From an uncultured Methanosarcinaceae archaeon (GTDB taxonomy: Archaea > Halobacteriota > Methanosarcinia > Methanosarcinales > Methanosarcinaceae), in assembly GCA_963727895.1 (NCBI GenBank), contig CAVSHT010000009.1, positions 224,001-288,000 on the forward strand: DNA of 64,000 nucleotides. The letters are read 5' to 3'. Under the pieces are notes generated by a model. The model was not told the origin of the DNA. It worked only from the letters and a program-made list of their open reading frames with translations, and made no database searches. Shown one piece after another: positions 1 through 64,000 of the stretch. The number at the start of each line of letters is the position of its first letter. Position 1 is the stretch's first letter. A program made the position numbers and the translations under genes.

Positions 1-43
1 TCAAATGATTATTACATTTATTTTGAAAGATAGGAGAAATTAT

Positions 44-862
44 ATGGTAGATCAAAACCAAAAAATAGGGTTTATCGGAGCAGGAAAAATGGGCTCTGCT
101 CTTATGCAGGGAATTATAAAGGCTGGAATTGTAGAGCCTGAAAATCTTGGTGCAAGCGACGTTTATGAGCCTTTTTTAAATGAGCTAAAAGCAAAGCTGG
201 GCATTACTGTATCGACTGACAATGCGATTATTGTCCAGGCATCCGATATTCTTATTCTGGCGGTAAAACCTCAAACTCTGGGTTTGGTACTTGAAAATCT
301 TAAAGCTCAAATAACCGCCGAGAAACTTATTATTTCAATTGCAGCAGGCGTTCCTCTTTCAACTTACGAAAATGCTCTCCCCGCGGGAACAAGAGTTATA
401 CGTGTAATGCCAAACATTGCAGCTACAGTTTCCGAAGCCGCTTCAGGCATTGCTTCAGGCAAAAATGCTACTCCGAAAGACGTGAAAACCGCTCTTGAGA
501 TTTTTTCGGCGGTAGGCACTGCAGTTCAAGTTTCTGAGTATATAATGGACGCTGTTACAGGCCTTTCAGGAAGCGGCCCTGCATTCATATTTCCAGTAAT
601 TGAGGCAATGGCCGATGGAGCTGTCCTTGAAGGAATGGATAGAAAAAGTGCCCTAACTCTTTCAGCCCAAACCGTACTTGGAGCTGCGAAAATGATGCTT
701 GAAACAGGCCTGCACCCCGGAGAACTCAAGGATATGGTTACTTCTCCCGCTGGAACTACAATTCAGGGAGTTCATGCCCTTGAAGAAGCCGGAATCAGGG
801 CTGCATTTATGAATGCAGTTATAAGGGCAACCGAACGCTCAAAAGAACTTGGAAAGAAGTAA
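44..862 (+). CDS. proC: pyrroline-5-carboxylate reductase
   Basis: GFIGAGKMG Rossmann motif, RVMPN, TGLSGSGPA and VTSPAGTT motifs; GGAG RBS before ATG at 44. Confidence 0.97.
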   Translation: MVDQNQKIGFIGAGKMGSALMQGIIKAGIVEPENLGASDVYEPFLNELKAKLGITVSTDNAIIVQASDILILAVKPQTLGLVLENLKAQITAEKLIISIAAGVPLSTYENALPAGTRVIRVMPNIAATVSEAASGIASGKNATPKDVKTALEIFSAVGTAVQVSEYIMDAVTGLSGSGPAFIFPVIEAMADGAVLEGMDRKSALTLSAQTVLGAAKMMLETGLHPGELKDMVTSPAGTTIQGVHALEEAGIRAAFMNAVIRATERSKELGKK

Positions 863-1048
863 ATTCCTTTTTTCCATATATTTTTTATTTGTTTTTTAAT
901 GGACCAAAACTTATTCAACATAACGTTTCTGCATAAATAAAAGGAAAAATGTTTTTTGCTAGAAATTTATGTCCCAAAAAAGCTCTATTTTAAAAAATAT
1001 GAGGGATTAATAAAATAGATTTTGTGAAAAGAAATTTTAGACTTCAGA

Positions 1049-1737
1049 TTATTTTTTACTATTTTTTTTCAGGCATAAGAACCAGTCAAGACAGTACATA
1101 CCCTCTTCAGACTTACTAAGTCTTTCTTTTACTGTTTCCATTGAACTTGGAGCTGAGATAATGACGTCATCTCCAGGCTGCCAGTTTGCCGGAGTTGCTA
1201 CTTTTTCAGCTTCATTTTTCTGCAGGGCAGAAACAAGTCTCTTTATTTTCTGCATATTTCTTCCGGCTGATTGTGGATAATAAAGAATTGCTCTTATCTT
1301 TGACTCAGGATCTATAATAAATACAGCTCTTACAGCCTGAGTAGTTGAGGCATTTGGCTGGATCATTCCATATTTTTTTGCAACATCCATCTTTAGATCA
1401 GCGATTACCGGGAACTTGACCTCTACATTTTTCATTCCTTTGTACTCAATTTTTTCCTCAATCCTCTTACCATGCAATATGAGAGAACACACTATCGATA
1501 GAAAGCCCTATAAGCTCAGTGTTCATAACTTTGAATTCATCTTGCATACTGGCAAAAGTCAAAAATTCGGTAGTACATACAGGTGTAAAGTCTGCAGGAT
1601 GACTGAAGAGTACTACCCATTTACCCTTGTAATCATCCGGAAAATTGATTGGTCCCTGAGTCGTTATGGCTTGTAAAGGAAGGTGCATCATCCCCTATAA
1701 GAGGCATGCTTACGTGTTCACATTCGGCTTCTACCAT
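1049..1737 (-). pseudogene. peroxiredoxin (Prx6/archaeal type), two frameshifts
   Basis: [22 protein letters not shown] from ATG 1737, then [14 protein letters not shown] and RAVFIIDP...PANWQPGD...DWFLC in two further frames; shifts near 1670 and 1468. Confidence 0.9.
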
Positions 1738-2149
1738 ATTATCACCTATTTTTAAGACATTGCCGTTTTTAGGGATTATTAAAAGGTCTGGAGACGAAGT
1801 TAAACGAATAAAACTTAAAAATCATTATTATCCCTTAACCGATCCCCAAAACTAGTTTATAGATATTTTCATTCTTATTTATCAATTACGAAATAGAGGA
1901 AAAGATTTAGATTGTAATAAGAAATTTTTAATAAATATATATTGTTAGAGATTAATACCTAATAAATAATGTATTTCTTATTTTGATTTAGTTTCCCCAA
2001 TACATTTATGATATATTTTTAAAGAGCTGGTAAAGTCTTTTTTAAAAAATTCATGTTTTCTAACTTATTATTTTTAAAAAAGAAGTATTTAAAGCCCTTC
2101 TTTTAGAAAATAATTTATTCTCAGAATCCTTTCATATAGTGGGGGTTAA

Positions 2150-3163
2150 ATGAGGGAGTTTATTAGGCCAAAGGTTGCAGTTAGTAGATGCCTTGGGTTT
2201 GATCACTGCCGATATAATGGGGGCATCATAAACAGTCCGATAGTATCAAATCTCATGGAATATGTTAATTTCCTGCCTGTTTGCCCAGAAGTAGAGATGG
2301 GGCTAGGTATTCCAAGAGATCCAGTAAGAATAATTCTCAAAAATGGAAAACAGAGTCTTTTCCAGTCAGCAAGTGGCAAACAGAGTCTTATCCAGTCAGC
2401 AAGTGGCAGAGACTTAACAGAAGTTATGGAGGCATTTTGCACTGATTTTCTAGGTTCCACAGGAGAAATTGACGGTTTCATTCTAAAATACCGATCTCCT
2501 TCCTGCGGCATTAAAGATGTAAAAGTTTACCCAAATACAGCACTCAAATCAGCAGCAATTGGAAAAACTTCAGGATATTTTGGGGGGGCAGTTCTGAAGA
2601 AATTTCCGTACCTTCCTATCGAAGATGAAGGACGGCTAAGAAATAAACGCATAAAAGAACATTTCATGACCAGGCTCTTTATGATTGCAGCTTTTCGGAA
2701 AGTAAAATCCGAAGGTCGCATGAGGAATCTTATTGCATTCCATACTGAAAATAAGTATATTCTCATGGCATATAGCCAAAAAGAACTCAGAATATTAGGC
2801 ACAATTGTTGCAAATAAAGAACAAAAAGACTTTAAGGAACTGGTCTCTGAATACGAAAAACATCTTTACAGCGCCATTTCAAGAGCTCCTAGATATACTT
2901 CAACTATTAACGTGCTCATGCACGCTTTTGGTCATTTTTCAGAAAATCTCTCGAATCAGGAAAAATTGCTATTTTTTAACTGGATCCAGAAATACAGAGA
3001 AGGAAAAGTTACCCTTTGCCCTGCAATTAATACAATTAGGTCATGGGCCGTGCGCTTTGAAGACCAGTACATTACGAATCAGACTTTTTTTGAACCTTAT
3101 CCAGAAGACCTGATGGAAGTTGACTCTACAAATTCTCACCTCAGGGAAGATCTCTGGGAATGA
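2150..3163 (+). CDS. YbgA-family protein (DUF523 2-thiouracil desulfurase-like + DUF1722)
   Basis: SRCLG...CRYNG, CPEVEMGLGIPR, LKYRSPSCG, EDEGRL, FHTENKYILMA and NVLMHAFGHF motifs. Confidence 0.88.
   Translation: MREFIRPKVAVSRCLGFDHCRYNGGIINSPIVSNLMEYVNFLPVCPEVEMGLGIPRDPVRIILKNGKQSLFQSASGKQSLIQSASGRDLTEVMEAFCTDFLGSTGEIDGFILKYRSPSCGIKDVKVYPNTALKSAAIGKTSGYFGGAVLKKFPYLPIEDEGRLRNKRIKEHFMTRLFMIAAFRKVKSEGRMRNLIAFHTENKYILMAYSQKELRILGTIVANKEQKDFKELVSEYEKHLYSAISRAPRYTSTINVLMHAFGHFSENLSNQEKLLFFNWIQKYREGKVTLCPAINTIRSWAVRFEDQYITNQTFFEPYPEDLMEVDSTNSHLREDLWE
2348..2407 (+). repeat. in-frame 30-bp tandem duplication
   Basis: aaacagagtcttttccagtcagcaagtggc followed by aaacagagtcttatccagtcagcaagtggc (1 mismatch). 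Confidence 0.95.
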
Positions 3164-3200
3164 AACTCTTAAATTTGATATTCTGGATGGGGGAAATTTT

Positions 3201-4292
3201 ATGAAAATTATAACCTCTTTGCTTTATTCCTTGTTACTCACGTGTCTTATCGGATCATTTTTAACTTGGAATTGTTCTGAAACGGCAACTAATTCCAATA
3301 TAGAAGATGTTGGAGAAAACCTGATCGGAGAAGATTATTTAAATTCTAATCCATGTAATGTTTCGATTACAGATAAGTCAACTAATCCTGGAACGCTGTC
3401 TCGAACTTATTCATGGGAGTATGAAGGTCGTTGCTGGCATCTGACTCTACCCCTTGATGATAAACTTTATGAAACGTATCAGTCCAGAACCCGAAACAGG
3501 GACTATGACCTGTTTGCTTCAGATCCATACGATGATCAGTTAATCAAAGAGATTGCGAATGCTTTATTATCTCTTTCAAAAACTTACGGGTTTGAGGGGA
3601 TGCAGATTTCAGGACTTTGTATTTCTTTTGTCCAATCATTAAATTATACTTCGGATCTTGAAAGTTCAGGTTATGCTCAGTATCCTCGTTTTCCTTATGA
3701 AACTCTCTACGAAAACGGCGGAGACTGTGAAGATACTGCAATTCTTTCCGTTGCAATACTTCAAGAGATGGGCTACGATGCAGTCCTTCTGGAACTTCCT
3801 GACCATATGGCTCTTGGGATAAAATGCAGTCCTGAACAGAAAGATAAGAGTTTCGAATACGAAGGCAGCAATCATTATTATGTGGAGACCACTGGTAGTG
3901 ACTGGCAGATAGGGGAAATCCCTGACGAATATAAAGACCAGCCCATACAAGTTATTCCTGTTTACAGGAGACCCATGATTAATCTTGATTTCAATGCTCG
4001 ATGCGAATACTCAAAAAAAGAGGGAGTTGTCGATATTAACGTAAGTGTAAGAAACGTGGGTTCGGAAAAAGCTGAAAATACAACCCTTTACATTGCTCTT
4101 CAGGACGAAGATGAAACTAATGCATGGGCCGAAATTAAAAGTTCTCCAGTTACAATTGAGCCTGAAGGAGTTTACAATTACACTGCAAAAAGTCTTACTA
4201 TTCCTGCAGGGAAAAAGTTCAGGGTATATGTACAATCATCAGGGGAGAATTTGGAATATGAAAACACAACCAGCGAGTGGGCAAAGATCTGA
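3201..4292 (+). CDS. secreted/membrane-anchored transglutaminase-like protein with C-terminal CARDB/Ig-like domain
   Basis: N-terminal hydrophobic segment; GGDCEDTAIL...HMALGI...YVETT Cys-His core; VSVRNVG C-terminal motif. Confidence 0.75.
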   Translation: MKIITSLLYSLLLTCLIGSFLTWNCSETATNSNIEDVGENLIGEDYLNSNPCNVSITDKSTNPGTLSRTYSWEYEGRCWHLTLPLDDKLYETYQSRTRNRDYDLFASDPYDDQLIKEIANALLSLSKTYGFEGMQISGLCISFVQSLNYTSDLESSGYAQYPRFPYETLYENGGDCEDTAILSVAILQEMGYDAVLLELPDHMALGIKCSPEQKDKSFEYEGSNHYYVETTGSDWQIGEIPDEYKDQPIQVIPVYRRPMINLDFNARCEYSKKEGVVDINVSVRNVGSEKAENTTLYIALQDEDETNAWAEIKSSPVTIEPEGVYNYTAKSLTIPAGKKFRVYVQSSGENLEYENTTSEWAKI

Positions 4293-4395
4293 ATTTCTTC
4301 ATACTTAAAGTTACGTATAAAAGAAAATAAAAAAATATATCATTGAGTATAATTAATATATTGTAATTAAGCATTTTACAATTGGGGGCGATCAA

Positions 4396-4581
4396 ATGAA
4401 TAAACTCTATAGATCAAAAAGTAATAAGATGATCGCAGGCGTATGTGGGGGGATAGGTGAATATCTTAAGATTGATCCTACGCTTGTGAGGCTTTTATGG
4501 GTGCTCATTTCTTTAATGAGTGCTGGAGGGGGAGTAGTTGCTTATATAGTAGCATGGATTATAGTCCCACAGGAGCTTTGA
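4396..4581 (+). CDS. pspC: PspC domain protein
   Basis: KLYRS...MIAGVCGGIGEYL.IDPTLVRLLW...AYIVAWIIVP signature. Confidence 0.92.
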   Translation: MNKLYRSKSNKMIAGVCGGIGEYLKIDPTLVRLLWVLISLMSAGGGVVAYIVAWIIVPQEL

Positions 4582-4650
4582 ACCATTAAAAGCAATTGAA
4601 GTTATAAAAAGGTATGAATTTACCCAATAATATTTTCAGTAGATTTTATG

Positions 4651-4690
4651 AAATAGTTCTCCCGAAGCAATTCGGGAGATTGACTATTTT
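4651..4690. terminator. hairpin between convergent pspC and ftsY
   Basis: aaatagt-ctcccgaa/gcaa/ttcgggag-actattt inverted repeat. Confidence 0.5.
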
Positions 4691-4718
4691 CAGTTGACTA
4701 AAAGAGTATGGTTAAAAG

Positions 4719-5984
4719 TTAACCATTTTGATTGAAAAGCTGGTCTATAAACCAGTTGGGATCAAACTTTTTTAAATCATCATAACCCTGTCCTATTCCG
4801 AAAAAGAGAATGGGTTTGCCTGTGATATAGGCAATGGATATTGCAGCGCCTCCTTTGGCATCAGCATCTATTTTTGTCAGAATGGATCCGTCAATTGGTA
4901 CAGCTTCATTAAACTGTGCAGCCCTTTCAACGGCATCGTTCCCTGCGACGGCTTCATCAACAAAAATAATAAGGTCCGGAGTACTTACTCTACAGATCTT
5001 TTCCATCTGTGACATAAGGTTAAGGTTAGTATGCATGCGACCTGCTGTGTCGGAAAGCACGAAATCGATATTGTGGGCTTTTGCATACTGAACAGCGTCG
5101 TAAATAACTGCTGCAGGATCGGCTCCAGGCTGATGTTTGATCATTTTTACTCCGAGCCTATCTGCATGAATTCCAAGCTGATCGATAGCACCTGCCCTGA
5201 AAGTATCCCCTGCAGCCAGGACTACCGAGTAATCAGATTTAAGCAATCTGTGTGTCAGTTTTGAAATAGATGTTGTTTTCCCGGTTCCGTTAATTCCAAC
5301 AAAGACAATATGCACAGGTTTTTCCTTATTCTTTATGTACTCATCAAAATCGAAAGTATTAGCAGACATTACATCAAGTATGGCTGTTTTTAAGGCTTCC
5401 TCTACAATTTCTCCAGTATTGCTACCAATGTGTTTTGTAGTACCTGTGAGCTGCTTTTTTACTGATTCTACGATTGCCTCAGAAACCGAAAGAGCAAGAT
5501 CGCTTTCAAGAAGCCCCATTTCAAGTTCCCATAGAGGTTCTTCCAGGTCTTTGCTATCTAGATAGACCTCTCTATTAAAAACTAGAGCCTTTGCTTTCTG
5601 TTTGAATCCAATCTTAGAAGAAAATTTCTTAAAAAAAGGCTTTTTTTCTTCAGATGCCGTTTCTTCTTCAGGTTTGCTCTCTACTACCTTTTTACGGTCT
5701 TCCAGTTTTTTCCTGTATTCAGCCTTTTTTCGATTTTCGAGATCGATAGTTGAAGGTTTCTCCATTGCAGGTTTGATTTCTGCCTGTACAACCTCATGAC
5801 TTTCGTCTTCCAGTGGTGTTTCAAGAGCTTCTTCCTCAGGAATGGGCTCAATGTCCTCTTCAAAATCCTCTTCAGCCTCAGGCACAGGTTCAACAACCGG
5901 TTCGATAGCTACTGCCTTATCGTCAATAGTTTTGCTGAGCGCCTTTTTAAAATTTCCAAGTTTCTCTTTGAATTTGTTGAACAC
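4719..5984 (-). CDS. ftsY: SRP receptor FtsY
   Basis: acidic N-terminus; GINGTGKTT, DTFRAGA, DTAGR and TKIDADAKGG GTPase motifs; probable GTG start. Confidence 0.97.
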   Translation of the reverse strand: MFNKFKEKLGNFKKALSKTIDDKAVAIEPVVEPVPEAEEDFEEDIEPIPEEEALETPLEDESHEVVQAEIKPAMEKPSTIDLENRKKAEYRKKLEDRKKVVESKPEEETASEEKKPFFKKFSSKIGFKQKAKALVFNREVYLDSKDLEEPLWELEMGLLESDLALSVSEAIVESVKKQLTGTTKHIGSNTGEIVEEALKTAILDVMSANTFDFDEYIKNKEKPVHIVFVGINGTGKTTSISKLTHRLLKSDYSVVLAAGDTFRAGAIDQLGIHADRLGVKMIKHQPGADPAAVIYDAVQYAKAHNIDFVLSDTAGRMHTNLNLMSQMEKICRVSTPDLIIFVDEAVAGNDAVERAAQFNEAVPIDGSILTKIDADAKGGAAISIAYITGKPILFFGIGQGYDDLKKFDPNWFIDQLFNQNG

Positions 5985-6106
5985 AGAATCCCATCCCAAA
6001 AAAATCTAAAAAAAATAGATAATTAAAAAAATAAAAAATTTGTTTTCAAATAAGAGAGTTTTGAGTCCTAATCTTTATAATTAGAGTCAGATAGTGTCAG
6101 ATATCT

Positions 6107-6538
6107 TCATACCTGACCAGGTTGCTGAAGCTTTGAAGCCTCGGATTCTAAGGCTTGCATGCTCTGAAGATATTTAGTCAGTGAAGAATTCATTTGTTCA
6201 AGAATTTTAGTAAGCTGTTCTTTACGGCGGTTAAGTGTTTCAATGGAGTCATCTATTGATTTCTCTGCACTGAAACCTGCTCCGAGATCGACAATAACCT
6301 TATCTGCATTTTTTACTTCAGCGTGAACAAACGATCCAAAACCTACAGGAACCATCGTTTCAACAGTATTACCTTCTGCTGAGGCAGTCTTAAGCTCGTT
6401 AATAGTTATAATTGTCTGATCACAACTCGTAATTGAAGCCTGAACCATGTTCATCTGCTGCCTTAAGGCTTCAGCCTGTCTCTGAAGTTCCTGAAACCTG
6501 GCTGCCATATTTTTGAGATCTTCACTGACTTCTGCCAT
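6107..6538 (-). CDS. pfdA: prefoldin alpha subunit
   Basis: coiled coils flanking MVPVGFGSFV...VIVDLGAG; conserved operon position. Confidence 0.95.
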   Translation of the reverse strand: MAEVSEDLKNMAARFQELQRQAEALRQQMNMVQASITSCDQTIITINELKTASAEGNTVETMVPVGFGSFVHAEVKNADKVIVDLGAGFSAEKSIDDSIETLNRRKEQLTKILEQMNSSLTKYLQSMQALESEASKLQQPGQV

Positions 6539-6543
6539 ATCTT

Positions 6544-6720
6544 TCACTCCTCAGCAACACTTTCAATCTGGATCTGGCTCCTCTTAATACCATGCTTGCT
6601 TCCAAAGACAGAATATACCTTATCCGTTGCGTTCTTTTCATTCTGACTTTCGATCTGCTTTGTGAACTTTTCCCAGGAATTTCCTGCTTTAAATTTACCT
6701 TTAACAATAAAACTCTTCAT
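6544..6720 (-). CDS. rpl18a: 50S ribosomal protein L18Ae/LX (eL20)
   Basis: FIVKGKF...FTKQIE...[15 protein letters not shown]; lies between eif6 and pfdA. Confidence 0.93.
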
Positions 6721-6770
6721 CTTGGTCACCACTCTTGCTGTAGCTCTAGTATGGAACAGATGGATTAATA

Positions 6771-7430
6771 TCACTCTATGAATCCAAGGGCTTCTTCAAT
6801 TCTCCCTAGTTCGGGTCCTGTAGTGTCTGAACCTGCCAGATAACTCTTTGAATTAGCAAGCAGACCTGAGCCGAGCATCTGAGTCCCGAAGTTCGTAGTC
6901 CCTATATTTACCGGAAGATTGAAAATCTGTTCCAGAATTTCTCTTTCAGAAGATGTTACTTTCGGGTGCACCAGAAGCCCTTTATTGGTAACAGCTCCTG
7001 CCATTCCTACATTTTTTATTCCGGCAATTGTTCCCCTATAAACTTCGACTTTCAGGGTACTGGTAATTGTCTCAATAGCTCTGTCTGACAAGTCGGGGTG
7101 AACAAGTGCTGCAAAATCATTTGCAAGTATAACGTTCCCAACTGCATTCAATCTTTCCGGAAGGATTTCAGCCTTAACCCCTGTCAGTTCTTGCATTTCC
7201 CTGGCGTCGGTTCCGTATGAAAAAAGGAAGCCGTTAGAGTTTCCTCTAGAAAGGGCTCCAATAACAACGCTTCCGTTTACAAGAGTCTCAATTACCCTTG
7301 CATCCAGCGAATCCTCAAGTATAGCACAGATCTCGGGCTTTGTCCCAGTAGGGACGAGAACAACGTTTTCTGTACAGGTCGCAAAGACACCGATCATTGG
7401 GGTGTCGTATATATCCATCGTTCGAATCAT
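6771..7430 (-). CDS. eif6: translation initiation factor aIF-6
   Basis: GNVILAND...[39 protein letters not shown]. Confidence 0.97.
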
Positions 7431-7462
7431 ATTCTTTGAAGCTTCGCGTTTTATGTTATATT

Positions 7463-7935
<473 letters not shown>

Positions 7936-8163
7936 TTAATTCCATTAACTTCCGGTTATATCCGATAATTAGCTGATTGTGATTTAAACCCTTGCATAAT
8001 TGAGGTTTTACCCTGCCGGATTAAACGGCAATTTTTTAAAACCATATCCAGCAAATTCTATGAGGGTATCGGTTAATCTGCAGCAATATAAGGGTTGAAT
8101 ATAACTCGATTATTGTATAAATCTTTATTCCAGAATTTTCCCCTTCCAGAAGACTTCCTGATT

Positions 8164-8781
8164 TTAAGGCACGTCTTCTCCAGGACATTTTTTTCTGGAA
8201 AGCACATGGGACTGAATATGGGATGGAAACAGTTCCTTTATTTTTTCGTCACCGTCTCTCTGCCTGATTAACTCCCTTAGCTCAGTTTCGTAATCCGCTT
8301 TAGGAGTATTCTCACTCGGTCCCTCTTCAATTTTTAGATAATGTTCTACAAGAATACTCACGGTTTTTTTGCCATATCCCTTCAAAGGGCAGAGATACTG
8401 AATTCCCAATCGGTCTTCGATACTTCGTATCTGCGAGATTGAGAGCACAGGGACTCTATCATCCCTTCTAGTTCCATCAGCAATTAGCTGAACTTCAGGA
8501 TCCAAAGCAAGAGTTTCTACAGCTTTTTCATGAATATAGTTAATAGCACTTCTTGGGAAACCCTCTTTGAGAATTTTCTCGTAAGCCTTTTCAAGAATTT
8601 CCCCTTCTAGAGAAAGAACTCTGTGTGGAAACCCCAGGTTTTTTGCAGTTTTTGCAGCCAACTCACCATTAGGAAGCAGACCAAAACTGCAGGTTACGAG
8701 TTCTACCTCAAAAAACGGTTCCATCAAAAGAGCAGAGAGAGAACTGTCTTTGCCTCCGCTAAAAAGAACTGAAATTCTCAT
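8164..8781 (-). CDS. PP-loop (QueC/asparagine synthase-like) ATPase, conserved archaeal
   Basis: LFSGGKDSSL PP-loop, DGTRRDDRVP, DYETELRE; usual neighbour of PDCD5. Confidence 0.85.
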   Translation of the reverse strand: MRISVLFSGGKDSSLSALLMEPFFEVELVTCSFGLLPNGELAAKTAKNLGFPHRVLSLEGEILEKAYEKILKEGFPRSAINYIHEKAVETLALDPEVQLIADGTRRDDRVPVLSISQIRSIEDRLGIQYLCPLKGYGKKTVSILVEHYLKIEEGPSENTPKADYETELRELIRQRDGDEKIKELFPSHIQSHVLSRKKCPGEDVP

Positions 8782-8786
8782 TGCTT

Positions 8787-9146
8787 TTAAACCCGAGTTA
8801 TAGACGTCTTACGCTTTTTTGGCTGCATCTTCATCAGGAGATTTTTAAGCTGTTCGTCGTCAATTTGAGACTGGAGCCTTCCACTCTGAGCAAGTGAGAT
8901 CAGCTGCATTTCAAGCTGTTCCCCAAGAGCCGATCTTGACATTTTTAGAGTTGTAAGACGTTCTCTAGCTTCAGGAGTCAGGATCTGCCTTAGAATGGCC
9001 TGCTTTTGAGCTTCCATCTCAGCGTTAGCCTGTTCTTGTTGGTAAGCTGCCTGGATGTCAGAAGGCTGGTTCTGTGCCTGCTGTCTTTGGATTTCTGCAA
9101 GCCGTCTCTTTCGGATTTCGTTGAGTTCGTCATCCATTGTAGACAT
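8787..9146 (-). CDS. PDCD5-family DNA-binding protein
   Basis: [12 protein letters not shown]...[14 protein letters not shown]...[10 protein letters not shown]...IDDEQLK. Confidence 0.93.
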
Positions 9147-9254
9147 GACAATCATCTAAAAAACCGGTTTTTCCGGAGCAATCTGAATTATGATTAATAA
9201 TATTTGTAAGGGAATCCTAAGAAATTTCTAGGTTCCCCTCCATATAGAAGTTTC

Positions 9255-9704
9255 TCAGTATTTTGCAAGTTCAGGGATCTTCTCAAGAAGCTCATTCTTG
9301 AGCTCATTGGCTGCGTTATCAAGCATGGAACGTCCCTTTGCAGATACTGTTCTTCCGTCCTTTACTTTTTGCAGGTAACCTGCAGCTTCAAGCTGCTGTA
9401 CTGCTTTTCGGGCAATCGAACCGCTACCTTTTGCTTTGTGACCTGGCTTTGATCCATTGTCCTTCTTTCCACCATATACCGATCTGAGCCTTTCAATACC
9501 TATAGGTCCATCAGTATAGATTTTCCTCAGGATCGCTGCAGTTCTGATATACCACCAATCATCATTGGTTGGAGGGAGTTCCTTATGGACTCCTGTCTTT
9601 ACGTTCTGTGCCCACTCAGGGGGAACGATATTTTCATTTTCTTCAAGTATGCCTGCAACTTTCTCGATAAACTCCATTGCAGGGACATCAAATACTGTTG
9701 TCAT
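9255..9704 (-). CDS. rps19e: 30S ribosomal protein S19e
   Basis: [29 protein letters not shown]...[14 protein letters not shown]. Confidence 0.98.
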
Positions 9705-9990
9705 ACTCTCCACCTTTTCTAAATTAGGTTATCTTTGCAGATCCTGAGAGAAAGTGCCGATTCTTCTCCCGGGCTGCCAAAAATTTATTTTTCCCGAAAC
9801 GAGGTAACTCTTTCTCTTTCGAGAGGTCCTTTCCGATCTTTATAGCTGGATTTGCGAACTCTTATGGTTTGGGCTTTCATGCCCGATAAGCCGGTAAACG
9901 TGATTTTAGTTTTAACTGGAAGGAGGTTGATGTATTTATCAATTACTGTGTTTGATAAAATCATATACAATCGATCAAGTGATTTATAGG

Positions 9991-10190
9991 ATGAAAAACT
10001 TCAAACTGAAAAACGATCTAATTGTATTGAATTGGCTCTTGTCAATTGACGCAAGTACCAACACTGAGCGTAATTACTTTCAAGCTATAAAAGCATTTTG
10101 CGAATTCACAAAGAACGTCAGTTGAACTTATTCGGGAAGCTGAAAATAAAAGAAAAGCTGGTCTATGTATGAGAAGTGTATTAGAATAGA
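9991..10190 (+). pseudogene. N-terminal remnant of a Methanosarcina-type site-specific (tyrosine) integrase
   Basis: manual translation MKNFKLKNDLIVLNWLLSIDASTNTERNYFQAIKAFCEFTK, then shifted VELIREAE..KAGLCMR; resembles the N-terminus of methanosarcinal integrases; truncated just before IS110. Confidence 0.55.
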
Positions 10191-10275
10191 TTTCATTATT
10201 TTCACAGTAAAAATATCATATTTCAGAATATTTCATGCTATCAATTTAGCATGAAAGTACATGAGGAAATTATCC

Positions 10276-11540
10276 TCACGTGCTCTCTTGATCCTTTTTC
10301 CCCATAATCGCAAATATTCCACTAATTATTTTAATCAGTTCATCAACCGAAAAAATCTCAGTTTCAATAATCTTTCTCTTTTGGATTTCTCCCTTTTGAT
10401 ATCCGGTTTCATCTTCGTCCATCTCATCGTTTGTAATAAGATGCCATAATATCGTTGCAATTTTCCTTGCTAAGGCAATAATTGCTTTTGCATGTCCAAT
10501 CGACTTCTTTTTTCTGTTAAAAAACTATTTTAACCTGCTATTCTTCTTTCTTGCTGCTGCTTGAGCAATCTGTGTCAGAATCCACCTTGCTACTTTTGAT
10601 TCCCTCTTTGTGATTCTGCCGTTATAGTATTTATCTGCAGATTGATACACATTAAGAACTAGACCAAGCCAAGAAGCAAGCTTATTTCCAGAAGAAAAAT
10701 CCTTAAAGTTGCCTATTTCAGCAAGTAAAATTGCCGCACCAAGTTTCCCTATACCTGGAACTGACATTAAAATCTCCATTTCTCGCTTATGATTTCGAGA
10801 AGCATAATTGAAAATTTCTTTTTCTAAAGCTTCGAGTTCATCATCAAGACTTTTTATGAGTTTCAGACAGATCTGAAGTCTAAATGCAGCACTTTGAGAA
10901 ATTTCTCGATCAAAAATTTCTCTTATCTGAGCAGCTTTTTTCCGAACATTTGGAGAGAGGCTTGCAATAATCTGATCAACACTCTTACCTGAAGAGATTC
11001 CTAATAAGATCATTCTGCCATTCTTGCCAAAAACGTCTGTCAGAACATTATTCAGGTGTAGCATTTCAGATGCAAGAATTGAATTTCAGATGCAAGAATT
11101 GAGTGAGCTTTATTTTTTAAATCTGTTCTTTTTTGTACAAGTGTTAACCGAAGTCGAACATATGATCTAAAATCTATATGATCCTTTGGAAAAACTCTTG
11201 ATGGCTGAATCATATTATTAAGTGCAAGTTGTGCAATGACTTCTGAGTCAATCTTATCTGTTTTTGTATGGGTAAATACCTTCATATCTCGCGCATTTCC
11301 AACTATCACAGTTAGATGCTTTACCAATGAATCATGAATCGGAACCCAAAAGTCGCTGGTTGATTCACATGCAACAACATCACATTTTTCTGATATTACC
11401 CAATTTTTAAGGGCTAAAATTCCTTCATCATCTCTGTTGAAACGTTGCTGTTGTTTTTCACCAGATATACTGAGAATTGTAGCAATGAAAAAGAGTTTGT
11501 GAATGTCTAAACCACAAGCTTTGTTTATGACTTCAATCAA
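10276..11540 (-). pseudogene. IS110 DEDD recombinase/transposase, disrupted
   Basis: GLDIHK, ACESTS, KTDKID (D-E-D-D), SVPGIG, QSAD, ITKR motifs; 20-bp duplication frameshift at 11063-11102 and TAG at 10525. Confidence 0.93.
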
Positions 11541-11775
11541 ATTAGATCACCAAATTTATTTGGGCAGTGGAATTGCCTAAAAGGCCAATTTAGCATCCGT
11601 GATCAAAGTCACACTTGAGCCTTCGATGGCAATTCACTGATTAGTTTTAGGACGGTTTTGATAAACCAAAATCGAGACAACCTTACTGCCCAAGGTAATG
11701 AGGACTTAATAGTCAAAAAAAAGAACGGAGAGTACTGTCATTAGTTGTGCTTGTTATTCGAAGAAAAGCATGTGC
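11541..11775 (-). ncRNA. candidate bridge/seek RNA in IS110 non-coding end, copy 1
   Basis: outer stem ttgggcagt 11560-68 / actgcccaa 11685-93 encloses two stem-loops with matches to target and donor junctions. Confidence 0.65.
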
Positions 11776-11777
11776 GT

Positions 11778-12273
11778 TGTAGGGGTAAGTCACGTTTCTG
11801 TCCAAAAATGGATAAAGAAATTTGGTAAGGAGTTAGAGGCTCTAAAAAGTGAAAATGAGATATCTATTGTTGAAATGGATGAAATGCACACGTACATCGG
11901 TAACAAAAAAAAATATTGCTGGATCTGGATTGCTGTTGATAGAGTTGGGAAAAAGTTCATCAACTGCTCTTTTGGTAGCAGAGGAACGGAAACTGGAAAA
12001 CTACTCTGGGAAAAAGTGAAGAAAAAAGAGATTGGAGAAGTGATGACAGATCACTGGAGAGCATATGCAGAGTTTATTCCAGAAAAGAGTCATACTCAAT
12101 CCAAAGCAGAAACATTTACAGTTGAGGGATATAACAGCATATTGAGGCATTTCCTGGTAGATTGAGAAGAAAAACAAAGTGTTATACAAAAAGTCTTGAA
12201 ATGCTAAAGTACTCGGTTATTCTATTGATGAAATACAGAAATAAAGAACTAGATATAGTTAAGTAACAATGCC
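11778..12273 (+). mobile_element. IS1-family element, right part only
   Basis: GVSHVSVQKWIKK, EMDEMHTYIGNKK, TDHWRAY, VEGYNS; right end taacaatgcc; left part missing beyond IS110. Confidence 0.92.
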
Positions 12274-12649
12274 AATTTACCTTCTGAGAAATCAAGCTGT
12301 AAATTTCAATATTTAATTATTGAATATATTTATAGTTTTATTTTTTGAGAATTGCAAGATCTGTTATAATAGAAAGAGTGAAAATAGTATAGATTATTTT
12401 ATATAAATTTTAATATATACAATTTTTATTATATATAATGTCATTATATAGATAGAAGGATTTATGTAATATAGCGTTTTCAACTATTTTTCATTACAGA
12501 TTAAACATTAATTTACTGAGGTACTACGCACTAGAGAAAATAAGGAGTTAACGTACTTTATGCACGCAACTACCTTTATAGTAACACACCGAGAGTGCCT
12601 TGACCACGGTACCGCCTGAAGAACAACAAATCGAAAAAGAGGCATACCA

Positions 12650-14020
12650 TTGACGAAAGTTGTAGAAATATCTCCAAACACGAGACTTGAAGGTCACTCC
12701 AAACTCACCCTGAAAGTGAATGATGAGGGTATTGTCGAGCGAGGAGACTGGCTCTCTATCACCCCGGTCAGGGGTATTGAAAAGCTCGCCATAGGTAAGA
12801 CAATGGAACAGGTCCCGAAGATTTCCTCTCGGGTCTGTGGTATCTGTCCCATTGCCCACACTCTGGCAAGCACCGAGGCCATGGAAGCTTCAATCGGCTG
12901 CGAAATTCCCACGGATGCAAAGCTCCTGCGGATCATTCTCCATGCCGCAAACCGTATCCATAGCATCGCCCTGCACAACATCTTGATCCTGCCGGACTTT
13001 TACATACCGGGGACAGAGAAAAAATTCAATATGTTCGCAAATGAGCAGCCTGCCAGAAGCGTTATGGCGAGAATTGTCCGCATTCGTGAGATTGGACAGA
13101 CCATTGGAGCCATCGCAGGTGGCGAGGCGATTCATCCTTCCAACCCAAGAATCGGGGGGATGTATCACAACGTAAGTCCACGGGCAAAGCAGAAAATGGC
13201 TGATCTGGCAAAAGAAGGACTTGTCCTTGCCCACGAGCAGATGGATTTCATGCTCGATGTCATCAGGAATATGCAGAACCGAGAATTTGTCGAGGTTGCA
13301 GGCAAGCAGATCCCACTTCCCAAGACACTTGGATACCACAACCAGGGAGTTATGGCTACATCCACGATGTACGGCTCATCCAGTCTGGACGAGAATCCCA
13401 CATGGGACTTCACCAGATGGAAGGAAACCAGACCATGGGACTGGTATATGGGTGAGGTAACGATAGATCTTGAAGATCCAACTTATCCATCAGGAGGTAC
13501 CACAAAAGTCGGGACCAAAGCTAACCCCCAGATGGAAGCCTGCACCGGTGTTCCTACATACGACGGTCAGCCGGTAGAGGTCGGCCCAAGAGCAAGGCTT
13601 TCTGCCTTCAAGAACTTCGACGAAAAAGGAACCTTCGCTCAACACATTGCCAGGCAAATGGAGTATCCCGATTGCTGTTACACCATTTTCAAGTGCCTTG
13701 ACAACTTGAATACCTCAGGGAAGGTCATCGCCGACAACATCCCTCTGGGGGACGGATCCATGGGTTGGGCCGCAAATGAAGCACCGCGTGGAACCAATGT
13801 CCACCTCGCAAGGGTGAAGGACGGAAAAGTGTTGTGGTATGAGATGCTTGTGCCTACGACCTGGAATTTCCCTACCTGTAGCCGTGCTCTGACAGGAGCG
13901 CCCTGGCAGATAGCCGAAATGGTTGTCCGGGCTTATGACCCTTGCGTCTCGTGTGCAACCCACATGATCGTGATGAACGAGGAGAACAAGATAGTCACCC
14001 AGAAGCTTATGCAGTGGTGA
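12650..14020 (+). CDS. frhA: F420-reducing [NiFe] hydrogenase large subunit
   Basis: TRLEGH, RVCGICP and RAYDPCVSCATH Ni-binding motifs plus cleavable C-terminal tail; TTG start. Confidence 0.97.
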   Translation: MTKVVEISPNTRLEGHSKLTLKVNDEGIVERGDWLSITPVRGIEKLAIGKTMEQVPKISSRVCGICPIAHTLASTEAMEASIGCEIPTDAKLLRIILHAANRIHSIALHNILILPDFYIPGTEKKFNMFANEQPARSVMARIVRIREIGQTIGAIAGGEAIHPSNPRIGGMYHNVSPRAKQKMADLAKEGLVLAHEQMDFMLDVIRNMQNREFVEVAGKQIPLPKTLGYHNQGVMATSTMYGSSSLDENPTWDFTRWKETRPWDWYMGEVTIDLEDPTYPSGGTTKVGTKANPQMEACTGVPTYDGQPVEVGPRARLSAFKNFDEKGTFAQHIARQMEYPDCCYTIFKCLDNLNTSGKVIADNIPLGDGSMGWAANEAPRGTNVHLARVKDGKVLWYEMLVPTTWNFPTCSRALTGAPWQIAEMVVRAYDPCVSCATHMIVMNEENKIVTQKLMQW

Positions 14021-14024
14021 AGAA

Positions 14025-14504
14025 ATGGAAACGCTGTACTCCGAGATCGTAGTGGCAGGCTGCGGCAACCCTCTATATGCTGACGATGGGTTTGGACCCG
14101 CAGTAGTGGAGAAACTTAAAGACCTCAAAATTCCAGAAAAAGTCACAGTCGTTGACGCGGGACTTGGAGGTCCACATTTTATATTTACACTCCTCAACCC
14201 TGAGTCTACAAAGACCCTTATAATCGTGGATATTGCGGACTTTGGAGGGAAACCCGGCGAGCTCAGATGGCTCTCCGTTGACGAGCTTCCTGTAGGGAGC
14301 TACCGGGACGCCCACTCCTGGGATCTTACCGAACCTCTCCAGTATATCAAGAATGATATACGGATCAGAGTTCTTGCATGCCAGAAGAAGTATGTCTCTG
14401 CCCCTAATATGGTCATTGGGATTACAGACGAAGTACAGAGAGCCATTCCAGAAGCTGTATCTGAGATACTGAAAGAAATTGGGATGAACTATGGGACTGC
14501 TTAA
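14025..14504 (+). CDS. frhD: hydrogenase maturation protease
   Basis: GCGNPLYADDGFG, VDAG, DAH motifs; operon position. Confidence 0.96.
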   Translation: METLYSEIVVAGCGNPLYADDGFGPAVVEKLKDLKIPEKVTVVDAGLGGPHFIFTLLNPESTKTLIIVDIADFGGKPGELRWLSVDELPVGSYRDAHSWDLTEPLQYIKNDIRIRVLACQKKYVSAPNMVIGITDEVQRAIPEAVSEILKEIGMNYGTA

Positions 14505-15369
14505 CTTCATCAAGAAAACTATGAGTGTGGAAACTAGGCCCTCTCAGGTTACGATGGAGAAGGTGGAAGCTACAAAGGAGACAAAACCAGTGACAAATAA
14601 GATCAAGCTCGGACACGTACACATGAGCGGCTGTACAGGTTGTCTTGTGTCCATAGCCGACAACAACTTAGGACTCATCAAGATCCTGGATGACTATGCC
14701 GACCTCGTCTACTGTCTCACACTCGCAGACGTTCGACATATCCCAGAAATGGATGTGGCACTCGTCGAAGGATCAGTATGCATTCAAGATCATGAATCAG
14801 TAGAAGATATCAAAGAGGCTCGGAAAAAAGCCAAGATCGTGGTAGCCCTTGGATCCTGCGCGTGCTATGGGAATATCACCCGGTTTAGCCGCGGTGGACA
14901 GCACAACCAGCCACAGCACGAGTCTTTCCTCCCAATTGGGGATATTATCGACGTAGACATTTACATTCCCGGATGCCCTCCAAGCCCGGAGCTCATAAGG
15001 AACGTTGCTGTTATGGCATACCTGCTCCTGGAAGGAAACGATGACCAAAAAGCCCTTGCAGGCAAGTACTTAAAGCCTCTAATGGATCTTGCGAAGCGCG
15101 GCACGTTTGGATGTTTCTGCGACCTGATGTATGACGTGATTAACCAGGGCCTCTGTATGGGCTGCGGCACCTGCGCTGCATCCTGTCCAGTACATGCGAT
15201 CACCCTCGAGTTCGGGAAACCGCAGGGTGAGCGTGACCTCTGCATTAAGTGCGGTTCCTGCTACGGTGCATGTCCAAGATCGTTCTTCAATTTAGACGTG
15301 ATTCCTGAATTTGAGAACATCAGTGAAATAATCGCTGGAGCGCTTAAGGAAGGTGAGAGTGATGATTGA
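14491..15369 (+). CDS. frhG: F420-reducing hydrogenase gamma (small, FeS) subunit
   Basis: GCTGC, GSCACYG, IPGCPP and two ferredoxin CxxCxxCxxxCP motifs. Confidence 0.97.
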   Translation: MGLLNFIKKTMSVETRPSQVTMEKVEATKETKPVTNKIKLGHVHMSGCTGCLVSIADNNLGLIKILDDYADLVYCLTLADVRHIPEMDVALVEGSVCIQDHESVEDIKEARKKAKIVVALGSCACYGNITRFSRGGQHNQPQHESFLPIGDIIDVDIYIPGCPPSPELIRNVAVMAYLLLEGNDDQKALAGKYLKPLMDLAKRGTFGCFCDLMYDVINQGLCMGCGTCAASCPVHAITLEFGKPQGERDLCIKCGSCYGACPRSFFNLDVIPEFENISEIIAGALKEGESDD

Positions 15370-16237
15370 AGATCCGTATCTCGGCAAATACATTACCTGT
15401 GTTTCGGCACGAAGCACGGATAAGGAGATTCTCAAGAAGGCACAGGACGGCGGCATCGCCACCACCCTTATGACATATGCTCTTGAAGAAGGGATTATTG
15501 ACGGGACAATTGTGGCAGGAGAGGGCGAGAAACCCTGGCAGCCAAAGCCAATAGTTGCAACAAGCCGCGAGGAAATTCTCGAGGCAAGAGGAACTAGATA
15601 CAGCATCAGCCCTCAGATTTCCGGGCTCAAGGAAGCAACCCGTTCATATGGCCTTGATAAAGTTGGAGTTACCGGCGTCTGCTGTCAGATGCAGGCAGTG
15701 AGAAAAGCTCAGCTCTATCCGATCAACATGCGAGATGTCCCAGGTAAGGTTGCACTTACAGTAGGGCTTTTCTGTATGGAGAATTTCCCGTACAAGTCCA
15801 TGCAGAGCATTGTTGAAGACCATGCAGCACAAAGCCTGGGTTCAGTAAAGAAAATGGAGATCACAAAAGGCAAGTTCTGGGTCTACACTGAACGCGGAAA
15901 CGTCGCTACTGTGCCTCTTAAGGATACACACAAGTACGAACAGCCCGGCTGCCACGTCTGCCTCGACTATGTTTCAAACCTCGCAGATATCTCTACCGGC
16001 TCAGTCGGTAGCCCAGACGGCTGGTCAACAGTTTTCATCCGCACCAAGGTTGGAAACGAAATCTGGTCCAAGGCTGTAGCTGCAGGTTTGTTCGAGACAA
16101 AGCCTATCGAGGATGTAAAACCTGGTCTCGATCTCCTCAGAAAGCTCGCAAAAGAGAAGATAGAAAAGAACCAGAAGACAGTTGAGGAGCGCAAGACCTT
16201 CGGCGTCAACAAAGCGCTGCGAAACCCTTACGCCTAA
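15362..16237 (+). CDS. frhB: F420-reducing hydrogenase beta subunit
   Basis: AQDGGIAT, GVCCQ, GLFCMENF, GCHVCLD, ADISTGSVGSPDGWS. Confidence 0.97.
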   Translation: MIEDPYLGKYITCVSARSTDKEILKKAQDGGIATTLMTYALEEGIIDGTIVAGEGEKPWQPKPIVATSREEILEARGTRYSISPQISGLKEATRSYGLDKVGVTGVCCQMQAVRKAQLYPINMRDVPGKVALTVGLFCMENFPYKSMQSIVEDHAAQSLGSVKKMEITKGKFWVYTERGNVATVPLKDTHKYEQPGCHVCLDYVSNLADISTGSVGSPDGWSTVFIRTKVGNEIWSKAVAAGLFETKPIEDVKPGLDLLRKLAKEKIEKNQKTVEERKTFGVNKALRNPYA

Positions 16238-16287
16238 AACTCCTCTTTTTTCGTCATCGAAGCTATTGTGTTATCTACGCTGAATAA

Positions 16288-16330
16288 GGGGATGAGTTTT
16301 GTCTCATCCCCAAGTTCTGATTTTATTTTT
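16288..16330 (+). terminator. hairpin and T-tract after frhB
   Basis: ggggatgag-ttttgt-ctcatcccc followed by T-rich run. Confidence 0.55.
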
Positions 16331-16359
16331 GTAACTTATCCATCAGTATATCTAAGTTA

Positions 16360-17099
16360 GGCATTGGTACACAAAAATAGATATATGTGCTTATAACATA
16401 TATTTCTTCATTAACTGCCCCAGATGCAATAGTTCTAATTACAAAAATAATGGTATAGTTGGCGGGCGTCAACGGTACAAATGCTCTGATTGTGGCTATA
16501 ACTATACAGTAGAGCTAAAATCAACTGCTTTTTCCGCTTCTGTAAAAAGACAGGCTTTACAACTTTACCTTGAAGGATTAGGCTTTCGTTCAATAGGAAG
16601 AGTTTTAGGGGTAAGTCATGTTTCTGTCCAAAAATGGATAAAGAAATTTGGTCAGGAGTTAGAGGCTCTAAAAAGTGAAAATGAGATATCTATTGTTGAA
16701 CTGGATGAAATGCACACTTACATCGGTAATAAAAAAAATATTGCTGGATCTAGATTGCTGTTGATAGAGTTAGGAAAAAGTTCATCAACTGCTCTTTTGG
16801 TAGCAGAGGAACAGAAACTGGAAAACTACTCTAGGAAAAAATGAAGAAAAAAGAGATTGGAGAAGTGATGACCGATCACTGGAGAGCATATGCAGAGTTT
16901 CTTCCTGAAACGATTCATACTCAATCAAAAGCAGAAACATTTACAGTTGAGGGATATAACAGCATATTGAGGCACTTTTTGGCAAGGTTGAGAAGAAAGA
17001 CAAAGTGTTATACGAAGAGTCTTGAAATGCTAAAGTACTCGGTTATTTTATAGATGAAATACAGAAATAAAGAGGTAACTATATTTAGTTAACAATACC
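16360..17099 (+). mobile_element. IS1-family element, full length but inactivated
   Basis: ends ggcattggtacacaaaaatag ... tagttaacaatacc; insA start mutated, internal stops; no TSD. Confidence 0.93.
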
Positions 17100-17219
17100 T
17101 CCATATTTTAGATATAATTCCATTTTTAATCTGAAAATTAATGCTTAAAATACCGCTAAAGTTTGAGATAAAAAAATAAGTAAATAAGTAAATAAATTAG
17201 AATGATATAACTAAACTCC

Positions 17220-17750
17220 ATGTATTTTACAATCCGACCCGAAACTCCCGCCGACTACCTGGCAATTAAAGAGGTAAATGACCTTGCCTTCGAGCGACTC
17301 GATGAAGGTGAACTCGTTGAAAACCTCAGGAAAAACCCAAAATTTGTCAAGGAACTGTCTCTTGTAGCTGAAACTAATAAAAAAATAGTTGGTCATATTC
17401 TTTTTTTCCCTATAGTCATCAGATCAGAGGCAGGAAAGGAAAAGGAAACTATTTCTCTTGCCCCGCTTGCAGTTAAGCCTGAGTTCCAGAAACAAGGTAT
17501 TGGAGGCAAGCTAATACGAGAAGGACTTAAGGCTTGCCAACAATTGGGACATGGTTCCGTGATAGTCTATGGTCATCCTGGGTATTATCCAAAATTTGGG
17601 TTTAGACCAGTAGCTGGCACATGGAGCATAAAAGATCCCTATGGAGCACCTGCCGAAGCATTTATGGCACTGGAATTAAAGGAAGGCGGACTTGAAAATG
17701 CCGACGGGGAAGTGGAATTACCAGAAGAATTCAAAGTTAAGCGTTTATAA
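17220..17750 (+). CDS. GNAT N-acetyltransferase (YhbS-like)
   Basis: IVGHILF, LAPLAVKPEFQKQGIGGKLI, GHPGYYPKFGF. Confidence 0.93.
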   Translation: MYFTIRPETPADYLAIKEVNDLAFERLDEGELVENLRKNPKFVKELSLVAETNKKIVGHILFFPIVIRSEAGKEKETISLAPLAVKPEFQKQGIGGKLIREGLKACQQLGHGSVIVYGHPGYYPKFGFRPVAGTWSIKDPYGAPAEAFMALELKEGGLENADGEVELPEEFKVKRL

Positions 17751-18309
17751 AGCTCTGGATTTAGGCATCTATTTTCAGTATGTTATACTTTAATGGAAAG
17801 TTTTTTACATAACCGTAATAAGAGAAAGCATAGGTTTTCTCCAGAGTCCTAAAAAGAAATTTGATAACTCTTTCAGAGTCAACAAGGTGCTGAGAAACCC
17901 TGCACCTAAAATCTTTTTTACCCTCAATTTTTGAAATTTTCATAAATTAAGACCAACATCAACAGACACTGAGGAAAGTGCCGATGTGTTTTTTACACTC
18001 TCTTTACATTTGATAGAGAGCAAATCGATCAAGATTTCCAGATTCATATATGATATAGAACAACTGAGTTTAGAAAAGCATACCTTAAAGAAATGCAGAA
18101 AAATAAAGAGTTACGGAAAAATGGTTCTTGTCGTTTATCCCGCCCTCTTCGATATATATTTCAACAAGCTAGAATTGAAAACAGGAAAAATCATATCCAG
18201 GCATTTTAAGACCAGATCCACACAAAAGATGATCACAAGAGTGTGTGGTAAAGTCTTTTCTGGATAACTATTAGTCCGGATTTAAGCAAACGTTAATTCT
18301 ATTTTTCAA

Positions 18310-19803
18310 TCAATTCGGGGGCTCTCCTCTTTTCATCCTCTTCAAATACTTGTTCATTGCCACGTCTGCAATAAGGGTAATCCCTTTATGAACTGCATGA
18401 ACCCCAGGTCCTACGGTCATCCTCTCACTATAAAATCGGTGCAGAGTCTTCAGGTGCCGAAGGTTGTACTCTAGGCAAAGTCCCACCAGTTCCCAGTGCT
18501 CAGGAAAGGCCTGATCCTTTCCAAAGCCGGTCATGCCACCAAGCTTCGTTTCAGATATGGGGCTGAAGAATAGCGGCATCAGCAGCCCGGTGTAATCCTT
18601 CAACGACTCCAAGAGTTCAATGGTCTTCAGCACATCCTCTGCAGTCTCGCCAGGGAGACCAAGCACAAGGCTGCCAACAGGAAGCCAGGACTCTTCTCCA
18701 AAAAGCTGATAGCAATCTCTGACTATCTCGGGCCAGTTCTCGGGGTTTTTCGGCGAAGCTTTTCTTGGCATATGCATTTGAAGAATTCTGCAGCTTCCTG
18801 TCTCTATCCCTACCCAGGCAGACATGTACTTCTGATCTCTACCAACTCCTACTATCTTGGACACTTCCCGAAGAAGGTCCTGATTTTGATTAACTGTGGC
18901 GAGACTGACATGGGATATATCCACCGTCCTCGGCCCCAGCCGCTTAACCTCTCTGAACAGTTTCTTGACCTTTTCTCCATTTGGCTTGGCACCTGATGAG
19001 CCGTAGGTAAAGACATCTTCGGAATGAAGAACCACGTCCCTTTGACCCGCCTTTATGTTCATCGCTACGTCATCGAGGATTTTATCCAAAGGTCTGTAAC
19101 GGAGAGTACGCATGTTAGGGGAGCAGAAAGAACACCCACGCCAACAGCCCCTGCCAACCTCCACGATCCCGGCAATGGTTGGACCCCTGTTCACAGGTAT
19201 GTCCCCTCCTGCCACAGCTGTTCCTCGGATTACCTTTGGAACCTCATCGCCGTTAATAATAGATCGGCAGATTCTAGGAAAATCGCCCTCCCCCTCCCCC
19301 AGGAAAATATGATCCACTGGTACATCCTCCCCCACCAGCTCCCACGCTCCCATACCGCCGACCACTAGCTTTGGCATATGCTCTTTGATCAGTGGATGGT
19401 TTATTAGGGATAAGAAATTGGACCTGTTATGAGGCTCACCTCGCCCGATTATCTCCTCGATCTCGCGTAAAGCGATTTTTCCGAGGGGATCGTCGTGGGT
19501 GATTCCCACGATCTCAGTTTCTGGTCCTATGGCTTTGTCAAGGTGATCAGGATGGGCAACCATCACATCAGACCGATCAAAACCTGCCTCCAACAAGGCT
19601 GCCTCCACTTTTCTCATGCCGCAGGGAGCGAGCAGGGCTGAGCCATTCGAGGCTGCAGCTATGGGAGGGCAAAAAAGCCTCTTGAAAGCAAAATCGGGGA
19701 GCACCGACTTTGGCATAGTCGCTGTAAATCCAAGAACCGCACCCCCGTGATATGTGCTCATCATGGTAGAATCACTTGTCAGAACGATTTTTTTGCCTTG
19801 CAT
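18310..19803 (-). CDS. B12-binding-domain radical SAM protein
   Basis: GRGCWRGCSFC (CxxxCxxC), VVGGMGA, GIETGS, LGLPGET; visibly more GC-rich than flanks. Confidence 0.88.
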   Translation of the reverse strand: MQGKKIVLTSDSTMMSTYHGGAVLGFTATMPKSVLPDFAFKRLFCPPIAAASNGSALLAPCGMRKVEAALLEAGFDRSDVMVAHPDHLDKAIGPETEIVGITHDDPLGKIALREIEEIIGRGEPHNRSNFLSLINHPLIKEHMPKLVVGGMGAWELVGEDVPVDHIFLGEGEGDFPRICRSIINGDEVPKVIRGTAVAGGDIPVNRGPTIAGIVEVGRGCWRGCSFCSPNMRTLRYRPLDKILDDVAMNIKAGQRDVVLHSEDVFTYGSSGAKPNGEKVKKLFREVKRLGPRTVDISHVSLATVNQNQDLLREVSKIVGVGRDQKYMSAWVGIETGSCRILQMHMPRKASPKNPENWPEIVRDCYQLFGEESWLPVGSLVLGLPGETAEDVLKTIELLESLKDYTGLLMPLFFSPISETKLGGMTGFGKDQAFPEHWELVGLCLEYNLRHLKTLHRFYSERMTVGPGVHAVHKGITLIADVAMNKYLKRMKRGEPPN

Positions 19804-20008
19804 TGTAAAGCCAACTTTTCCGCCATTTACAGTATAATTTCTATTTATTTGTTATACATAAAAAGTTTATGTGGTAAAAACTTCACCAAAATTACCACCA
19901 CTACTTTTCCTTGATGTTTTTTACTTAAGCCTTTTGATTTAGTGGTTCTGGTGCAAAAAATCTGGATTTGTTGTAAAATCAGTTTAAATCTTCACAATTA
20001 AGAAATTT

Positions 20009-20750
20009 GGTATTGTTAACTGAATATATCTAGTTCTTTATTTCTTTATTTCATCAATAGAATAACCGAGTACTTTAGCATTTCAAGACTTTTTGTATAA
20101 CACTTTGTCTTTCTTCTCAATTTTGCCAGAAAATGCCTCAATATGCTGTTATATCCTTCAACAGTATACGTTTCTGCTTTGGATTGAGTATGGATCTTTT
20201 CTGGAATAAACTCTGCATATGCTCTCCAGTGATCTGTCATCACTTCTCCAATCTCTTTTTTCTTCACTTTTTCCCAGAGAGTAGTTTTCCAGTTTCCGTT
20301 CCTCTGATGCCAAAAGAGCAGTTGATAAACTTTTTCCCAACTCTATCAACAGCAATCCAGATCCAGCAATATTTTTTTTGTTACCGATTTAAGTGTGCAT
20401 CTCATCCATTTCAACAATAGATATCTCACTTTCACTTTTTAGGTTCTCTCACTCTTGACCAAATTTCTTTATCCATTTTTGGACAGAAACATGACTTACC
20501 CCTAAAACTCTTCCTATTGAGCGAAAGCCCAATCCTTCAAGATAGAGTTGTAAAGCCTGTCTTTTTACAGAAGCGGAAAAAGCAGTTGATTTTAGCTCTA
20601 CTATATAGTTATAGCCACAATCAGAGCATTTATACCGTTGACGCCCGCCAACTATACCATTATTTTTGTGACTGGAACTATTACATTTTGGGTAGTTCAT
20701 GAAGAAATATATGGTATAAGCATATATATCTATTTTTGTGTACCAATGCC
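20009..20750 (-). mobile_element. IS1-family element, inactivated
   Basis: ends ggtattgttaac ... gtaccaatgcc; insA/insB fragments with premature stops; no TSD. Confidence 0.93.
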
Positions 20751-21070
20751 TTAAATAGTTCTGATAATCTAGTGAGGTCCTTAGTAAATTGGTTATAATC
20801 TGCAAAATTTGGTGAACTTAGTGGACTAAAATGGCTACACCCTTTGCAATTTAAATTACAATGATCTACTAAATGAGTTTCGAGCTTGGGAAGAACATTC
20901 TTATAATACATTAACTTTGCTCTATATTTATAAATGTTTGACATTATAAATACAGCTTTAGGATCGGTTAGATGCTGGTATATTATAGTGCGGTATGCCA
21001 CATTAGAATATATATGAGACTGTGCATATAATTTTATCATATACACAGTCATCTTTGGAAAAAGCTGCAA
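20751..21070 (-). pseudogene. radical SAM protein N-terminus truncated by IS1
   Basis: ETHLVDHCNLNCKGCSHFSP (CxxxCxxC) runs directly into the IS1 end at 20750. Confidence 0.8.
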
Positions 21071-21145
21071 ATAGAATTGTCTGCATTCTAGACGCGAATG
21101 GAAATACCGTTAACATGGATGCAATTCAATTTGAAGTTTGGATAT

Positions 21146-22006
21146 TCAATTCTGTGATACTTTTCTCGCAGCTATCGCGATCCAATCTCCGATTTCCTGA
21201 TAATGTTTTTTTCCAGAAAGACTATTCCAGACATTTTCAATTTTAAATCCATTCTGCTCAAGGACCACGCTGATTGTTTCAAAGGAATAATCATGCATCA
21301 AGAGCCTATAAGTCTTAACTGTGTAGTCTTTATCAATAACAATATACTGATTTAGCCATGTGTCATTTTCTGGGTAATCAAAACCTTCTTTCAAAACAAG
21401 GTGTTTTCCTTGTCTCCAAAATACGGCTTCTGAAACATACCACCTGTTTTTACGTCCTTCCCGCAGGCGAAGTGCCCGTGTAGATACATCAAAAACAAAA
21501 ATTCCACCGTCTTTAAGTGCTCTGTAGATAATGTTCAAAAGTAAGTCCCTTTTTTCATCAGAAAAAGTACATACTTCTCCATATACTTGAAGAACAACAT
21601 CAAAGATCTGGTCATATTCAATGTTGAAAAAATCAGTGCAAATGTACTCAATATTCAGCCCATCTTTTTTAGCTTGGGAACGAGCATAATTAATGGATCG
21701 AGGAGAAATATCGATGCATGTCAAGTTCATACCTTTCTGGCATAGCCTGTTGCTATATAATCCAGGACCACAACCCAAATCAAGTACTCTGTCTCCAGCT
21801 TTAAGGAGACATGAAGCAGTCAGATGATTAATTGTTTTCTCGATTTCAGTATTTTTTCGGCTTGCTTCATTATGTGTCTGGTCAAGATGGGCTTTAAGCA
21901 TACTACTTGAAATATAAGGATCATCCCAGAATTTAGGCTCCCCTGGTTCAAAAAGAGGAGGTTTTGAAGTCTTGGCAAATATTGATAAAATAGAATTTTG
22001 GGACAT
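21146..22006 (-). CDS. class I SAM-dependent methyltransferase
   Basis: VLDLGCGPGLY, IDISPRSI, ALKDGGIFVFDV. Confidence 0.9.
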   Translation of the reverse strand: MSQNSILSIFAKTSKPPLFEPGEPKFWDDPYISSSMLKAHLDQTHNEASRKNTEIEKTINHLTASCLLKAGDRVLDLGCGPGLYSNRLCQKGMNLTCIDISPRSINYARSQAKKDGLNIEYICTDFFNIEYDQIFDVVLQVYGEVCTFSDEKRDLLLNIIYRALKDGGIFVFDVSTRALRLREGRKNRWYVSEAVFWRQGKHLVLKEGFDYPENDTWLNQYIVIDKDYTVKTYRLLMHDYSFETISVVLEQNGFKIENVWNSLSGKKHYQEIGDWIAIAARKVSQN

Positions 22007-22248
22007 TTAAAACACATCCTTAAAAATACTATGTATAAAATTATGTTTTAGTCTGAAATAATTTCGCTTTTTTAGAAAGTAATCTTACGATTTTATTCAT
22101 CTACGAAATACACTATTTTACCATAAACAATTTTCAGGTATGCTTAACTTAGTTTCGTACATAGTACCGGCTAATATTCCATTAGGCAAGCTATCCAAAA
22201 AAAGAAAAAACATAAACTTGAGAAGAACACAATATGGGAAAATTAAGA

Positions 22249-22803
22249 TTACTTCCTTTCAAGAAATTCTATGAAAGATTCTAAATTATGCTCTTTTATT
22301 TGAATACAGAAATCATTGTTTTTGTCAATGTATTTGTACTGTTCATATAAGGCATTTAATTGATTATACATTGTTAAGTTTACAGATTTATACCATTGTA
22401 CATAATCTTGAAGTATGTCAACAGACATCGGACACAATAATAACGTTAAACCAAATTCTGTATCCTCATCAGAGAAAATTACAAAAGGAAAATTTCTACA
22501 TGCTTCAGGCCTATTATCATATATTCTGCATTTTGAGTTTATCAATAACGGGCACTGATCAACAGCATTTATTGCTTTATAACATCCTTCCAGCTCCGAT
22601 TTCACCACATTCGATTTTAAAAGATTCGCACTTTCTTTATCGACATTCTTGAAGATGTTCTCATATTCTTTTCTATGAAAATCGATAATATGATGTTTGC
22701 AGCAACTCGCATTACATGATTCAGGACAGCTATAATGTTTAAGTATGCTTTGAGTTTTTGAGATTAACCAGTCGTATTTTTCAAAACGTTGTCTTTTGGC
22801 CAT
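22249..22803 (-). CDS. YkgJ-family (CxxxCxxxCC) Zn/Fe-chelating protein
   Basis: CPESCNASCC...CPLL..KCRIYDNRPEACRNFPF. Confidence 0.85.
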   Translation of the reverse strand: MAKRQRFEKYDWLISKTQSILKHYSCPESCNASCCKHHIIDFHRKEYENIFKNVDKESANLLKSNVVKSELEGCYKAINAVDQCPLLINSKCRIYDNRPEACRNFPFVIFSDEDTEFGLTLLLCPMSVDILQDYVQWYKSVNLTMYNQLNALYEQYKYIDKNNDFCIQIKEHNLESFIEFLERK

Positions 22804-22954
22804 AGCAGTCACCCAATTGAAAGAAAAAAGAAATGTTAAGTATAGTAAGAGATATAAATTGCCCTATTTTAGGATAACTTAATATAGCATTTTAAATATT
22901 TTTGATTTTACGGAAAATTGGTATTCTGTTTCTTCATTGAAGCCAGAGTTTTAA

Positions 22955-23623
22955 TTACTTATTTATTGCTCTAAATGTTTCCTCATGCAAATAAATATCG
23001 TTATGAAAAGCAGCATCTATTTCCTGCACATTAAATCCCTGAGCCTGGAGTTTCCTGCAGTCCTGAACGATTTCTGGAACATCTCGAATTCCAAATATAA
23101 TTAACGTTGGCTGGGATGTATTGGGCTGCCATACTGGTAATTGACCCATGATTTTTATGAACAAATTGAAGGAACTCTCACTCACACGATAGCTTCTGAT
23201 AATTTCAAGCCTATCACAAGCTGTTTCACTATATCTGGTATTTAGAGCAGGTGAGATACCAATAGCAAAATCAGCGCTGCTTAAAAGTGACAGACGCCCT
23301 CTGAGTGAATAGCCAACGGCGGCTACTTTTCCGTATTGTCGGCAGTGTTCTATAGCTGTCTCCAGTTCTGCCAACATATCTTTGTGCAAGACCGAAAGAT
23401 TCTCACCATGGCCTCACAGGTCTATAGCGCAGACTACCAGACCTGTTTCAGCTATGCGCCAGGCCAACCCCAGTTCTTCCTCTTTACAGCCTCCATAACC
23501 GTGCACTAAAACAACACTACCCGCTGGCTTCAAAGGAACGATCTTCACCGCTGGAATAGTTTTTTCCTTTTCCTGCACAAGTAACAGCCGTTCAATTTTC
23601 ATAGTTTTTTCCTCTGGTCTCAT
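22955..23623 (-). pseudogene. alpha/beta hydrolase with in-frame TGA
   Basis: VLVHGYGG...AIDL*GHGEN (CGA>TGA at 23414-16); reading frame continues to GYSL.G nucleophile motif. Confidence 0.85.
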
Positions 23624-23812
23624 ATTTCACCTGAAAATTATCCTTAGTCATTTTTGTAAAAGTACATCCTTTTACAAAAATCATTTTACCTTTTACACCT
23701 AGACAGATTTGAGTTATCATCTTCACTTTACTAAATACACCAGATATACCAAAGAAAGTACATAAATCAGAAGTTTCAATAACGGAATCAAATAACCTTG
23801 AGGTAATATAAC

Positions 23813-24147
23813 ATGCTTCATTATCCAGAAGATTTGACGGCTATCCCGTACCTAATCGAAAAAACAATCACATTGATCGGGAACAAGTGAACTCTATTAT
23901 TAATAAGAGAATTTTATCTCTCAGATGGTCCTTTGCGATTCAATGATTTACTAAAGTCCCTGAAACCAATAAGCTCGAAAACACTGTCTTCAAAGCTCAA
24001 GGATCTTGTGTCATATGGAATTATAGAAAGAAATGTTGAGAATACAAGCCTATAAAAGTAAAATATTCCCTAACGGAAAAAGGCAAAGACCTTAGAGATG
24101 TTTTACTTTCTATGGCTGAATGGAGTAAGAGATGGTATAGTTCCTAA
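23813..24147 (+). pseudogene. HxlR-family winged-helix regulator, nonsense plus frameshift
   Basis: manual translation LIGNK*TLLLIRE..GPLRFNDL...ISSKTLSSKLKDL..YGIIER / KVKYSLTEKGKDL. Confidence 0.85.
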
Positions 24148-24183
24148 AGATCGTGCAGGCATGGAAATCACCTTATTGAGAAA

Positions 24184-24750
24184 TTAAAGGCAACCTTTCG
24201 TTTGTTCTTTCTTTATTTTTGACATCACAACCATTTTTACCAGATAATCATATTTTTTCCAGCTATGTTCATCGATTTCTGGCATTGAGACAATGTGAGC
24301 TTCACTTCTTTTCTTGCCGGTGCAGGAGTCGATAGATTTCTGGATGGCAGCAGGGTTTTTATTTCCGACCATGTATACAATTTTTATTTCCCTGATAAAA
24401 CGGGAGATTGCAGTCATAGGAATTTCATTCAAGTAGGACAACGGGGACTTTGAGCCGATTATTTTTCGTGATCCTGCCATTGTAGAGACTCCATTTTCGG
24501 CAAGTGAGATTAAAGACTGACCTGCCCAGTGAGCACTTTCTGCTCCGCAGACGATCAGGTAGTTTATGTTTGGATTTGCGAGCACATTGGTTATTATTTT
24601 TTCAATCCCAAAGTTTGCAGTAAAGCAAGTTCCACAAATTGCATAGTTCTGAAGCCCCCATTCTTTATGGTCAGAGGCAAGAGTTACTACAGCTACACTC
24701 GAGTCTGTATCTCCTATTACGTAGTTTCCGGAAGTTAGAGGCCATACCAT
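24184..24750 (-). CDS. stand-alone MtrA-like corrinoid protein
   Basis: WPLTSGNYVIGD..SSVAVVTLAS...AICG...N.GIEKIITNVLANPNI.YLIVCG.E..H.AGQSL; no C-terminal membrane helix. Confidence 0.85.
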   Translation of the reverse strand: MVWPLTSGNYVIGDTDSSVAVVTLASDHKEWGLQNYAICGTCFTANFGIEKIITNVLANPNINYLIVCGAESAHWAGQSLISLAENGVSTMAGSRKIIGSKSPLSYLNEIPMTAISRFIREIKIVYMVGNKNPAAIQKSIDSCTGKKRSEAHIVSMPEIDEHSWKKYDYLVKMVVMSKIKKEQTKGCL

Positions 24751-25285
24751 ATCGTTTTGCTCCTATATATAATGGATTTTTATTGGTTTTTAATAGGGTT
24801 CATCTTTTAATTCGAATATACAAGTTAATTCTCCCTTGTAAAATCGAATTTGATATTAAGCTAGGTTCTTAACATGTCCTGACCAATTTAACATAATATT
24901 TATGGAATACTGCATGATTGAAAAGATATATGTCTGGTCTGCAGCAAATTCTTTACTGCACTGGCTATGTATATTACAATTTTAAAGTGAATAGATATCG
25001 TAATATTTTCGTATAAACTCCAGTCAAGACTGGCTCTCATAGACGCTGCTAACATGTGCCATTTACACACGTTTTTTGTGGCAACTGCCAATTTCCTTTT
25101 CTAATATATCATCAGTGAAAGCGCGATATCTGTTCACCTTGTGAGCATATAGGCATTGAGAGAAAATTTTCAGATGAATTCAAAAAAGAAAGTTTCTGCA
25201 AAATCTAGATTGATTTTGTAGTCTTTGTATATAATAAAAAAGTTAAAATGGGGTTTATATTAGAATTACATGAATCGTTGTTACT

Positions 25286-26701
25286 TTAAGTTTGTAATGG
25301 AGTTAGTTTACCTCCGTTGGTCAATGTATAAGTCTTGTTACCGAGCCAGGCGTTTGTACTGGAATTTGAGTCATAGTATATGGTATTTCCATTGTCTTTG
25401 ATATTAGACAACGTGGAATCTTCATCTTTCAAGCTTGTCAGGTATGAAGGTCCTGTTACGTTCCAGTTGCTGGTCGAATCCAGAGTCAAATTCATCGATT
25501 TTGCTTTATTGTTTGCATTAATAGATCCTGTCAAAGCAGTATTATTTTGCAATATAGCAGTGATTGAGCTGACATTATCACAGGTAATGTTACCGTTAAG
25601 AGTTTCATTTTCTGCCTTAAAGGTCACAGTACCACCATTTGATCCTGTATTGCCCCACCTGTCTGCATTTGCTTTCAAAAGCGTACCTGATGTAGCAGTC
25701 AAATTCGCATCTTTTACCTCGATTATAGATTGCGTGTTTGTGATATAGAAGAGAGGACCAACTTCTGCCTTGAGTGAGCCACCATTCATCGTAAAGCTGC
25801 TGGTTCCGACGTCGGCATCTCCTGAAAAACTCTGATAAAGCATAGCTCCACATTTTTTCATGCCTGAAAGAGTAACATTATTAAGGGATATTGAATTCTT
25901 TCCTTCTATTACTGCTGCTTCTGAGCCTGTTGCTAATAGTGTAGCGTTAGAGACTGTTATGTTGCCTGTTGAATAAATACCAGGAGAACCGTCTCCGGCT
26001 GTGTTCATTGTTCCACCAATGACAACAACGGTTCCTTGACCGCGGTCTGTTGCAATGGCTGCACAATGTTGCCCTTTTGTGTTAATGTAAACATTTGTAC
26101 AGGTTATATTACCGGTTTGAGTTGCATCTACACCGCGGGAGCCATCGGAAGAAGTCTTAATCGTAACATTGGACAGAGTTATTGAAGAACCCGTACCTGT
26201 AGAAAAGACACCATTGGCATTTGTAGTTATCGTACAGTTAGTTAGCTTTATTATGCTTCCAGATTCTGCCAGTACACCAGCGTCGAGACCATAAAAATCG
26301 CTGTTGTCATTTGAAGAGGTAGCTCCTGTTTTTAGTATTGTAGAATCCGATAAGGTGAATGTGCCATTGTTTTTAACTAAAATACCACTTTCGTCTTTAT
26401 TAGACGCGTTGAAGATCTGACTTGAGTTAGTCTCAGATCCCCCATTTTGTGAATATACACCACTTGCATTAATGGTTGCACTGCCTGAGCTTTGAGGACC
26501 AGATTAACCATTATTAGAGGAAGGTGGCATGTTAGTTGAACCATTATTAGGCGACGGTGGCATGTTGGCTGAACCGTTGGCTGGATTTACACTCCCATTT
26601 GATTTATTTTCTGAATTCTTTGTTGTTCCAGCACAGCCAGCAGAAAAAACAATTGTAAAAACTAAACAGAATATTGTTACTGTCTGTAATAATTTCCTCA
26701 T
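25286..26701 (-). pseudogene. secreted lipoprotein with Ser/Thr/Gly/Asn-rich beta-helix-like body, single nonsense codon
   Basis: signal peptide with SAGC lipobox; TAA at 26504-06; same frame continues to 25286. Confidence 0.75.
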
Positions 26702-26819
26702 ATTAAAACCTCTTGAGTTTTCGATCTTTTTTAAATATGGCCACACAAATAGATCCCCAAAAGAAGGGTAGTTTTTTAAGGAAGAGTATTCTGTATTTAC
26801 CTAAATAAATATATTTTTA

Positions 26820-27000
26820 GCCCTCTTTAAAAAATCCTCGAAAATCTGCTTTTCCTCAAAACATTATGAAAAAGAATATTAAAAAGACTCTGTAGAAAAC
26901 CTATCTAAATCAGTATTAGGAAAGCTTTAAAAAATAAAAAGTTTGATTATTTACCTCAAATAAGTTGAGGTCAGTTCTTATAGAGAAGTTTTACAGAGCC
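26820..27000. mobile_element. MITE family A (GGCTCTGTAAAA-type ends) plus adjacent degenerate end
   Basis: gactctgtagaaaacctatc 26886 ... ttttacagagcc 27000; related to 52671-52799. Confidence 0.65.
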
Positions 27001-27059
27001 TGTTTTTCAAGTTAAGCATTCATTTTGCTACTGCAATATATCCAGACACAGTTTTAGTG

Positions 27060-28424
27060 TTACTTCCAGCATTGTTCTTTACTGTTAAGCTGACAGTGAT
27101 ATTTTCCTGCTTTACTGTATTTGTGTGCAGGATTCTTGGCTGTTGAATATGTTCCATCTCCAAAACTCCATTTCCATGAAGTTGGACTATCTGTACTTTT
27201 GTCCGTAAACTGAACCTTCAGTGGAGCTTTTCCTGAGCTTGGAGACGCTGAAAAAGCAGCAACTGGTTTTATCGGGGCGGCTTTTACAGTTATATAATTC
27301 TTTATTGTTTTCGTATTTGTTCCAGCTGCATTCTTTACTGTTAAGCTGACAGTATATTTTCCTGCTTTACTGTATGTGTATGTAGGATTCTTTGACTGTT
27401 GAAGTTTTTCCATCTCCAAAGCTCCATTTCCAGCTAGTAGGGGTATTTGTGCTTTTATCCGTAAACTGTACCTTCAGTGGAGCATTTCCTGAGGTTGGAG
27501 ATGCCGAAAATGCAGCAACTGGGGCTTTTAAAGTTGTAACATTTATATAATTATTTATTGTTTTCGTGTTTGTTCCTGCAGCATTCTTTACTGTTAAGCT
27601 GACTGTATATTTCCCCGCTTCATCGTATGTGTATGACGGATTTTTCTTAGTTGAATATGTTCCATCTCCAAAATTCCATTTCCATGAAGTTGGGTGTTCC
27701 TGTACTTTTATCAGTAAATGTTACTTTCAGTGGTGCATTTCCTGAAGTTGGAGATGCAGTAAACGCAGCAACAGGTTTTGGTGTAGCTGTTGTGACATTT
27801 ATATACTTGGATTTTGTTACCGTATTGCTACCGCCAGCATTGCTTGCTGTCAAGTGCTACTGTGTAAGTTCCTGCTTTGGTATACTTGTGAGTTGGATTC
27901 TGAACTGTTGAATTTGTTCCATCTCCAAAACTCCATTTCCATGAAGTTGGTGTTCCTGTACTTTTGTCAGTAAATGTTACATTCAGAGGAACATTTCCTG
28001 AAGTCGGGGACGCAGAAAAGGCAGCAACAGGTGGGTTCGGTTTTTCGGGTCTTGTTTCTACATTGTCTATTTTGAAGCCATATGCAGTGTTATATCCATT
28101 TGTTGTAAATTTGACTTTTATAGTGTCTCCAGTGTACCAATCTGCCCAGAAATCATCGCTGTTATATTCATCATCGTAAGTTGCAAGTACATTTCCATCT
28201 TTGTCTAAAAGAGTTACTTTGTCAACATGATCAGAAGCAATGTCCAATTTCGTAAAATGCAACCTCATTTGAGTAGCGCCAGATTCGCTTATTGCAGGCC
28301 ATGTATGCTCAAAATGATTTGCATAAGGGTGATCTGATTCTGGTAAAGATTCAGCCGCAGAAGCAAATGTGCATGTAATAATGCTTATTAATAAACAACA
28401 CACTAAAATTTTCGAAAAATTCAT
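27060..28424 (-). pseudogene. PKD-repeat surface protein with N-terminal CUB-like domain, multiply frameshifted
   Basis: signal peptide; ESDHPYAN...MRLHF...VKFTTN...YGFKI; about four PVAAFSASPTSG.APL.V.FTDKST..PTSWKWSFGDG repeats in different frames. Confidence 0.88.
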
Positions 28425-29031
28425 ATCAAATTATTCCTCCATGTTTTAATTGGAATGAAATGATGTCACAAAAATAGCGTGTTAGCAGGCAATACCATGA
28501 TACTCAAAATAAGAGATTTTTCATAATTTATTGGTTTTTTAATTGAAGTCACAGAGTACACATAATGCGGAAAATAATTACAAATCTTGGTGACTTTATA
28601 AAATATTTTAAAAGTCCTTGCTTTACAAAACTAAACTCATACTATTTTTTCATCATTTATTTTTTTCAAAAAATAATATTATTAAACAGAATTCATTAAT
28701 CTTCTTTAAACTTCTCTATTTTTATCGAAAATTCCATAAAAACCAGTGAAGAAATACAATTTAGCTAGAAAGATTTAAACATAAAAAAGTAAATCAAAAT
28801 ATTTAGCGTCTTAAATAAGTTAAGATCTAAGTTGCAAACCTAGATGCTGAATATGGAAATCAAAAGGTTACACTTAAATTTGCCCAAAAACACAGATTTC
28901 TCTTTTTATGAAATTTGATCAACAAGCCTGTTCACTACATAAAAATGATATGAAGAAACAAAGAAAAAGAAAAGAGCACAAAATTTCAAAAATAATAGTT
29001 CTAAGAAAAAACTAATTAAAGAATATATTAA

Positions 29032-29106
29032 TGGGATAGCGCGGATTTGAACCGCGGTCCAAGCGTCCCAAACGCTCGAGGATGGACCAAGCTACCCTAC
29101 TATCCC
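29032..29106 (-). tRNA. tRNA-Pro(TGG)
   Basis: revcomp GGGATAGTAGGGTAGCTTGGTCCATCCTCGAGCGTTTGGGACGCTTGGACCGCGGTTCAAATCCGCGCTATCCCA folds into a cloverleaf. Confidence 0.97.
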
Positions 29107-29258
29107 AAGAGGTACTTTTTCACAAAGGAAGTAATCGTTTATATAGTTTTCGTTTGAAAATGGATATGTAACGTTTTTTCTAAAAAACTTTTATTGAAAA
29201 GCTAAAATTTTATCTATCTGCGCTTTCCAAGTTTTCAATCTCATATGAGGTTGTTTTT

Positions 29259-29810
29259 TCATTTCCAGCGATGATAGATCTCGTTTTCTATTCCGAGCAA
29301 ATCCAGAGTTCTTCCTACCATAACATCTATGAGATCTTCAAGAGTTTGGGGCCGTGAATAAAAGCCCGGACAGGCTGGAAGGATGCTTGCCCCTGCTCTT
29401 TTAGCCTTAAGCATATTTTCGATATGTATCAGGTTAAGAGGAGTTTCCCGGGTCATCAGGATAAGTTTTCTTTCCTCCTTGAGGCAGACGTCTGCAGCTC
29501 TTGTAAGAAGGGTATCGGATACCCCGTTTGCTACAGCTGCAAGAGTTTTCATGCTGCAGGGAGCGATAACCATTCCTCCTGTCCTGTAAGATCCACTGGC
29601 TATTGGTGCTGAAAAATCTTTCTGGGCATAGCTCCAGGTTGCAAGTTTCTCTACTGCTTCGGAGGTGTAATTAGTTTCGATTTTTATTATCTGGCTTGCA
29701 GCATCCGTCAAAACCAGATGGGTTTTAATTCCTTTCTCCGCCAGTACTTCAAGAAGGCGAATTCCATACTGGACCCCTGAGGCCCCGCTGATCCCTACCG
29801 TTATCTCCAT
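29259..29810 (-). CDS. ubiX: flavin prenyltransferase
   Basis: GISGASG, IASGS, APCSMKTL, RAADVCLKE.RKL, RETPL, PGFY. Confidence 0.96.
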   Translation of the reverse strand: MEITVGISGASGVQYGIRLLEVLAEKGIKTHLVLTDAASQIIKIETNYTSEAVEKLATWSYAQKDFSAPIASGSYRTGGMVIAPCSMKTLAAVANGVSDTLLTRAADVCLKEERKLILMTRETPLNLIHIENMLKAKRAGASILPACPGFYSRPQTLEDLIDVMVGRTLDLLGIENEIYHRWK

Positions 29811-29883
29811 TTTATCCTGCCGTTGATGGTTTGCCGTTATTTCCAGTTATACATCATCTCTTGCCGTAATTTAATTAATTCTT

Positions 29884-30234
29884 TTACCCTGCCAGTTCGT
29901 CTCCTTTTTTATAAAAGGCAATGAAGCTTTCCACCATTTCCCCTGCGGCTGAGACTATATCTCTTATTTCCTCAGGGCTGATATTATCCTGATGTATTCC
30001 GACAACAAATACCGAGGTCTTCTTTGTTGCCTTGCTCACCTGTCTTGCTCCTTGCAGGGCAAGATATTCTTCCCGGTGCCCTGGCATTGTTATCACCGAT
30101 GAACTTGCTCTCTGGCTTTTCTCATCAAAGAGCCCAACGGCAACAGCTCCCACATGTTCCTCTCCACCTGTAAGGGTCAGCAGATAATCTTCTCCAATCT
30201 TTTTTACCTCAAGTACTATCTCGATTTTCCCCAC
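29884..30234 (-). CDS. small protein, LpdD-like (putative prenylated-FMN chaperone)
   Basis: GEDYLLTLTGG..HVGAVA...PGHRE...VVGIH motifs; directly upstream of ubiX. Confidence 0.6.
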   Translation of the reverse strand: MGKIEIVLEVKKIGEDYLLTLTGGEEHVGAVAVGLFDEKSQRASSSVITMPGHREEYLALQGARQVSKATKKTSVFVVGIHQDNISPEEIRDIVSAAGEMVESFIAFYKKGDELAG

Positions 30235-30374
30235 GTTTCCGTTTAATCTGAAACAAATTCCTACCTCAATTCTTCAAATTTTAAGAAAAATTTCATTTTT
30301 ATATTCTTTAAAGTTTTCTGATAAGTTTTTCATTTAAATGTTTCATTTAAATTCTATTTTTCCTTCCTTTTAAT

Positions 30375-31571
30375 TCAGATATCACTCAGTTTAAACTGTT
30401 TAAGGGATTTTTTAACATCAAAATAGTCTCGAGCGGCCTTTCCAACGGCTTCGCAGTGCTCTTTCGGGCTGTACACACCCATTCTCCAATTATCCATATG
30501 CGCTTCCTTCAGGATGGATACAAAATGAGAAGCTTCGTTAATAGGAATCATTTTATGATCAGTTTTTATCATGACCTGCATTTCCAGCATTTCAGGCGTC
30601 TTAGGAATGTCAACAAGCACATACTCAGGCTCAACCTCAGCCAATTCTGCAATTTCGTTTTCGACCCGTCGAATACGGTCACGGTGTTTTAGTACAGATT
30701 TTCCTACGTCTGCAAGACCCCCGTAAAGTGCCCGCTTGTAGAGATTACGGGTATCCAGCAAACGCGAAAGTTTTTCTGCATATCCAGTTGCATTTCGCAT
30801 GGCTGAGATGATGTCTATATCATCCATCTGCCTGAGCCTGAACGGATCAAGCTCTTTATTTTCGATCATATACTCCACTGATCTGGAACACATAGCTTCT
30901 GAAATCCTGGTTACATGATGGTAGTAAACCGATGTGTTCATCCAGAAACGTGATACTAAAAGAGATTCAGCGGCTTTTAAGCCACCATATTCTACAACAA
31001 GCCTATCTTCGTAAAAATTCATTTTATTGATTAGGCGATTGTAATCCACAACCCCAAAAGAGACACCCGTGTAATGGGCATCCCGAACAAGATAGTCCAT
31101 TCTATCCACGTCAATCTCGCTACTAAGGATCTGCCCTAAAGAAGTCTCTCCCTTTATATGCTTCACAAGGTTTCCTGGAGAAATTCCGTATTTGCTCAAA
31201 ACTTCCTTTATTTCCCCTTTTTCTAGGATTTCTTTTACATCATCGTGCCTGCGCCGTGTATATTTGTCAATAACATTCTCGGTAACATGAGAAAAAGGTC
31301 CGTGACCAACATCGTGCAAAAGAGCAGCAGCTTTTATTTCGGTTTTCTTGTCCTCTTCAATCGAGTCGATACTTCTGGTTAGCATAGATGCAAGGTGCAT
31401 TGCTCCAAGCGAGTGTTCAAAACGTGAATGATTTGCTCCTGGATATACAAGGTTTGAAAATCCAAGCTGTTTTACCCTCCTGAGGCGCTGCATCTGGGGA
31501 GTAGAAAGAAGGTCCTGAGCTAAATCATCCAGCTCGATGTAACCATGTACGGGATCAAGGACAACTTTCAT
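30375..31571 (-). CDS. HD-domain phosphohydrolase (dNTPase/SAMHD1-like)
   Basis: DPVHG, QRLRRVKQLG, HSRFEHSLG, LLHDVGHGPFSH, DVDRMDYLVRD. Confidence 0.93.
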   Translation of the reverse strand: MKVVLDPVHGYIELDDLAQDLLSTPQMQRLRRVKQLGFSNLVYPGANHSRFEHSLGAMHLASMLTRSIDSIEEDKKTEIKAAALLHDVGHGPFSHVTENVIDKYTRRRHDDVKEILEKGEIKEVLSKYGISPGNLVKHIKGETSLGQILSSEIDVDRMDYLVRDAHYTGVSFGVVDYNRLINKMNFYEDRLVVEYGGLKAAESLLVSRFWMNTSVYYHHVTRISEAMCSRSVEYMIENKELDPFRLRQMDDIDIISAMRNATGYAEKLSRLLDTRNLYKRALYGGLADVGKSVLKHRDRIRRVENEIAELAEVEPEYVLVDIPKTPEMLEMQVMIKTDHKMIPINEASHFVSILKEAHMDNWRMGVYSPKEHCEAVGKAARDYFDVKKSLKQFKLSDI

Positions 31572-31684
31572 TATTCTTTAAAGAGATTTCATTATATATT
31601 GCTATTACTAATACTCTTATACTGTAGATTTGCAGAAATACCAGCTACCCGAAAGTTTAAAAGAAAACCGGATAAGGTATTATC

Positions 31685-32614
31685 ATGATTATATTTTCAG
31701 GCGGCACCGGAACTCCAAAACTCCTTGATGGACTCAAGGAAATCCTCCCAGCGGAGGAACTGACCGTTGTTGTAAATACTGCCGAAGACCTGTGGGTTTC
31801 GGGAAATTTGATTTGTCCTGACCTGGATACAGTGCTCTATCTGTTATCAGACCAGATCGACCGAAAAAGATGGTGGGGCATAAAGGACGACACCTTTCTG
31901 ACTTATGAGCGTATGCAGGAACTGGGCATTACGGAAAGCATGAAACTTGGGGACCTGGACAGGGCAACCCATATCATCCGCTCGAATTTTATCCGAAATG
32001 GAATCTCCCTTACAGATGCGACTTTAGAGCTTGCATCCTTGCTTGGAATTAATGCAAAGATTTTACCTATGTCTGATGATCCAGTTTCCACTTATATCGA
32101 AACTCCAGAAGGAATTATGCATTTTCAGGATTTCTGGGTTGGAAAACATGGAACTCCTGAAGTGCTGAATATTGACATAAGGAGAGTTTCCGAAGCTTCA
32201 ATTTCTCCAAAGGTGCTCGAAGCCCTGGAGAACGACGACAAAGTTCTTATTGGGCCAAGTAACCCAATTACAAGCATAGGACCTATTATTTCTCTTCCAG
32301 GCATGAAAGATCTTCTTCAAAAGAAAAAGGTCGTGGGAGTCAGCCCAATAATTGGCAATGCCCCTGTAAGTGGACCTGCCGGAAAATTGATGCAGGCATC
32401 GGGACTTGAAGTCTCTTCAATGGGAGTTGCGGAATATTACCAGGATTTCCTTGATGTTTTTGTTTTCGATGAGCGAGATCAAGCAGACGAATTTGCATTT
32501 GAGAAACTTGGATGTCGTGCTTCACGTGCCGATACTTTAATGACTTCAACTGAAAAAAGCAAGGAACTGGCAGAATTGGTAGTAGGGCTTTTTGATACTA
32601 TTTCCTGCCCGTAA
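31685..32614 (+). CDS. cofD: 2-phospho-L-lactate transferase (F420 synthesis)
   Basis: SGGTGTPKLL, VNTAED, CPDLDTV, GD.DRATH, HFQDFWV, IGPSNPITSIGPI. Confidence 0.97.
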   Translation: MIIFSGGTGTPKLLDGLKEILPAEELTVVVNTAEDLWVSGNLICPDLDTVLYLLSDQIDRKRWWGIKDDTFLTYERMQELGITESMKLGDLDRATHIIRSNFIRNGISLTDATLELASLLGINAKILPMSDDPVSTYIETPEGIMHFQDFWVGKHGTPEVLNIDIRRVSEASISPKVLEALENDDKVLIGPSNPITSIGPIISLPGMKDLLQKKKVVGVSPIIGNAPVSGPAGKLMQASGLEVSSMGVAEYYQDFLDVFVFDERDQADEFAFEKLGCRASRADTLMTSTEKSKELAELVVGLFDTISCP

Positions 32615-32914
32615 TTTTTTCTTATTTTTGGATTTTATTCGCGCCTTAGAAGTTTATAGAGACCAGTTTAAATTATTTTTTAATAGTGTGAGTTCGTCAT
32701 TTTTTACTAATTTTCGTATTTATACTCATACTTCTTTTCATTACCCTGCTTTGCTCAGGTCTCTATGGATATTCTTTGCGTTATATATTTAGTAGAATAT
32801 TCTCAATGTTAACAAAATCCGAAAGTTTTATGTAATACCTTTTCAAAAATAAGTAATACAAAAATGGATTTAAAATAAATTTTTTCTTATTTATTACATT
32901 GTATTGTCTGGAAA

Positions 32915-34078
32915 GTGTTATTTTTAGAGTCAAACTATGAAAAATTCAGTTTGATTAATGTGGAGTATAAGCATGATAAAAGCAAGTATAACGAATCAAA
33001 GACAAGTGAAAGTAAAATTCGTTTATCTTTTTTTGCTGGCAACCCTTGTTTTTCCCTTGGATCTATTCCAGGAATGGCAGCTGAAAATTGTAACTCGAAT
33101 TTGATGGGTCAGGTATTTTATGCAGCCGAGGCAGATCTTGGTGCTATTGGACCAAATAATACACTTATTATTACGGATATAGGTTCTCTTGCAGATTCTT
33201 ATGTTTACCTGGACGATTTCTACTCACAGTTTTATGGCAGGGACCTTCTGTACACAAAGAATCTCCTCACTGTCCAGAACTCAAGGAACAGCCCCCTCTG
33301 GTTTGCATTCTTTGATAAATGCAGCGGGAATTGTACCTATATCGAAATTTCTTATGAAAACGAAAGTAAAATCAGCTGTAAGGTAACGGAAAACATAGAC
33401 TTTGATAAACTTTCGAAAAATCAGAAATCAAAAGATGCGTGGAGTGAAAAAGCAAATAATAGTGTATTTGACGGACACGAATTTGCTATTCTTACAATAG
33501 CTAATGCCTGGGCTACAGAGAAGCTTGATTATGAGCTTATGGAGTGCCTTGAAGTTCACAATCATTTCTGTCCCGGAGTCTCCAGTGGATATGTGCTTGC
33601 AAACTGGATGGAAAAAAATTATCCTCTTAAGGACGGCGTAAGTTACACGGTTTTCGCCTGTCCTCCTAGGTGCAAAGACGATGTTTTTGTAAAATGCTGG
33701 GACACTACTCCAGGTAAAGGAGGAATCTGGGTATCTTCACTAACAGATAACGAGACCGAAGCTCTAGGAGGTTCTCCTGCAGGTATTTTCGTGGTCACGG
33801 ATAAAAATGCAGGAACTATGAAAGCTGTAGCTCTTGGATTTAACTTTGACGTTGTCAGTGAAAAATGCGGAATAAAAGCAGATGATCCAGCATGGGTCTC
33901 GAAGTATTTAGAGGATCTCTGGCTTATGAATAAGAATAATTGGGATACAAAAGGACTTGTTTCGGTAATTTCAGTGAAGAATATTGATGCAGATACCCTG
34001 AAAAAGATGGAGCTGGCAGACAATAATCCTTATGTAGTTCTCGGACTGCTTAAGCCGGCAGGAAATTCAAGTACTTAA
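32915..34078 (+). CDS. FmdE-family secreted protein; true N-terminus probably frameshifted (ATG 32973)
   Basis: HNHFCPGVSSG and P.CKDD motifs; signal peptide encoded in another frame from 32973. Confidence 0.75.
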   Translation: MLFLESNYEKFSLINVEYKHDKSKYNESKTSESKIRLSFFAGNPCFSLGSIPGMAAENCNSNLMGQVFYAAEADLGAIGPNNTLIITDIGSLADSYVYLDDFYSQFYGRDLLYTKNLLTVQNSRNSPLWFAFFDKCSGNCTYIEISYENESKISCKVTENIDFDKLSKNQKSKDAWSEKANNSVFDGHEFAILTIANAWATEKLDYELMECLEVHNHFCPGVSSGYVLANWMEKNYPLKDGVSYTVFACPPRCKDDVFVKCWDTTPGKGGIWVSSLTDNETEALGGSPAGIFVVTDKNAGTMKAVALGFNFDVVSEKCGIKADDPAWVSKYLEDLWLMNKNNWDTKGLVSVISVKNIDADTLKKMELADNNPYVVLGLLKPAGNSST

Positions 34079-34297
34079 AAATGAGAATACCCGAGAAACA
34101 ACTGACTAACTAAAACCATAACGAAAATTAATCACGTATATTGAGGATTCAGTAATCCTCATATTTTTCCTTATTCTCTTCCTTTTTTATTTTTTGGTAA
34201 CTCTGAGATTTTCCGAAATAAATCTACTTTCTTCCTAAATATCCAGATATCCAGTTTTTGACTGTCATATGCATCTGGATTACACGATAAGGTTATA

Positions 34298-34381
34298 GAA
34301 TTCTTTATTACTTGAAACGAATTCCTTATTAATAGCACAGAATTTTTTATTCTCAGAACAGGATTCCTTATTAATAATATC
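34298..34381. repeat. 4 x 21-bp degenerate tandem repeat upstream of hpt
   Basis: units start g(a/g)att(c/t)(c/t)ttatt at 34298, 34319, 34340, 34361. Confidence 0.8.
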
Positions 34382-34429
34382 ATTCTTTACATAGAGAGAT
34401 ATCGCAACAGCCAAAAAAGAGTTAGTACC

Positions 34430-35002
34430 ATGCTTGAAAAACTGAAAACCTCACTCATTAATTCTCCTGTAATCAAGAGAGGAGAATATAATTATTTTAT
34501 CCATCCAATTTCTGATGGTGTGCCATCCATAGACCCCCATATGATTGAAGAAATCGCCGAATATATTCTCCAGATTACCGACATTAAAAAAGTTGACACT
34601 ATTCTTACAATAGAGGCCATGGGTATTCCTGTAGCAAATGCACTTTCTCTGAAAACGGGAATTCCTTTAACAATTGTTCGAAAGCGACCTTATTTCCTTG
34701 AAGGAGAAGTAGAACTGTCTCAAAGCACAGGATACTCGAAAGGAACACTTTATATAAACGGGCTCAAGAAAGGGGATAAAGTAATTATCGTGGACGATGT
34801 CATCAGTACTGGCGGAACACTAATAGCACTTGTAAAAGCCCTGAAAACAATGGGTGTAGAGATTCAGGATGTAATTTCGGTTATTGGGCGAGGGACCGGA
34901 GGAGTACAATTGAAGGAAATCGGAATTGAACCCAAAATTCTCGTTACTATCGATGTAAGCGAGAAAGGTGTGGAGATAAAAAATGTCTTTGGGAACGATT
35001 GA
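34430..35002 (+). CDS. hpt: hypoxanthine/guanine phosphoribosyltransferase (archaeal)
   Basis: [37 protein letters not shown]. Confidence 0.93.
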
Positions 35003-35990
35003 AGCTTTTGACTTAAGGCCTGACTATATTATCAGTGTCATAAAAAAACTTGGGGCTAAAATCGTAGGTTTCCAGTTTCCGGAGGGACTTAAACGGAAAG
35101 GCCCAGAGCTCGCAAAAAAAGTTGAAGAAGCTACAGGCGCTGAAATCATTATTTCTGGAGACCCATGCTTTGGAGCTTGTGACCTGGATAAAACCCTGCT
35201 TGAACAAGTTGATATTCTTTTCCACTTTGGGCATGCTGAACTTGAGGACACTAAACTTTCCGAAAAGGTATATTTCATAGAGACACGTTCTCCAGTTGAG
35301 ATTCGGCCTGCCGTTGAAAAAGCTGTATCTCAACTCAAAGGTCAGGTTATAGGATTAATTACTACTGTCCAGCACGTCCATAAACTTTCAGATGCTTGTG
35401 TAGTCCTCGAAGCAAATGGAAAGACCTGCATAATTGGGCGTGGGGATTCCAGGCTTGCATATCCAGGTCAGGTGCTCGGCTGTAATTTTTCGGCAGCAAG
35501 GAGAGAAGTCTGCGATGAATACCTGTATATAGGAAGCGGAGATTTCCATCCTCTAGGTGTAGCCCTTTCCACAAAAAAAAGAGTTGTTGTAGCTGATCCT
35601 TTTTCCAAGGAGGTTCGAGAGGTAGATCCCTCAAGGATTCTTCGTCAAAGGAGCGCGGTAATTGCAAAGTCTCTGGATGCAGAAGTTTTTGGGATAATAG
35701 TTTCAAGCAAGAATGGACAAGAAAGAATGAAGCTAGCTTCTTCTTTAAAAGCACTTGCAAAACAACATGGAAAGGAAGCGTATATTATCCTGATCGATCT
35801 AGTAACTCCAGATCAGCTTCTTCAGTTCAAAGTAGATGCTTTTGTAAATACTGCCTGTCCCAGGCTTGCAATTGACGAAGTAGGACGTTTTCCATCTCCC
35901 ATGCTTACGCCTCAGGAATTTGAGATCGTGCTCGGAAAAAGAGAATGGGAAAACCTCGTACTCGATGAGATTACCGAGGAGCCTGTATAA
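34983..35990 (+). CDS. dph2: diphthamide biosynthesis enzyme Dph2
   Basis: QFPEGLK, CFGACD, HFGH, GQVLGC, TACPRL. Confidence 0.96.
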
Positions 35991-36075
35991 TATTTACTAT
36001 TGGTCAGTTATAAGTACTGTATTAAAATATATAAACAAAGAATTAATCTATGTAATAAAGAATTAAGTCAATGAA

Positions 36076-36669
36076 ATGAAACAAAGAAAACTTGAGATGC
36101 TGCTTGAAGAATTGGAAAATTTTTCCGATCCTGAACTTGAGCTGGAACAGTACCAGACACCTTCTCTTCTAGCTGCGGAAATTCTTCACTTTGCTTATAT
36201 GCAGGGAGATCTTGATGACTCAGTACAGGATCTGGGTTGTGGCACTGGGATTCTTGCAATAGGGGTGAAACTTATAGGAGCTAGAAAGGTTGTTGGATAT
36301 GATTCAGATCAAAAAGCCCTTGAGATCGCAAAGAAAAATGCCAGGAAACTTGGAGTAGAAGTCGAGTTTGTATTATTGGATGTTACAGACGTTACAAACC
36401 ATGTAAAAACCACAATTATGAATCCTCCCTTCGGGGCAAGAGTTAAAGGTAGAGACAGACAGTTTCTTTCGTCAGCATTAAGAACAAGTGAAGTTATATA
36501 TTCAATCCATAACCGCGGAAGCCTTGCTTTTATCCAAAAGTTCATTAAGCCTGCGGTCATTACACATTCCTATGTCGCGAAATTCCCTCTAAAACGAACC
36601 TTTGATTTCCATAAAAAAGAAAGAGAGGTTATTGAGGTCGAGATATACAGAATTAAAGTCTCAGGATAA
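36076..36669 (+). CDS. METTL5-family N6-adenine RNA methyltransferase
   Basis: LEQYQTP, DLGCGTGILA, MNPPFG, YSIH. Confidence 0.92.
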   Translation: MKQRKLEMLLEELENFSDPELELEQYQTPSLLAAEILHFAYMQGDLDDSVQDLGCGTGILAIGVKLIGARKVVGYDSDQKALEIAKKNARKLGVEVEFVLLDVTDVTNHVKTTIMNPPFGARVKGRDRQFLSSALRTSEVIYSIHNRGSLAFIQKFIKPAVITHSYVAKFPLKRTFDFHKKEREVIEVEIYRIKVSG

Positions 36670-36969
36670 TTCAAACACAATTAATGTTGTTTAAGGCATC
36701 AAATTCTATAGCGCCAGTGTAAGGGCTTTACCTTAAGGCAGCAATAAAGCCACTTACAGGATGCCTGTATATTATCAAATTATACGATGCGTCGGGAAAA
36801 ATGGCAGATAATAAGAACTTGATAATTTATTCTCTTCTGAGGTTGATTATCTGTTAATTGAACGGTTACCAGGGTTTGATTGAATAGTTGCCAGTATTCT
36901 AACATTGTTGATATTGCTGCCATTAATTTGTACTGATTATTAACTTAACGATAATTAAAATGAGGGATT

Positions 36970-37914
36970 ATGATTAGAATTCGAAAAAGTAAAACTACGA
37001 GAAAGAAATTGACTGGACCGAGCGAAATAAAACCAGTTACCGAGAAGGTTACTCAAATCACTTCAGAAAGCAGGGATCAATTCAAGGGTCAATCTAGGGA
37101 TCAGTTTAAACCCCAACAACCCCATTCCAGAGAGCAATCCCGAGATCAATACAGGAGTCAATCAAGAGATAACTTAAGGGGATATTCCAGAGACCAGTTT
37201 AAAGCTCAGTCCAGAGATCAATCAAAGGACCAGTTCCGAGGAAACCAGAGTAAAAAAAGAAGAGTTCCTTATTCGAAAAAAGGTTCCAGGGAAAGAACGG
37301 AAATGTCTGAAATCAGATCTCCTTATGAAATAAAGAGCCCGGAAGAAGAACTTGAAAAGGGAGGTTTTGTTATCCCAGGGGAACTTGTTGGAACTACAGA
37401 AGAGTTCAAGCCCGGAGAAGGAACAACCATATCTGGTGGAGATATTTACTCTACAGCTACTGGAAACGTAGTTATCGACAGAAAAGCGAGAGTAGTCACA
37501 GTCAGGCCAAGCACGCTAACTCCGAATATTCTTAAAGTAGGGGATATTGTATATGGAAAAATAACTGACACGCGTGAATCTGGAGCAATGGTTGAAATTG
37601 CAGGAATTGAAGGTAAAGAAAATAGAGAAATTGTCAATGTCAGGTCTGGAGACATTCATGTATCTAATGTTCGGGATTCTTATGTAAAGAGACTTTCAGA
37701 CGAATTAAAATTCTTGGATATAATCAGGGCCAAAGTTATCGATACAGATAGGATGCGTTTGACAATAGCTGAAGATTCCCTTGGAGTTGTAAAAGCCTAC
37801 TGCTCAAATTGCAGAGGAGAACTTGTATTAGAAGGGAAAAAGCTTAAATGCCCTGTCTGCAATATGACTGAAACTCGCAAGATCTCAACCGCGTATGGGA
37901 AAGGAATCCAGTAA
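36970..37914 (+). CDS. csl4: exosome RNA-binding subunit Csl4 with long N-terminal extension
   Basis: FVIPGE.VGT.EEF.PGEGT, S1 domain, LGVVKAYCSNC...CPVC..TETRKIS zinc ribbon; precedes rpoL. Confidence 0.93.
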   Translation: MIRIRKSKTTRKKLTGPSEIKPVTEKVTQITSESRDQFKGQSRDQFKPQQPHSREQSRDQYRSQSRDNLRGYSRDQFKAQSRDQSKDQFRGNQSKKRRVPYSKKGSRERTEMSEIRSPYEIKSPEEELEKGGFVIPGELVGTTEEFKPGEGTTISGGDIYSTATGNVVIDRKARVVTVRPSTLTPNILKVGDIVYGKITDTRESGAMVEIAGIEGKENREIVNVRSGDIHVSNVRDSYVKRLSDELKFLDIIRAKVIDTDRMRLTIAEDSLGVVKAYCSNCRGELVLEGKKLKCPVCNMTETRKISTAYGKGIQ

Positions 37915-38001
37915 TTTCTTTCTCCCTGCTGGTATGGATTTCTGCACAATAGATTCTCTGTAGTTAATATATTACTCACCATTTTACAGGTGATCACCAA
38001 T

Positions 38002-38280
38002 ATGGAACTGAACATTCTTTCCAAAACAGACAACGAGTTTGAAGTCGAGCTCAAAGGCGAGACACATACCCTTCTCAATATGCTTAAGGACCTTCTGATT
38101 AGAGATGAAAGGGTTGAGATCGCTTTTTACGATATGAAATATGTAAGTATCAGTGACCCGATTCTTTACATCAAAACCGATGGTACGAATCCTATTGAAG
38201 TCTTAAAGGACGCTGCTTCGAAAATAATTGCTCAGTGTGATGAATTTACTGATGTTTTTGGCAAAGCAGTAAACGCCTGA
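38002..38280 (+). CDS. rpoL: RNA polymerase subunit L (Rpo11)
   Basis: GETHTLLNMLK...FYDM..VSISDPILYIKT. Confidence 0.95.
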   Translation: MELNILSKTDNEFEVELKGETHTLLNMLKDLLIRDERVEIAFYDMKYVSISDPILYIKTDGTNPIEVLKDAASKIIAQCDEFTDVFGKAVNA

Positions 38281-38609
38281 AACCTCTGAAAAAATAGCTG
38301 CATAGCGTCTTTATAAAGACGTTTTGTTTTCTTTTTCCTAGAAATCCGGAATTTTTTGTATAGAAAGTTCCAGACAGCTATTAAATTGAGCTTTTGCTAT
38401 ATTCAAATCTCATAAATTTTTGGAATACTTTTTTATGAATTCTCTGCATATCCAGGATAAATAAGAAATATTAAACGCGAAATTAAGCTAAAAGCATTAA
38501 ACTGGATAGAATCATACCATTATTTTTAGTTCAAAAACCATATTCCGGAATATAATTAAAAAATTATAAATTAAAATTTAATTAATACGTAACTAATATT
38601 GAGGTATGA

Positions 38610-39776
<1,167 letters not shown>

Positions 39777-40095
39777 TATCCGCTGAAATCAAATTTTTTC
39801 TGATGCCCTAGAACAATTAATAATTTGTTCCTTCTACTGGGCATTTTGATTCCTTTTTTAATCTTTTTTTGGAAATATATCTTGGATTTTCATTATGAAT
39901 GATGGTAGCTGGAATAGCTGTTTGTTTTTACTAGCTGAACCTGATTTTTTGCTTGCAATTTCAAAAACGCAGTTTAAATGCTATATGGCAGCCCTGGACG
40001 GAAATATATTAAAAAAGATTTTGAGGTTGTATGTTTTGTTTTTCAACATTTTTTGAGTAAAAAACAAATTCTTTTTTTCGGGGATTTGCATGTTT

Positions 40096-40434
40096 TTACT
40101 TCTTCAACTCCACGTTTTCCACATATCCTTCTCCCCGCGGGGTTGGGACATAAAATACTTTTCCCTTCTCTTCTATTTTTTCGATGTAAAGTGCATCTTC
40201 CAGCATGTTAAGGTGGAAATTTTCCATGTGATCGTTCAGGTTGAATTTTTCTTTTATTTCCTCAAAAGATTTTTTTTCACTTCCGAGCGATATCAGGATC
40301 TATCTTCTCACGGTATTCTGAAGAACCTTGTGTCCAAATTTATGATATTCGGTCGGATTTCTTGTCAGTTTACCTTCACGTTTCATTCGCTCGAGCCATT
40401 CTTATTTTCTGTTATTAGATTCATCGAGAGTCAT
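40096..40434 (-). pseudogene. ArsR-like winged-helix regulator, multiple lesions
   Basis: manual translation MTLDESNNRK*EWLERMKREG...KVLQNTVRR*ILISLG..KKSFEEIKEKFNL / FHLNMLEDALYIEK / TPRGEGYVENV. Confidence 0.65.
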
Positions 40435-40905
40435 GGTGATCACTAATATATTTATTTGAATATGTAAATAAGTTTGCGGAATTGGCCACTTTCCCGGATT
40501 TACCTATAAATAACATGATTCTCAATTCCTTTTCCATGAAACTGAACCCTGAACTTGAATCCTTAATTGCTTACAAAATTATCCTCACTGTCAATCTTAT
40601 AAATATGAATGTAGCTGTGAGCCTTCGTTGAGCATTATAGGAGAGAATATATTCTTTGAAGGAAGCCTACGAGAAAAATTGAGTAATAAGAATCTATTTT
40701 TTCCTTATTAGAACCTAGAACTTACGAAGTTTAACTGAAAAAACATTAATATCAAGCCTTTAACCACTAAAAAGATAAATTTTACAACAGTTTTCATTTC
40801 TTCATTGTACCTGATCGAATACTAAGACAGTTTAGACCTTATGATGAATTAAATATCATGGATCTCTAATTATACTGTGAGGATTATTATTGTGGAGGGA
40901 TATGT

Positions 40906-41271
40906 TTGGAAGACGATAGTGGAGATATGTTTAAGCATAAACTTGGGAAGTGGGTTCTAAGTATAGATGAATGTGCTTTTATGGATCTTATGGAGATTGG
41001 AAAGAACAAGTCTATGCGTCAATATCTGATCAAGTCAATTGATAATTGGGTAAACAAAAAAGAACCACTTATAACAGATGAATTTATTTCGGAAATGTGT
41101 GACTTTATTAAAAGCGAAAATGAAGTTATTTATGACCGTTTGATAAAGAAATGCGCTCTAAAAGGAATAAGTGTGGGTGAAGGTATATTTGAATCACTGA
41201 GCCTTCTGAATTGCGGAATGATAAATGCGCAGGAGTGCAGACAGTATATAGATGACTCCTCTGAGGAGTGA
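40906..41271 (+). CDS. hypothetical protein
   Basis: open 121-codon frame with GGAGG upstream; no recognised motif. Confidence 0.55.
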   Translation: MEDDSGDMFKHKLGKWVLSIDECAFMDLMEIGKNKSMRQYLIKSIDNWVNKKEPLITDEFISEMCDFIKSENEVIYDRLIKKCALKGISVGEGIFESLSLLNCGMINAQECRQYIDDSSEE

Positions 41272-41450
41272 TACTCCCACTTTATTTTATCTCCTGTACT
41301 TCATATAGTAAATTCAAAATATATTTTGTACAAAAAAGGATATTCAGGTACAGCAGAAAGATCTTGCAATGAAATTTCTCTGCTATTTACCTGTCTTTAG
41401 TTTTTTAGTAAATATTAGGAGATTTTTCCAATCTTTGCAAAAACATATTT

Positions 41451-42713
41451 TTACTTGAAATCCTTTAGAGATTCGAAATCCAGGGTTGAAAAGTAATCCT
41501 CAATAGTTTCGGCTCTCCTGATCTGCACAACGCTTCCATCTTTCCTGAGAAGAAGTTCAACAGAGCGAAGTTTTCCGTTATAATTGAAGCCCATTGCATG
41601 TCCGTGAGCCCCTGTATCATGTATTACAAGGATATCTCCAATTTCAATTTCAGGAAGTGACCTGTCAACTGCGAACTTGTCATTGTTTTCGCAGAGAGAA
41701 CCGGTTACATCATATTTATGGACAGGAGATTTTTTTTCCTTTCCGAGTACAGTTATATGGTGGTATGCTCCGTACATACCTGGGCGCATAAGGTTTGCCA
41801 TACAGGAATCCATCCCAACATAGTCCTTGTATGTGTGTTTGATATGCCTTACCTGAGAAACCAGATAACCATACGGACCTGTAATTACACGACCGCATTC
41901 CAAGAAGACTTTTAGCGGATAAAGTCCATTAGCCTTGATTGTAACGTTGTAAGCTTCTTTAGTGCCTTTTGCCACAGCTTCAAAGGAAACAGGTTTCTCA
42001 TCAGGCCTATAGGGTATACCTATGCCTCCTCCAAGATTCACAAATTCAAACTTTATGTCGAGTTCCTTTGAGATTTCAACTATGAGTTCAAAGAGAATTT
42101 TTGCAGTTTCCACAAAGTAGTCAGGATTTAATTCGTTCGAGGCTACCATTGTATGCATTCCAAAACGCTTTATTCCCTTGTCTCTGAGTATACGGTAGCC
42201 TTCAAAAAGCTGGTCTCTAGTAAAACCGTACTTTGCCTCTTCCGGTTTTCCAATGATTGCATTTCCCCCTTTAAGAGGACCAGGATTGTATCTGAAACAG
42301 ACAATCTTCGGAAGTCCGGCATTCTTCTCGAGGTAGTCAATATGGCTTATGTCATCAAGATTTATATATGCTCCAAGCTCTTTTGCCTTTACAAACTCTT
42401 CAGCAGGAGTATCGTTTGAACTGAACATTATATATCCCTCAGTCATTCCTGCTTTTTCGGCAAGAATTAACTCGGGCAAAGAGCTGCAATCTGCACCAAA
42501 ACCTTCATCTTTGAGGATTTTAAGAATGAAAGGGTTTGGAAGAGCTTTTACCGCAAAAAACTCTTTAAAGCCGGGAACTTCCCTAAAAGCTGTTTTCATT
42601 CTCCGTGCATTTTCCAGAATTGCTTTCTCATCGTATATATGAAACGGCGTAGGATATTTTTTTATTATTTCCAGAATGTCTTCTTTGGTGAAGGGAAGAT
42701 CCTTTGAAACCAT
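41451..42713 (-). CDS. lysA: diaminopimelate decarboxylase
   Basis: PTPFHIYDE, FAVKALPN, NLGGGIG, ECGR, GSLCENND, GAHG.AMGFNYN. Confidence 0.96.
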   Translation of the reverse strand: MVSKDLPFTKEDILEIIKKYPTPFHIYDEKAILENARRMKTAFREVPGFKEFFAVKALPNPFILKILKDEGFGADCSSLPELILAEKAGMTEGYIMFSSNDTPAEEFVKAKELGAYINLDDISHIDYLEKNAGLPKIVCFRYNPGPLKGGNAIIGKPEEAKYGFTRDQLFEGYRILRDKGIKRFGMHTMVASNELNPDYFVETAKILFELIVEISKELDIKFEFVNLGGGIGIPYRPDEKPVSFEAVAKGTKEAYNVTIKANGLYPLKVFLECGRVITGPYGYLVSQVRHIKHTYKDYVGMDSCMANLMRPGMYGAYHHITVLGKEKKSPVHKYDVTGSLCENNDKFAVDRSLPEIEIGDILVIHDTGAHGHAMGFNYNGKLRSVELLLRKDGSVVQIRRAETIEDYFSTLDFESLKDFK

Positions 42714-42780
42714 ATTATTACCTTATTCTCATTTTTGTTTAATGGGTTTTATACCAATTTGAACTTTTATTCCTTTATTA

Positions 42781-42960
42781 TTCTTTCGCAAGCTTTTTTT
42801 GAAAAGGCTTGAGCGAAAACCTCCAACTAGCGGCGTGATAAACCGGCGCAACGGTTTCGGCAAGCCTTTTTTGAAAAGGCTTGAGTGAAAACACAGAGAA
42901 ATGACGGGATCAATTGATGCAAAGAAAATCTTTTTCAAAAAAGGTTTGAGAGAAAACGCA
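42781..42960. repeat. intergenic palindromic repeat (AAGCCTTTT/AAAAGGCTT units)
   Basis: two caagc(c/t)ttttttgaaaaggcttgag(c/t)gaaaac units plus a degenerate third; inverted homolog at 49608-49720. Confidence 0.8.
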
Positions 42961-43288
42961 TATCAGTGTTGTGATCAATAGTATGGTTGTCTGTATGAAG
43001 GTGAAAAAAACTAAATGTACAGTTTATACTACAGCATCAAATTCTTCAAAAACTCCAAGCCCTATGAACTGAACCATTAACCACTCTCCAAAAATGATTT
43101 GAAATATATCTTTATACTTTCATTCAATCTTCAAGCCTTTATCGCTTTTCACCCTCAAATTTTAAAAATAGTATTTTCCTCTTTTTTCGCATAAAACAGT
43201 CATCCATACCGTTATCTCTTAGTTACCGAAACATTTAATATCTAAAAGATGCATGAGAAGAGTACATAGCTCTTATTTGTAACTTTAT

Positions 43289-43360
43289 GCGACTGTGGTT
43301 TAGTGGCTATGACCTGAGCTTCCCAAGCTTAGAACCCGGGTTCAAATCCCGGCAGTCGCA
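43289..43360 (+). tRNA. tRNA-Gly(CCC)
   Basis: GCGACTGTGGTTTAGTGGCTATGACCTGAGCTTCCCAAGCTTAGAACCCGGGTTCAAATCCCGGCAGTCGCA cloverleaf. Confidence 0.97.
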
Positions 43361-43674
43361 TTGAGAAATCACTTAATAAATTTTTTTTAATAAATATTAA
43401 ACTCGAAATTAGGTCGTCCATCATTATGCAGTTGATGTTTTCTTGATTAATTTTCCAGTGCTAGAAATACCTTATGTTGCATTACATACTATTAACCTTA
43501 CTAAATTAAAAAAGGTATGATGTGCCACTAAAAGTGTTTTGGAAATGACATTAACTAACTAATAGTGCACGATCAGATTTTGGCTAAATATTTTAAAAGT
43601 TCTTGTGATTAATTATGGCATTTATATATAAAGATATGAAATATGTTAAGACATAAACAATCCATAACTTAAAC

Positions 43675-44079
43675 TCAGGAAAGATCATCGAGTAAAACCT
43701 TTTTTCGGTATCCCATGCCTTGAAATATTGCTACAAGATCCCCTTTGTCATCAGTTATATTTACAGTAGATGTTGAGATTTTAGGGTTTATTGACGTTTC
43801 CTTTGCCTCGGCTGTTAGAAATTTGCCTGTCGCAGCTTTTACAAAAGAGATATTTGCATTGATAGCAACAGTGACGGTACCATATGCGTTTGACGCTGCA
43901 GCAAAAGCTAGGTCTGCAAGGGTAAATAATGCACCTCCCTGAACGGTTTTAAGAGCATTAAGATGCTTTTCTTCTATTTTCATTATGGCTTTTGCATATC
44001 CAGGAGAGACTTCTAAAAGTTCGATTCCTGAAAGTGCAGCAAAATTATCATTCTTAAAAAATTCTTTAATATTTTCCAT
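43675..44079 (-). CDS. PaaI-family hotdog thioesterase
   Basis: HLNA..TVQGGALFTLADLAFAAASN. Confidence 0.92.
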   Translation of the reverse strand: MENIKEFFKNDNFAALSGIELLEVSPGYAKAIMKIEEKHLNALKTVQGGALFTLADLAFAAASNAYGTVTVAINANISFVKAATGKFLTAEAKETSINPKISTSTVNITDDKGDLVAIFQGMGYRKKVLLDDLS

Positions 44080-44355
44080 TTAATAACTCCGATTATTATC
44101 ACAGTAAACTCTTACTTTATTCTTCTTATTTTTAATTATAATTATTCTTCTAAATGTAAACTTAATCCTGAATTTTTTGTGTTTAGAAATTACATTCTTT
44201 TCTAGCTTTCTTTCTGCTGTTAGGCGACTTGCAAGAGCAAGTTTTTATTTGACTTTTATTTTATCTCTTTTTCTTCAATATGGCTATTTTTCTCAAGTCT
44301 ATCTTTTTTATGGTTTTTAGGTATGATTAATCAATATCTGTTTATAACATATGAT

Positions 44356-44485
44356 AAGCGCATCCCAAAACCAATTTTGTTTTCAACTAACAGTAATTTT
44401 ATAACTGTTTTAATAATTAAAAAGTTTAATTAATAATTCAGAAGATAAAATTCACGGAAATGATTTTGAGTTTTGGGACATGTCC
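44356..44485. mobile_element. MITE family B, about 130 bp
   Basis: gcgcatcccaaaac ... attttgagttttgggacatgtc; same ends as 57332-57462 and 58090-58219. Confidence 0.75.
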
Positions 44486-44680
44486 AATAAATTACAATAG
44501 AAATTTATTTTTAAAATGCTCGCTGATCCTTAAAACTTGACTAATTTTCATAGTTAATAGAGATTAACTATTTATAAGCTAGGGTATATTATTTTATGGA
44601 TGAAATTATATAAAATTATTTTTTATTTATATAAGTAGATATTTGGCTCAATGATCGAGCTTCATATATGGGGGTAAAGA

Positions 44681-45787
44681 ATGAATCTGAAATTAATAGT
44701 TCCACTGTTAGCGTTATGCCTAATTTTATCTGCTGTGTCTGTACAAGCTCAGACTGACACAAATATGATCGGAAATATGAAGAACATGAATGTAATCGTG
44801 GCTGGAAACATAGATGAAACCATTACTTGTAATATTACCGGAAACGCATCTATGGTAGGTATGGGTATAGGCAGAAAAATCGAGAACATGCCTGGAGCCA
44901 TGGAAAAAAATAAAATGGGAATGATGACCGATAAAATGCAAAATATGACCAGTAAAATGGGGAATATGACTGAGAAAATGGGGACGATGACCGATAAAAT
45001 GGAGAATATGACCGGACCCATGACTTTCAATGTTTCCGGAAAAGTAATCATAGTCAAAGATATTGGAAATATGACTGAAAAATCACTTATGATCGGTAAA
45101 ATAGATAATATGCCCGGAAAAGTGGTTATTTTTGGAAAAATGGATAAAATGGGCGAAATGTCTGAAAGAATGAATAACATGTCCAGAATGACCGAAAAAA
45201 TAGGGAACATGACTATAGTCACTGCTGGAAACATGACTGGAACCATTACATGTAATATGACCAGAAATATGGAAAACGACAAAAACATTGACAACATGAC
45301 TGGCAGAATGAAATACATGACTGTGCCTATGGCTGGAGATATGTCGGGAACCATAACATGTGATCTTACTGAAAAAATGGTCATAATCAAAAACATGGGT
45401 AGTATTGATGAAGTAGCTGGAAAAATCTACAATATACCTGAAGTGACCGAAAAAATGGAGAACATGACCGGTAAAATGAATAACATAACCAGGCCCACGA
45501 CATGTAATATTACCGGACGCATGATTATATTCAAAAATATGGAAAATATGGGTTCGATGGCCGAAAGAATGGATAATAGGGGGTCAATAGCTGAAAAAAT
45601 GTATTATCTTCTTGGAATGAACGAAAATGAAGCCATAATAGAAGACATGAATAACACCAATAAAATGGATGAAAAAATAGACAATATAGATGAAATGGAT
45701 AGTGTAACTGGAAAGATAATACTAATCCGAAATATGGATGATGCGCCTCAAATAGTGACTAAAAATATTACCTGCAACGTTACTTGA
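44681..45787 (+). CDS. secreted Met/Asn-rich repeat protein
   Basis: signal peptide ending VQA; KMENMT-like repeats and five T.TC(N/D).T motifs. Confidence 0.8.
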   Translation: MNLKLIVPLLALCLILSAVSVQAQTDTNMIGNMKNMNVIVAGNIDETITCNITGNASMVGMGIGRKIENMPGAMEKNKMGMMTDKMQNMTSKMGNMTEKMGTMTDKMENMTGPMTFNVSGKVIIVKDIGNMTEKSLMIGKIDNMPGKVVIFGKMDKMGEMSERMNNMSRMTEKIGNMTIVTAGNMTGTITCNMTRNMENDKNIDNMTGRMKYMTVPMAGDMSGTITCDLTEKMVIIKNMGSIDEVAGKIYNIPEVTEKMENMTGKMNNITRPTTCNITGRMIIFKNMENMGSMAERMDNRGSIAEKMYYLLGMNENEAIIEDMNNTNKMDEKIDNIDEMDSVTGKIILIRNMDDAPQIVTKNITCNVT

Positions 45788-46132
45788 AATAAGGCCATCG
45801 TTAGAAAAATAACTAACACTTGATAGTCAATTATTGACGGTAAAATGTCTTAGATTAAGCATTAAATAATGAATTACCATTATTTAATGCATCTTTACTA
45901 TTTCAATTAGAAATTATTCAGTTTAAAACTGAACCTGCGAATACATATTGTAATACGTAATTGTGATTCTTTCCTGTTTTTTTCAGTTATTTATAGACTC
46001 TTAAAGCTCTGTATTTGTATGCTTACTGGTTTACTAGTGTATATTCTTTCTGTGACTGAAAATACTTTTATGCCACAAGACAGAAAACTGAAAGATGAAT
46101 AATTGGAGTATTAAGTTGGGGGGTTGCAGAAT

Positions 46133-46522
46133 ATGGGAAGAAATGTACAAATCGAAGAGAAAAGCTCCATAACACCTAGAGACAGGAATATATCTTTTCA
46201 GGGAAAGATGGAATTTGTAGTTCCATATGTAGAGGAAAATATTAGCAGGTGTAGATGTTCGCAGTGTCCTGTTCAGGCTAATAGTCTATGTGCGCAAAAC
46301 AAAATTAAAAGTGTAAAACAGGCATTGGAAAATGCGCCCGAAGGTGAGGTTCCAGATCCAGAAAATGTTCCAGGGGTTTATTGTTCGGAAGGCACGGCTG
46401 CCTGTAAGGATCTTGATTTTGACAGAAAATGTATATGTGGCTCATGTGATGTATGGAAAGAATATAATCTCAAAGATGCAAAACCAAACAATCACTTCTG
46501 CCAGCAAGGCAGAGCAACCTGA
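46133..46522 (+). CDS. DUF2769-like Cys-rich protein
   Basis: CRCSQCP...C...YCSEG...C...CICGSC.VW..Y.L....FC..G pattern. Confidence 0.8.
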   Translation: MGRNVQIEEKSSITPRDRNISFQGKMEFVVPYVEENISRCRCSQCPVQANSLCAQNKIKSVKQALENAPEGEVPDPENVPGVYCSEGTAACKDLDFDRKCICGSCDVWKEYNLKDAKPNNHFCQQGRAT

Positions 46523-46860
46523 GATTTCACATAAAAAGTATAATGTAGTATAATAATATAGAGAAATATAGAGAATAAAATCTTCTTTTAATAACTGTTT
46601 TTTACTTTTTTATAAATTTCTAAACTCCTTTAAGATCTTTTTACGTTTTTGAGTTAAGATTTATTGTTTTTCATAGAAGTATAAGACTTAGATCTTCCAC
46701 CGAAAACACTATATCTTTTCAAAATATTGGTATTTGACAGTATTAAATAATTAGAGTTGTCATGCGTAGCCCTAATACTCCATGCTCGGGTTTTTCTTAG
46801 ACTCTATAAGGTTTCAGAAGGTTAGATAGCCTTATTTCAACTCATTAAGGAGCAAAATAA

Positions 46861-48876
46861 ATGGTATCCTCTTTACTAGCAAACGTTGATGTACTTCTTG
46901 GTTTTGCTATTTTAATTCTTACTATTTTCTACAGATTTCAAGTTCCTCCTGTGCTGGGTTTTCTTGTAACCGGAATGTTAATCGGTCCCTATGGGCTTGG
47001 AATTTTCAATGGTGGACAAAATGAACTGAATGCCGACCTCGGTATAATCTTTTTGCTCTTTACAATTGGAGTTGATCTCTCTTTAAAAGAGCTCTGGAAA
47101 ATGAAAAAAGCTTTATTTATGGGAGGGACTCTCCAAATTCTCTTAACTACATTCCTGACCCTCCTTGTTTGTTCAGCTGTAGGCTTCAGTTCCACTACAT
47201 CTGTCTTTTTAGGTTTCTTGATTTCGCTTAGCAGTACTGCAATAGTACTCAAAGTCCTTCAGGATAGAAACGAAGTTTATACAGCACATGGAAAAACCTC
47301 ACTTGCAATTCTGATATTTCAGGATCTTGCTATCGTTCCCCTAATTCTTCTTACCCCATTACTGGCTGGAGATTCTCTAAACTTTGAAGGTTCATTTTCA
47401 ACTGTTTTTATCAAAGGCTCACTAGTCATTCTAGTTTTTATTCTGAGCGCCAAATTCCTGATCCCCTGGATATTCTACCATGTGGGCAGGACAGGAAATA
47501 AAGAATTATTCCTCGTCAGTGTTGTTTTCATTTGCCTTTCTACCGCTCTCTTTACCTCAAGTATCGGACTATCTCTTGCTCTTGGAGCCTTTTTAGCTGG
47601 CATTGTTATATCTGGTTCCCAGTACAGTCAACAGGCAATGGGCAATATCGTGCCTTTAAGAGATATGTTCATGAGTTTCTTTTTTGTGTCCGTAGGCACA
47701 CTCCTGAACATAAGGTATTTGCTTGACAATCTCCCTACTCTGATTCTTGCTTCGGTTGCTTTAATTATAATAAAATCAATAGCAGGAGTAACTGTAACTT
47801 TTATTTTAGGTTATCCACTACGTACAACTATATTAACAGGACTTGCATTGTCTCAGGTAGGAGAATTCTCTTTTGTCCTTTCCAGATTGGGAGTAGAGTA
47901 TTCTCTCCTGACAGAAAATATTTATCAGGCTTTTCTTGCAGTTTCTATTGTTACTATGGGAGTTACGCCTTTTTTGATTAATGCTTCCTACAAACCTGCC
48001 GATGTCATTATTAAAAAAGTTTCAGGTACGACTTATGGTCTGAAACTGGTACATGGCTTATATTCAGAACCCATCAAAGAAGAAGAACAAGCTGAACCCG
48101 AAATGAAAGATTATTTAATAATAGTGGGATTCGGCTTTTCCGGAAGAACAGTCTCTAAGGCTGCAAAAACGGCAGGTATTTCTTATATAATTGTGGAAGC
48201 AAATCCGGAAATTGTTAAGCAGGAAAAGCAGAAAGGGGAAAAAATTCACTATGGAGATGCAACTTTTAAGGTTGTACTGGAACATGCAGGCGTAAAAAAT
48301 GCAAGAGTTCTTATTATCGGGATATCGGATGCATCCGCCACAGGTAAAATTGTGGAAATTGCAAAACAACTGAATCCGAATATATGCGTTATTGCAAAAG
48401 TAAGGGATTTACAGGAAATGAAACGTCTTAACGCCCTTGGTGCAGATGAAGTGGTCCCTGAAGAATATGAAACTTCCGTAGAAATCTTTGTCCGCTTGCT
48501 TGAAGAATATCTGGTTCCAAGAGAAGACATTGAAAAGCTCGTAAACGATGTTAGAGCTAATGGTTACAGAATGCTTAGAAAGTTATCCGTTAATACAAGC
48601 ATTGATAGCGAGTTTAGTATAAAGGATGGGCTTCCAGGTGTAGATATTCAGGTTTTTAAAGTAGGAAATGGTTCCAGTTTTGATGGAAAAAACTTAAAAA
48701 ACCTGGATTTTAGGAAAAAACATGGAGTTACAGTACTTTCTATTCGTAGAGGTCCAGATCTGATCTACACTCCAGAAGGCGATTTTCTTCTTCAGGCAAA
48801 AGATGCCTGTGTCCTTCTAGGAAAACCCGAGGATCTTTATAGTATTAGAAGTTTCTTTGAAGGTGTTCATGGATAA
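46861..48876 (+). CDS. CPA2/KefC-type cation:proton antiporter with TrkA-N and TrkA-C domains
   Basis: SLSSTAIVLK, LIFQDLA, LGAFLAG, LSQVGEFSF, IIVGFGFSG, YGDAT. Confidence 0.93.
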   Translation: MVSSLLANVDVLLGFAILILTIFYRFQVPPVLGFLVTGMLIGPYGLGIFNGGQNELNADLGIIFLLFTIGVDLSLKELWKMKKALFMGGTLQILLTTFLTLLVCSAVGFSSTTSVFLGFLISLSSTAIVLKVLQDRNEVYTAHGKTSLAILIFQDLAIVPLILLTPLLAGDSLNFEGSFSTVFIKGSLVILVFILSAKFLIPWIFYHVGRTGNKELFLVSVVFICLSTALFTSSIGLSLALGAFLAGIVISGSQYSQQAMGNIVPLRDMFMSFFFVSVGTLLNIRYLLDNLPTLILASVALIIIKSIAGVTVTFILGYPLRTTILTGLALSQVGEFSFVLSRLGVEYSLLTENIYQAFLAVSIVTMGVTPFLINASYKPADVIIKKVSGTTYGLKLVHGLYSEPIKEEEQAEPEMKDYLIIVGFGFSGRTVSKAAKTAGISYIIVEANPEIVKQEKQKGEKIHYGDATFKVVLEHAGVKNARVLIIGISDASATGKIVEIAKQLNPNICVIAKVRDLQEMKRLNALGADEVVPEEYETSVEIFVRLLEEYLVPREDIEKLVNDVRANGYRMLRKLSVNTSIDSEFSIKDGLPGVDIQVFKVGNGSSFDGKNLKNLDFRKKHGVTVLSIRRGPDLIYTPEGDFLLQAKDACVLLGKPEDLYSIRSFFEGVHG

Positions 48877-49004
48877 ATATGAATTTCTCTACAATTTTTT
48901 AATATGAAGTTTTATTACTTTTACATAATATTTAAATTGTTTAAATAATCCCTATATTCCTTTATTCACAATACAAATATATTCTATGAATCCAGCTTTT
49001 TTTA

Positions 49005-49600
49005 ATGCGCCATATCACTCTTGCTTCTGCATCTCCAAGGCGAAAAGAATTGCTTAAACAGCTTATAGGAGATAATTTCCTTGTCCATGTAAGTTATGAT
49101 AAAGAATCACCTATTCCTGATTTGCGTCCTGAGGAACTTCTATTAAAACACTCTATCAAAAAAGCCAGAGATGTAGCTAAATATTTCAATTCCGGGCTTG
49201 TAATTTCTGCAGCTACTTCCGTGCTTTTTAATGGGAAACTTCTAGGAAAACCTCAATATCCCGAAAAAGCAGAAGAAATGCTGAAAATGCTAAGCGGACA
49301 GAAATTCAGCGTTATAACAGGACTAACAGTTCTTGACCTTGACAACGGAATAGAAATCAGTGAACTGGAATTCACGACTGTCTGGATGGATGAAATAAAT
49401 ACAGAAAAATTTCAGCTTGTGTAAAGACAGGAGAACCCCTTAATAAAGCAGGAGCTTTTGCGATTAAAGGACAAGAAGCAGCCTTTGTAAAAAGAATTGA
49501 AGGAAATTTTTATAACATAGTGGGCCTTCCCCTTTTCCGATTAGGAAAAATCCTGCAAAAAACTGAAGTATCTATATTTGGGAAGATTTATCCTGAATTA
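49005..49600 (+). pseudogene. maf: Maf-family nucleotide pyrophosphatase, frameshifted
   Basis: [12 protein letters not shown]...LGKP; shift near 49410 to [14 protein letters not shown]...[13 protein letters not shown]; end approximate. Confidence 0.88.
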
Positions 49601-49607
49601 AGATTCT

Positions 49608-49720
49608 TAAACCGCAACCATTGCACCGATTTATACGCCACTGCTAAGGTTTTCGATAAAACCTTTTCTCAAAAGGTTTTCACTCAAGCCTTTTCAAAAA
49701 AGGCTTGCGAAAGAAATAAA
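49608..49720. repeat. inverted copy of the 42781-42960 palindromic repeat
   Basis: gttttcactcaagccttttcaaaaaaggcttgcgaaagaa and shared spacer tgcaccgatttatacgcc. Confidence 0.8.
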
Positions 49721-49859
49721 GCACTTCTGACCAATTAGATAACAATTGATGCTAACATAAATGAGTTAAAATAATAGTGGAATTAAAAGTTAAGAAACTA
49801 AAAATCATTCTTGTTTCTAATACGTATTTTTGGTAATTAAATATTCAGAGGCGTTCAGG

Positions 49860-51281
49860 ATGCTTAAGGTTTACAATACCCTTACAAGAAAGAAAGATGC
49901 TTTCAAGCCCTTAAAGGAAGGCGAAGTTTCTATTTATGCCTGTGGGCCTACAGTTTACAGTATGCCACATATAGGCAACTATCGTACTTTTCTAATGGCA
50001 GATAACATTGTGAGAACTCTTGAATACCTCGGCTATAAAGTAAAGCTTGTAATGAATATTACTGATATAGATGACAAAACTATCAGGGATTCAAAAGCAC
50101 TTGGAATGTCGCTTAAGAACTTTACCGATAAATACACTGCTGAATTCTTAAAAGGCCTTGATATGCTGAATATAAAAAGAGCTTCAGCTTACCCAAGGGC
50201 GACGGAAAATGTTGGCGGCATGATTAAACTTACACAGATATTAATGAATAAAGGATTAGCTTACGAAAAAAACGGTTCTCTATATTATAAAATTTCAGGT
50301 TTTCCGGATTATGGCAAACTTTCAAAGCTTGACTTTGATAACATTATAATTGGTGCATCTGTCGATGTAGATGAATATGATAAGGATAACCCACGTGACT
50401 TTGCTCTCCTGAAAGCTTCAACTCCTGAAGAAATTGAAAGAGGAATATATTATGAAAGCCCATGGGGAAAAATCCGTCCGGGCTGGCATATTGAATGTTC
50501 AGTGATGGCTATGGATAGTTTTGGACCAACTCTGGATATGCATTTAGGAGGAGTGGACCTTATTTTCCCTCACCATGAAAATGAAATTGCTCAATCAGAA
50601 GGAGCAACTGGAAAACCATTTGCATGCAACTGGATCCATGGGGAACATTTGATAGTAGAAGGAGAGAAGATGAGTAAATCCAAAGGAAATGTCTTCACAC
50701 TGCCTGAGATTGTCGGAAAATACGGTGGAGAAGTTGTTCGTTTTATGTTTCTCTCAGTTCACTATCGTAAAAAACTGGACTATTCAGATGCCTTTGCAGA
50801 AAATGCTAAAAATAATTATTTAAAGCTTAAAGAAACGCTTGAAAATTTTGAATTTGCTCTGGCAAGCGCAGAAGATACAGATTATCCCGAAGATAAGGAA
50901 ATTATTGAAATCCTTCCAGAACTTGAAATGCAGTTCAGAGAAGCTCTTGAAGATGACTTCAATACCCCAAAAGCTATAACGATTTTCAAGGATCTTTCCC
51001 GTACATCTAATAAATATCTTGAATCTGGAAAAAATAGATTGGTTCTTAAAAAACTCCATTCTCTCTACAGACAGTTTTCTGATGTTCTGGACCTTTTTGC
51101 AGAATCAAGTAAAAAGAGAATTCCAGAAGAAGTAATGAACTTAGTAGAAGAACGTGAAGTTGCTAGAAAAAAGAAAGATTGGATAACTTCAGATGTTATC
51201 AGAGCAAAAATAATATCAATGGGCTATATTGTGCAAGATACGAAAGAAGGACCAAATGTAAAAGAAAACGAAGAAAGTTAA
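49860..51281 (+). CDS. cysS: cysteine--tRNA ligase
   Basis: [38 protein letters not shown]. Confidence 0.98.
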
Positions 51282-51574
51282 TAAGATGCTGAGGGTATAA
51301 ATTTTTATTCAAACTGAAATTTTTATAAAAACTGAATGAGATAATCTCATTTTACATATTTAATTTCGGCTTCTTGAAGCTGGTTGAGATAGGTTTTTTA
51401 CAAAACCGTAATTTTCCTTTTTTCCGCTTCCTTAAAAAGCGTTCAGACATTTTTAATTTATTACAGATCCATATTTTAAGTTCAAATGAATTTGAAGCTT
51501 ACAAAAGTCTTATACCTCTCCAAAGATAAAATTATGTAAAATCATTACAGAGCCCCATCTAAAGAAAATTAATA

Positions 51575-52510
51575 ATGGCTGGTGGTATGAAATCCAAATT
51601 TCTTGTTGTTCTGTTGATTCTTTCGCTTTTTGCAAACGCTTATTTTGTCATGCTTGAAGAACAGCCTTCCTTTGAAGGAAAAAAAGTTCAAGAGATGCAG
51701 TCTCGGATAAATTCTCTTGAAACAGAAAATGAAAACCTTAAGTCAGAGATAAATCAGAGTAATGAGTCGCTTCAGTCTTATGCTTCTCAATTAGATTCTT
51801 ATCGCAAAAGAATTTTTGAGCTTGAGAATAGCTCTCAAACGAGCCTTGCAGGAGTTGAAGGATTTGCCACTCTTCAAGGACCTGCAGTTTTTCAGACTGT
51901 TGAGAACGAGCAGAGAGGCCCTTTTATCCAGCAATCCGTCTCTGAAAAAGGTGCTCTACTTAACATATCAGTTGAGATTAGACCAGGAAAAGGCCGTGTA
52001 CTCGTTCAGACAACTCCTCTTATGGGCGTAGTATTCCAGGACGCCGCAAACACTGCAGTTTTCGTTGCCGAAAACAAAACCGGGAAACAGCTGTCAAGTA
52101 GCGATATTATCTTCAGTATTAATGCTTCGAATAAAACCCCGAATATTGATGGTCCTAGTGCAGGAGCTCTAATGACGCTGCTTACAATTTCAGCTATTGA
52201 TAACAGTACCAGGTTAAATGACAGCATAACTCTCACAGGTACAATCGACAATGAAGGTAATATTGGACCGATAGGTGGAGTTGTAGAAAAAGCGAAGGCA
52301 GCAAAAGCAGGAGGTAAAACTCTATTTCTAATTCCAGAGGAAAATAGCCAGCTTGTTACATACAAGTATGCAGAAAAGAAGCTTGGCGGTTTTACTGTTG
52401 TTGAGAGAGAGCCGGAAACAATAGATGCTAAAGAATATATCGAAAAGAATGTAGGAATAAAGATTGAATACGTGGATACGATTGACGATGTATTGAATTA
52501 TGAGAAGTAA
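51575..52510 (+). CDS. membrane-anchored Lon-like (S16) serine protease domain protein
   Basis: N-terminal TM and coiled coil; DGPSAG (Ser) and GPIGGVVEKAKAA (Lys) dyad. Confidence 0.9.
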   Translation: MAGGMKSKFLVVLLILSLFANAYFVMLEEQPSFEGKKVQEMQSRINSLETENENLKSEINQSNESLQSYASQLDSYRKRIFELENSSQTSLAGVEGFATLQGPAVFQTVENEQRGPFIQQSVSEKGALLNISVEIRPGKGRVLVQTTPLMGVVFQDAANTAVFVAENKTGKQLSSSDIIFSINASNKTPNIDGPSAGALMTLLTISAIDNSTRLNDSITLTGTIDNEGNIGPIGGVVEKAKAAKAGGKTLFLIPEENSQLVTYKYAEKKLGGFTVVEREPETIDAKEYIEKNVGIKIEYVDTIDDVLNYEK

Positions 52511-52670
52511 AACCTGGATATTGATTATTACTTTAATCACAATGTTTTTGGGGATTTCTTTTTCACCATAAATGGATCACCCAGTAAAAGTTGGTTTCTC
52601 ACTTTTTGAAATAATGATTATAGCTTTGAGAATTAGGTATAACTACAAAAGAGTTCTATGTATAATTTTT

Positions 52671-52799
52671 AGCTCTGTAAAAAACCTATCAAATCAACTA
52701 TCAGTAGGTTAAAACCGGCAAATCTATCCAATAAGTAATTCTTTTTGAATTCTTTTTAATCTTGATTTTTGCCTGAATATTGAGGATTTTTACAGAGCC
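52671..52799. mobile_element. MITE family A, about 129 bp
   Basis: terminal inverted repeats gctctgtaaaaa / tttttacagagc; no ORF. Confidence 0.75.
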
Positions 52800-53079
52800 G
52801 AATTTTTATTTATTGTTAGTTTTCTCGGAGATTTTGACTTTTGTTCATCATACATATGACATGATTATTCTGATATTTTTGCAAAGGAACTTAACTACCA
52901 ATGTATCCAAATAGTATTTACTTATTTATAGAATTTAAAACTCATTTTTGAGATAATATGAAAAACTGCAAAAAATATATAGAGATCATATACAATTGTA
53001 TATATTTAATAGTAAATTTATATAGTATAGAATGTATATAATAAATTAATTTTTTGCGTATGATTCTGCCTAATAACTT

Positions 53080-53198
53080 TAGGACTTACGCAGTTGAACT
53101 AAAAAATTAACAGTATCAGGTCGTTAACGATCTAAAAAGTGACTTTAATTTATAGTGTTTAATGCAATTGATTTTGCTTCTCAAGTGCATAAGGTCTA
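53080..53198. mobile_element. MITE family C, about 119 bp
   Basis: taggacttacgca ... tgcataaggtcta imperfect terminal repeats; similar left end at 40716. Confidence 0.55.
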
Positions 53199-53270
53199 AA
53201 CTTATTGATTTTATGATTTCCCTAAAAACATAGTTATATTTAAACAGACTAAAGGGGGGAAATAATACTG

Positions 53271-54292
53271 ATAAGTGACAAAAGTATAAAAAGATGTGCT
53301 TGATGTGTATTACCCGAAACAACACCAAACATTATTTTTGATGAAGATGGTGTATGTAATTTTTGCCACTTTCATAAAAAAGCCCAATATGAAGATGAAT
53401 CAAAATTAAAGGAGTTACTATACTCATATCGTAAAAAAGACAACAAGTATGATTGTATTGCAGGGATAAGCGGTGGAAGAGATAGTAGTTACACACTTAT
53501 TAAACTTGTAAAAGATTATGATTTCAAAGTTTTGGCAGTAAATTATCAAAGTCCTTTTACTGATCCACAAGCTAACACAAACATTGACAACGCTGTCGAA
53601 GCATTAAATGTTGATATTGTAAGTTTTAAACTGAAGAACAATATGCATGAGAAAATATTTAAATATAATTTTAATTCGTTTCTTTGCAACCCATCTCCTG
53701 CAACTATACCTATGATATGTATTTCTTGTAAAACTATTTTATATTATACAATAAAATACGCAAAAAAATATAATGTAAAATGTATCGTACAAGGAGGAAA
53801 TCCTTATGAGGATACTTCTTTCAAACAAGAATTGTTAAACTTTTCTGGGGATGGAAGCTGTCAGGATAACTTCAAAAAATGTTTAGGAAGGGTTTATGAA
53901 CTAAATGTTAAAAAACCCGCGTTACTGCCATCCAAAGTGTATACCCACAATGATAAAAGGATATTTATATGGAGATCCTTATGCTTTTGGACCTCGTATA
54001 TTTTCATCGGATATTAGATTTATAGATTTATTCCATTATATTCCATGGCGAGAAGAGGAAATTTTGTCGAGAATTAAGAAAGAATTGAAATGGGAAAGTC
54101 CGCGTAAATATAGCTCAACTTGGGGATCTGATTGTAAAATAGGTCATTTAAAAGATTTATTGTATATGAAGACACTTAACATGACCGAAAAGGATGATTT
54201 TTATTCTAAAATGGTAAGAGACAGCCTTATCACTCGGGATAAAGCACTTACAAGGTTAAATGATGAAAATAAACTATATATAAATGAAATAC
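53271..54292 (+). pseudogene. N-acetyl sugar amidotransferase (WbpG-like PP-loop), disrupted and IS1-truncated
   Basis: KRCA*CVLP...FDEDGVCNFC, KYDCIAGISGGRDSSY, DCKIGHLKD; start mutated, TGA, frameshift near 53900. Confidence 0.82.
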
Positions 54293-54566
54293 GGCATTGG
54301 TAAACAAAAATAGTTATATACTATTAGAAAGTATATTTCTTCATGAACTGCCCAAAATGTAATAGTTCTAATCACAAAAATAATGGTATAGTTGGCGGGC
54401 GTCAACGCTACAAATGCCATGATTGTGGATATAACTATACAGTAGAGCTAAAATCAACTGCTTTTTCCGCTTCTGTAAAAAGACAGGCTTTACAACTCTA
54501 TCTTGAAGGATTGGGCTTTCGCTCAATAGGACGATTTTAGCATGAAAGTACATGAGGAGATTATCC

Positions 54567-55831
54567 TCACGTGCTCTCTTGATCCTTTTTCCCCATAATC
54601 GCAAATATTTCACTAATTATTTTAATCCGTTCATCAACCGAAAAAATCTCAGTCTCAATAATCTTTCTCTTTTGGATTTCTCCCTTTTGATATCCGGTTT
54701 CATCTTCGTCCATCTCATCGTTTGTAATAAGATGCCATAGTATCGTTGCAATTTTCCTTGCTAAGGCAATAATTGCTTTTGCATGTCCAATCGACTTCTT
54801 TTTTCTGTTAAAAAACTCTTTTAACCTGCTATTCTTCTTTCTTGCTGCTGCTTGAGCAATCTGTGTCAGAATCCACCTTGCTACTTTTGATCCCCTCTTT
54901 GTGATTCTGCCGTTATAGTATTTATCTGCAGATTGATACACATTAGGAACTAGACCAAGCCAAGAAGCAAGCTTATTTCCAGAAGAAAAATCCTTAAAGT
55001 TGCCTATTTCAGCAAGTAAAATTGCCGCACCAAGTTCCCCTATACTTGGAACTGACATTAAAATCTCCATTTCTCGCTTATGATTTCGAGAAGCATAATT
55101 GAAAATTTCTGTTTCTAAAGCTTCGAGTTCATCATCAAGACTTTTTATGAGTTTCAGACAGATCTGAAGTCTGAATGCAGCACTTTGAGAAATTTCTCGA
55201 TCAAGAATTTCTCTTATCTGAGCAGCTTTTTTCCGAACATTTGGAGAGAGGCTTGCAATAATCTGATCAACACTCTTACCTGAAGAGATTCCTAATAAGA
55301 TCATTCTGCCATTCTTGCCAAAAACGTCTGTCAGCACATTATTCAGGTGTAGCATTTCAGATGCAAGAATTGAATTTCAGATGCAAGAATTGAGTGAGCT
55401 TTATTTTTTAAATCTGTTCTTTTTTGTACAAGTGTTAACCGAAGTCGAACATATGATCTAAAATCTATATGATCCTTTGGAAAAACTCTTGATGGCTGAA
55501 TCATATTATTAAGTGCAAGTTGTGCAATGACTTCTGAGTCAATCTTATATGTTTTTGTATGGGTAAATACCTTCATATCTCGCGCATTTCCAACTATCAC
55601 AGTTAGATGCTTTACCAATGAATCATGAATCGGAACCCGAAAGTAGCTGGTTGATTCATATGCAACAACATCACATTTTTCTGATATTACCCAATTTTTA
55701 AGGGCTAAAATTCCTTCATCATCTCTGTTGAAACGTTGCTGTTGTTTTTCACCAGATCTACTGAAAATTGTAGCAATGAAAAAGAGTTTGTGAATGTCTA
55801 AACCACAAGCTTTGTTTATGACTTAAATCAA
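54567..55831 (-). pseudogene. IS110 transposase, disrupted
   Basis: same 20-bp duplication (55354-55393), early stop codons, KTDKID changed to KTYKID. Confidence 0.92.
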
Positions 55832-56066
55832 ATTAGATCACCAAATTTATTTGGGCAGTGGAATTGCCTAAAAGGCCAATTTAGCATCCGTGATCAAAGT
55901 CACACTTGAGCCTTCGATGGCAATTCACTGATTAGTTTTAGAACGGTTTTGAATAACCAAAATCAAGACAACCTTACTGCCCAAGGTAATGAGGGCTTAA
56001 TAGTCCAAAAAAAGAACGGAGAGTACTTTCATTAGTTGTGCTTGTTATTCGAAGAAAAGCATGTGC
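55832..56066 (-). ncRNA. candidate bridge/seek RNA, copy 2
   Basis: same stems as 11541-11775 with a few substitutions. Confidence 0.62.
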
Positions 56067-56781
56067 GTTTTAGGGGTAAGTCATGTTTCTGTCCAAAAAT
56101 GGATAAAGAAATTTGGTCAGGAGTTAGAGAACCTAAAAAGTGAAAGTGAGATATCTATTGTTGAAATGGATGAAATGCACACTTACATCGGTAACAAAAA
56201 AAATATTGCTGGATCTAGATTGCTGTTGATAGAGTTGGGAAAAAGTTCATCAACTGCTCTTTTGGCAGCAGAGGAACGGAAACTGGAAAACTGCTCTGGG
56301 AAAAAGTGAAGAAAAAAGAGATTGGAGAAGTGATGACAGATCACTGGAGAGCATATGCAGAGTTTCGTCCAGAAAAGATCCATACTCAATCAAAAGCAGA
56401 AACGTATACTGTTGAAGGATATAACAGCATATTGAGGCACTTTTTGGCAAGGTTGAGAAGAAATACAAAGTGTTATACGAAAAGTATTGAAATGCTAAAG
56501 TACTCGGTTATTCTATTGATGAAATACAAAAATAAAGAGTTAATTATGTTTAGTTAACAATACCGATAATTATTCAGAATAGTAAGAAAGATCCCGAAGG
56601 TGCTGTATCTACTGTATCCCCCAATACAGTCTCTTCGAAATATTATGCTTCCCCAAACATACTAATTCGAAGAAGGATCAGCGACCTCCAAGAGATTCTT
56701 TTATTTCGGTGGTATCCCGTGATACCCTACTTTACTTATTTCCCAACTCCAGCATATACTAAAAACGTAAATTATTTTAAA

Positions 56782-56919
56782 ATAATTGTATCAAAAATTG
56801 TTTTCAATTTAAAATTTTAATATTATATATTTAGTTTATTATATTATATATTATAACGGCGTTAAAATATAATATGTTATATTATATTTTGTTTCAAAAC
56901 AATTTTTGATACCAATTAT
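56782..56919. repeat. about 138-bp AT-rich imperfect palindrome followed by (AT)n
   Basis: ataattgtatcaaaaattgttttcaa / ttcaaaacaatttttgataccaattat arms, centre aacggcgtt. Confidence 0.8.
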
Positions 56920-57331
56920 GATATATATATATATATATTCGTGATATTATAAAATTGAAGATTAAGAGTAATAGGGTTTCCTCTTAATCTTTGGGTTGGA
57001 TCACATGTAGGGATTTGAGAATAGGGACTCAAAACTCTACCATCTACTTCTAGAGACTATCCGAAGAGTCTAGGATTCATGTTGAAAAGTCACCAGGTTT
57101 ATTATAATAAGATCTACTCTTTTAAACTTATCAGAGTTGAAACGAATGACAAAATCAATTGGTTTTTTAGTCAATCAGTCTTTTGTTTTAAAGAAAAGTA
57201 ATTGCTTGGAAGGCTGTAATGAATTAAACTATACTATAAAATTTGAGATAATCCACAATACAATTATGAGATACTACTGAGGCAAAAAAATAGACAACTT
57301 TAACATATAAGAGCATTTAGCATTTGACAAT

Positions 57332-57462
57332 GAGCCCATCCCAAAATTCACTTTGCTCTCATATCAATAAGAGTTTTAAAACTATTTTTCATGATCATGA
57401 ACTTGATTGATGATTACAAATTCCAGCATCAGATAAGTAATTTTGAGTTTTGGGATCGGCTC
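57332..57462. mobile_element. MITE family B
   Basis: TIR gagcccatcccaaaa / ttttgggatcggctc. Confidence 0.82.
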
Positions 57463-57504
57463 TATAATTAATATCCTGATATTTTTACAACGGAATTCTT
57501 TTAA

Positions 57505-57987
57505 TTACATATTGATAACCCACAAATAATAATTAAGGAGAGATGCAAAACTGACCCATAATAAATATGGAACTAACAGGTAAGAAGCTATTTTTGAGAT
57601 TTTTCTAAACTGAAGTATTGTCAAAAGGATAGCAATCCAAAGGAAAACGGTTTCAATAAAAGCATAGTAAGGAGACCTTAAAGCAAAAAACAGATAAGAC
57701 CAAAGGGAGTTAAGGAATAACTGAGCCCCAAAAATAACTAATGCAATTTTTACGTCTTTATTTTTCAATCCTTTTTCCCAAACAATGTATAATGAGATAC
57801 CCATAAGTGTATACAGCAATGTCCAGACCGGAAAAAATACCCAAGAAGGAGGATTAAAAACTGGTTTTTCAAGTAGAAAATACCAATCTTTAAGAGAGGA
57901 AGCCGTAAACACTGAACCAACTGAACCTGCAAGCTGGCAGAAAAATACAGAAATTAGAAGTTTGAAGTAATTTATTTTTGGGTGCAT
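57505..57987 (-). CDS. tspO: TspO/MBR tryptophan-rich sensory protein
   Basis: WY..LEKP.FNPPSWVF.PVWT.LY, LN.LWS.LFF, LLVPYLLWVSFA. Confidence 0.95.
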   Translation of the reverse strand: MHPKINYFKLLISVFFCQLAGSVGSVFTASSLKDWYFLLEKPVFNPPSWVFFPVWTLLYTLMGISLYIVWEKGLKNKDVKIALVIFGAQLFLNSLWSYLFFALRSPYYAFIETVFLWIAILLTILQFRKISKIASYLLVPYLLWVSFASLLNYYLWVINM

Positions 57988-58089
57988 GGATATTATTTAT
58001 GCTCTATAATCCTATAATAGTAACCTTTTGTGAAATCTTTTCTTAACTGGGGTTATTGGATTCAATCACAAATGGTTTCTTTAGATAAA

Positions 58090-58219
58090 GAGCCTGTCCC
58101 AAAACTCATTTTGACCATACTCTTTGATGGTTTTTAGAATTTATTTTCGTATCCGAAACTCAATTGAATATTTCAAATTAGAGATCCATAGAAACAATTT
58201 TGAGTTTTGGGATAAACTC
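58090..58219. mobile_element. MITE family B
   Basis: gagcctgtcccaaaactc ... gagttttgggataaactc. Confidence 0.8.
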
Positions 58220-58297
58220 AGCATTGAATTAGCGTCCAAAATGTGCAAAATAATTTAAAATGATAACAGAAATGTAGTTAATTTGAGTTGACTATAA

Positions 58298-59429
58298 ATG
58301 CCTAAAATTGTCAAAAATAAAGATCAAATAAGTGCAACAGTATCCCCATATTTAAAAAAACGTTGCATAGAAATAGCTCAAGATCCAGAATTTACAAGTG
58401 TTTCTGATGTAGTTTCTCAAGCTTTGTCAGAATTTATTGCTAAATATGATGTAAGAAAGAATAGTGAAACAAAAAAACATGAAGATGATGCTGCAAAAAT
58501 ACTTATTTGGGCTCTTATGAAAACAAAAGAAGGACAAAATTTTATTGACTCATTTTATAAATCTAATCAAGAATTTTTCTATGAAACTGAAGAACCAGAT
58601 AACTCTAAAAACCCTAAGCTCCAAGAATTAGTTAAAATTATGGCATTGTTAATTAAACATAGTTAACTCTTTATTTCTGTATTTCATCAATAGAATAACC
58701 GAGTACTTTAGCATTTCAAGACTTTTTGTATAACACTTTGTCTTTCTTCTCAATCTTGCTAGAAAATGCCTCAATATGCTGTTATATCCCTCAACTGTAA
58801 ATGTTTCTGCTTTTGATTGAGTATGACTCTTTTCTGGAAGAAACTCTGCATATGCTCTCCAGTGATCTGTCATTACTTCTCCAATCTCTTTTTTCTTCAC
58901 TTTTTCCCAGAGTAGTTTTCCAGTTTCTGTTCCTCTGCTACCAAAAGAGCAGTTGATGAACTTTTTCCCAACTCTATCAACAGCAATCCAGATCCAGCAA
59001 TATTTTTTTTGTTACCGATGTAAGTGTGCATTTCATCCATTTCAACAATAGATATCTCATTTTCACTTTTTAGGTCCTCTAACTCCTGACCAAATTTCTT
59101 TATCCATCTTTGGACAGAAACATGACTCACCCCTAAAAATCGTCCTATTGAACGAAAGCCCAATCCTTCAAGATAGAGTTGTAAAGCCTGTCTTTTTACA
59201 AAAGCGGAAAAAGCAGTTGATTTTAGCTCTACTGTATAGTTATAGCCACAATCAGAGCATTTGTACCGTTGACGCCCGCCAACTATACCGTTCTTTTTGT
59301 GACTGGAACTATTGCATCTGGGGCAGTTCATGAAGAAATATACTTTCTAATAGTATATAACTATGTTTAAGTATCAAAGCCAAAATTATATGCAGCTCAT
59401 ATGATGAAAATTCTTCAACTAAATCATAA
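58298..59429 (+). pseudogene. ribbon-helix-helix (CopG-like) protein split by IS1
   Basis: QISATVSP...SVSDVVSQALSEF; removing IS1 and one AAAATTAT copy restores ...ELVKIICSSYDENSSTKS*. Confidence 0.75.
58642..59381 (-). mobile_element. IS1-family element, apparently intact, with 8-bp TSD
   Basis: insA 59331-58897 and insB overlap at the A8 slippery site; AAAATTAT at 58634-41 and 59382-89. Confidence 0.96.
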
Positions 59430-60188
59430 GTAATATTTGTGCTTTCAAATAATTTATTTAGAACCTCTGTTGGATTATAAATAGTTTATTTTCTTTTTTC
59501 AAATATCATACTTGTTGGAACTGAATAGTGTAACTCTAATGTAGATTTAAAAACTATATATTAAATGAGTTTGACAGTTTGATTTTTATGTTGAAAGATT
59601 GTTTTCATATCCGTTGGAATAATAAGTAATATTATTTCAACAAATTTTTGCCCATTTTTTACAATTCAATTTGACAGATGGTTCTCTTTCTCCTGATGGC
59701 TATTTTCATAATTTTTGATCAAATTTTTGGGATCGAATTTGACAGATAACATGAATTTTAGATGAAATATAGATACTTCCCAAAGATCAGGTGCCAAAAG
59801 TGCGAAAATTGGACAAAAATGTCTACTAATTTACTTTAGAGTGATTGTGAAGTTGGAAAACCAGAGGCAATTTGATGAAATTTATGAATACTGTCAATTG
59901 ATGTTTGACAAAAAAAATTGAAACTTCTCACTAAAGTCAATTTATACTGTCAAATGAAGGTATTAATAGTATGATCTCAATAAAAAATATTAAAATTTGA
60001 TTTTCTATTTAAACTCAACCTACACTTGCATAAGTCACGAAATGTGATTTGAGGCATCATAAAAGAACAAACTACAAAAACTGAATCACATCAGATTGCA
60101 AAATGAAAGATATGCTTATATAATCCGAGTAATTATTATTAATTACAGTAAATAAAAAAGGTACGGAACTGAACAAGAAAATTGAGAG

Positions 60189-60260
60189 AGCCGCCGGAGG
60201 GACTTGAACCCTCGACCTGCTGATTACGAATCAGCCGCTATACCGCTAAGCCACGACGGC
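60189..60260 (-). tRNA. tRNA-Thr(CGT)
   Basis: revcomp GCCGTCGTGGCTTAGCGGTATAGCGGCTGATTCGTAATCAGCAGGTCGAGGGTTCAAGTCCCTCCGGCGGCT cloverleaf. Confidence 0.97.
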
Positions 60261-60396
60261 AAATATACAAAAAAATAAGCAGACTTACAATAGCAATCAT
60301 GAATTTAATTATTTCGCTCGGGAGAAGCTGTTTGCTTTTGCAACGCTGGAAAAATCATAGGATCATTAAATAGAATCATTAAATTTGTGCTATCTT

Positions 60397-61407
60397 TTAA
60401 ACAATCCTAACTTCTATACAGATATTATACTGGTGAGGGGCATAAGAACGCACTACCCTTTTTTCCAGTACTTCAATTTTCCGTCCTGCTTTTTCCGCAG
60501 CTTCCCTTATAAGTTTGATAGAACTTTCAAATAAATTATCTTCAGGAGTCATTCCGTAATAATGGATTATTCCACCGGATTTTAACAGGAGAACTGCAGA
60601 ATCTAAAAACTCAAAAGCATTATGAGGCAAATTCATAATCACGTGGTCGGCAGTATCTGCAAACTTTCTTGCTTCTTCACGAGCATCGCCTTCTATTGCT
60701 TCAATATTTTTCACGGAATTGAGACTTATATTTTCCTTGAGATAATGAACAGCATCCGGGTTTTTATCGATTGCCAGGACTTTTGCAGGTTTTTTGCTTT
60801 TTGCAATCAAGATACTATATGGACCAACGCCTGCAAACATATCGACAACAGTATCCCCTTCCTTAATCCAGGAAAGAACCCTTGAGCGCTCTGTCGAAAG
60901 ACGAGGAGTAAAATAAGCTCGTGCAAGGTCGACTTTATAGCGGCAGCCATATTCTTTGTGAATAGTTTCAGTTCTGGGGTCCCCTGCAATGACCTCAAAT
61001 TCCCTGACCCGAAATTCACCAATAACATGGGTAAGAGGCTTGAGTACGGTTTTTATATTTTGTTGAGTTATGAGAAGTGCATCGGCAATTTTAGAAGCTT
61101 TCTGCTTATCAAGATAAGGATCTTCCAGAAGAGCAATATCTCCTATTACTTCATATGCAGGGCTAAAACCCAGTAAGTCTTCAGGAACAGGTTTTTTCTC
61201 CTGAAGAGCAAAATCAAACTCAATAAGCTCAAATTTTTCAGGAAACGTTTTCAATTCATCAGGATCAAGATCTTTTATAAGGGGAAGATAAAGAAATGTC
61301 TCATCTGAGCCTATTTTTACGGAATTGTCAAGAATTTCGAGCTGAAGAAGAATTCTTCTTACAGGCTCTCCTTTCTGTTTAGAGACTTTTATACACTGCC
61401 TATTCAT
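60397..61407 (-). CDS. trm5: tRNA (guanine37-N1) methyltransferase, Trm5 family
   Basis: YEVIGDIA, GEFRVR, HKEYGCR, YFTPRLSTER, DMFAGVGPY, IMNLP. Confidence 0.93.
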   Translation of the reverse strand: MNRQCIKVSKQKGEPVRRILLQLEILDNSVKIGSDETFLYLPLIKDLDPDELKTFPEKFELIEFDFALQEKKPVPEDLLGFSPAYEVIGDIALLEDPYLDKQKASKIADALLITQQNIKTVLKPLTHVIGEFRVREFEVIAGDPRTETIHKEYGCRYKVDLARAYFTPRLSTERSRVLSWIKEGDTVVDMFAGVGPYSILIAKSKKPAKVLAIDKNPDAVHYLKENISLNSVKNIEAIEGDAREEARKFADTADHVIMNLPHNAFEFLDSAVLLLKSGGIIHYYGMTPEDNLFESSIKLIREAAEKAGRKIEVLEKRVVRSYAPHQYNICIEVRIV

Positions 61408-61652
61408 GAAAACCGACCTCTTGGACTAAAGTTATCTTTCTATTAAAAAGCTATCTCAAAATACACTAGCTATTTGTTATGCTACTTACGAGAAATTTAT
61501 CTTAAACTGTTAATCGGATGATTTTCCCTGTCATTCATCATCTGCCTGCTTCCTGCTATTTACCAGGCTTTTATCCAGAGTCAGAGGCAAATTCACTTCT
61601 CAATTTTTGAGACTTGCTTATATTTTAATAATTTATCATCCAATAGTCAGGT

Positions 61653-62777
61653 ATGTTAATACTTGCAGCAGATATAGGAACAGGTACGCAGGATATTTTG
61701 CTCTTCAATTCAGAAAAAGAAGTGGAAAATAGTCTACTTATGATCATGCCTGCTCCCACTCAAATAATTGCGAAAAAGGTACGGAAAGCTACCAAAAAAG
61801 GAAAGGCAATAGTATTTACTGGAAACATAATGGGAGGAGGTCCCTCAACATTTGCGATAAGGACTCATTTAAAAGCAGGTTTTCCAGTATATGCTACTGA
61901 AAAAGCTGCTCTGACCATCAATGATAATATTGAGAAAGTAAAGGCTTTCGGGATTCGAATTGTCTCTGAAAAAGAAGCAAAAAAACTTGCATCTGAAGAA
62001 AATACACAGGAAATCGTGATGCAGGATTTCGATCCAGAATCAACTTCAGTTGCACTTTCTGCCTTTGAGGTTAAGATGCCGACAAATTATGCTATTGCAG
62101 TACAAGACCACGGAAATGCCCCTGAGAAGAGCAACAGAATCTATCGTTTTGAACTGCTTCGGGAACTTATTGAAAAAGGAGGAAGACTTGAAAACTTTGT
62201 ATACAGACCCGAAGAGATTCCTGAGGCGTTTACCCGAATGAAAGCACAGGCAGATTCTCTTCTCAAGACTGCCAGAGACCGGAAAACCAGAGCAGTTTTC
62301 ATGGACACAGGACCAGCAGCTATCTTTGGAACACTTACTGATCCTGCAGCTTTACAACCTGCTGTAGTAGTCAATATCGGAAACGGACATACTTTAGGAG
62401 CACTTGTGAATGAAAACAGGATCACAGCAATTTTTGAGCATCATACTTCCCTTATGAACCCTGAAAAACTTCAGGATTATGTAATAAAGCTTGCAGACGG
62501 AGAATTTGCTTTTGAAGAAGTTTTTGAAGATGGCGGACACGGTGTGTATATCAAAGAAGCTTTAGGATTTGAGCAGGTTAGATCTATAATAGTTACGGGC
62601 CCAAAAAGAGAAATGCTTGAAAAGCTTTCGAATTCAGGACTACTCAGACCGGAAATATCAAAAAAACTTCATTTTGCTGCACCTTTTGGGAGCATGATGC
62701 TCTCAGGCTGCTTTGGATTACTTGCAGGATTTTTAGAGAAATACCCCGAACCATCAATAAACCTTATAAACCACTAA
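61653..62777 (+). CDS. DUF1786-family (ASKHA fold) protein
   Basis: DIGTGTQDIL, MGGGP, AVQDHG, DTGPAA, NIGNGHT, FEHHT, DGGHG. Confidence 0.85.
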   Translation: MLILAADIGTGTQDILLFNSEKEVENSLLMIMPAPTQIIAKKVRKATKKGKAIVFTGNIMGGGPSTFAIRTHLKAGFPVYATEKAALTINDNIEKVKAFGIRIVSEKEAKKLASEENTQEIVMQDFDPESTSVALSAFEVKMPTNYAIAVQDHGNAPEKSNRIYRFELLRELIEKGGRLENFVYRPEEIPEAFTRMKAQADSLLKTARDRKTRAVFMDTGPAAIFGTLTDPAALQPAVVVNIGNGHTLGALVNENRITAIFEHHTSLMNPEKLQDYVIKLADGEFAFEEVFEDGGHGVYIKEALGFEQVRSIIVTGPKREMLEKLSNSGLLRPEISKKLHFAAPFGSMMLSGCFGLLAGFLEKYPEPSINLINH

Positions 62778-62993
62778 GTAGTAGGGAGTAAGTTGCTTAA
62801 GCCCGGAATATCTAAATTTTCATAGGGTTAGAAGCATGAGTTCAAAAACCCTATTAGAAGACCCGGAATGTAGAAGTTTCCTGCAAAAGCCCTAGCAGAG
62901 GCTTTTTACAGATAAATGTAAATAGAGGCAGGTATTTCTATATGCACATATCTCATACTGAATCGTTTGCTAAACAGTTTTGTGCAAACTTAA

Positions 62994-63593
<600 letters not shown>

Positions 63594-63626
63594 CCAGTTA
63601 ATCTGTTAACAAAAAGGAGTATAATT

Positions 63627-64000
63627 ATGTACGATTACGAAGAGCTTTTGAACCGTGCGATGGCAAAAATGCCTGACACCGAGACTACGGATGCTCGATT
63701 CGTAATCCCTGAGCCCAGAATTTTTTCCGAAGGTAAAGCCACAATTCTGGAAAACTTCGGAAATATTGCAGATATCCTTAACCGGGATCCTGACCACCTG
63801 ATGAAATATCTCACAAGGGAACTGGGGACTGCAGGGAAAATAGAAGGCACACGTGCAGTCTTCCAGGGAAGATTTACGAGAGCTCAGATTTCTGATAACA
63901 TTCAGGCTTATGTTGACGAATACGTTATGTGTTCTGAATGCGGACGTCCTGATACCCAGCTTGTCAGGGTGGATAGAGTGCTTGTCCTGAAATGTTCTGC
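63627..64000 (+). CDS. eif2b: translation initiation factor aIF-2 beta, runs off window
   Basis: manual translation [11 protein letters not shown]...RF.IP...[27 protein letters not shown]...[12 protein letters not shown]...LKC. Confidence 0.95.

Follow-up and report, generated by a model that had tools for sequence, protein, structure and literature searches.

A predicted bridge RNA in the left end of a Methanosarcina-type IS110-family element residing mainly in IS1

Results

An IS110-family element and its boundaries in a Methanosarcinaceae genome

The window (the whole 64,000-nt stretch analyzed here, from an uncultured Methanosarcinaceae archaeon) holds two minus-strand copies of an IS110-family element, for which Methanosarcina species are the closest named relatives at the locus. 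Copy 1 (10245..11779; 1.53 kb) consists of a transposase gene (10525..11540, minus strand), a right end of ~120 nt and a left, 5′ non-coding end of ~240 nt (11541..11779, minus strand) that lies upstream of the gene's TTG start (11540); it abuts a plus-strand fragment of an IS1-family element (11780..12270, the end being approximate; PF03400), which carries the left half of the target site. Copy 2 (54536..56073, minus strand; RNA at 55844-55989) is flanked on both sides by IS1. The IS110 transposase matches DEDD_Tnp_IS110 (PF01548) as well as Transposase_20 (PF02371), both from Pfam, and its intact form, a 390-aa protein encoded by a sister copy (L017:369-1541), scored 261 bits against the NF033542 model 'IS110 family RNA-guided transposase' (cut-off 140). 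Protein likeness to IS621 is limited to the C-terminal domain (E = 3.6e-9); a serine of the transposase aligns with Ser241 of IS621 (residue number counted on that alignment). The copy-1 gene is broken and ends early. A 20-bp tandem duplication at 11065-11104, whose 20 bases are absent in related organisms, divides it into two ORFs (11540-11052 and 11064-10525).

We delimited the element using the source genome (3.67 Mb in 19 contigs), in which a 301-nt query around the RNA region recovered 34 matches; of the 24 that span 247 nt or more, 22 have an identity of ≥94% and the other 2 of 81%. A BLAST search with 9900-11900 placed all copies between ~10245 and ~11783, and on the plus strand every copy starts with TTTAGCATGAAAG and finishes with CATGTGCGTTTTAG. 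IS1, whose transposase (DDE_Tnp_IS1, PF03400) scored 149.5 bits against NF033558 (cut-off 100), yielded 238 anchor matches in the same genome. Uninterrupted IS1 copies display the target site in two forms, a GAG type (AGGAAGAG-TTTTAG-GGGT, GGAAGAG; ~143 copies) and a GAT type (AGGA(C/A)GAT-TTTTAG-GGGT; ~58 copies), and the site falls inside the IS1 transposase reading frame (..GRFLGVSHVSVQKW..), in the part coding for the helix-turn-helix. At occupied sites the left junction is always one T short and the right junction has four T, so that the only donor junction that fits, deduced from both junctions of all copies, is CATGTGCG-TTT-AGCATG on the plus strand, with a 3-nt core. In the element sense the target reads CCCCTA-AAA-(A/C)TC.. 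and the donor CATGCT-AAA-CGCAC. Counted with both core copies, the element is thus 10245-11779; of these cores, that at 10245-10247 is TTT and that at 11777-11779 has mutated to TTG. Both the boundaries and the core rest on ~24 copies and 238 IS1 sites.

The element further possesses a subterminal inverted repeat. Its left copy (11732..11742, minus strand; AAUGACAGUAC in the element sense) is set in from the left tip by ~34 nt, and its right copy (10250..10260, minus strand) is set in from the right tip by 2-3 nt. A repeat of this kind, 10-13 bp long with at most one mismatch, occurs in all 36 distinct elements that we examined, its sequence differing by lineage (ATGAAAGTAC, ATGAAAGTCC, ATGAAAAAC).

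The left end specifies a covarying RNA fold in the sense of the transposase gene

Bridge RNAs are now known to be general among IS110-family elements. On the minus strand, 11560-11693 folds into two modules, each with its own stem, internal loop and hairpin, and folding, alignment and a covariance model point to these ~134 nt as the core of the predicted bridge RNA. The two modules are enclosed by a 9-bp outer helix, P1 (11685-11693 with 11560-11568, minus strand), which corresponds to the outer stem around two stem-loops that an earlier reading of the sequence alone had proposed at 11560-68/11685-93. The predicted target-binding module ends in hairpin P3 (11654..11667, minus strand; GGUUU AUCA AAACC), which shows compensatory changes, including one pair seen as UA, GC and CG types; the predicted donor-binding module (11570..11635, minus strand) is built of helices P4 and P5, an internal loop and hairpin P6.

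An alignment of 25 sequences (A1), comprising the two window copies and relatives down to 41% protein identity, has 89% of its cells paired across the 39 pairs of this six-helix structure, with P4 and P5 paired in 92% of cells each and P6 in 100%, compensatory changes being present in each of these three; part of the unpaired cells in helices 1 and 3 reflects a one-column misalignment of the most distant sequences. As many as 13 of the 39 pairs changed on both sides, a number matched by one of 500 shuffles, and the covariation score (0.170, against 0.106 in shuffles) was reached by none of the 500; all six slid controls scored below the real structure. The strand can be read from the same alignment: columns 22/63 are GU in 24 of the 25 sequences and columns 93/109 are UG in all 25, and as G:U pairs this constant turn into A·C when the opposite strand is read, the RNA is transposase-sense. 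In left-end alignments the hypervariable blocks coincide exactly with the two sides of loop 1, while the scaffold is nearly constant, and this scaffold persists at 41-55% protein identity, its range extending from Methanosarcina to Methanospirillum, Methanoculleus and Methanoperedens. The relative L038 accommodates an insert of ~90 nt in the loop of P3.

A covariance model (R1), a check that the sequence-only reading had suggested, recovered 20 copies in the source genome and, elsewhere in the phylum, the RNA in 10 of 150 sampled genomes and 7 of 62 genera. The flanks of the best plasmid relative (Caballeronia, 33% identity) gave no R1 match, and a search of 9500-13000 against Rfam 15 (E ≤ 10) returned nothing in 11541-11779, its three sub-threshold C/D-box matches falling outside that interval. 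In related organisms, contigs assembled from four RNA-library runs (80% likeness) cover 10813-11701, one of them with high mean depth; as contigs, they carry no information on ends, strand or level. Among the joints listed for these contigs, none connected the right end with the left end, and rare forms drop out of contigs. A T-run/TATTAA motif, noticed by eye, lies ~20-30 nt upstream of P1.

Both sides of the first loop follow the insertion site

The minus strand presents three short segments that relate to the recombining DNA, namely CGAUUUU, CCUAAAAC and AUGCUAAA, with CAAGUGUG as a proposed fourth. On the 5′ side of loop 1 (UCUCGAUUUU; 11668..11677, minus strand), CGAUUUU complements the core and right target on the top strand, making it the equivalent of a right-target guide. 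On the 3′ side (UCCUAAAAC; 11644..11652, minus strand), CCUAAAAC is the left target plus the core and one further nucleotide; being identical to the top strand, it pairs with the bottom strand and is the equivalent of a left-target guide. These two sides of the first internal loop hold the gttttagg (11644-51) and aaaatcg (11668-74) that the sequence-only reading had matched to opposite strands of an IS1 site, and the site is present in IS1 as that reading had it.

We compared guides with flanks, and the second loop with the right-end tip, by permutation tests restricted to variable positions and unique guide-flank pairs, in which guide families were shuffled. Left guides agreed with their own left flanks at 4.54 of 6 positions against 3.08 when permuted (22 guides, 44 pairs), right guides with their own right flanks at 2.83 of 5 against 1.76 (21 guides, 44 pairs), and the 3′ side of loop 2 with its own right-end tip at 5.35 of 6 against 3.72 (13 guides, 16 unique pairs), with 0 of 20000 permutations reaching the observed value in each case, figures that are indicative rather than exact probabilities because the relatives are not independent and the significance is thus overstated. 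The guide-target covariation across insertions that the sequence-only reading had proposed as a check is hence present on both sides of the loop.

Individual lineages illustrate the rule. The left guide of the window family, CCTAAAAC, matches even the six non-IS1 left flanks in the source genome (five at 8/8, one at 7/8). A different left guide, GATAAAAC, in G104, G110 and G023 is accompanied by the flanks GATAAAAC, AATAAAAC and TATAAAAC; that of M. spelaei (CAGAAAAC) by the flank consensus nAGAAAAC in nine copies; that of Methanospirillum (TTAAAAAAC) by a 9/9 match in four of five copies; and that of Methanoperedens (CTACGAAAC) by the flank ATACGAAAC. Complementarity of the right guide extends over 9 nt in G023 (AAAATAAGT) and L050 (AAATCTAGT), 9/10 in L065 and 8/9 in L051, and in M. 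spelaei the right guide AAAATAAGGA stands against the flank consensus AAATAAG. The right-target signal is short, consisting of an A-run plus 1-5 nt, and in Methanospirillum three of five copies match AAAATT only. Distant lineages found with R1 obey the same rule, one with TAGTTAAAC at 9/9 and 8/9 and AAGCAAT on the other side, and another with CCAAGA.TC at 8/9. L049, L061 and L071 fit their own guides poorly, in L071 the donor guide as well as the right guide.

We also considered a handshake-like extension of the guides: the last C of CCUAAAAC is the same as the first left-end base, and in one Methanoperedens element both bottom-strand guides run 2 nt into the non-cognate partner. We set this extension aside, the cases being too few.

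The second loop follows the right end of the element

On the 3′ side of loop 2, AUGCUAAA (11589..11596, minus strand) equals the right-end tip plus the core and is the equivalent of a left-donor guide. The sequence-only reading had read tttagcat at 11589-96 as an exact match to the predicted circular junction, and that junction follows from all copies of the element. Variants of this guide include GCTAAA, GCCAAA, GTTAAA, GGAAAA, AGAAAA, AGGAAG and AGTAAA, and the distant elements found with R1 contributed further variants that agree with their right ends.

For the other donor arm, the same reading had pointed to cacacttg at 11610-11617. The letters are there, on the 5′ side of loop 2 and the start of hairpin P6 (CAAGUGUG, minus strand), and they pair at 7 of 8 positions in the window copy; as a right-donor guide the segment lacks comparative support and we do not count it as demonstrated, for it does not track right-donor changes in the relatives, and its single apparently covarying position holds in four lineages and fails in at least seven. 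Comparison of every RNA alignment column with the first 12-14 left-end positions, for both complementarity and identity, gave clade-level correlations only.

The element resides mainly in the IS1 transposase gene

Combined, the two target guides spell the 11-nt CCTAAAAATCG, which has 48 free copies in the source genome, 46 of them in IS1. Because CCTAAAAATCG sits in the transposase gene of IS1, present in more than 230 copies, the IS110 element lives mainly inside IS1 in this genome. A script that classified the flanks of 24 copies found IS1 on both sides in 9, on the right only in 5, on the left only in 4 and on neither side in 6, so that IS1 adjoins at least 18 of the 24; one copy (C7) was scored as 'right: other' only owing to an internal deletion that displaces the right end, and as its right flank is of IS1 type, the number with IS1 on both sides becomes 10. 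Occupancy differs between the two site types, with 12 of 75 GAT-type sites filled against 3 of 146 GAG-type sites (Fisher p = 2e-4), and the 5′ guide CGAUUUU fits the GAT type. These observations support the proposal of the sequence-only reading that the RNA is programmed against IS1. Its remark on copy 2 is correct: in this and three other copies each target guide carries C>U at one position, turning G:C into G:U pairs and thereby keeping the pairing.

Another mobile element as a specific target has a parallel in IS4321 and IS5075, bacterial members of the IS110/IS1111 family which Partridge and Hall in 2003 are said to have found inserting into the terminal repeats of Tn21-family transposons. 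There it is a terminal inverted repeat that is targeted, whereas the methanogen element targets the inside of the IS1 transposase gene.

Discussion

A bridge RNA, a leader or a relic

We conclude that the left non-coding end of this Methanosarcina-type IS110 element very probably encodes a bridge (seek) RNA in the sense of the transposase gene. For the window copy by itself the evidence is modest. The sequence-only reading had held that equally good 7-8 nt matches in shuffled AT-rich controls would speak against it, and among 5000 dinucleotide shuffles of the non-coding end a match of at least 7 nt to either target strand arose 2345 times, matches of at least 7 nt to both target strands 379 times, a donor match of at least 8 nt 531 times, and all three together 42 times, which for one copy gives that objection half its force. 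These frequencies favor a reading in which the structured region merely serves the transposase mRNA as a 5′ leader or as a regulatory element, with flank matches that are chance in AT-rich DNA, as does the position of the RNA, which stops ~20 nt short of the start codon beside a ribosome-binding-like GGUGAU motif. It is the relatives that decide the matter and make the case strong: in over 20 guide variants and in several archaeal families the loops and flanks change in step, the hypervariable blocks lie exactly at the internal-loop sides of a conserved scaffold, and the loop-flank and loop-tip covariation together with the 13 pairs showing compensatory changes is what a bridge RNA with separate target and donor loops, as the sequence-only reading had proposed, would display. 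We therefore regard a leader alone as extremely improbable; a leader role might nonetheless be a second function of the RNA. The bridge RNA reading could also be right for the family while copy 1 itself is an inert relic, immobile and no longer using its RNA. This is suggested by its interrupted transposase frame, by a left junction with a mutated core (TTGTAG, not TTTTAG), by a right flank that is not IS1, and by the retention of the full transposase frame in just one of 23 copies. Against it, the copy-1 RNA does not depart from the majority form in any helix or in any of the three guide blocks, and a bridge RNA could in principle serve any circle with the same ends. The same ORF break and restart is, moreover, common to 17 of the 23 copies, a pattern that fits broken copies spreading with help in trans but that gene conversion between copies would give as well. 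On these grounds we consider a relic rather unlikely.

Under the bridge RNA reading, the remaining steps are modeled by homology with IS621 and IS1111-type elements, from which we infer transcription of the RNA, an RNA-protein complex, a circular intermediate and the chemistry. The DEDD/serine recombinase would excise the element as a circle with the right-end/left-end junction CATGCU-AAA-CGCACAUG, the first RNA module would bind the target, and recombination at the shared AAA core would insert the element.

Relationship to the known bridge and seek RNAs

For comparison with characterized systems we drew on parts of the published accounts. As in IS621, the methanogen RNA occupies a long non-coding left end, upstream of a DEDD/Ser recombinase, and has two modules of stem, internal loop and hairpin, target first and donor second; both systems read the bottom-left and top-right strands, include the core in both guides, and have a left guide longer than the right. 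The arrangement of the guides differs. In the consulted sections on IS621, the 5′ side of the loop holds the left-target guide, whose partner is the bottom strand, and the 3′ side holds the right-target guide, whose partner is the top strand (PMC11208160, PMC11208158), whereas in all the sequences that we aligned the target loop of the methanogen RNA has the top-strand (right) guide 5′ and the bottom-strand (left) guide 3′, with the left-donor guide likewise 3′. The methanogen RNA also has an outer 9-bp helix around both modules, is modeled without a separate 5′ stem-loop, uses the core AAA against CT in IS621, and yielded no right-donor guide; its element has a 10-13-bp subterminal inverted repeat and an archaeal host.

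The guide order is instead that of IS1111-type seekRNAs (ISEc11, ISKpn4, ISPa11, ISPst6), for which the parts of Siddiquee et al. (2024, PMC11187229) used here put the top-strand complement on the 5′ side and the bottom-strand match after it. The same sections describe subterminal inverted repeats, natural reprogramming among close relatives and targets in repeated or mobile DNA (PMC11187229), all of which the methanogen elements share. The IS1111-type RNAs, however, sit downstream of the gene for the transposase, within a long right end (PMC11187229), unlike the upstream, left-end RNA found here, and the second loop of the methanogen RNA is a simple internal loop, not the multi-loop ascribed to many IS1111 members in the portions of Durrant et al. 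that treat them (PMC11208160). ISEc21, of the IS110 type, resembles the methanogen element in having its RNA upstream of the transposase gene with short matches to both target strands, but in its published description, as far as drawn on here, the guide order is the reverse, with the bottom-strand match first and not the top-strand complement (PMC11187229).

One could thus argue that the RNA belongs to the IS1111 (seekRNA) branch, either as an IS1111-type RNA that is upstream or as a lineage whose divergence predates the move of the RNA from one end to the other. The guide order speaks for this, being shared with IS1111-type seekRNAs (PMC11187229) and reversed in the IS110 type and IS621 as given in the sections consulted (PMC11208160, PMC11208158), and so does the 10-13-bp repeat in 36 of 36 elements, set against the 7-17 bp in IS1111 and 2-3 bp in IS110 stated in the relevant part of Durrant et al. 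(Durrant et al., 2024, PMC11208160). Yet an RNA in a long left end of ~240 nt, opposite a right end of ~120 nt, is the IS110-group pattern by that same account (PMC11208160), the simple second loop also points away from IS1111, and the plasmid records name the relatives as 'IS110 family' only, an annotation too coarse to separate the IS110 from the IS1111 group. We hold placement in the IS1111 branch to be somewhat improbable. Since the layout fails one defining feature of each of the two subgroups, we file it under the general kind, as a variant of the IS110-family bridge/seek RNA. A more speculative view, which we judge doubtful, is that the clade is an IS110/IS1111 mosaic or intermediate in which the recombinase, using the asymmetrically placed repeat, may take the place of RNA in reading the right donor arm. 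If true, it would capture the stage that preceded, or closely followed, the transfer of the RNA from one element end to the other, and would mean that the guide order on the loop sides can be swapped with the strands read unchanged.

Archaeal members of the family have been listed before. A supplementary table of Durrant et al. contains the elements ISMac14, ISMba7, ISMba20 and ISMma5, and the cluster representative in that supplement looks related to the present transposase, at ~35-40% identity as estimated by eye rather than computed (PMC11208160); Vaysset et al. report 662 archaeal IS110 recombinases (bioRxiv 10.1101/2024.06.21.599552). The parts of these two sources that we consulted contain no description of an RNA, guide or target for those archaeal elements. 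A 2026 preprint, going by its accessible portion, predicts 32,190 bridge RNAs with 86 models (bioRxiv 10.64898/2026.10.21.760802). Our literature search, which covered these works in part, found no archaeal bridge RNA and no such layout, although Supplementary Table 5 of Durrant et al. and the supplements of the 2026 preprint may list it.

Implications for the family and its archaeal hosts

RNA-guided recombination has been demonstrated experimentally only for bacterial elements, according to the sections used here (PMC11208160, PMC11208158, PMC11187229). Sequence comparison now supports the same bridge logic in methanogenic archaea of several families, among which natural reprogramming has occurred many times. 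The combination of features seen in these elements, which the sources as consulted describe for neither subgroup, bears on the relations between the subgroups and on how freely the scaffold can be rearranged. The elements also provide archaeal examples that bear on the connection proposed for IS110 recombinases and the Nop5/C-D-box RNP (Vaysset et al., bioRxiv 10.1101/2024.06.21.599552, in the part drawn on here). A 390-aa enzyme with an RNA of ~135 nt, native to mesophilic Methanosarcina, could possibly serve as a genetic tool in methanogens. In the genome of the source organism, the outcome is that one insertion sequence lands in the transposase gene of another, IS1, which is hugely amplified at more than 230 copies.

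IS1 amplification and IS110 copies with IS1 on a single side

The IS1-family element targeted by the IS110 guides is hugely amplified in the genome of this Methanosarcinaceae archaeon, with 238 anchor hits in 3.67 Mb, and one of these copies lies at 11780-12270 of the window, adjacent to the IS110 element that we call copy 1 (10245-11779, minus strand). How closely the IS1 site matches the IS110 guides varies among its GAG, GAT, and GGT types. In nine of the IS110 copies of this genome, copy 1 among them, IS1 flanks just one of the two ends, and left flanks other than IS1 still match the left guide. Taken together, these two observations suggest one of two histories: either IS110 copies recombined with each other and were thereby rearranged, or half-site recombination took place, of the kind that the abstract of a preprint describes (bioRxiv 10.64898/2026.08.31.748434).

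At the right junction of copy 1, the adjoining DNA (10226-10244) contains the right-end tip again, in inverted orientation (TTTCATGCTA), which generates a near-palindrome across the junction. This inverted tip either arose by chance or was left behind by recombination involving a different right end.

The candidate bridge RNA and its relatives

We observed that the bottom-strand guides run 1-2 nt past the core into the non-cognate partner, both at 11644 in the window, within the candidate bridge RNA (11560-11693, minus strand), and in L096, a related element from Methanoperedens. Specifically, the first left-end bases continue the left-target guide, and in L096 the first right-flank bases continue the left-donor guide. 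These extensions resemble the handshake guides of IS621, the cases being too few to judge.

In a further related element (L038 in genome G114), the terminal hairpin loop of the target-binding module (loop 1) carries an insert of ~90 nt, with the remaining RNA conserved; this apical hairpin seems tolerant of large insertions. The insertion site of a distant family member (L122 in genome G183) is an array of GCCAAGA-type short repeats, and both of its guides match the repeat, indicating that this element too targets repeated DNA.

In a related organism, one 1540-nt contig assembled from an RNA library (X20, record 30) aligns to 10813-11701 of the window and runs from the flank through the left end and the RNA into the transposase gene, of which it covers the first half. 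The contig has a mean depth of 3493, versus about 100-700 in neighboring contigs, a figure that, coming from an assembled contig, gives no strand, ends, or local level. The unaligned end of this contig resembles the left end of the element in genome G118, the only copies of which among the listed protein-search matches contain internal stop codons.

Other features of the window

A weak, sub-threshold match to the C/D-box sRNA family sR1 of Rfam lies on the minus strand at 9509-9569 (16.6 bits against a gathering score of 45; E=0.43), and box-like UGAUGA and CUGA motifs can be recognized in it. Positions 12650-16237 hold four ORFs in succession on the plus strand (456, 159, 292, and 294 aa) that look, judging by their translations, like a methanogen hydrogenase operon.

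Breakage of the transposase gene

The transposase gene of copy 1 is frameshifted by a 20-bp tandem duplication (11065-11104) that is also found in sister copies: by exact match, 12 of the 23 IS110 copies have at least two units, and one has four. An identical ORF restart is seen in 17/23 copies, and the full 392-codon frame is kept in only one of the 23. The broken IS110 copies have either spread with help in trans or been homogenized by gene conversion.

Follow-up and report, generated by a model that had tools for sequence, protein, structure and literature searches.

Targeting of other transposons is already known for the IS110/IS1111 insertion sequences. IS1383 reportedly inserts in the inverted repeats of IS1384 (a case attributed to Muller et al.), and IS4321 and IS5075 are said to insert in the inverted repeats of Tn21. 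The element described here is likewise an IS110/IS1111-family element with a specific target inside another transposable element. The earlier cases are bacterial and involve terminal inverted repeats as targets, whereas here the target is the helix-turn-helix (HTH) coding sequence of an archaeal IS1-family transposase, with approximately 240 potential targets in a single genome. The original prediction had spoken of a transposon targeting a transposon, and this is correct, though the present case is a new archaeal example and not a new principle. In the openly accessible literature, IS1 was not found described as the target of an IS110-type element.

The mechanism of the IS110 family has been described as a bridge-RNA or seekRNA scheme (PMC11208160, PMC11208158, PMC11187229). 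The present element resembles IS621, as presented in PMC11208160 and PMC11208158, in several respects. It has a DEDD RuvC-like domain and a Tnp domain with a conserved serine. It has a putative non-coding RNA region upstream of the gene, with two predicted internal loops, one for both crossover sides of the target and one for the element ends. There is no target duplication beyond the shared core bases, and the target is a multicopy repeat. The two elements differ in the order of the guides: IS621 has the bottom-strand guide LTG (nucleotides 50-58) before the top-strand guide RTG (77-80), while in the present element the candidate complement of the top strand stands ahead. The core bases shared by element and target lie in an A-run rather than being the CT of IS621, the host is an archaeon, and the target is the coding region of another insertion sequence rather than a REP element. 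The protein is 390-414 aa compared with 326 aa for IS621, and the similarity between them is weak (E = 4e-9) and limited to the C-terminal domain.

In the IS1111-type elements, the complement of the top strand comes ahead of that of the bottom strand (PMC11187229, Introduction). The guide order predicted here is that of these seekRNA elements, with alignment columns 114-123 being the reverse complement of the right flank and columns 140-148 being the left flank. Other features shared with the IS1111-type group are a GL-P----S motif (GLVPNVYQS), short asymmetric extensions beyond a short CATG-centred inverted motif, and the targeting of other mobile elements by some members. Unlike the IS1111-type group, the non-coding region lies upstream of the gene and not downstream, although rare upstream exceptions such as ISMtsp17 are mentioned in PMC11187229. 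The protein is also longer than the 330-350 aa typical of that group. The 11-13-bp subterminal inverted repeat of IS1111 elements was searched for, and none of the 25 longest repeat pairs joins the two ends. By eye, relatives have only a brief CATG(A)AA motif close to both ends. The predicted layout of the RNA is unusual, being upstream as in IS110-type elements with the top-strand complement first as in IS1111-type elements.

The window is a 64,000-nucleotide stretch of DNA (G000:C9:224001-288000) from a 3.67-Mb assembly of 19 contigs with approximately 36.5% G+C and 84% completeness. By sequence, its relatives belong to Methanosarcina and the Methanosarcinaceae. The element is very probably an IS110-family (DEDD/serine) RNA-guided element that has spread through this genome by inserting repeatedly, independently and in one orientation at a single short IS1 site, with RNA-guided targeting.

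Element copies and their position in IS1

The window contains two copies of the element, both pseudogenes. The features of both copies, the adjoining IS1 sequences, and the candidate RNA are listed in Table 1.

Table 1. Positions of the IS110-family element, the IS1 sequences, and the candidate RNA segments in the window.
Feature	Position	Strand	Remarks
IS110-family element, copy 1	10248..11779	-	pseudogene; 2 units of the 20-nt repeat
IS1 right part adjoining copy 1	11780..12276	+	92.0% identical to the right part adjoining copy 2; PF03400
Empty IS1, variant hosting copy 1	16360..17099	+	shares variant string with copy 1 host
Empty IS1, variant hosting copy 2	20009..20753	-	shares variant string with copy 2 host
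Host IS1 of copy 2, left part	54290..54538	+	Zn-ribbon and first HTH half of N-terminal protein
IS110-family element, copy 2	54539..56070	-	1,532 bp, within an IS1; end positions ambiguous by up to 4 nt
Broken transposase gene, copy 2	54567..55618	-	ORF fragments 55343-55618 and 54567-55355; stop upstream
20-nt tandem unit	55354..55393		2 units, frame shifted at RuvC-like/Tnp domain boundary; TRF: period 20, 2.0 copies, 100% match
Candidate bridge/seek RNA	55851..55984	-	outer stem bearing two arms; each arm has an internal loop that encloses an inner hairpin (RNAalifold)
Arm 2, 3' loop segment GAUGCUAAAUUG	55877..55888	-	equals the element's own right end (CATGCTAAA); candidate donor guide
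Arm 1, 3' loop segment	55935..55943	-	UUCUAAAAC in copy 2, UCCUAAAAC in most copies; equals left-end-side target (CCTAAAA)
Arm 1, 5' loop segment	55960..55968	-	UCUUGAUUU in copy 2, UCUCGAUUU in most copies; complementary to right-end-side target (AAAATCG...)
Host IS1 of copy 2, right part	56071..56565	+	remaining HTH, DDE_Tnp_IS1 region

The right junctions of both copies read ...GCATGTGCGTT(T/G)TAGGGGTAAGTCA... and occur at approximately 11778 and 56069, at the same IS1 position, as the original prediction had it. The prediction also placed both copies inside IS1. This holds for copy 2, which has IS1 on both sides, and does not hold for copy 1, which has IS1 on the right side only and unrelated DNA as its left flank. 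The two IS1 variant strings quoted for the hosts are exact, and each has one occurrence next to an inserted element and another in an unoccupied IS1. In the window, GAGGCTCTAAAAAGTGAAAAT is present only at 11836 (copy 1 host) and 16662 (empty IS1), and GAGAACCTAAAAAGTGAAAGT only at 56127 (copy 2 host) and 20428 (empty IS1, minus strand). Shuffled sequence gave 0 matches to either string.

Contigs of two DNA and two RNA sequencing runs were compared with positions 54300-56600. A 1,620-nt DNA contig covers the entire element with IS1 on either side. The inserted segment of 1,532 bp agrees with a joint in the contigs that skips 1532 nucleotides, but the sides of such joints are 31 nt or less and may derive from other, empty IS1 copies. 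The RNA-run contigs show 14-17 differences from this region, so they come from relatives and are uninformative on expression. No back-joint of the kind expected at a circle junction was present in the contigs of the four runs, from which rare circles would escape.

A BLAST search of the whole assembly identified 23 copies of the element and two diverged fragments. Of the 23 copies, 20 have IS1 on one or both sides, always at an identical position and in an identical orientation, so that most copies are associated with IS1 and not with unrelated sites. Ten copies have IS1 on both sides, and one of these has an internal deletion. Six have IS1 on the left only; the left end of the element is truncated or diverged in two of them, and another is interrupted by a different insertion sequence. 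Four have IS1 on the right only, one of which keeps just 17 nt of IS1. The remaining three have IS1 on neither side and are inserted at CCT/TCT-AAAA-T/C sites. The 16 left and 14 right IS1 flanks share a single position and a single orientation without exception. With IS1-like DNA at 4.85% of the genome, chance does not account for the association of 20 of 23 copies with IS1.

The explanation favoured here does not account for the ten one-sided copies. The flanks at C11:230587 and C3:275981 were considered as a swapped pair or as a CRISPR array; both possibilities were rejected, and the flanks are copies of a dispersed repeat of approximately 50 nt.

The commonest empty IS1 variant has a run of four T (window strand) at the site, while occupied copies have three T and four T at the two junctions; the element therefore contributes three T. 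The five-T variant, when occupied, gives four and four. The element ends are ambiguous (Table 1) because the T-run plus AG is common to element and target. There is no target site duplication, and insertion is site- and orientation-specific, as expected for the IS110 family. These junctions fit a conservative exchange within the shared A/T run, without target duplication, for which we infer the exact crossover position.

The host elements have the IS1 layout, with a Zn-ribbon and HTH protein, an A8/A9 run, and then a DDE_Tnp_IS1 domain (PF03400, E = 1.9e-14) in the downstream part. The N-terminal protein has a weak Zn_ribbon_InsA match and an HTH_23 match at residues 43-85 (29.9 bits with a cut-off of 24.6, E = 4.7e-7). 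The insertion point falls between SIGR and VLGVS of this protein, within the HTH_23 match, and the site had been correctly assigned to the helix-turn-helix codons of insA. Approximately 240 copies of the IS1 family are present in the genome, 222 of them with an uninterrupted site. It follows directly that each insertion inactivates its host IS1, as had been proposed, because the HTH-coding region is split. One selfish element disabling the copies of another bears on what checks the expansion of insertion sequences.

Transposase and candidate guide RNA

The least damaged copy of the element is located at C4:393023-394535 (1,513 bp by its BLAST ends) and contains a 390-aa ORF (P0001). The transposase matches PF01548 (DEDD_Tnp_IS110) at residues 9-150 with E = 2.5e-17, and its C-terminal Tnp domain matches PF02371 (Transposase_20) with E = 3.6e-26. 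It also scores 261 bits, with a cut-off of 140, against NCBIfam NF033542, named IS110 family RNA-guided transposase. In the region of the catalytic serine, GLVPNVYQS aligns with GLTPRRYES of IS621 (8wt6). Non-coding DNA extends approximately 238 nt upstream of the transposase gene and approximately 30 nt downstream.

The number of 20-nt units could be counted in 21 copies. Four copies have one unit, 16 have two units (out of frame), and one has four units (in frame). The sole uninterrupted ORF has Tyr in place of the Asp of KTDKxDSE, a residue that is Asp in 19 of 19 readable relatives and is taken, from the family motif, as the third DEDD residue. Among the element's own copies, Asp is present at this position in at least 12 of 21, and Tyr in six, including the only open ORF. 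No copy in the 84% complete assembly combines an open frame with an intact DEDD motif, and no assembled copy combines one repeat unit, the Asp, and an open frame. An intact copy may lie in the unassembled 16% of the genome. The majority of copies have stops and two units and are approximately 1% apart, and therefore the defective copies must have moved in trans or before their decay, or the family must now be extinct here. Current activity of the element is unproven.

The region upstream of the gene was aligned in 12 sequences, two of the element's own copies and ten relatives with approximately 80-92% nucleotide identity. The RNAalifold consensus of these sequences has 40 base pairs, of which only two show compensatory changes. 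No Rfam family matched positions 54400-56200 at E up to 1. The insertion site, where the IS1 family codes for the HTH, reads 5'-CCCCT-AAAA(A)-TCG-3' along the antisense strand of IS1. The target is most likely chosen by a bridge/seek RNA encoded in the 238 nt that lie upstream of the transposase gene. In this RNA, one internal loop would carry UCCUAAAAC, identical to target sequence at one side of the crossover, together with UCUCGAUUU, the complement of target sequence across the crossover; UCCUAAAAC of arm 1 equals the target adjoining the left end of the element (CCCCTAAAA). The second loop would carry a segment matching the element's own right end. The RNA is presumably made and presumably guides recombination, and there may be a benefit to the element or to the host.

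Relatives of the element are inserted elsewhere, and none of their loci (L002-L055) contains IS1. Matches between their guide segments and flanks were counted by eye. The loop positions of arm 1 match each relative's own flanks in Methanosarcina spelaei, in L003-L009, and in L028. On the left side, CAGAAAAC occurs with ...AGAA/AAC flanks (slash at the junction) in seven of nine M. spelaei left junctions. Other left-side loop segments that match their own flanks are AGAAAAAC in L003 and L028, CAGAAAAC in L006, and CCCTAAAC in L012. Right-side examples are CCUUAUUUU opposite AAATAAG flanks in M. spelaei, CUUUUCUUUGG opposite CCAAAGAAAA in L005, and GCAGAUUUU opposite AAAATCGGCA in L006. The matches are weak for L009 (4-5 nt) and for the right side of L012 (4 nt), where only the left flank matches. 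The arm 2 segment varies along with the right end of the element, as AUGCUAAA, AUGCCAAA, AUGUUAAA, or AUGGAAAA, with L012 as an exception (also by eye).

All three correspondences are kept, by eye, in a Methanospirillum element with 54% protein identity. Its segments UUUAAAAAAC, UCUUAAUUUU, and AUGGAAAA match the TTAAAAAAC left flanks, the AAAATT right flanks, and the CATGGAAAA right end, respectively. A sub-lineage of the present element in which both guide segments have changed (UUCUAAAAC and UCUUGAUUU) is nonetheless found in IS1. The matches listed for 40 other genomes, of which 24 belong to the same genus, include none that spans the junction. Three hits in relatives that run 12-45 nt past the junction were rejected, as they are 48-nt pieces resembling the left end, without IS1. 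Natural retargeting between close archaeal relatives is documented by these comparisons.

A more ambitious reading, which is tentative and on balance doubtful, treats the element as an archaeal lineage of its own among RNA-guided recombinases, one that combines an IS110-like upstream RNA with the IS1111 guide order. During the Methanosarcina radiation, natural reprogramming of the target loop would have redirected it from loose AT-rich sites to the dominant transposon's coding sequence. The element would then be a hyperparasite knocking out IS1 copies one by one, and its activity could be gated by the 20-nt repeat, with one, two, or four units switching the frame off or on.

Guide match and occupancy of sites

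Sites in IS1 can be sorted into three main classes, the 4-A TC class (CCTAAAATCG), the 5-A TC class (CCTAAAAATCG), and the CTC class (CCTAAAACTC). The class of each occupied site was read from its left junction by means of the T-run rule. The class CCTAAAATC is occupied in 6 of 11 sites, CCTAAAAATC in 7 of 67, CCTAAAACTC in 3 of 146, and all other sites in 0 of 14. Compared with the CTC class, the Fisher p value is 2e-6 for CCTAAAATC and 0.012 for CCTAAAAATC. Occupancy falls as the guide mismatch grows, from 55% to 10% to 2%. The genome thereby holds a natural titration of bridge/seek-RNA targeting, with approximately 240 near-identical targets that differ at a few guide-facing bases.

Outside IS1, the 9-mer CCTAAAATC occurs 67 times and the 10-mer CCTAAAATCG occurs nine times, and none of these sites is occupied (p = 2e-6 and p = 0.014, respectively, compared with IS1 sites). 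The shorter CCTAAAT and the string CCTAAAAT occur 449 and 253 times outside IS1, compared with seven and eight times inside. Since perfect 9-mers and 10-mers outside IS1 are unoccupied, base pairing as read here is insufficient alone to explain the bias for IS1. Either selection removes insertions outside IS1, or IS1 adds a further determinant. A requirement for a stem-loop in the target has been reported for ISPpu10 (bioRxiv 10.64898/2026.03.19.712850). That perfect matches outside the repeat stay empty makes the shares of base pairing and of context or selection in the specificity addressable in this genome.

Selection alone could be proposed as the source of the bias. A short AT-rich motif (approximately CCTAAA(A)T) would then suffice for insertion, and the preference for IS1 would arise later, as insertions in genes are lost and those in IS1 are neutral. 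Insertions at partial matches outside IS1 do exist, the targets of the relatives are loose and AT-rich, and the 67 9-mers and nine 10-mers outside IS1 are empty though they match equally well. However, selection would have to purge nearly all insertions from a very large excess of outside sites (449 and 253 against 7 and 8), and occupancy tracks the guide match even within IS1, where selection should be equal. This account is unlikely as the whole explanation, but selection probably contributes to the bias in any case.

The original prediction further suggested that IS1 gives IS110 a multicopy safe harbour. The absence of occupied CCTAAAATC sites outside IS1, compared with more than half occupied inside, is consistent with such a harbour, and an additional recognition determinant in IS1 would give the same pattern.

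Probable independent insertion in different IS1 copies

Targeted insertion into separate IS1 copies, as favoured here, was compared with two processes that would carry the element along with IS1 sequence. Distances between inserts and between host IS1 halves were calculated for the nine uninterrupted copies with IS1 on both sides (36 pairs). The inserts are 0.6-1.5% apart, with one older copy at approximately 6%, and the host halves are 4.4-8.7% apart. Mean distances are 0.022 for the inserts and 0.065 for the host IS1. In 34 of 36 pairs the hosts are further apart than the inserts; the older copy is a member of both remaining pairs. Insert and host distances are uncorrelated (Spearman rho = 0.12, p = 0.49), so the histories of inserts and hosts are not congruent.

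The occupied IS1 right halves (n = 10) are as diverse as all 224 full ones (0.060 and 0.058, respectively). The nearest relative of an occupied right half is an empty IS1 in 7 of 10 cases. The mean distance to the nearest occupied right half is not below random, with 23% of 2,000 random sets being as small. Within the first 50 nt from the junction, right-half divergence is 0.043 for occupied and 0.046 for empty IS1, and IS1 variants differ between copies at 1-10 nt from the junction.

Both the copying of a composite and gene conversion between IS1 copies are unlikely, because the host distances exceed those of the inserts, the occupied IS1 copies are scattered, and the flanks are not homogenised. 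The claim in the original prediction that these are independent site-specific insertions is borne out by the same distances and by the scatter of the occupied copies.

That IS1 copies passed the element among themselves through homologous recombination or gene conversion, with no transposition, is very improbable. The flanking homology of approximately 245 and 495 bp at 90-98% would permit exchange, the left and right host halves are often discordant in their relationships, and the Asp/Tyr polymorphism is scattered over the insert lineages, a hint of some exchange from copy to copy. Conversion would nevertheless have to be reconciled with flank divergence that is not lowered near the junction, with variants that differ within 1-10 nt of it, with an occupancy that depends on a few guide-facing bases, and with the three copies wholly outside IS1, which share only a short motif.

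The least credible account, by now largely refuted, is that a single IS1::IS110 composite formed and was later copied whole by an IS1 transposase acting in trans, since, although IS1 is highly abundant, the ten two-sided copies have host IS1 ends that look intact, and one pair of occupied right halves are mutual nearest relatives (d = 0.018), the host halves are at minimum 4.4% apart while the inserts are approximately 1% apart, the occupied IS1 copies are scattered among empty ones, the IS1 variants adjoining the junctions differ between copies, and the nearest pair has inserts that are 5.8% apart and left halves that are 10.4% apart.

The variable 20-nt unit in the transposase gene

The transposase gene of the IS110-family element carries a 20-nt tandem unit whose number varies among the copies in the genome. 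Two units are present in 16 of 21 element copies, one unit in four, and four units in one. With two units the gene is divided into two overlapping ORFs, the break coinciding exactly with the boundary of the RuvC-like and Tnp domains, and an in-frame Met opens the second ORF. This arrangement might switch the gene off and on reversibly; a split enzyme is another possibility. The related locus L012 contains a different tandem duplication, 15 nt in length, near the position of the 20-nt unit.

Features of the IS110-family element and of other mobile sequences (window positions unless a locus or contig of genome G000 is named)
Feature	Location	Remark
20-nt tandem unit, copy 2	55354-55393	within transposase gene
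Right-end hairpin	54541-54585	
Right-end hairpin, locus L001	L001:1528-1568	
Left flank of copy 1	10215-10260	non-IS1
Short ORF	9952-10240	directly left of copy 1
IS1 and truncated IS110-type copy	G000:C4:92480-94168	
Interrupted IS110-type copy	G000:C6:20882-25504	
Dispersed repeat, ~50 nt	G000:C3:275930-275980, C11:228990-229040	further copies on C4, C5, C8

Element ends and flanking sequences

The final ~40 nucleotides at the right end of the element fold as a hairpin with 18-nt arms. This hairpin is kept in a related element (inverted pairs I5 in L001 and I1 in L004), and might act either as a terminator or as a structure recognized at the right end. Within the left flank of copy 1, 10 nt match the element's own end in inverted orientation (TTTCATGCTA ... 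TAGCATGAAA, with 5-6 nt between). The match may represent a donor-like "half-match" site resembling those described for IS621 (bioRxiv 10.64898/2026.08.31.748434), or it may be due to chance. The short ORF beside copy 1 resembles the N-terminal part of a tyrosine recombinase/integrase and appears truncated, as judged by eye from its translation.

Two of the hybrid IS110-family copies are flanked by a dispersed repeat of ~50 nt (GTTTTACAAyAAAAC...CAGATTTT), the terminal sequence of which resembles the right half of the target. A CRISPR array was considered for this repeat and rejected; its copies are dispersed over C3, C11, C4, C5, and C8.

Nesting and IS1 load

One IS1 copy adjoins and truncates an older IS110-type copy (77% identical), of which only positions 569-1533 are left. 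Nesting therefore also occurs in reverse, with IS1 inserted into such an element. On C6, an IS110-type copy is interrupted past about position 250 by ~3.1 kb with perfect inverted ends (TGTCAATGCCGG...) and an apparent 6-bp duplication. This insert, which has IS1 inside it, represents a mobile element of a third kind. Its end is also seen as a loose end in contigs of sequencing run X1.

The IS1 expansion in this genome is extreme, with about 240 copies totaling 178 kb, or 4.85% of 3.67 Mb. The mean distance among these copies is 5.8%, which points to an expansion that is old or that arose from several sublineages.
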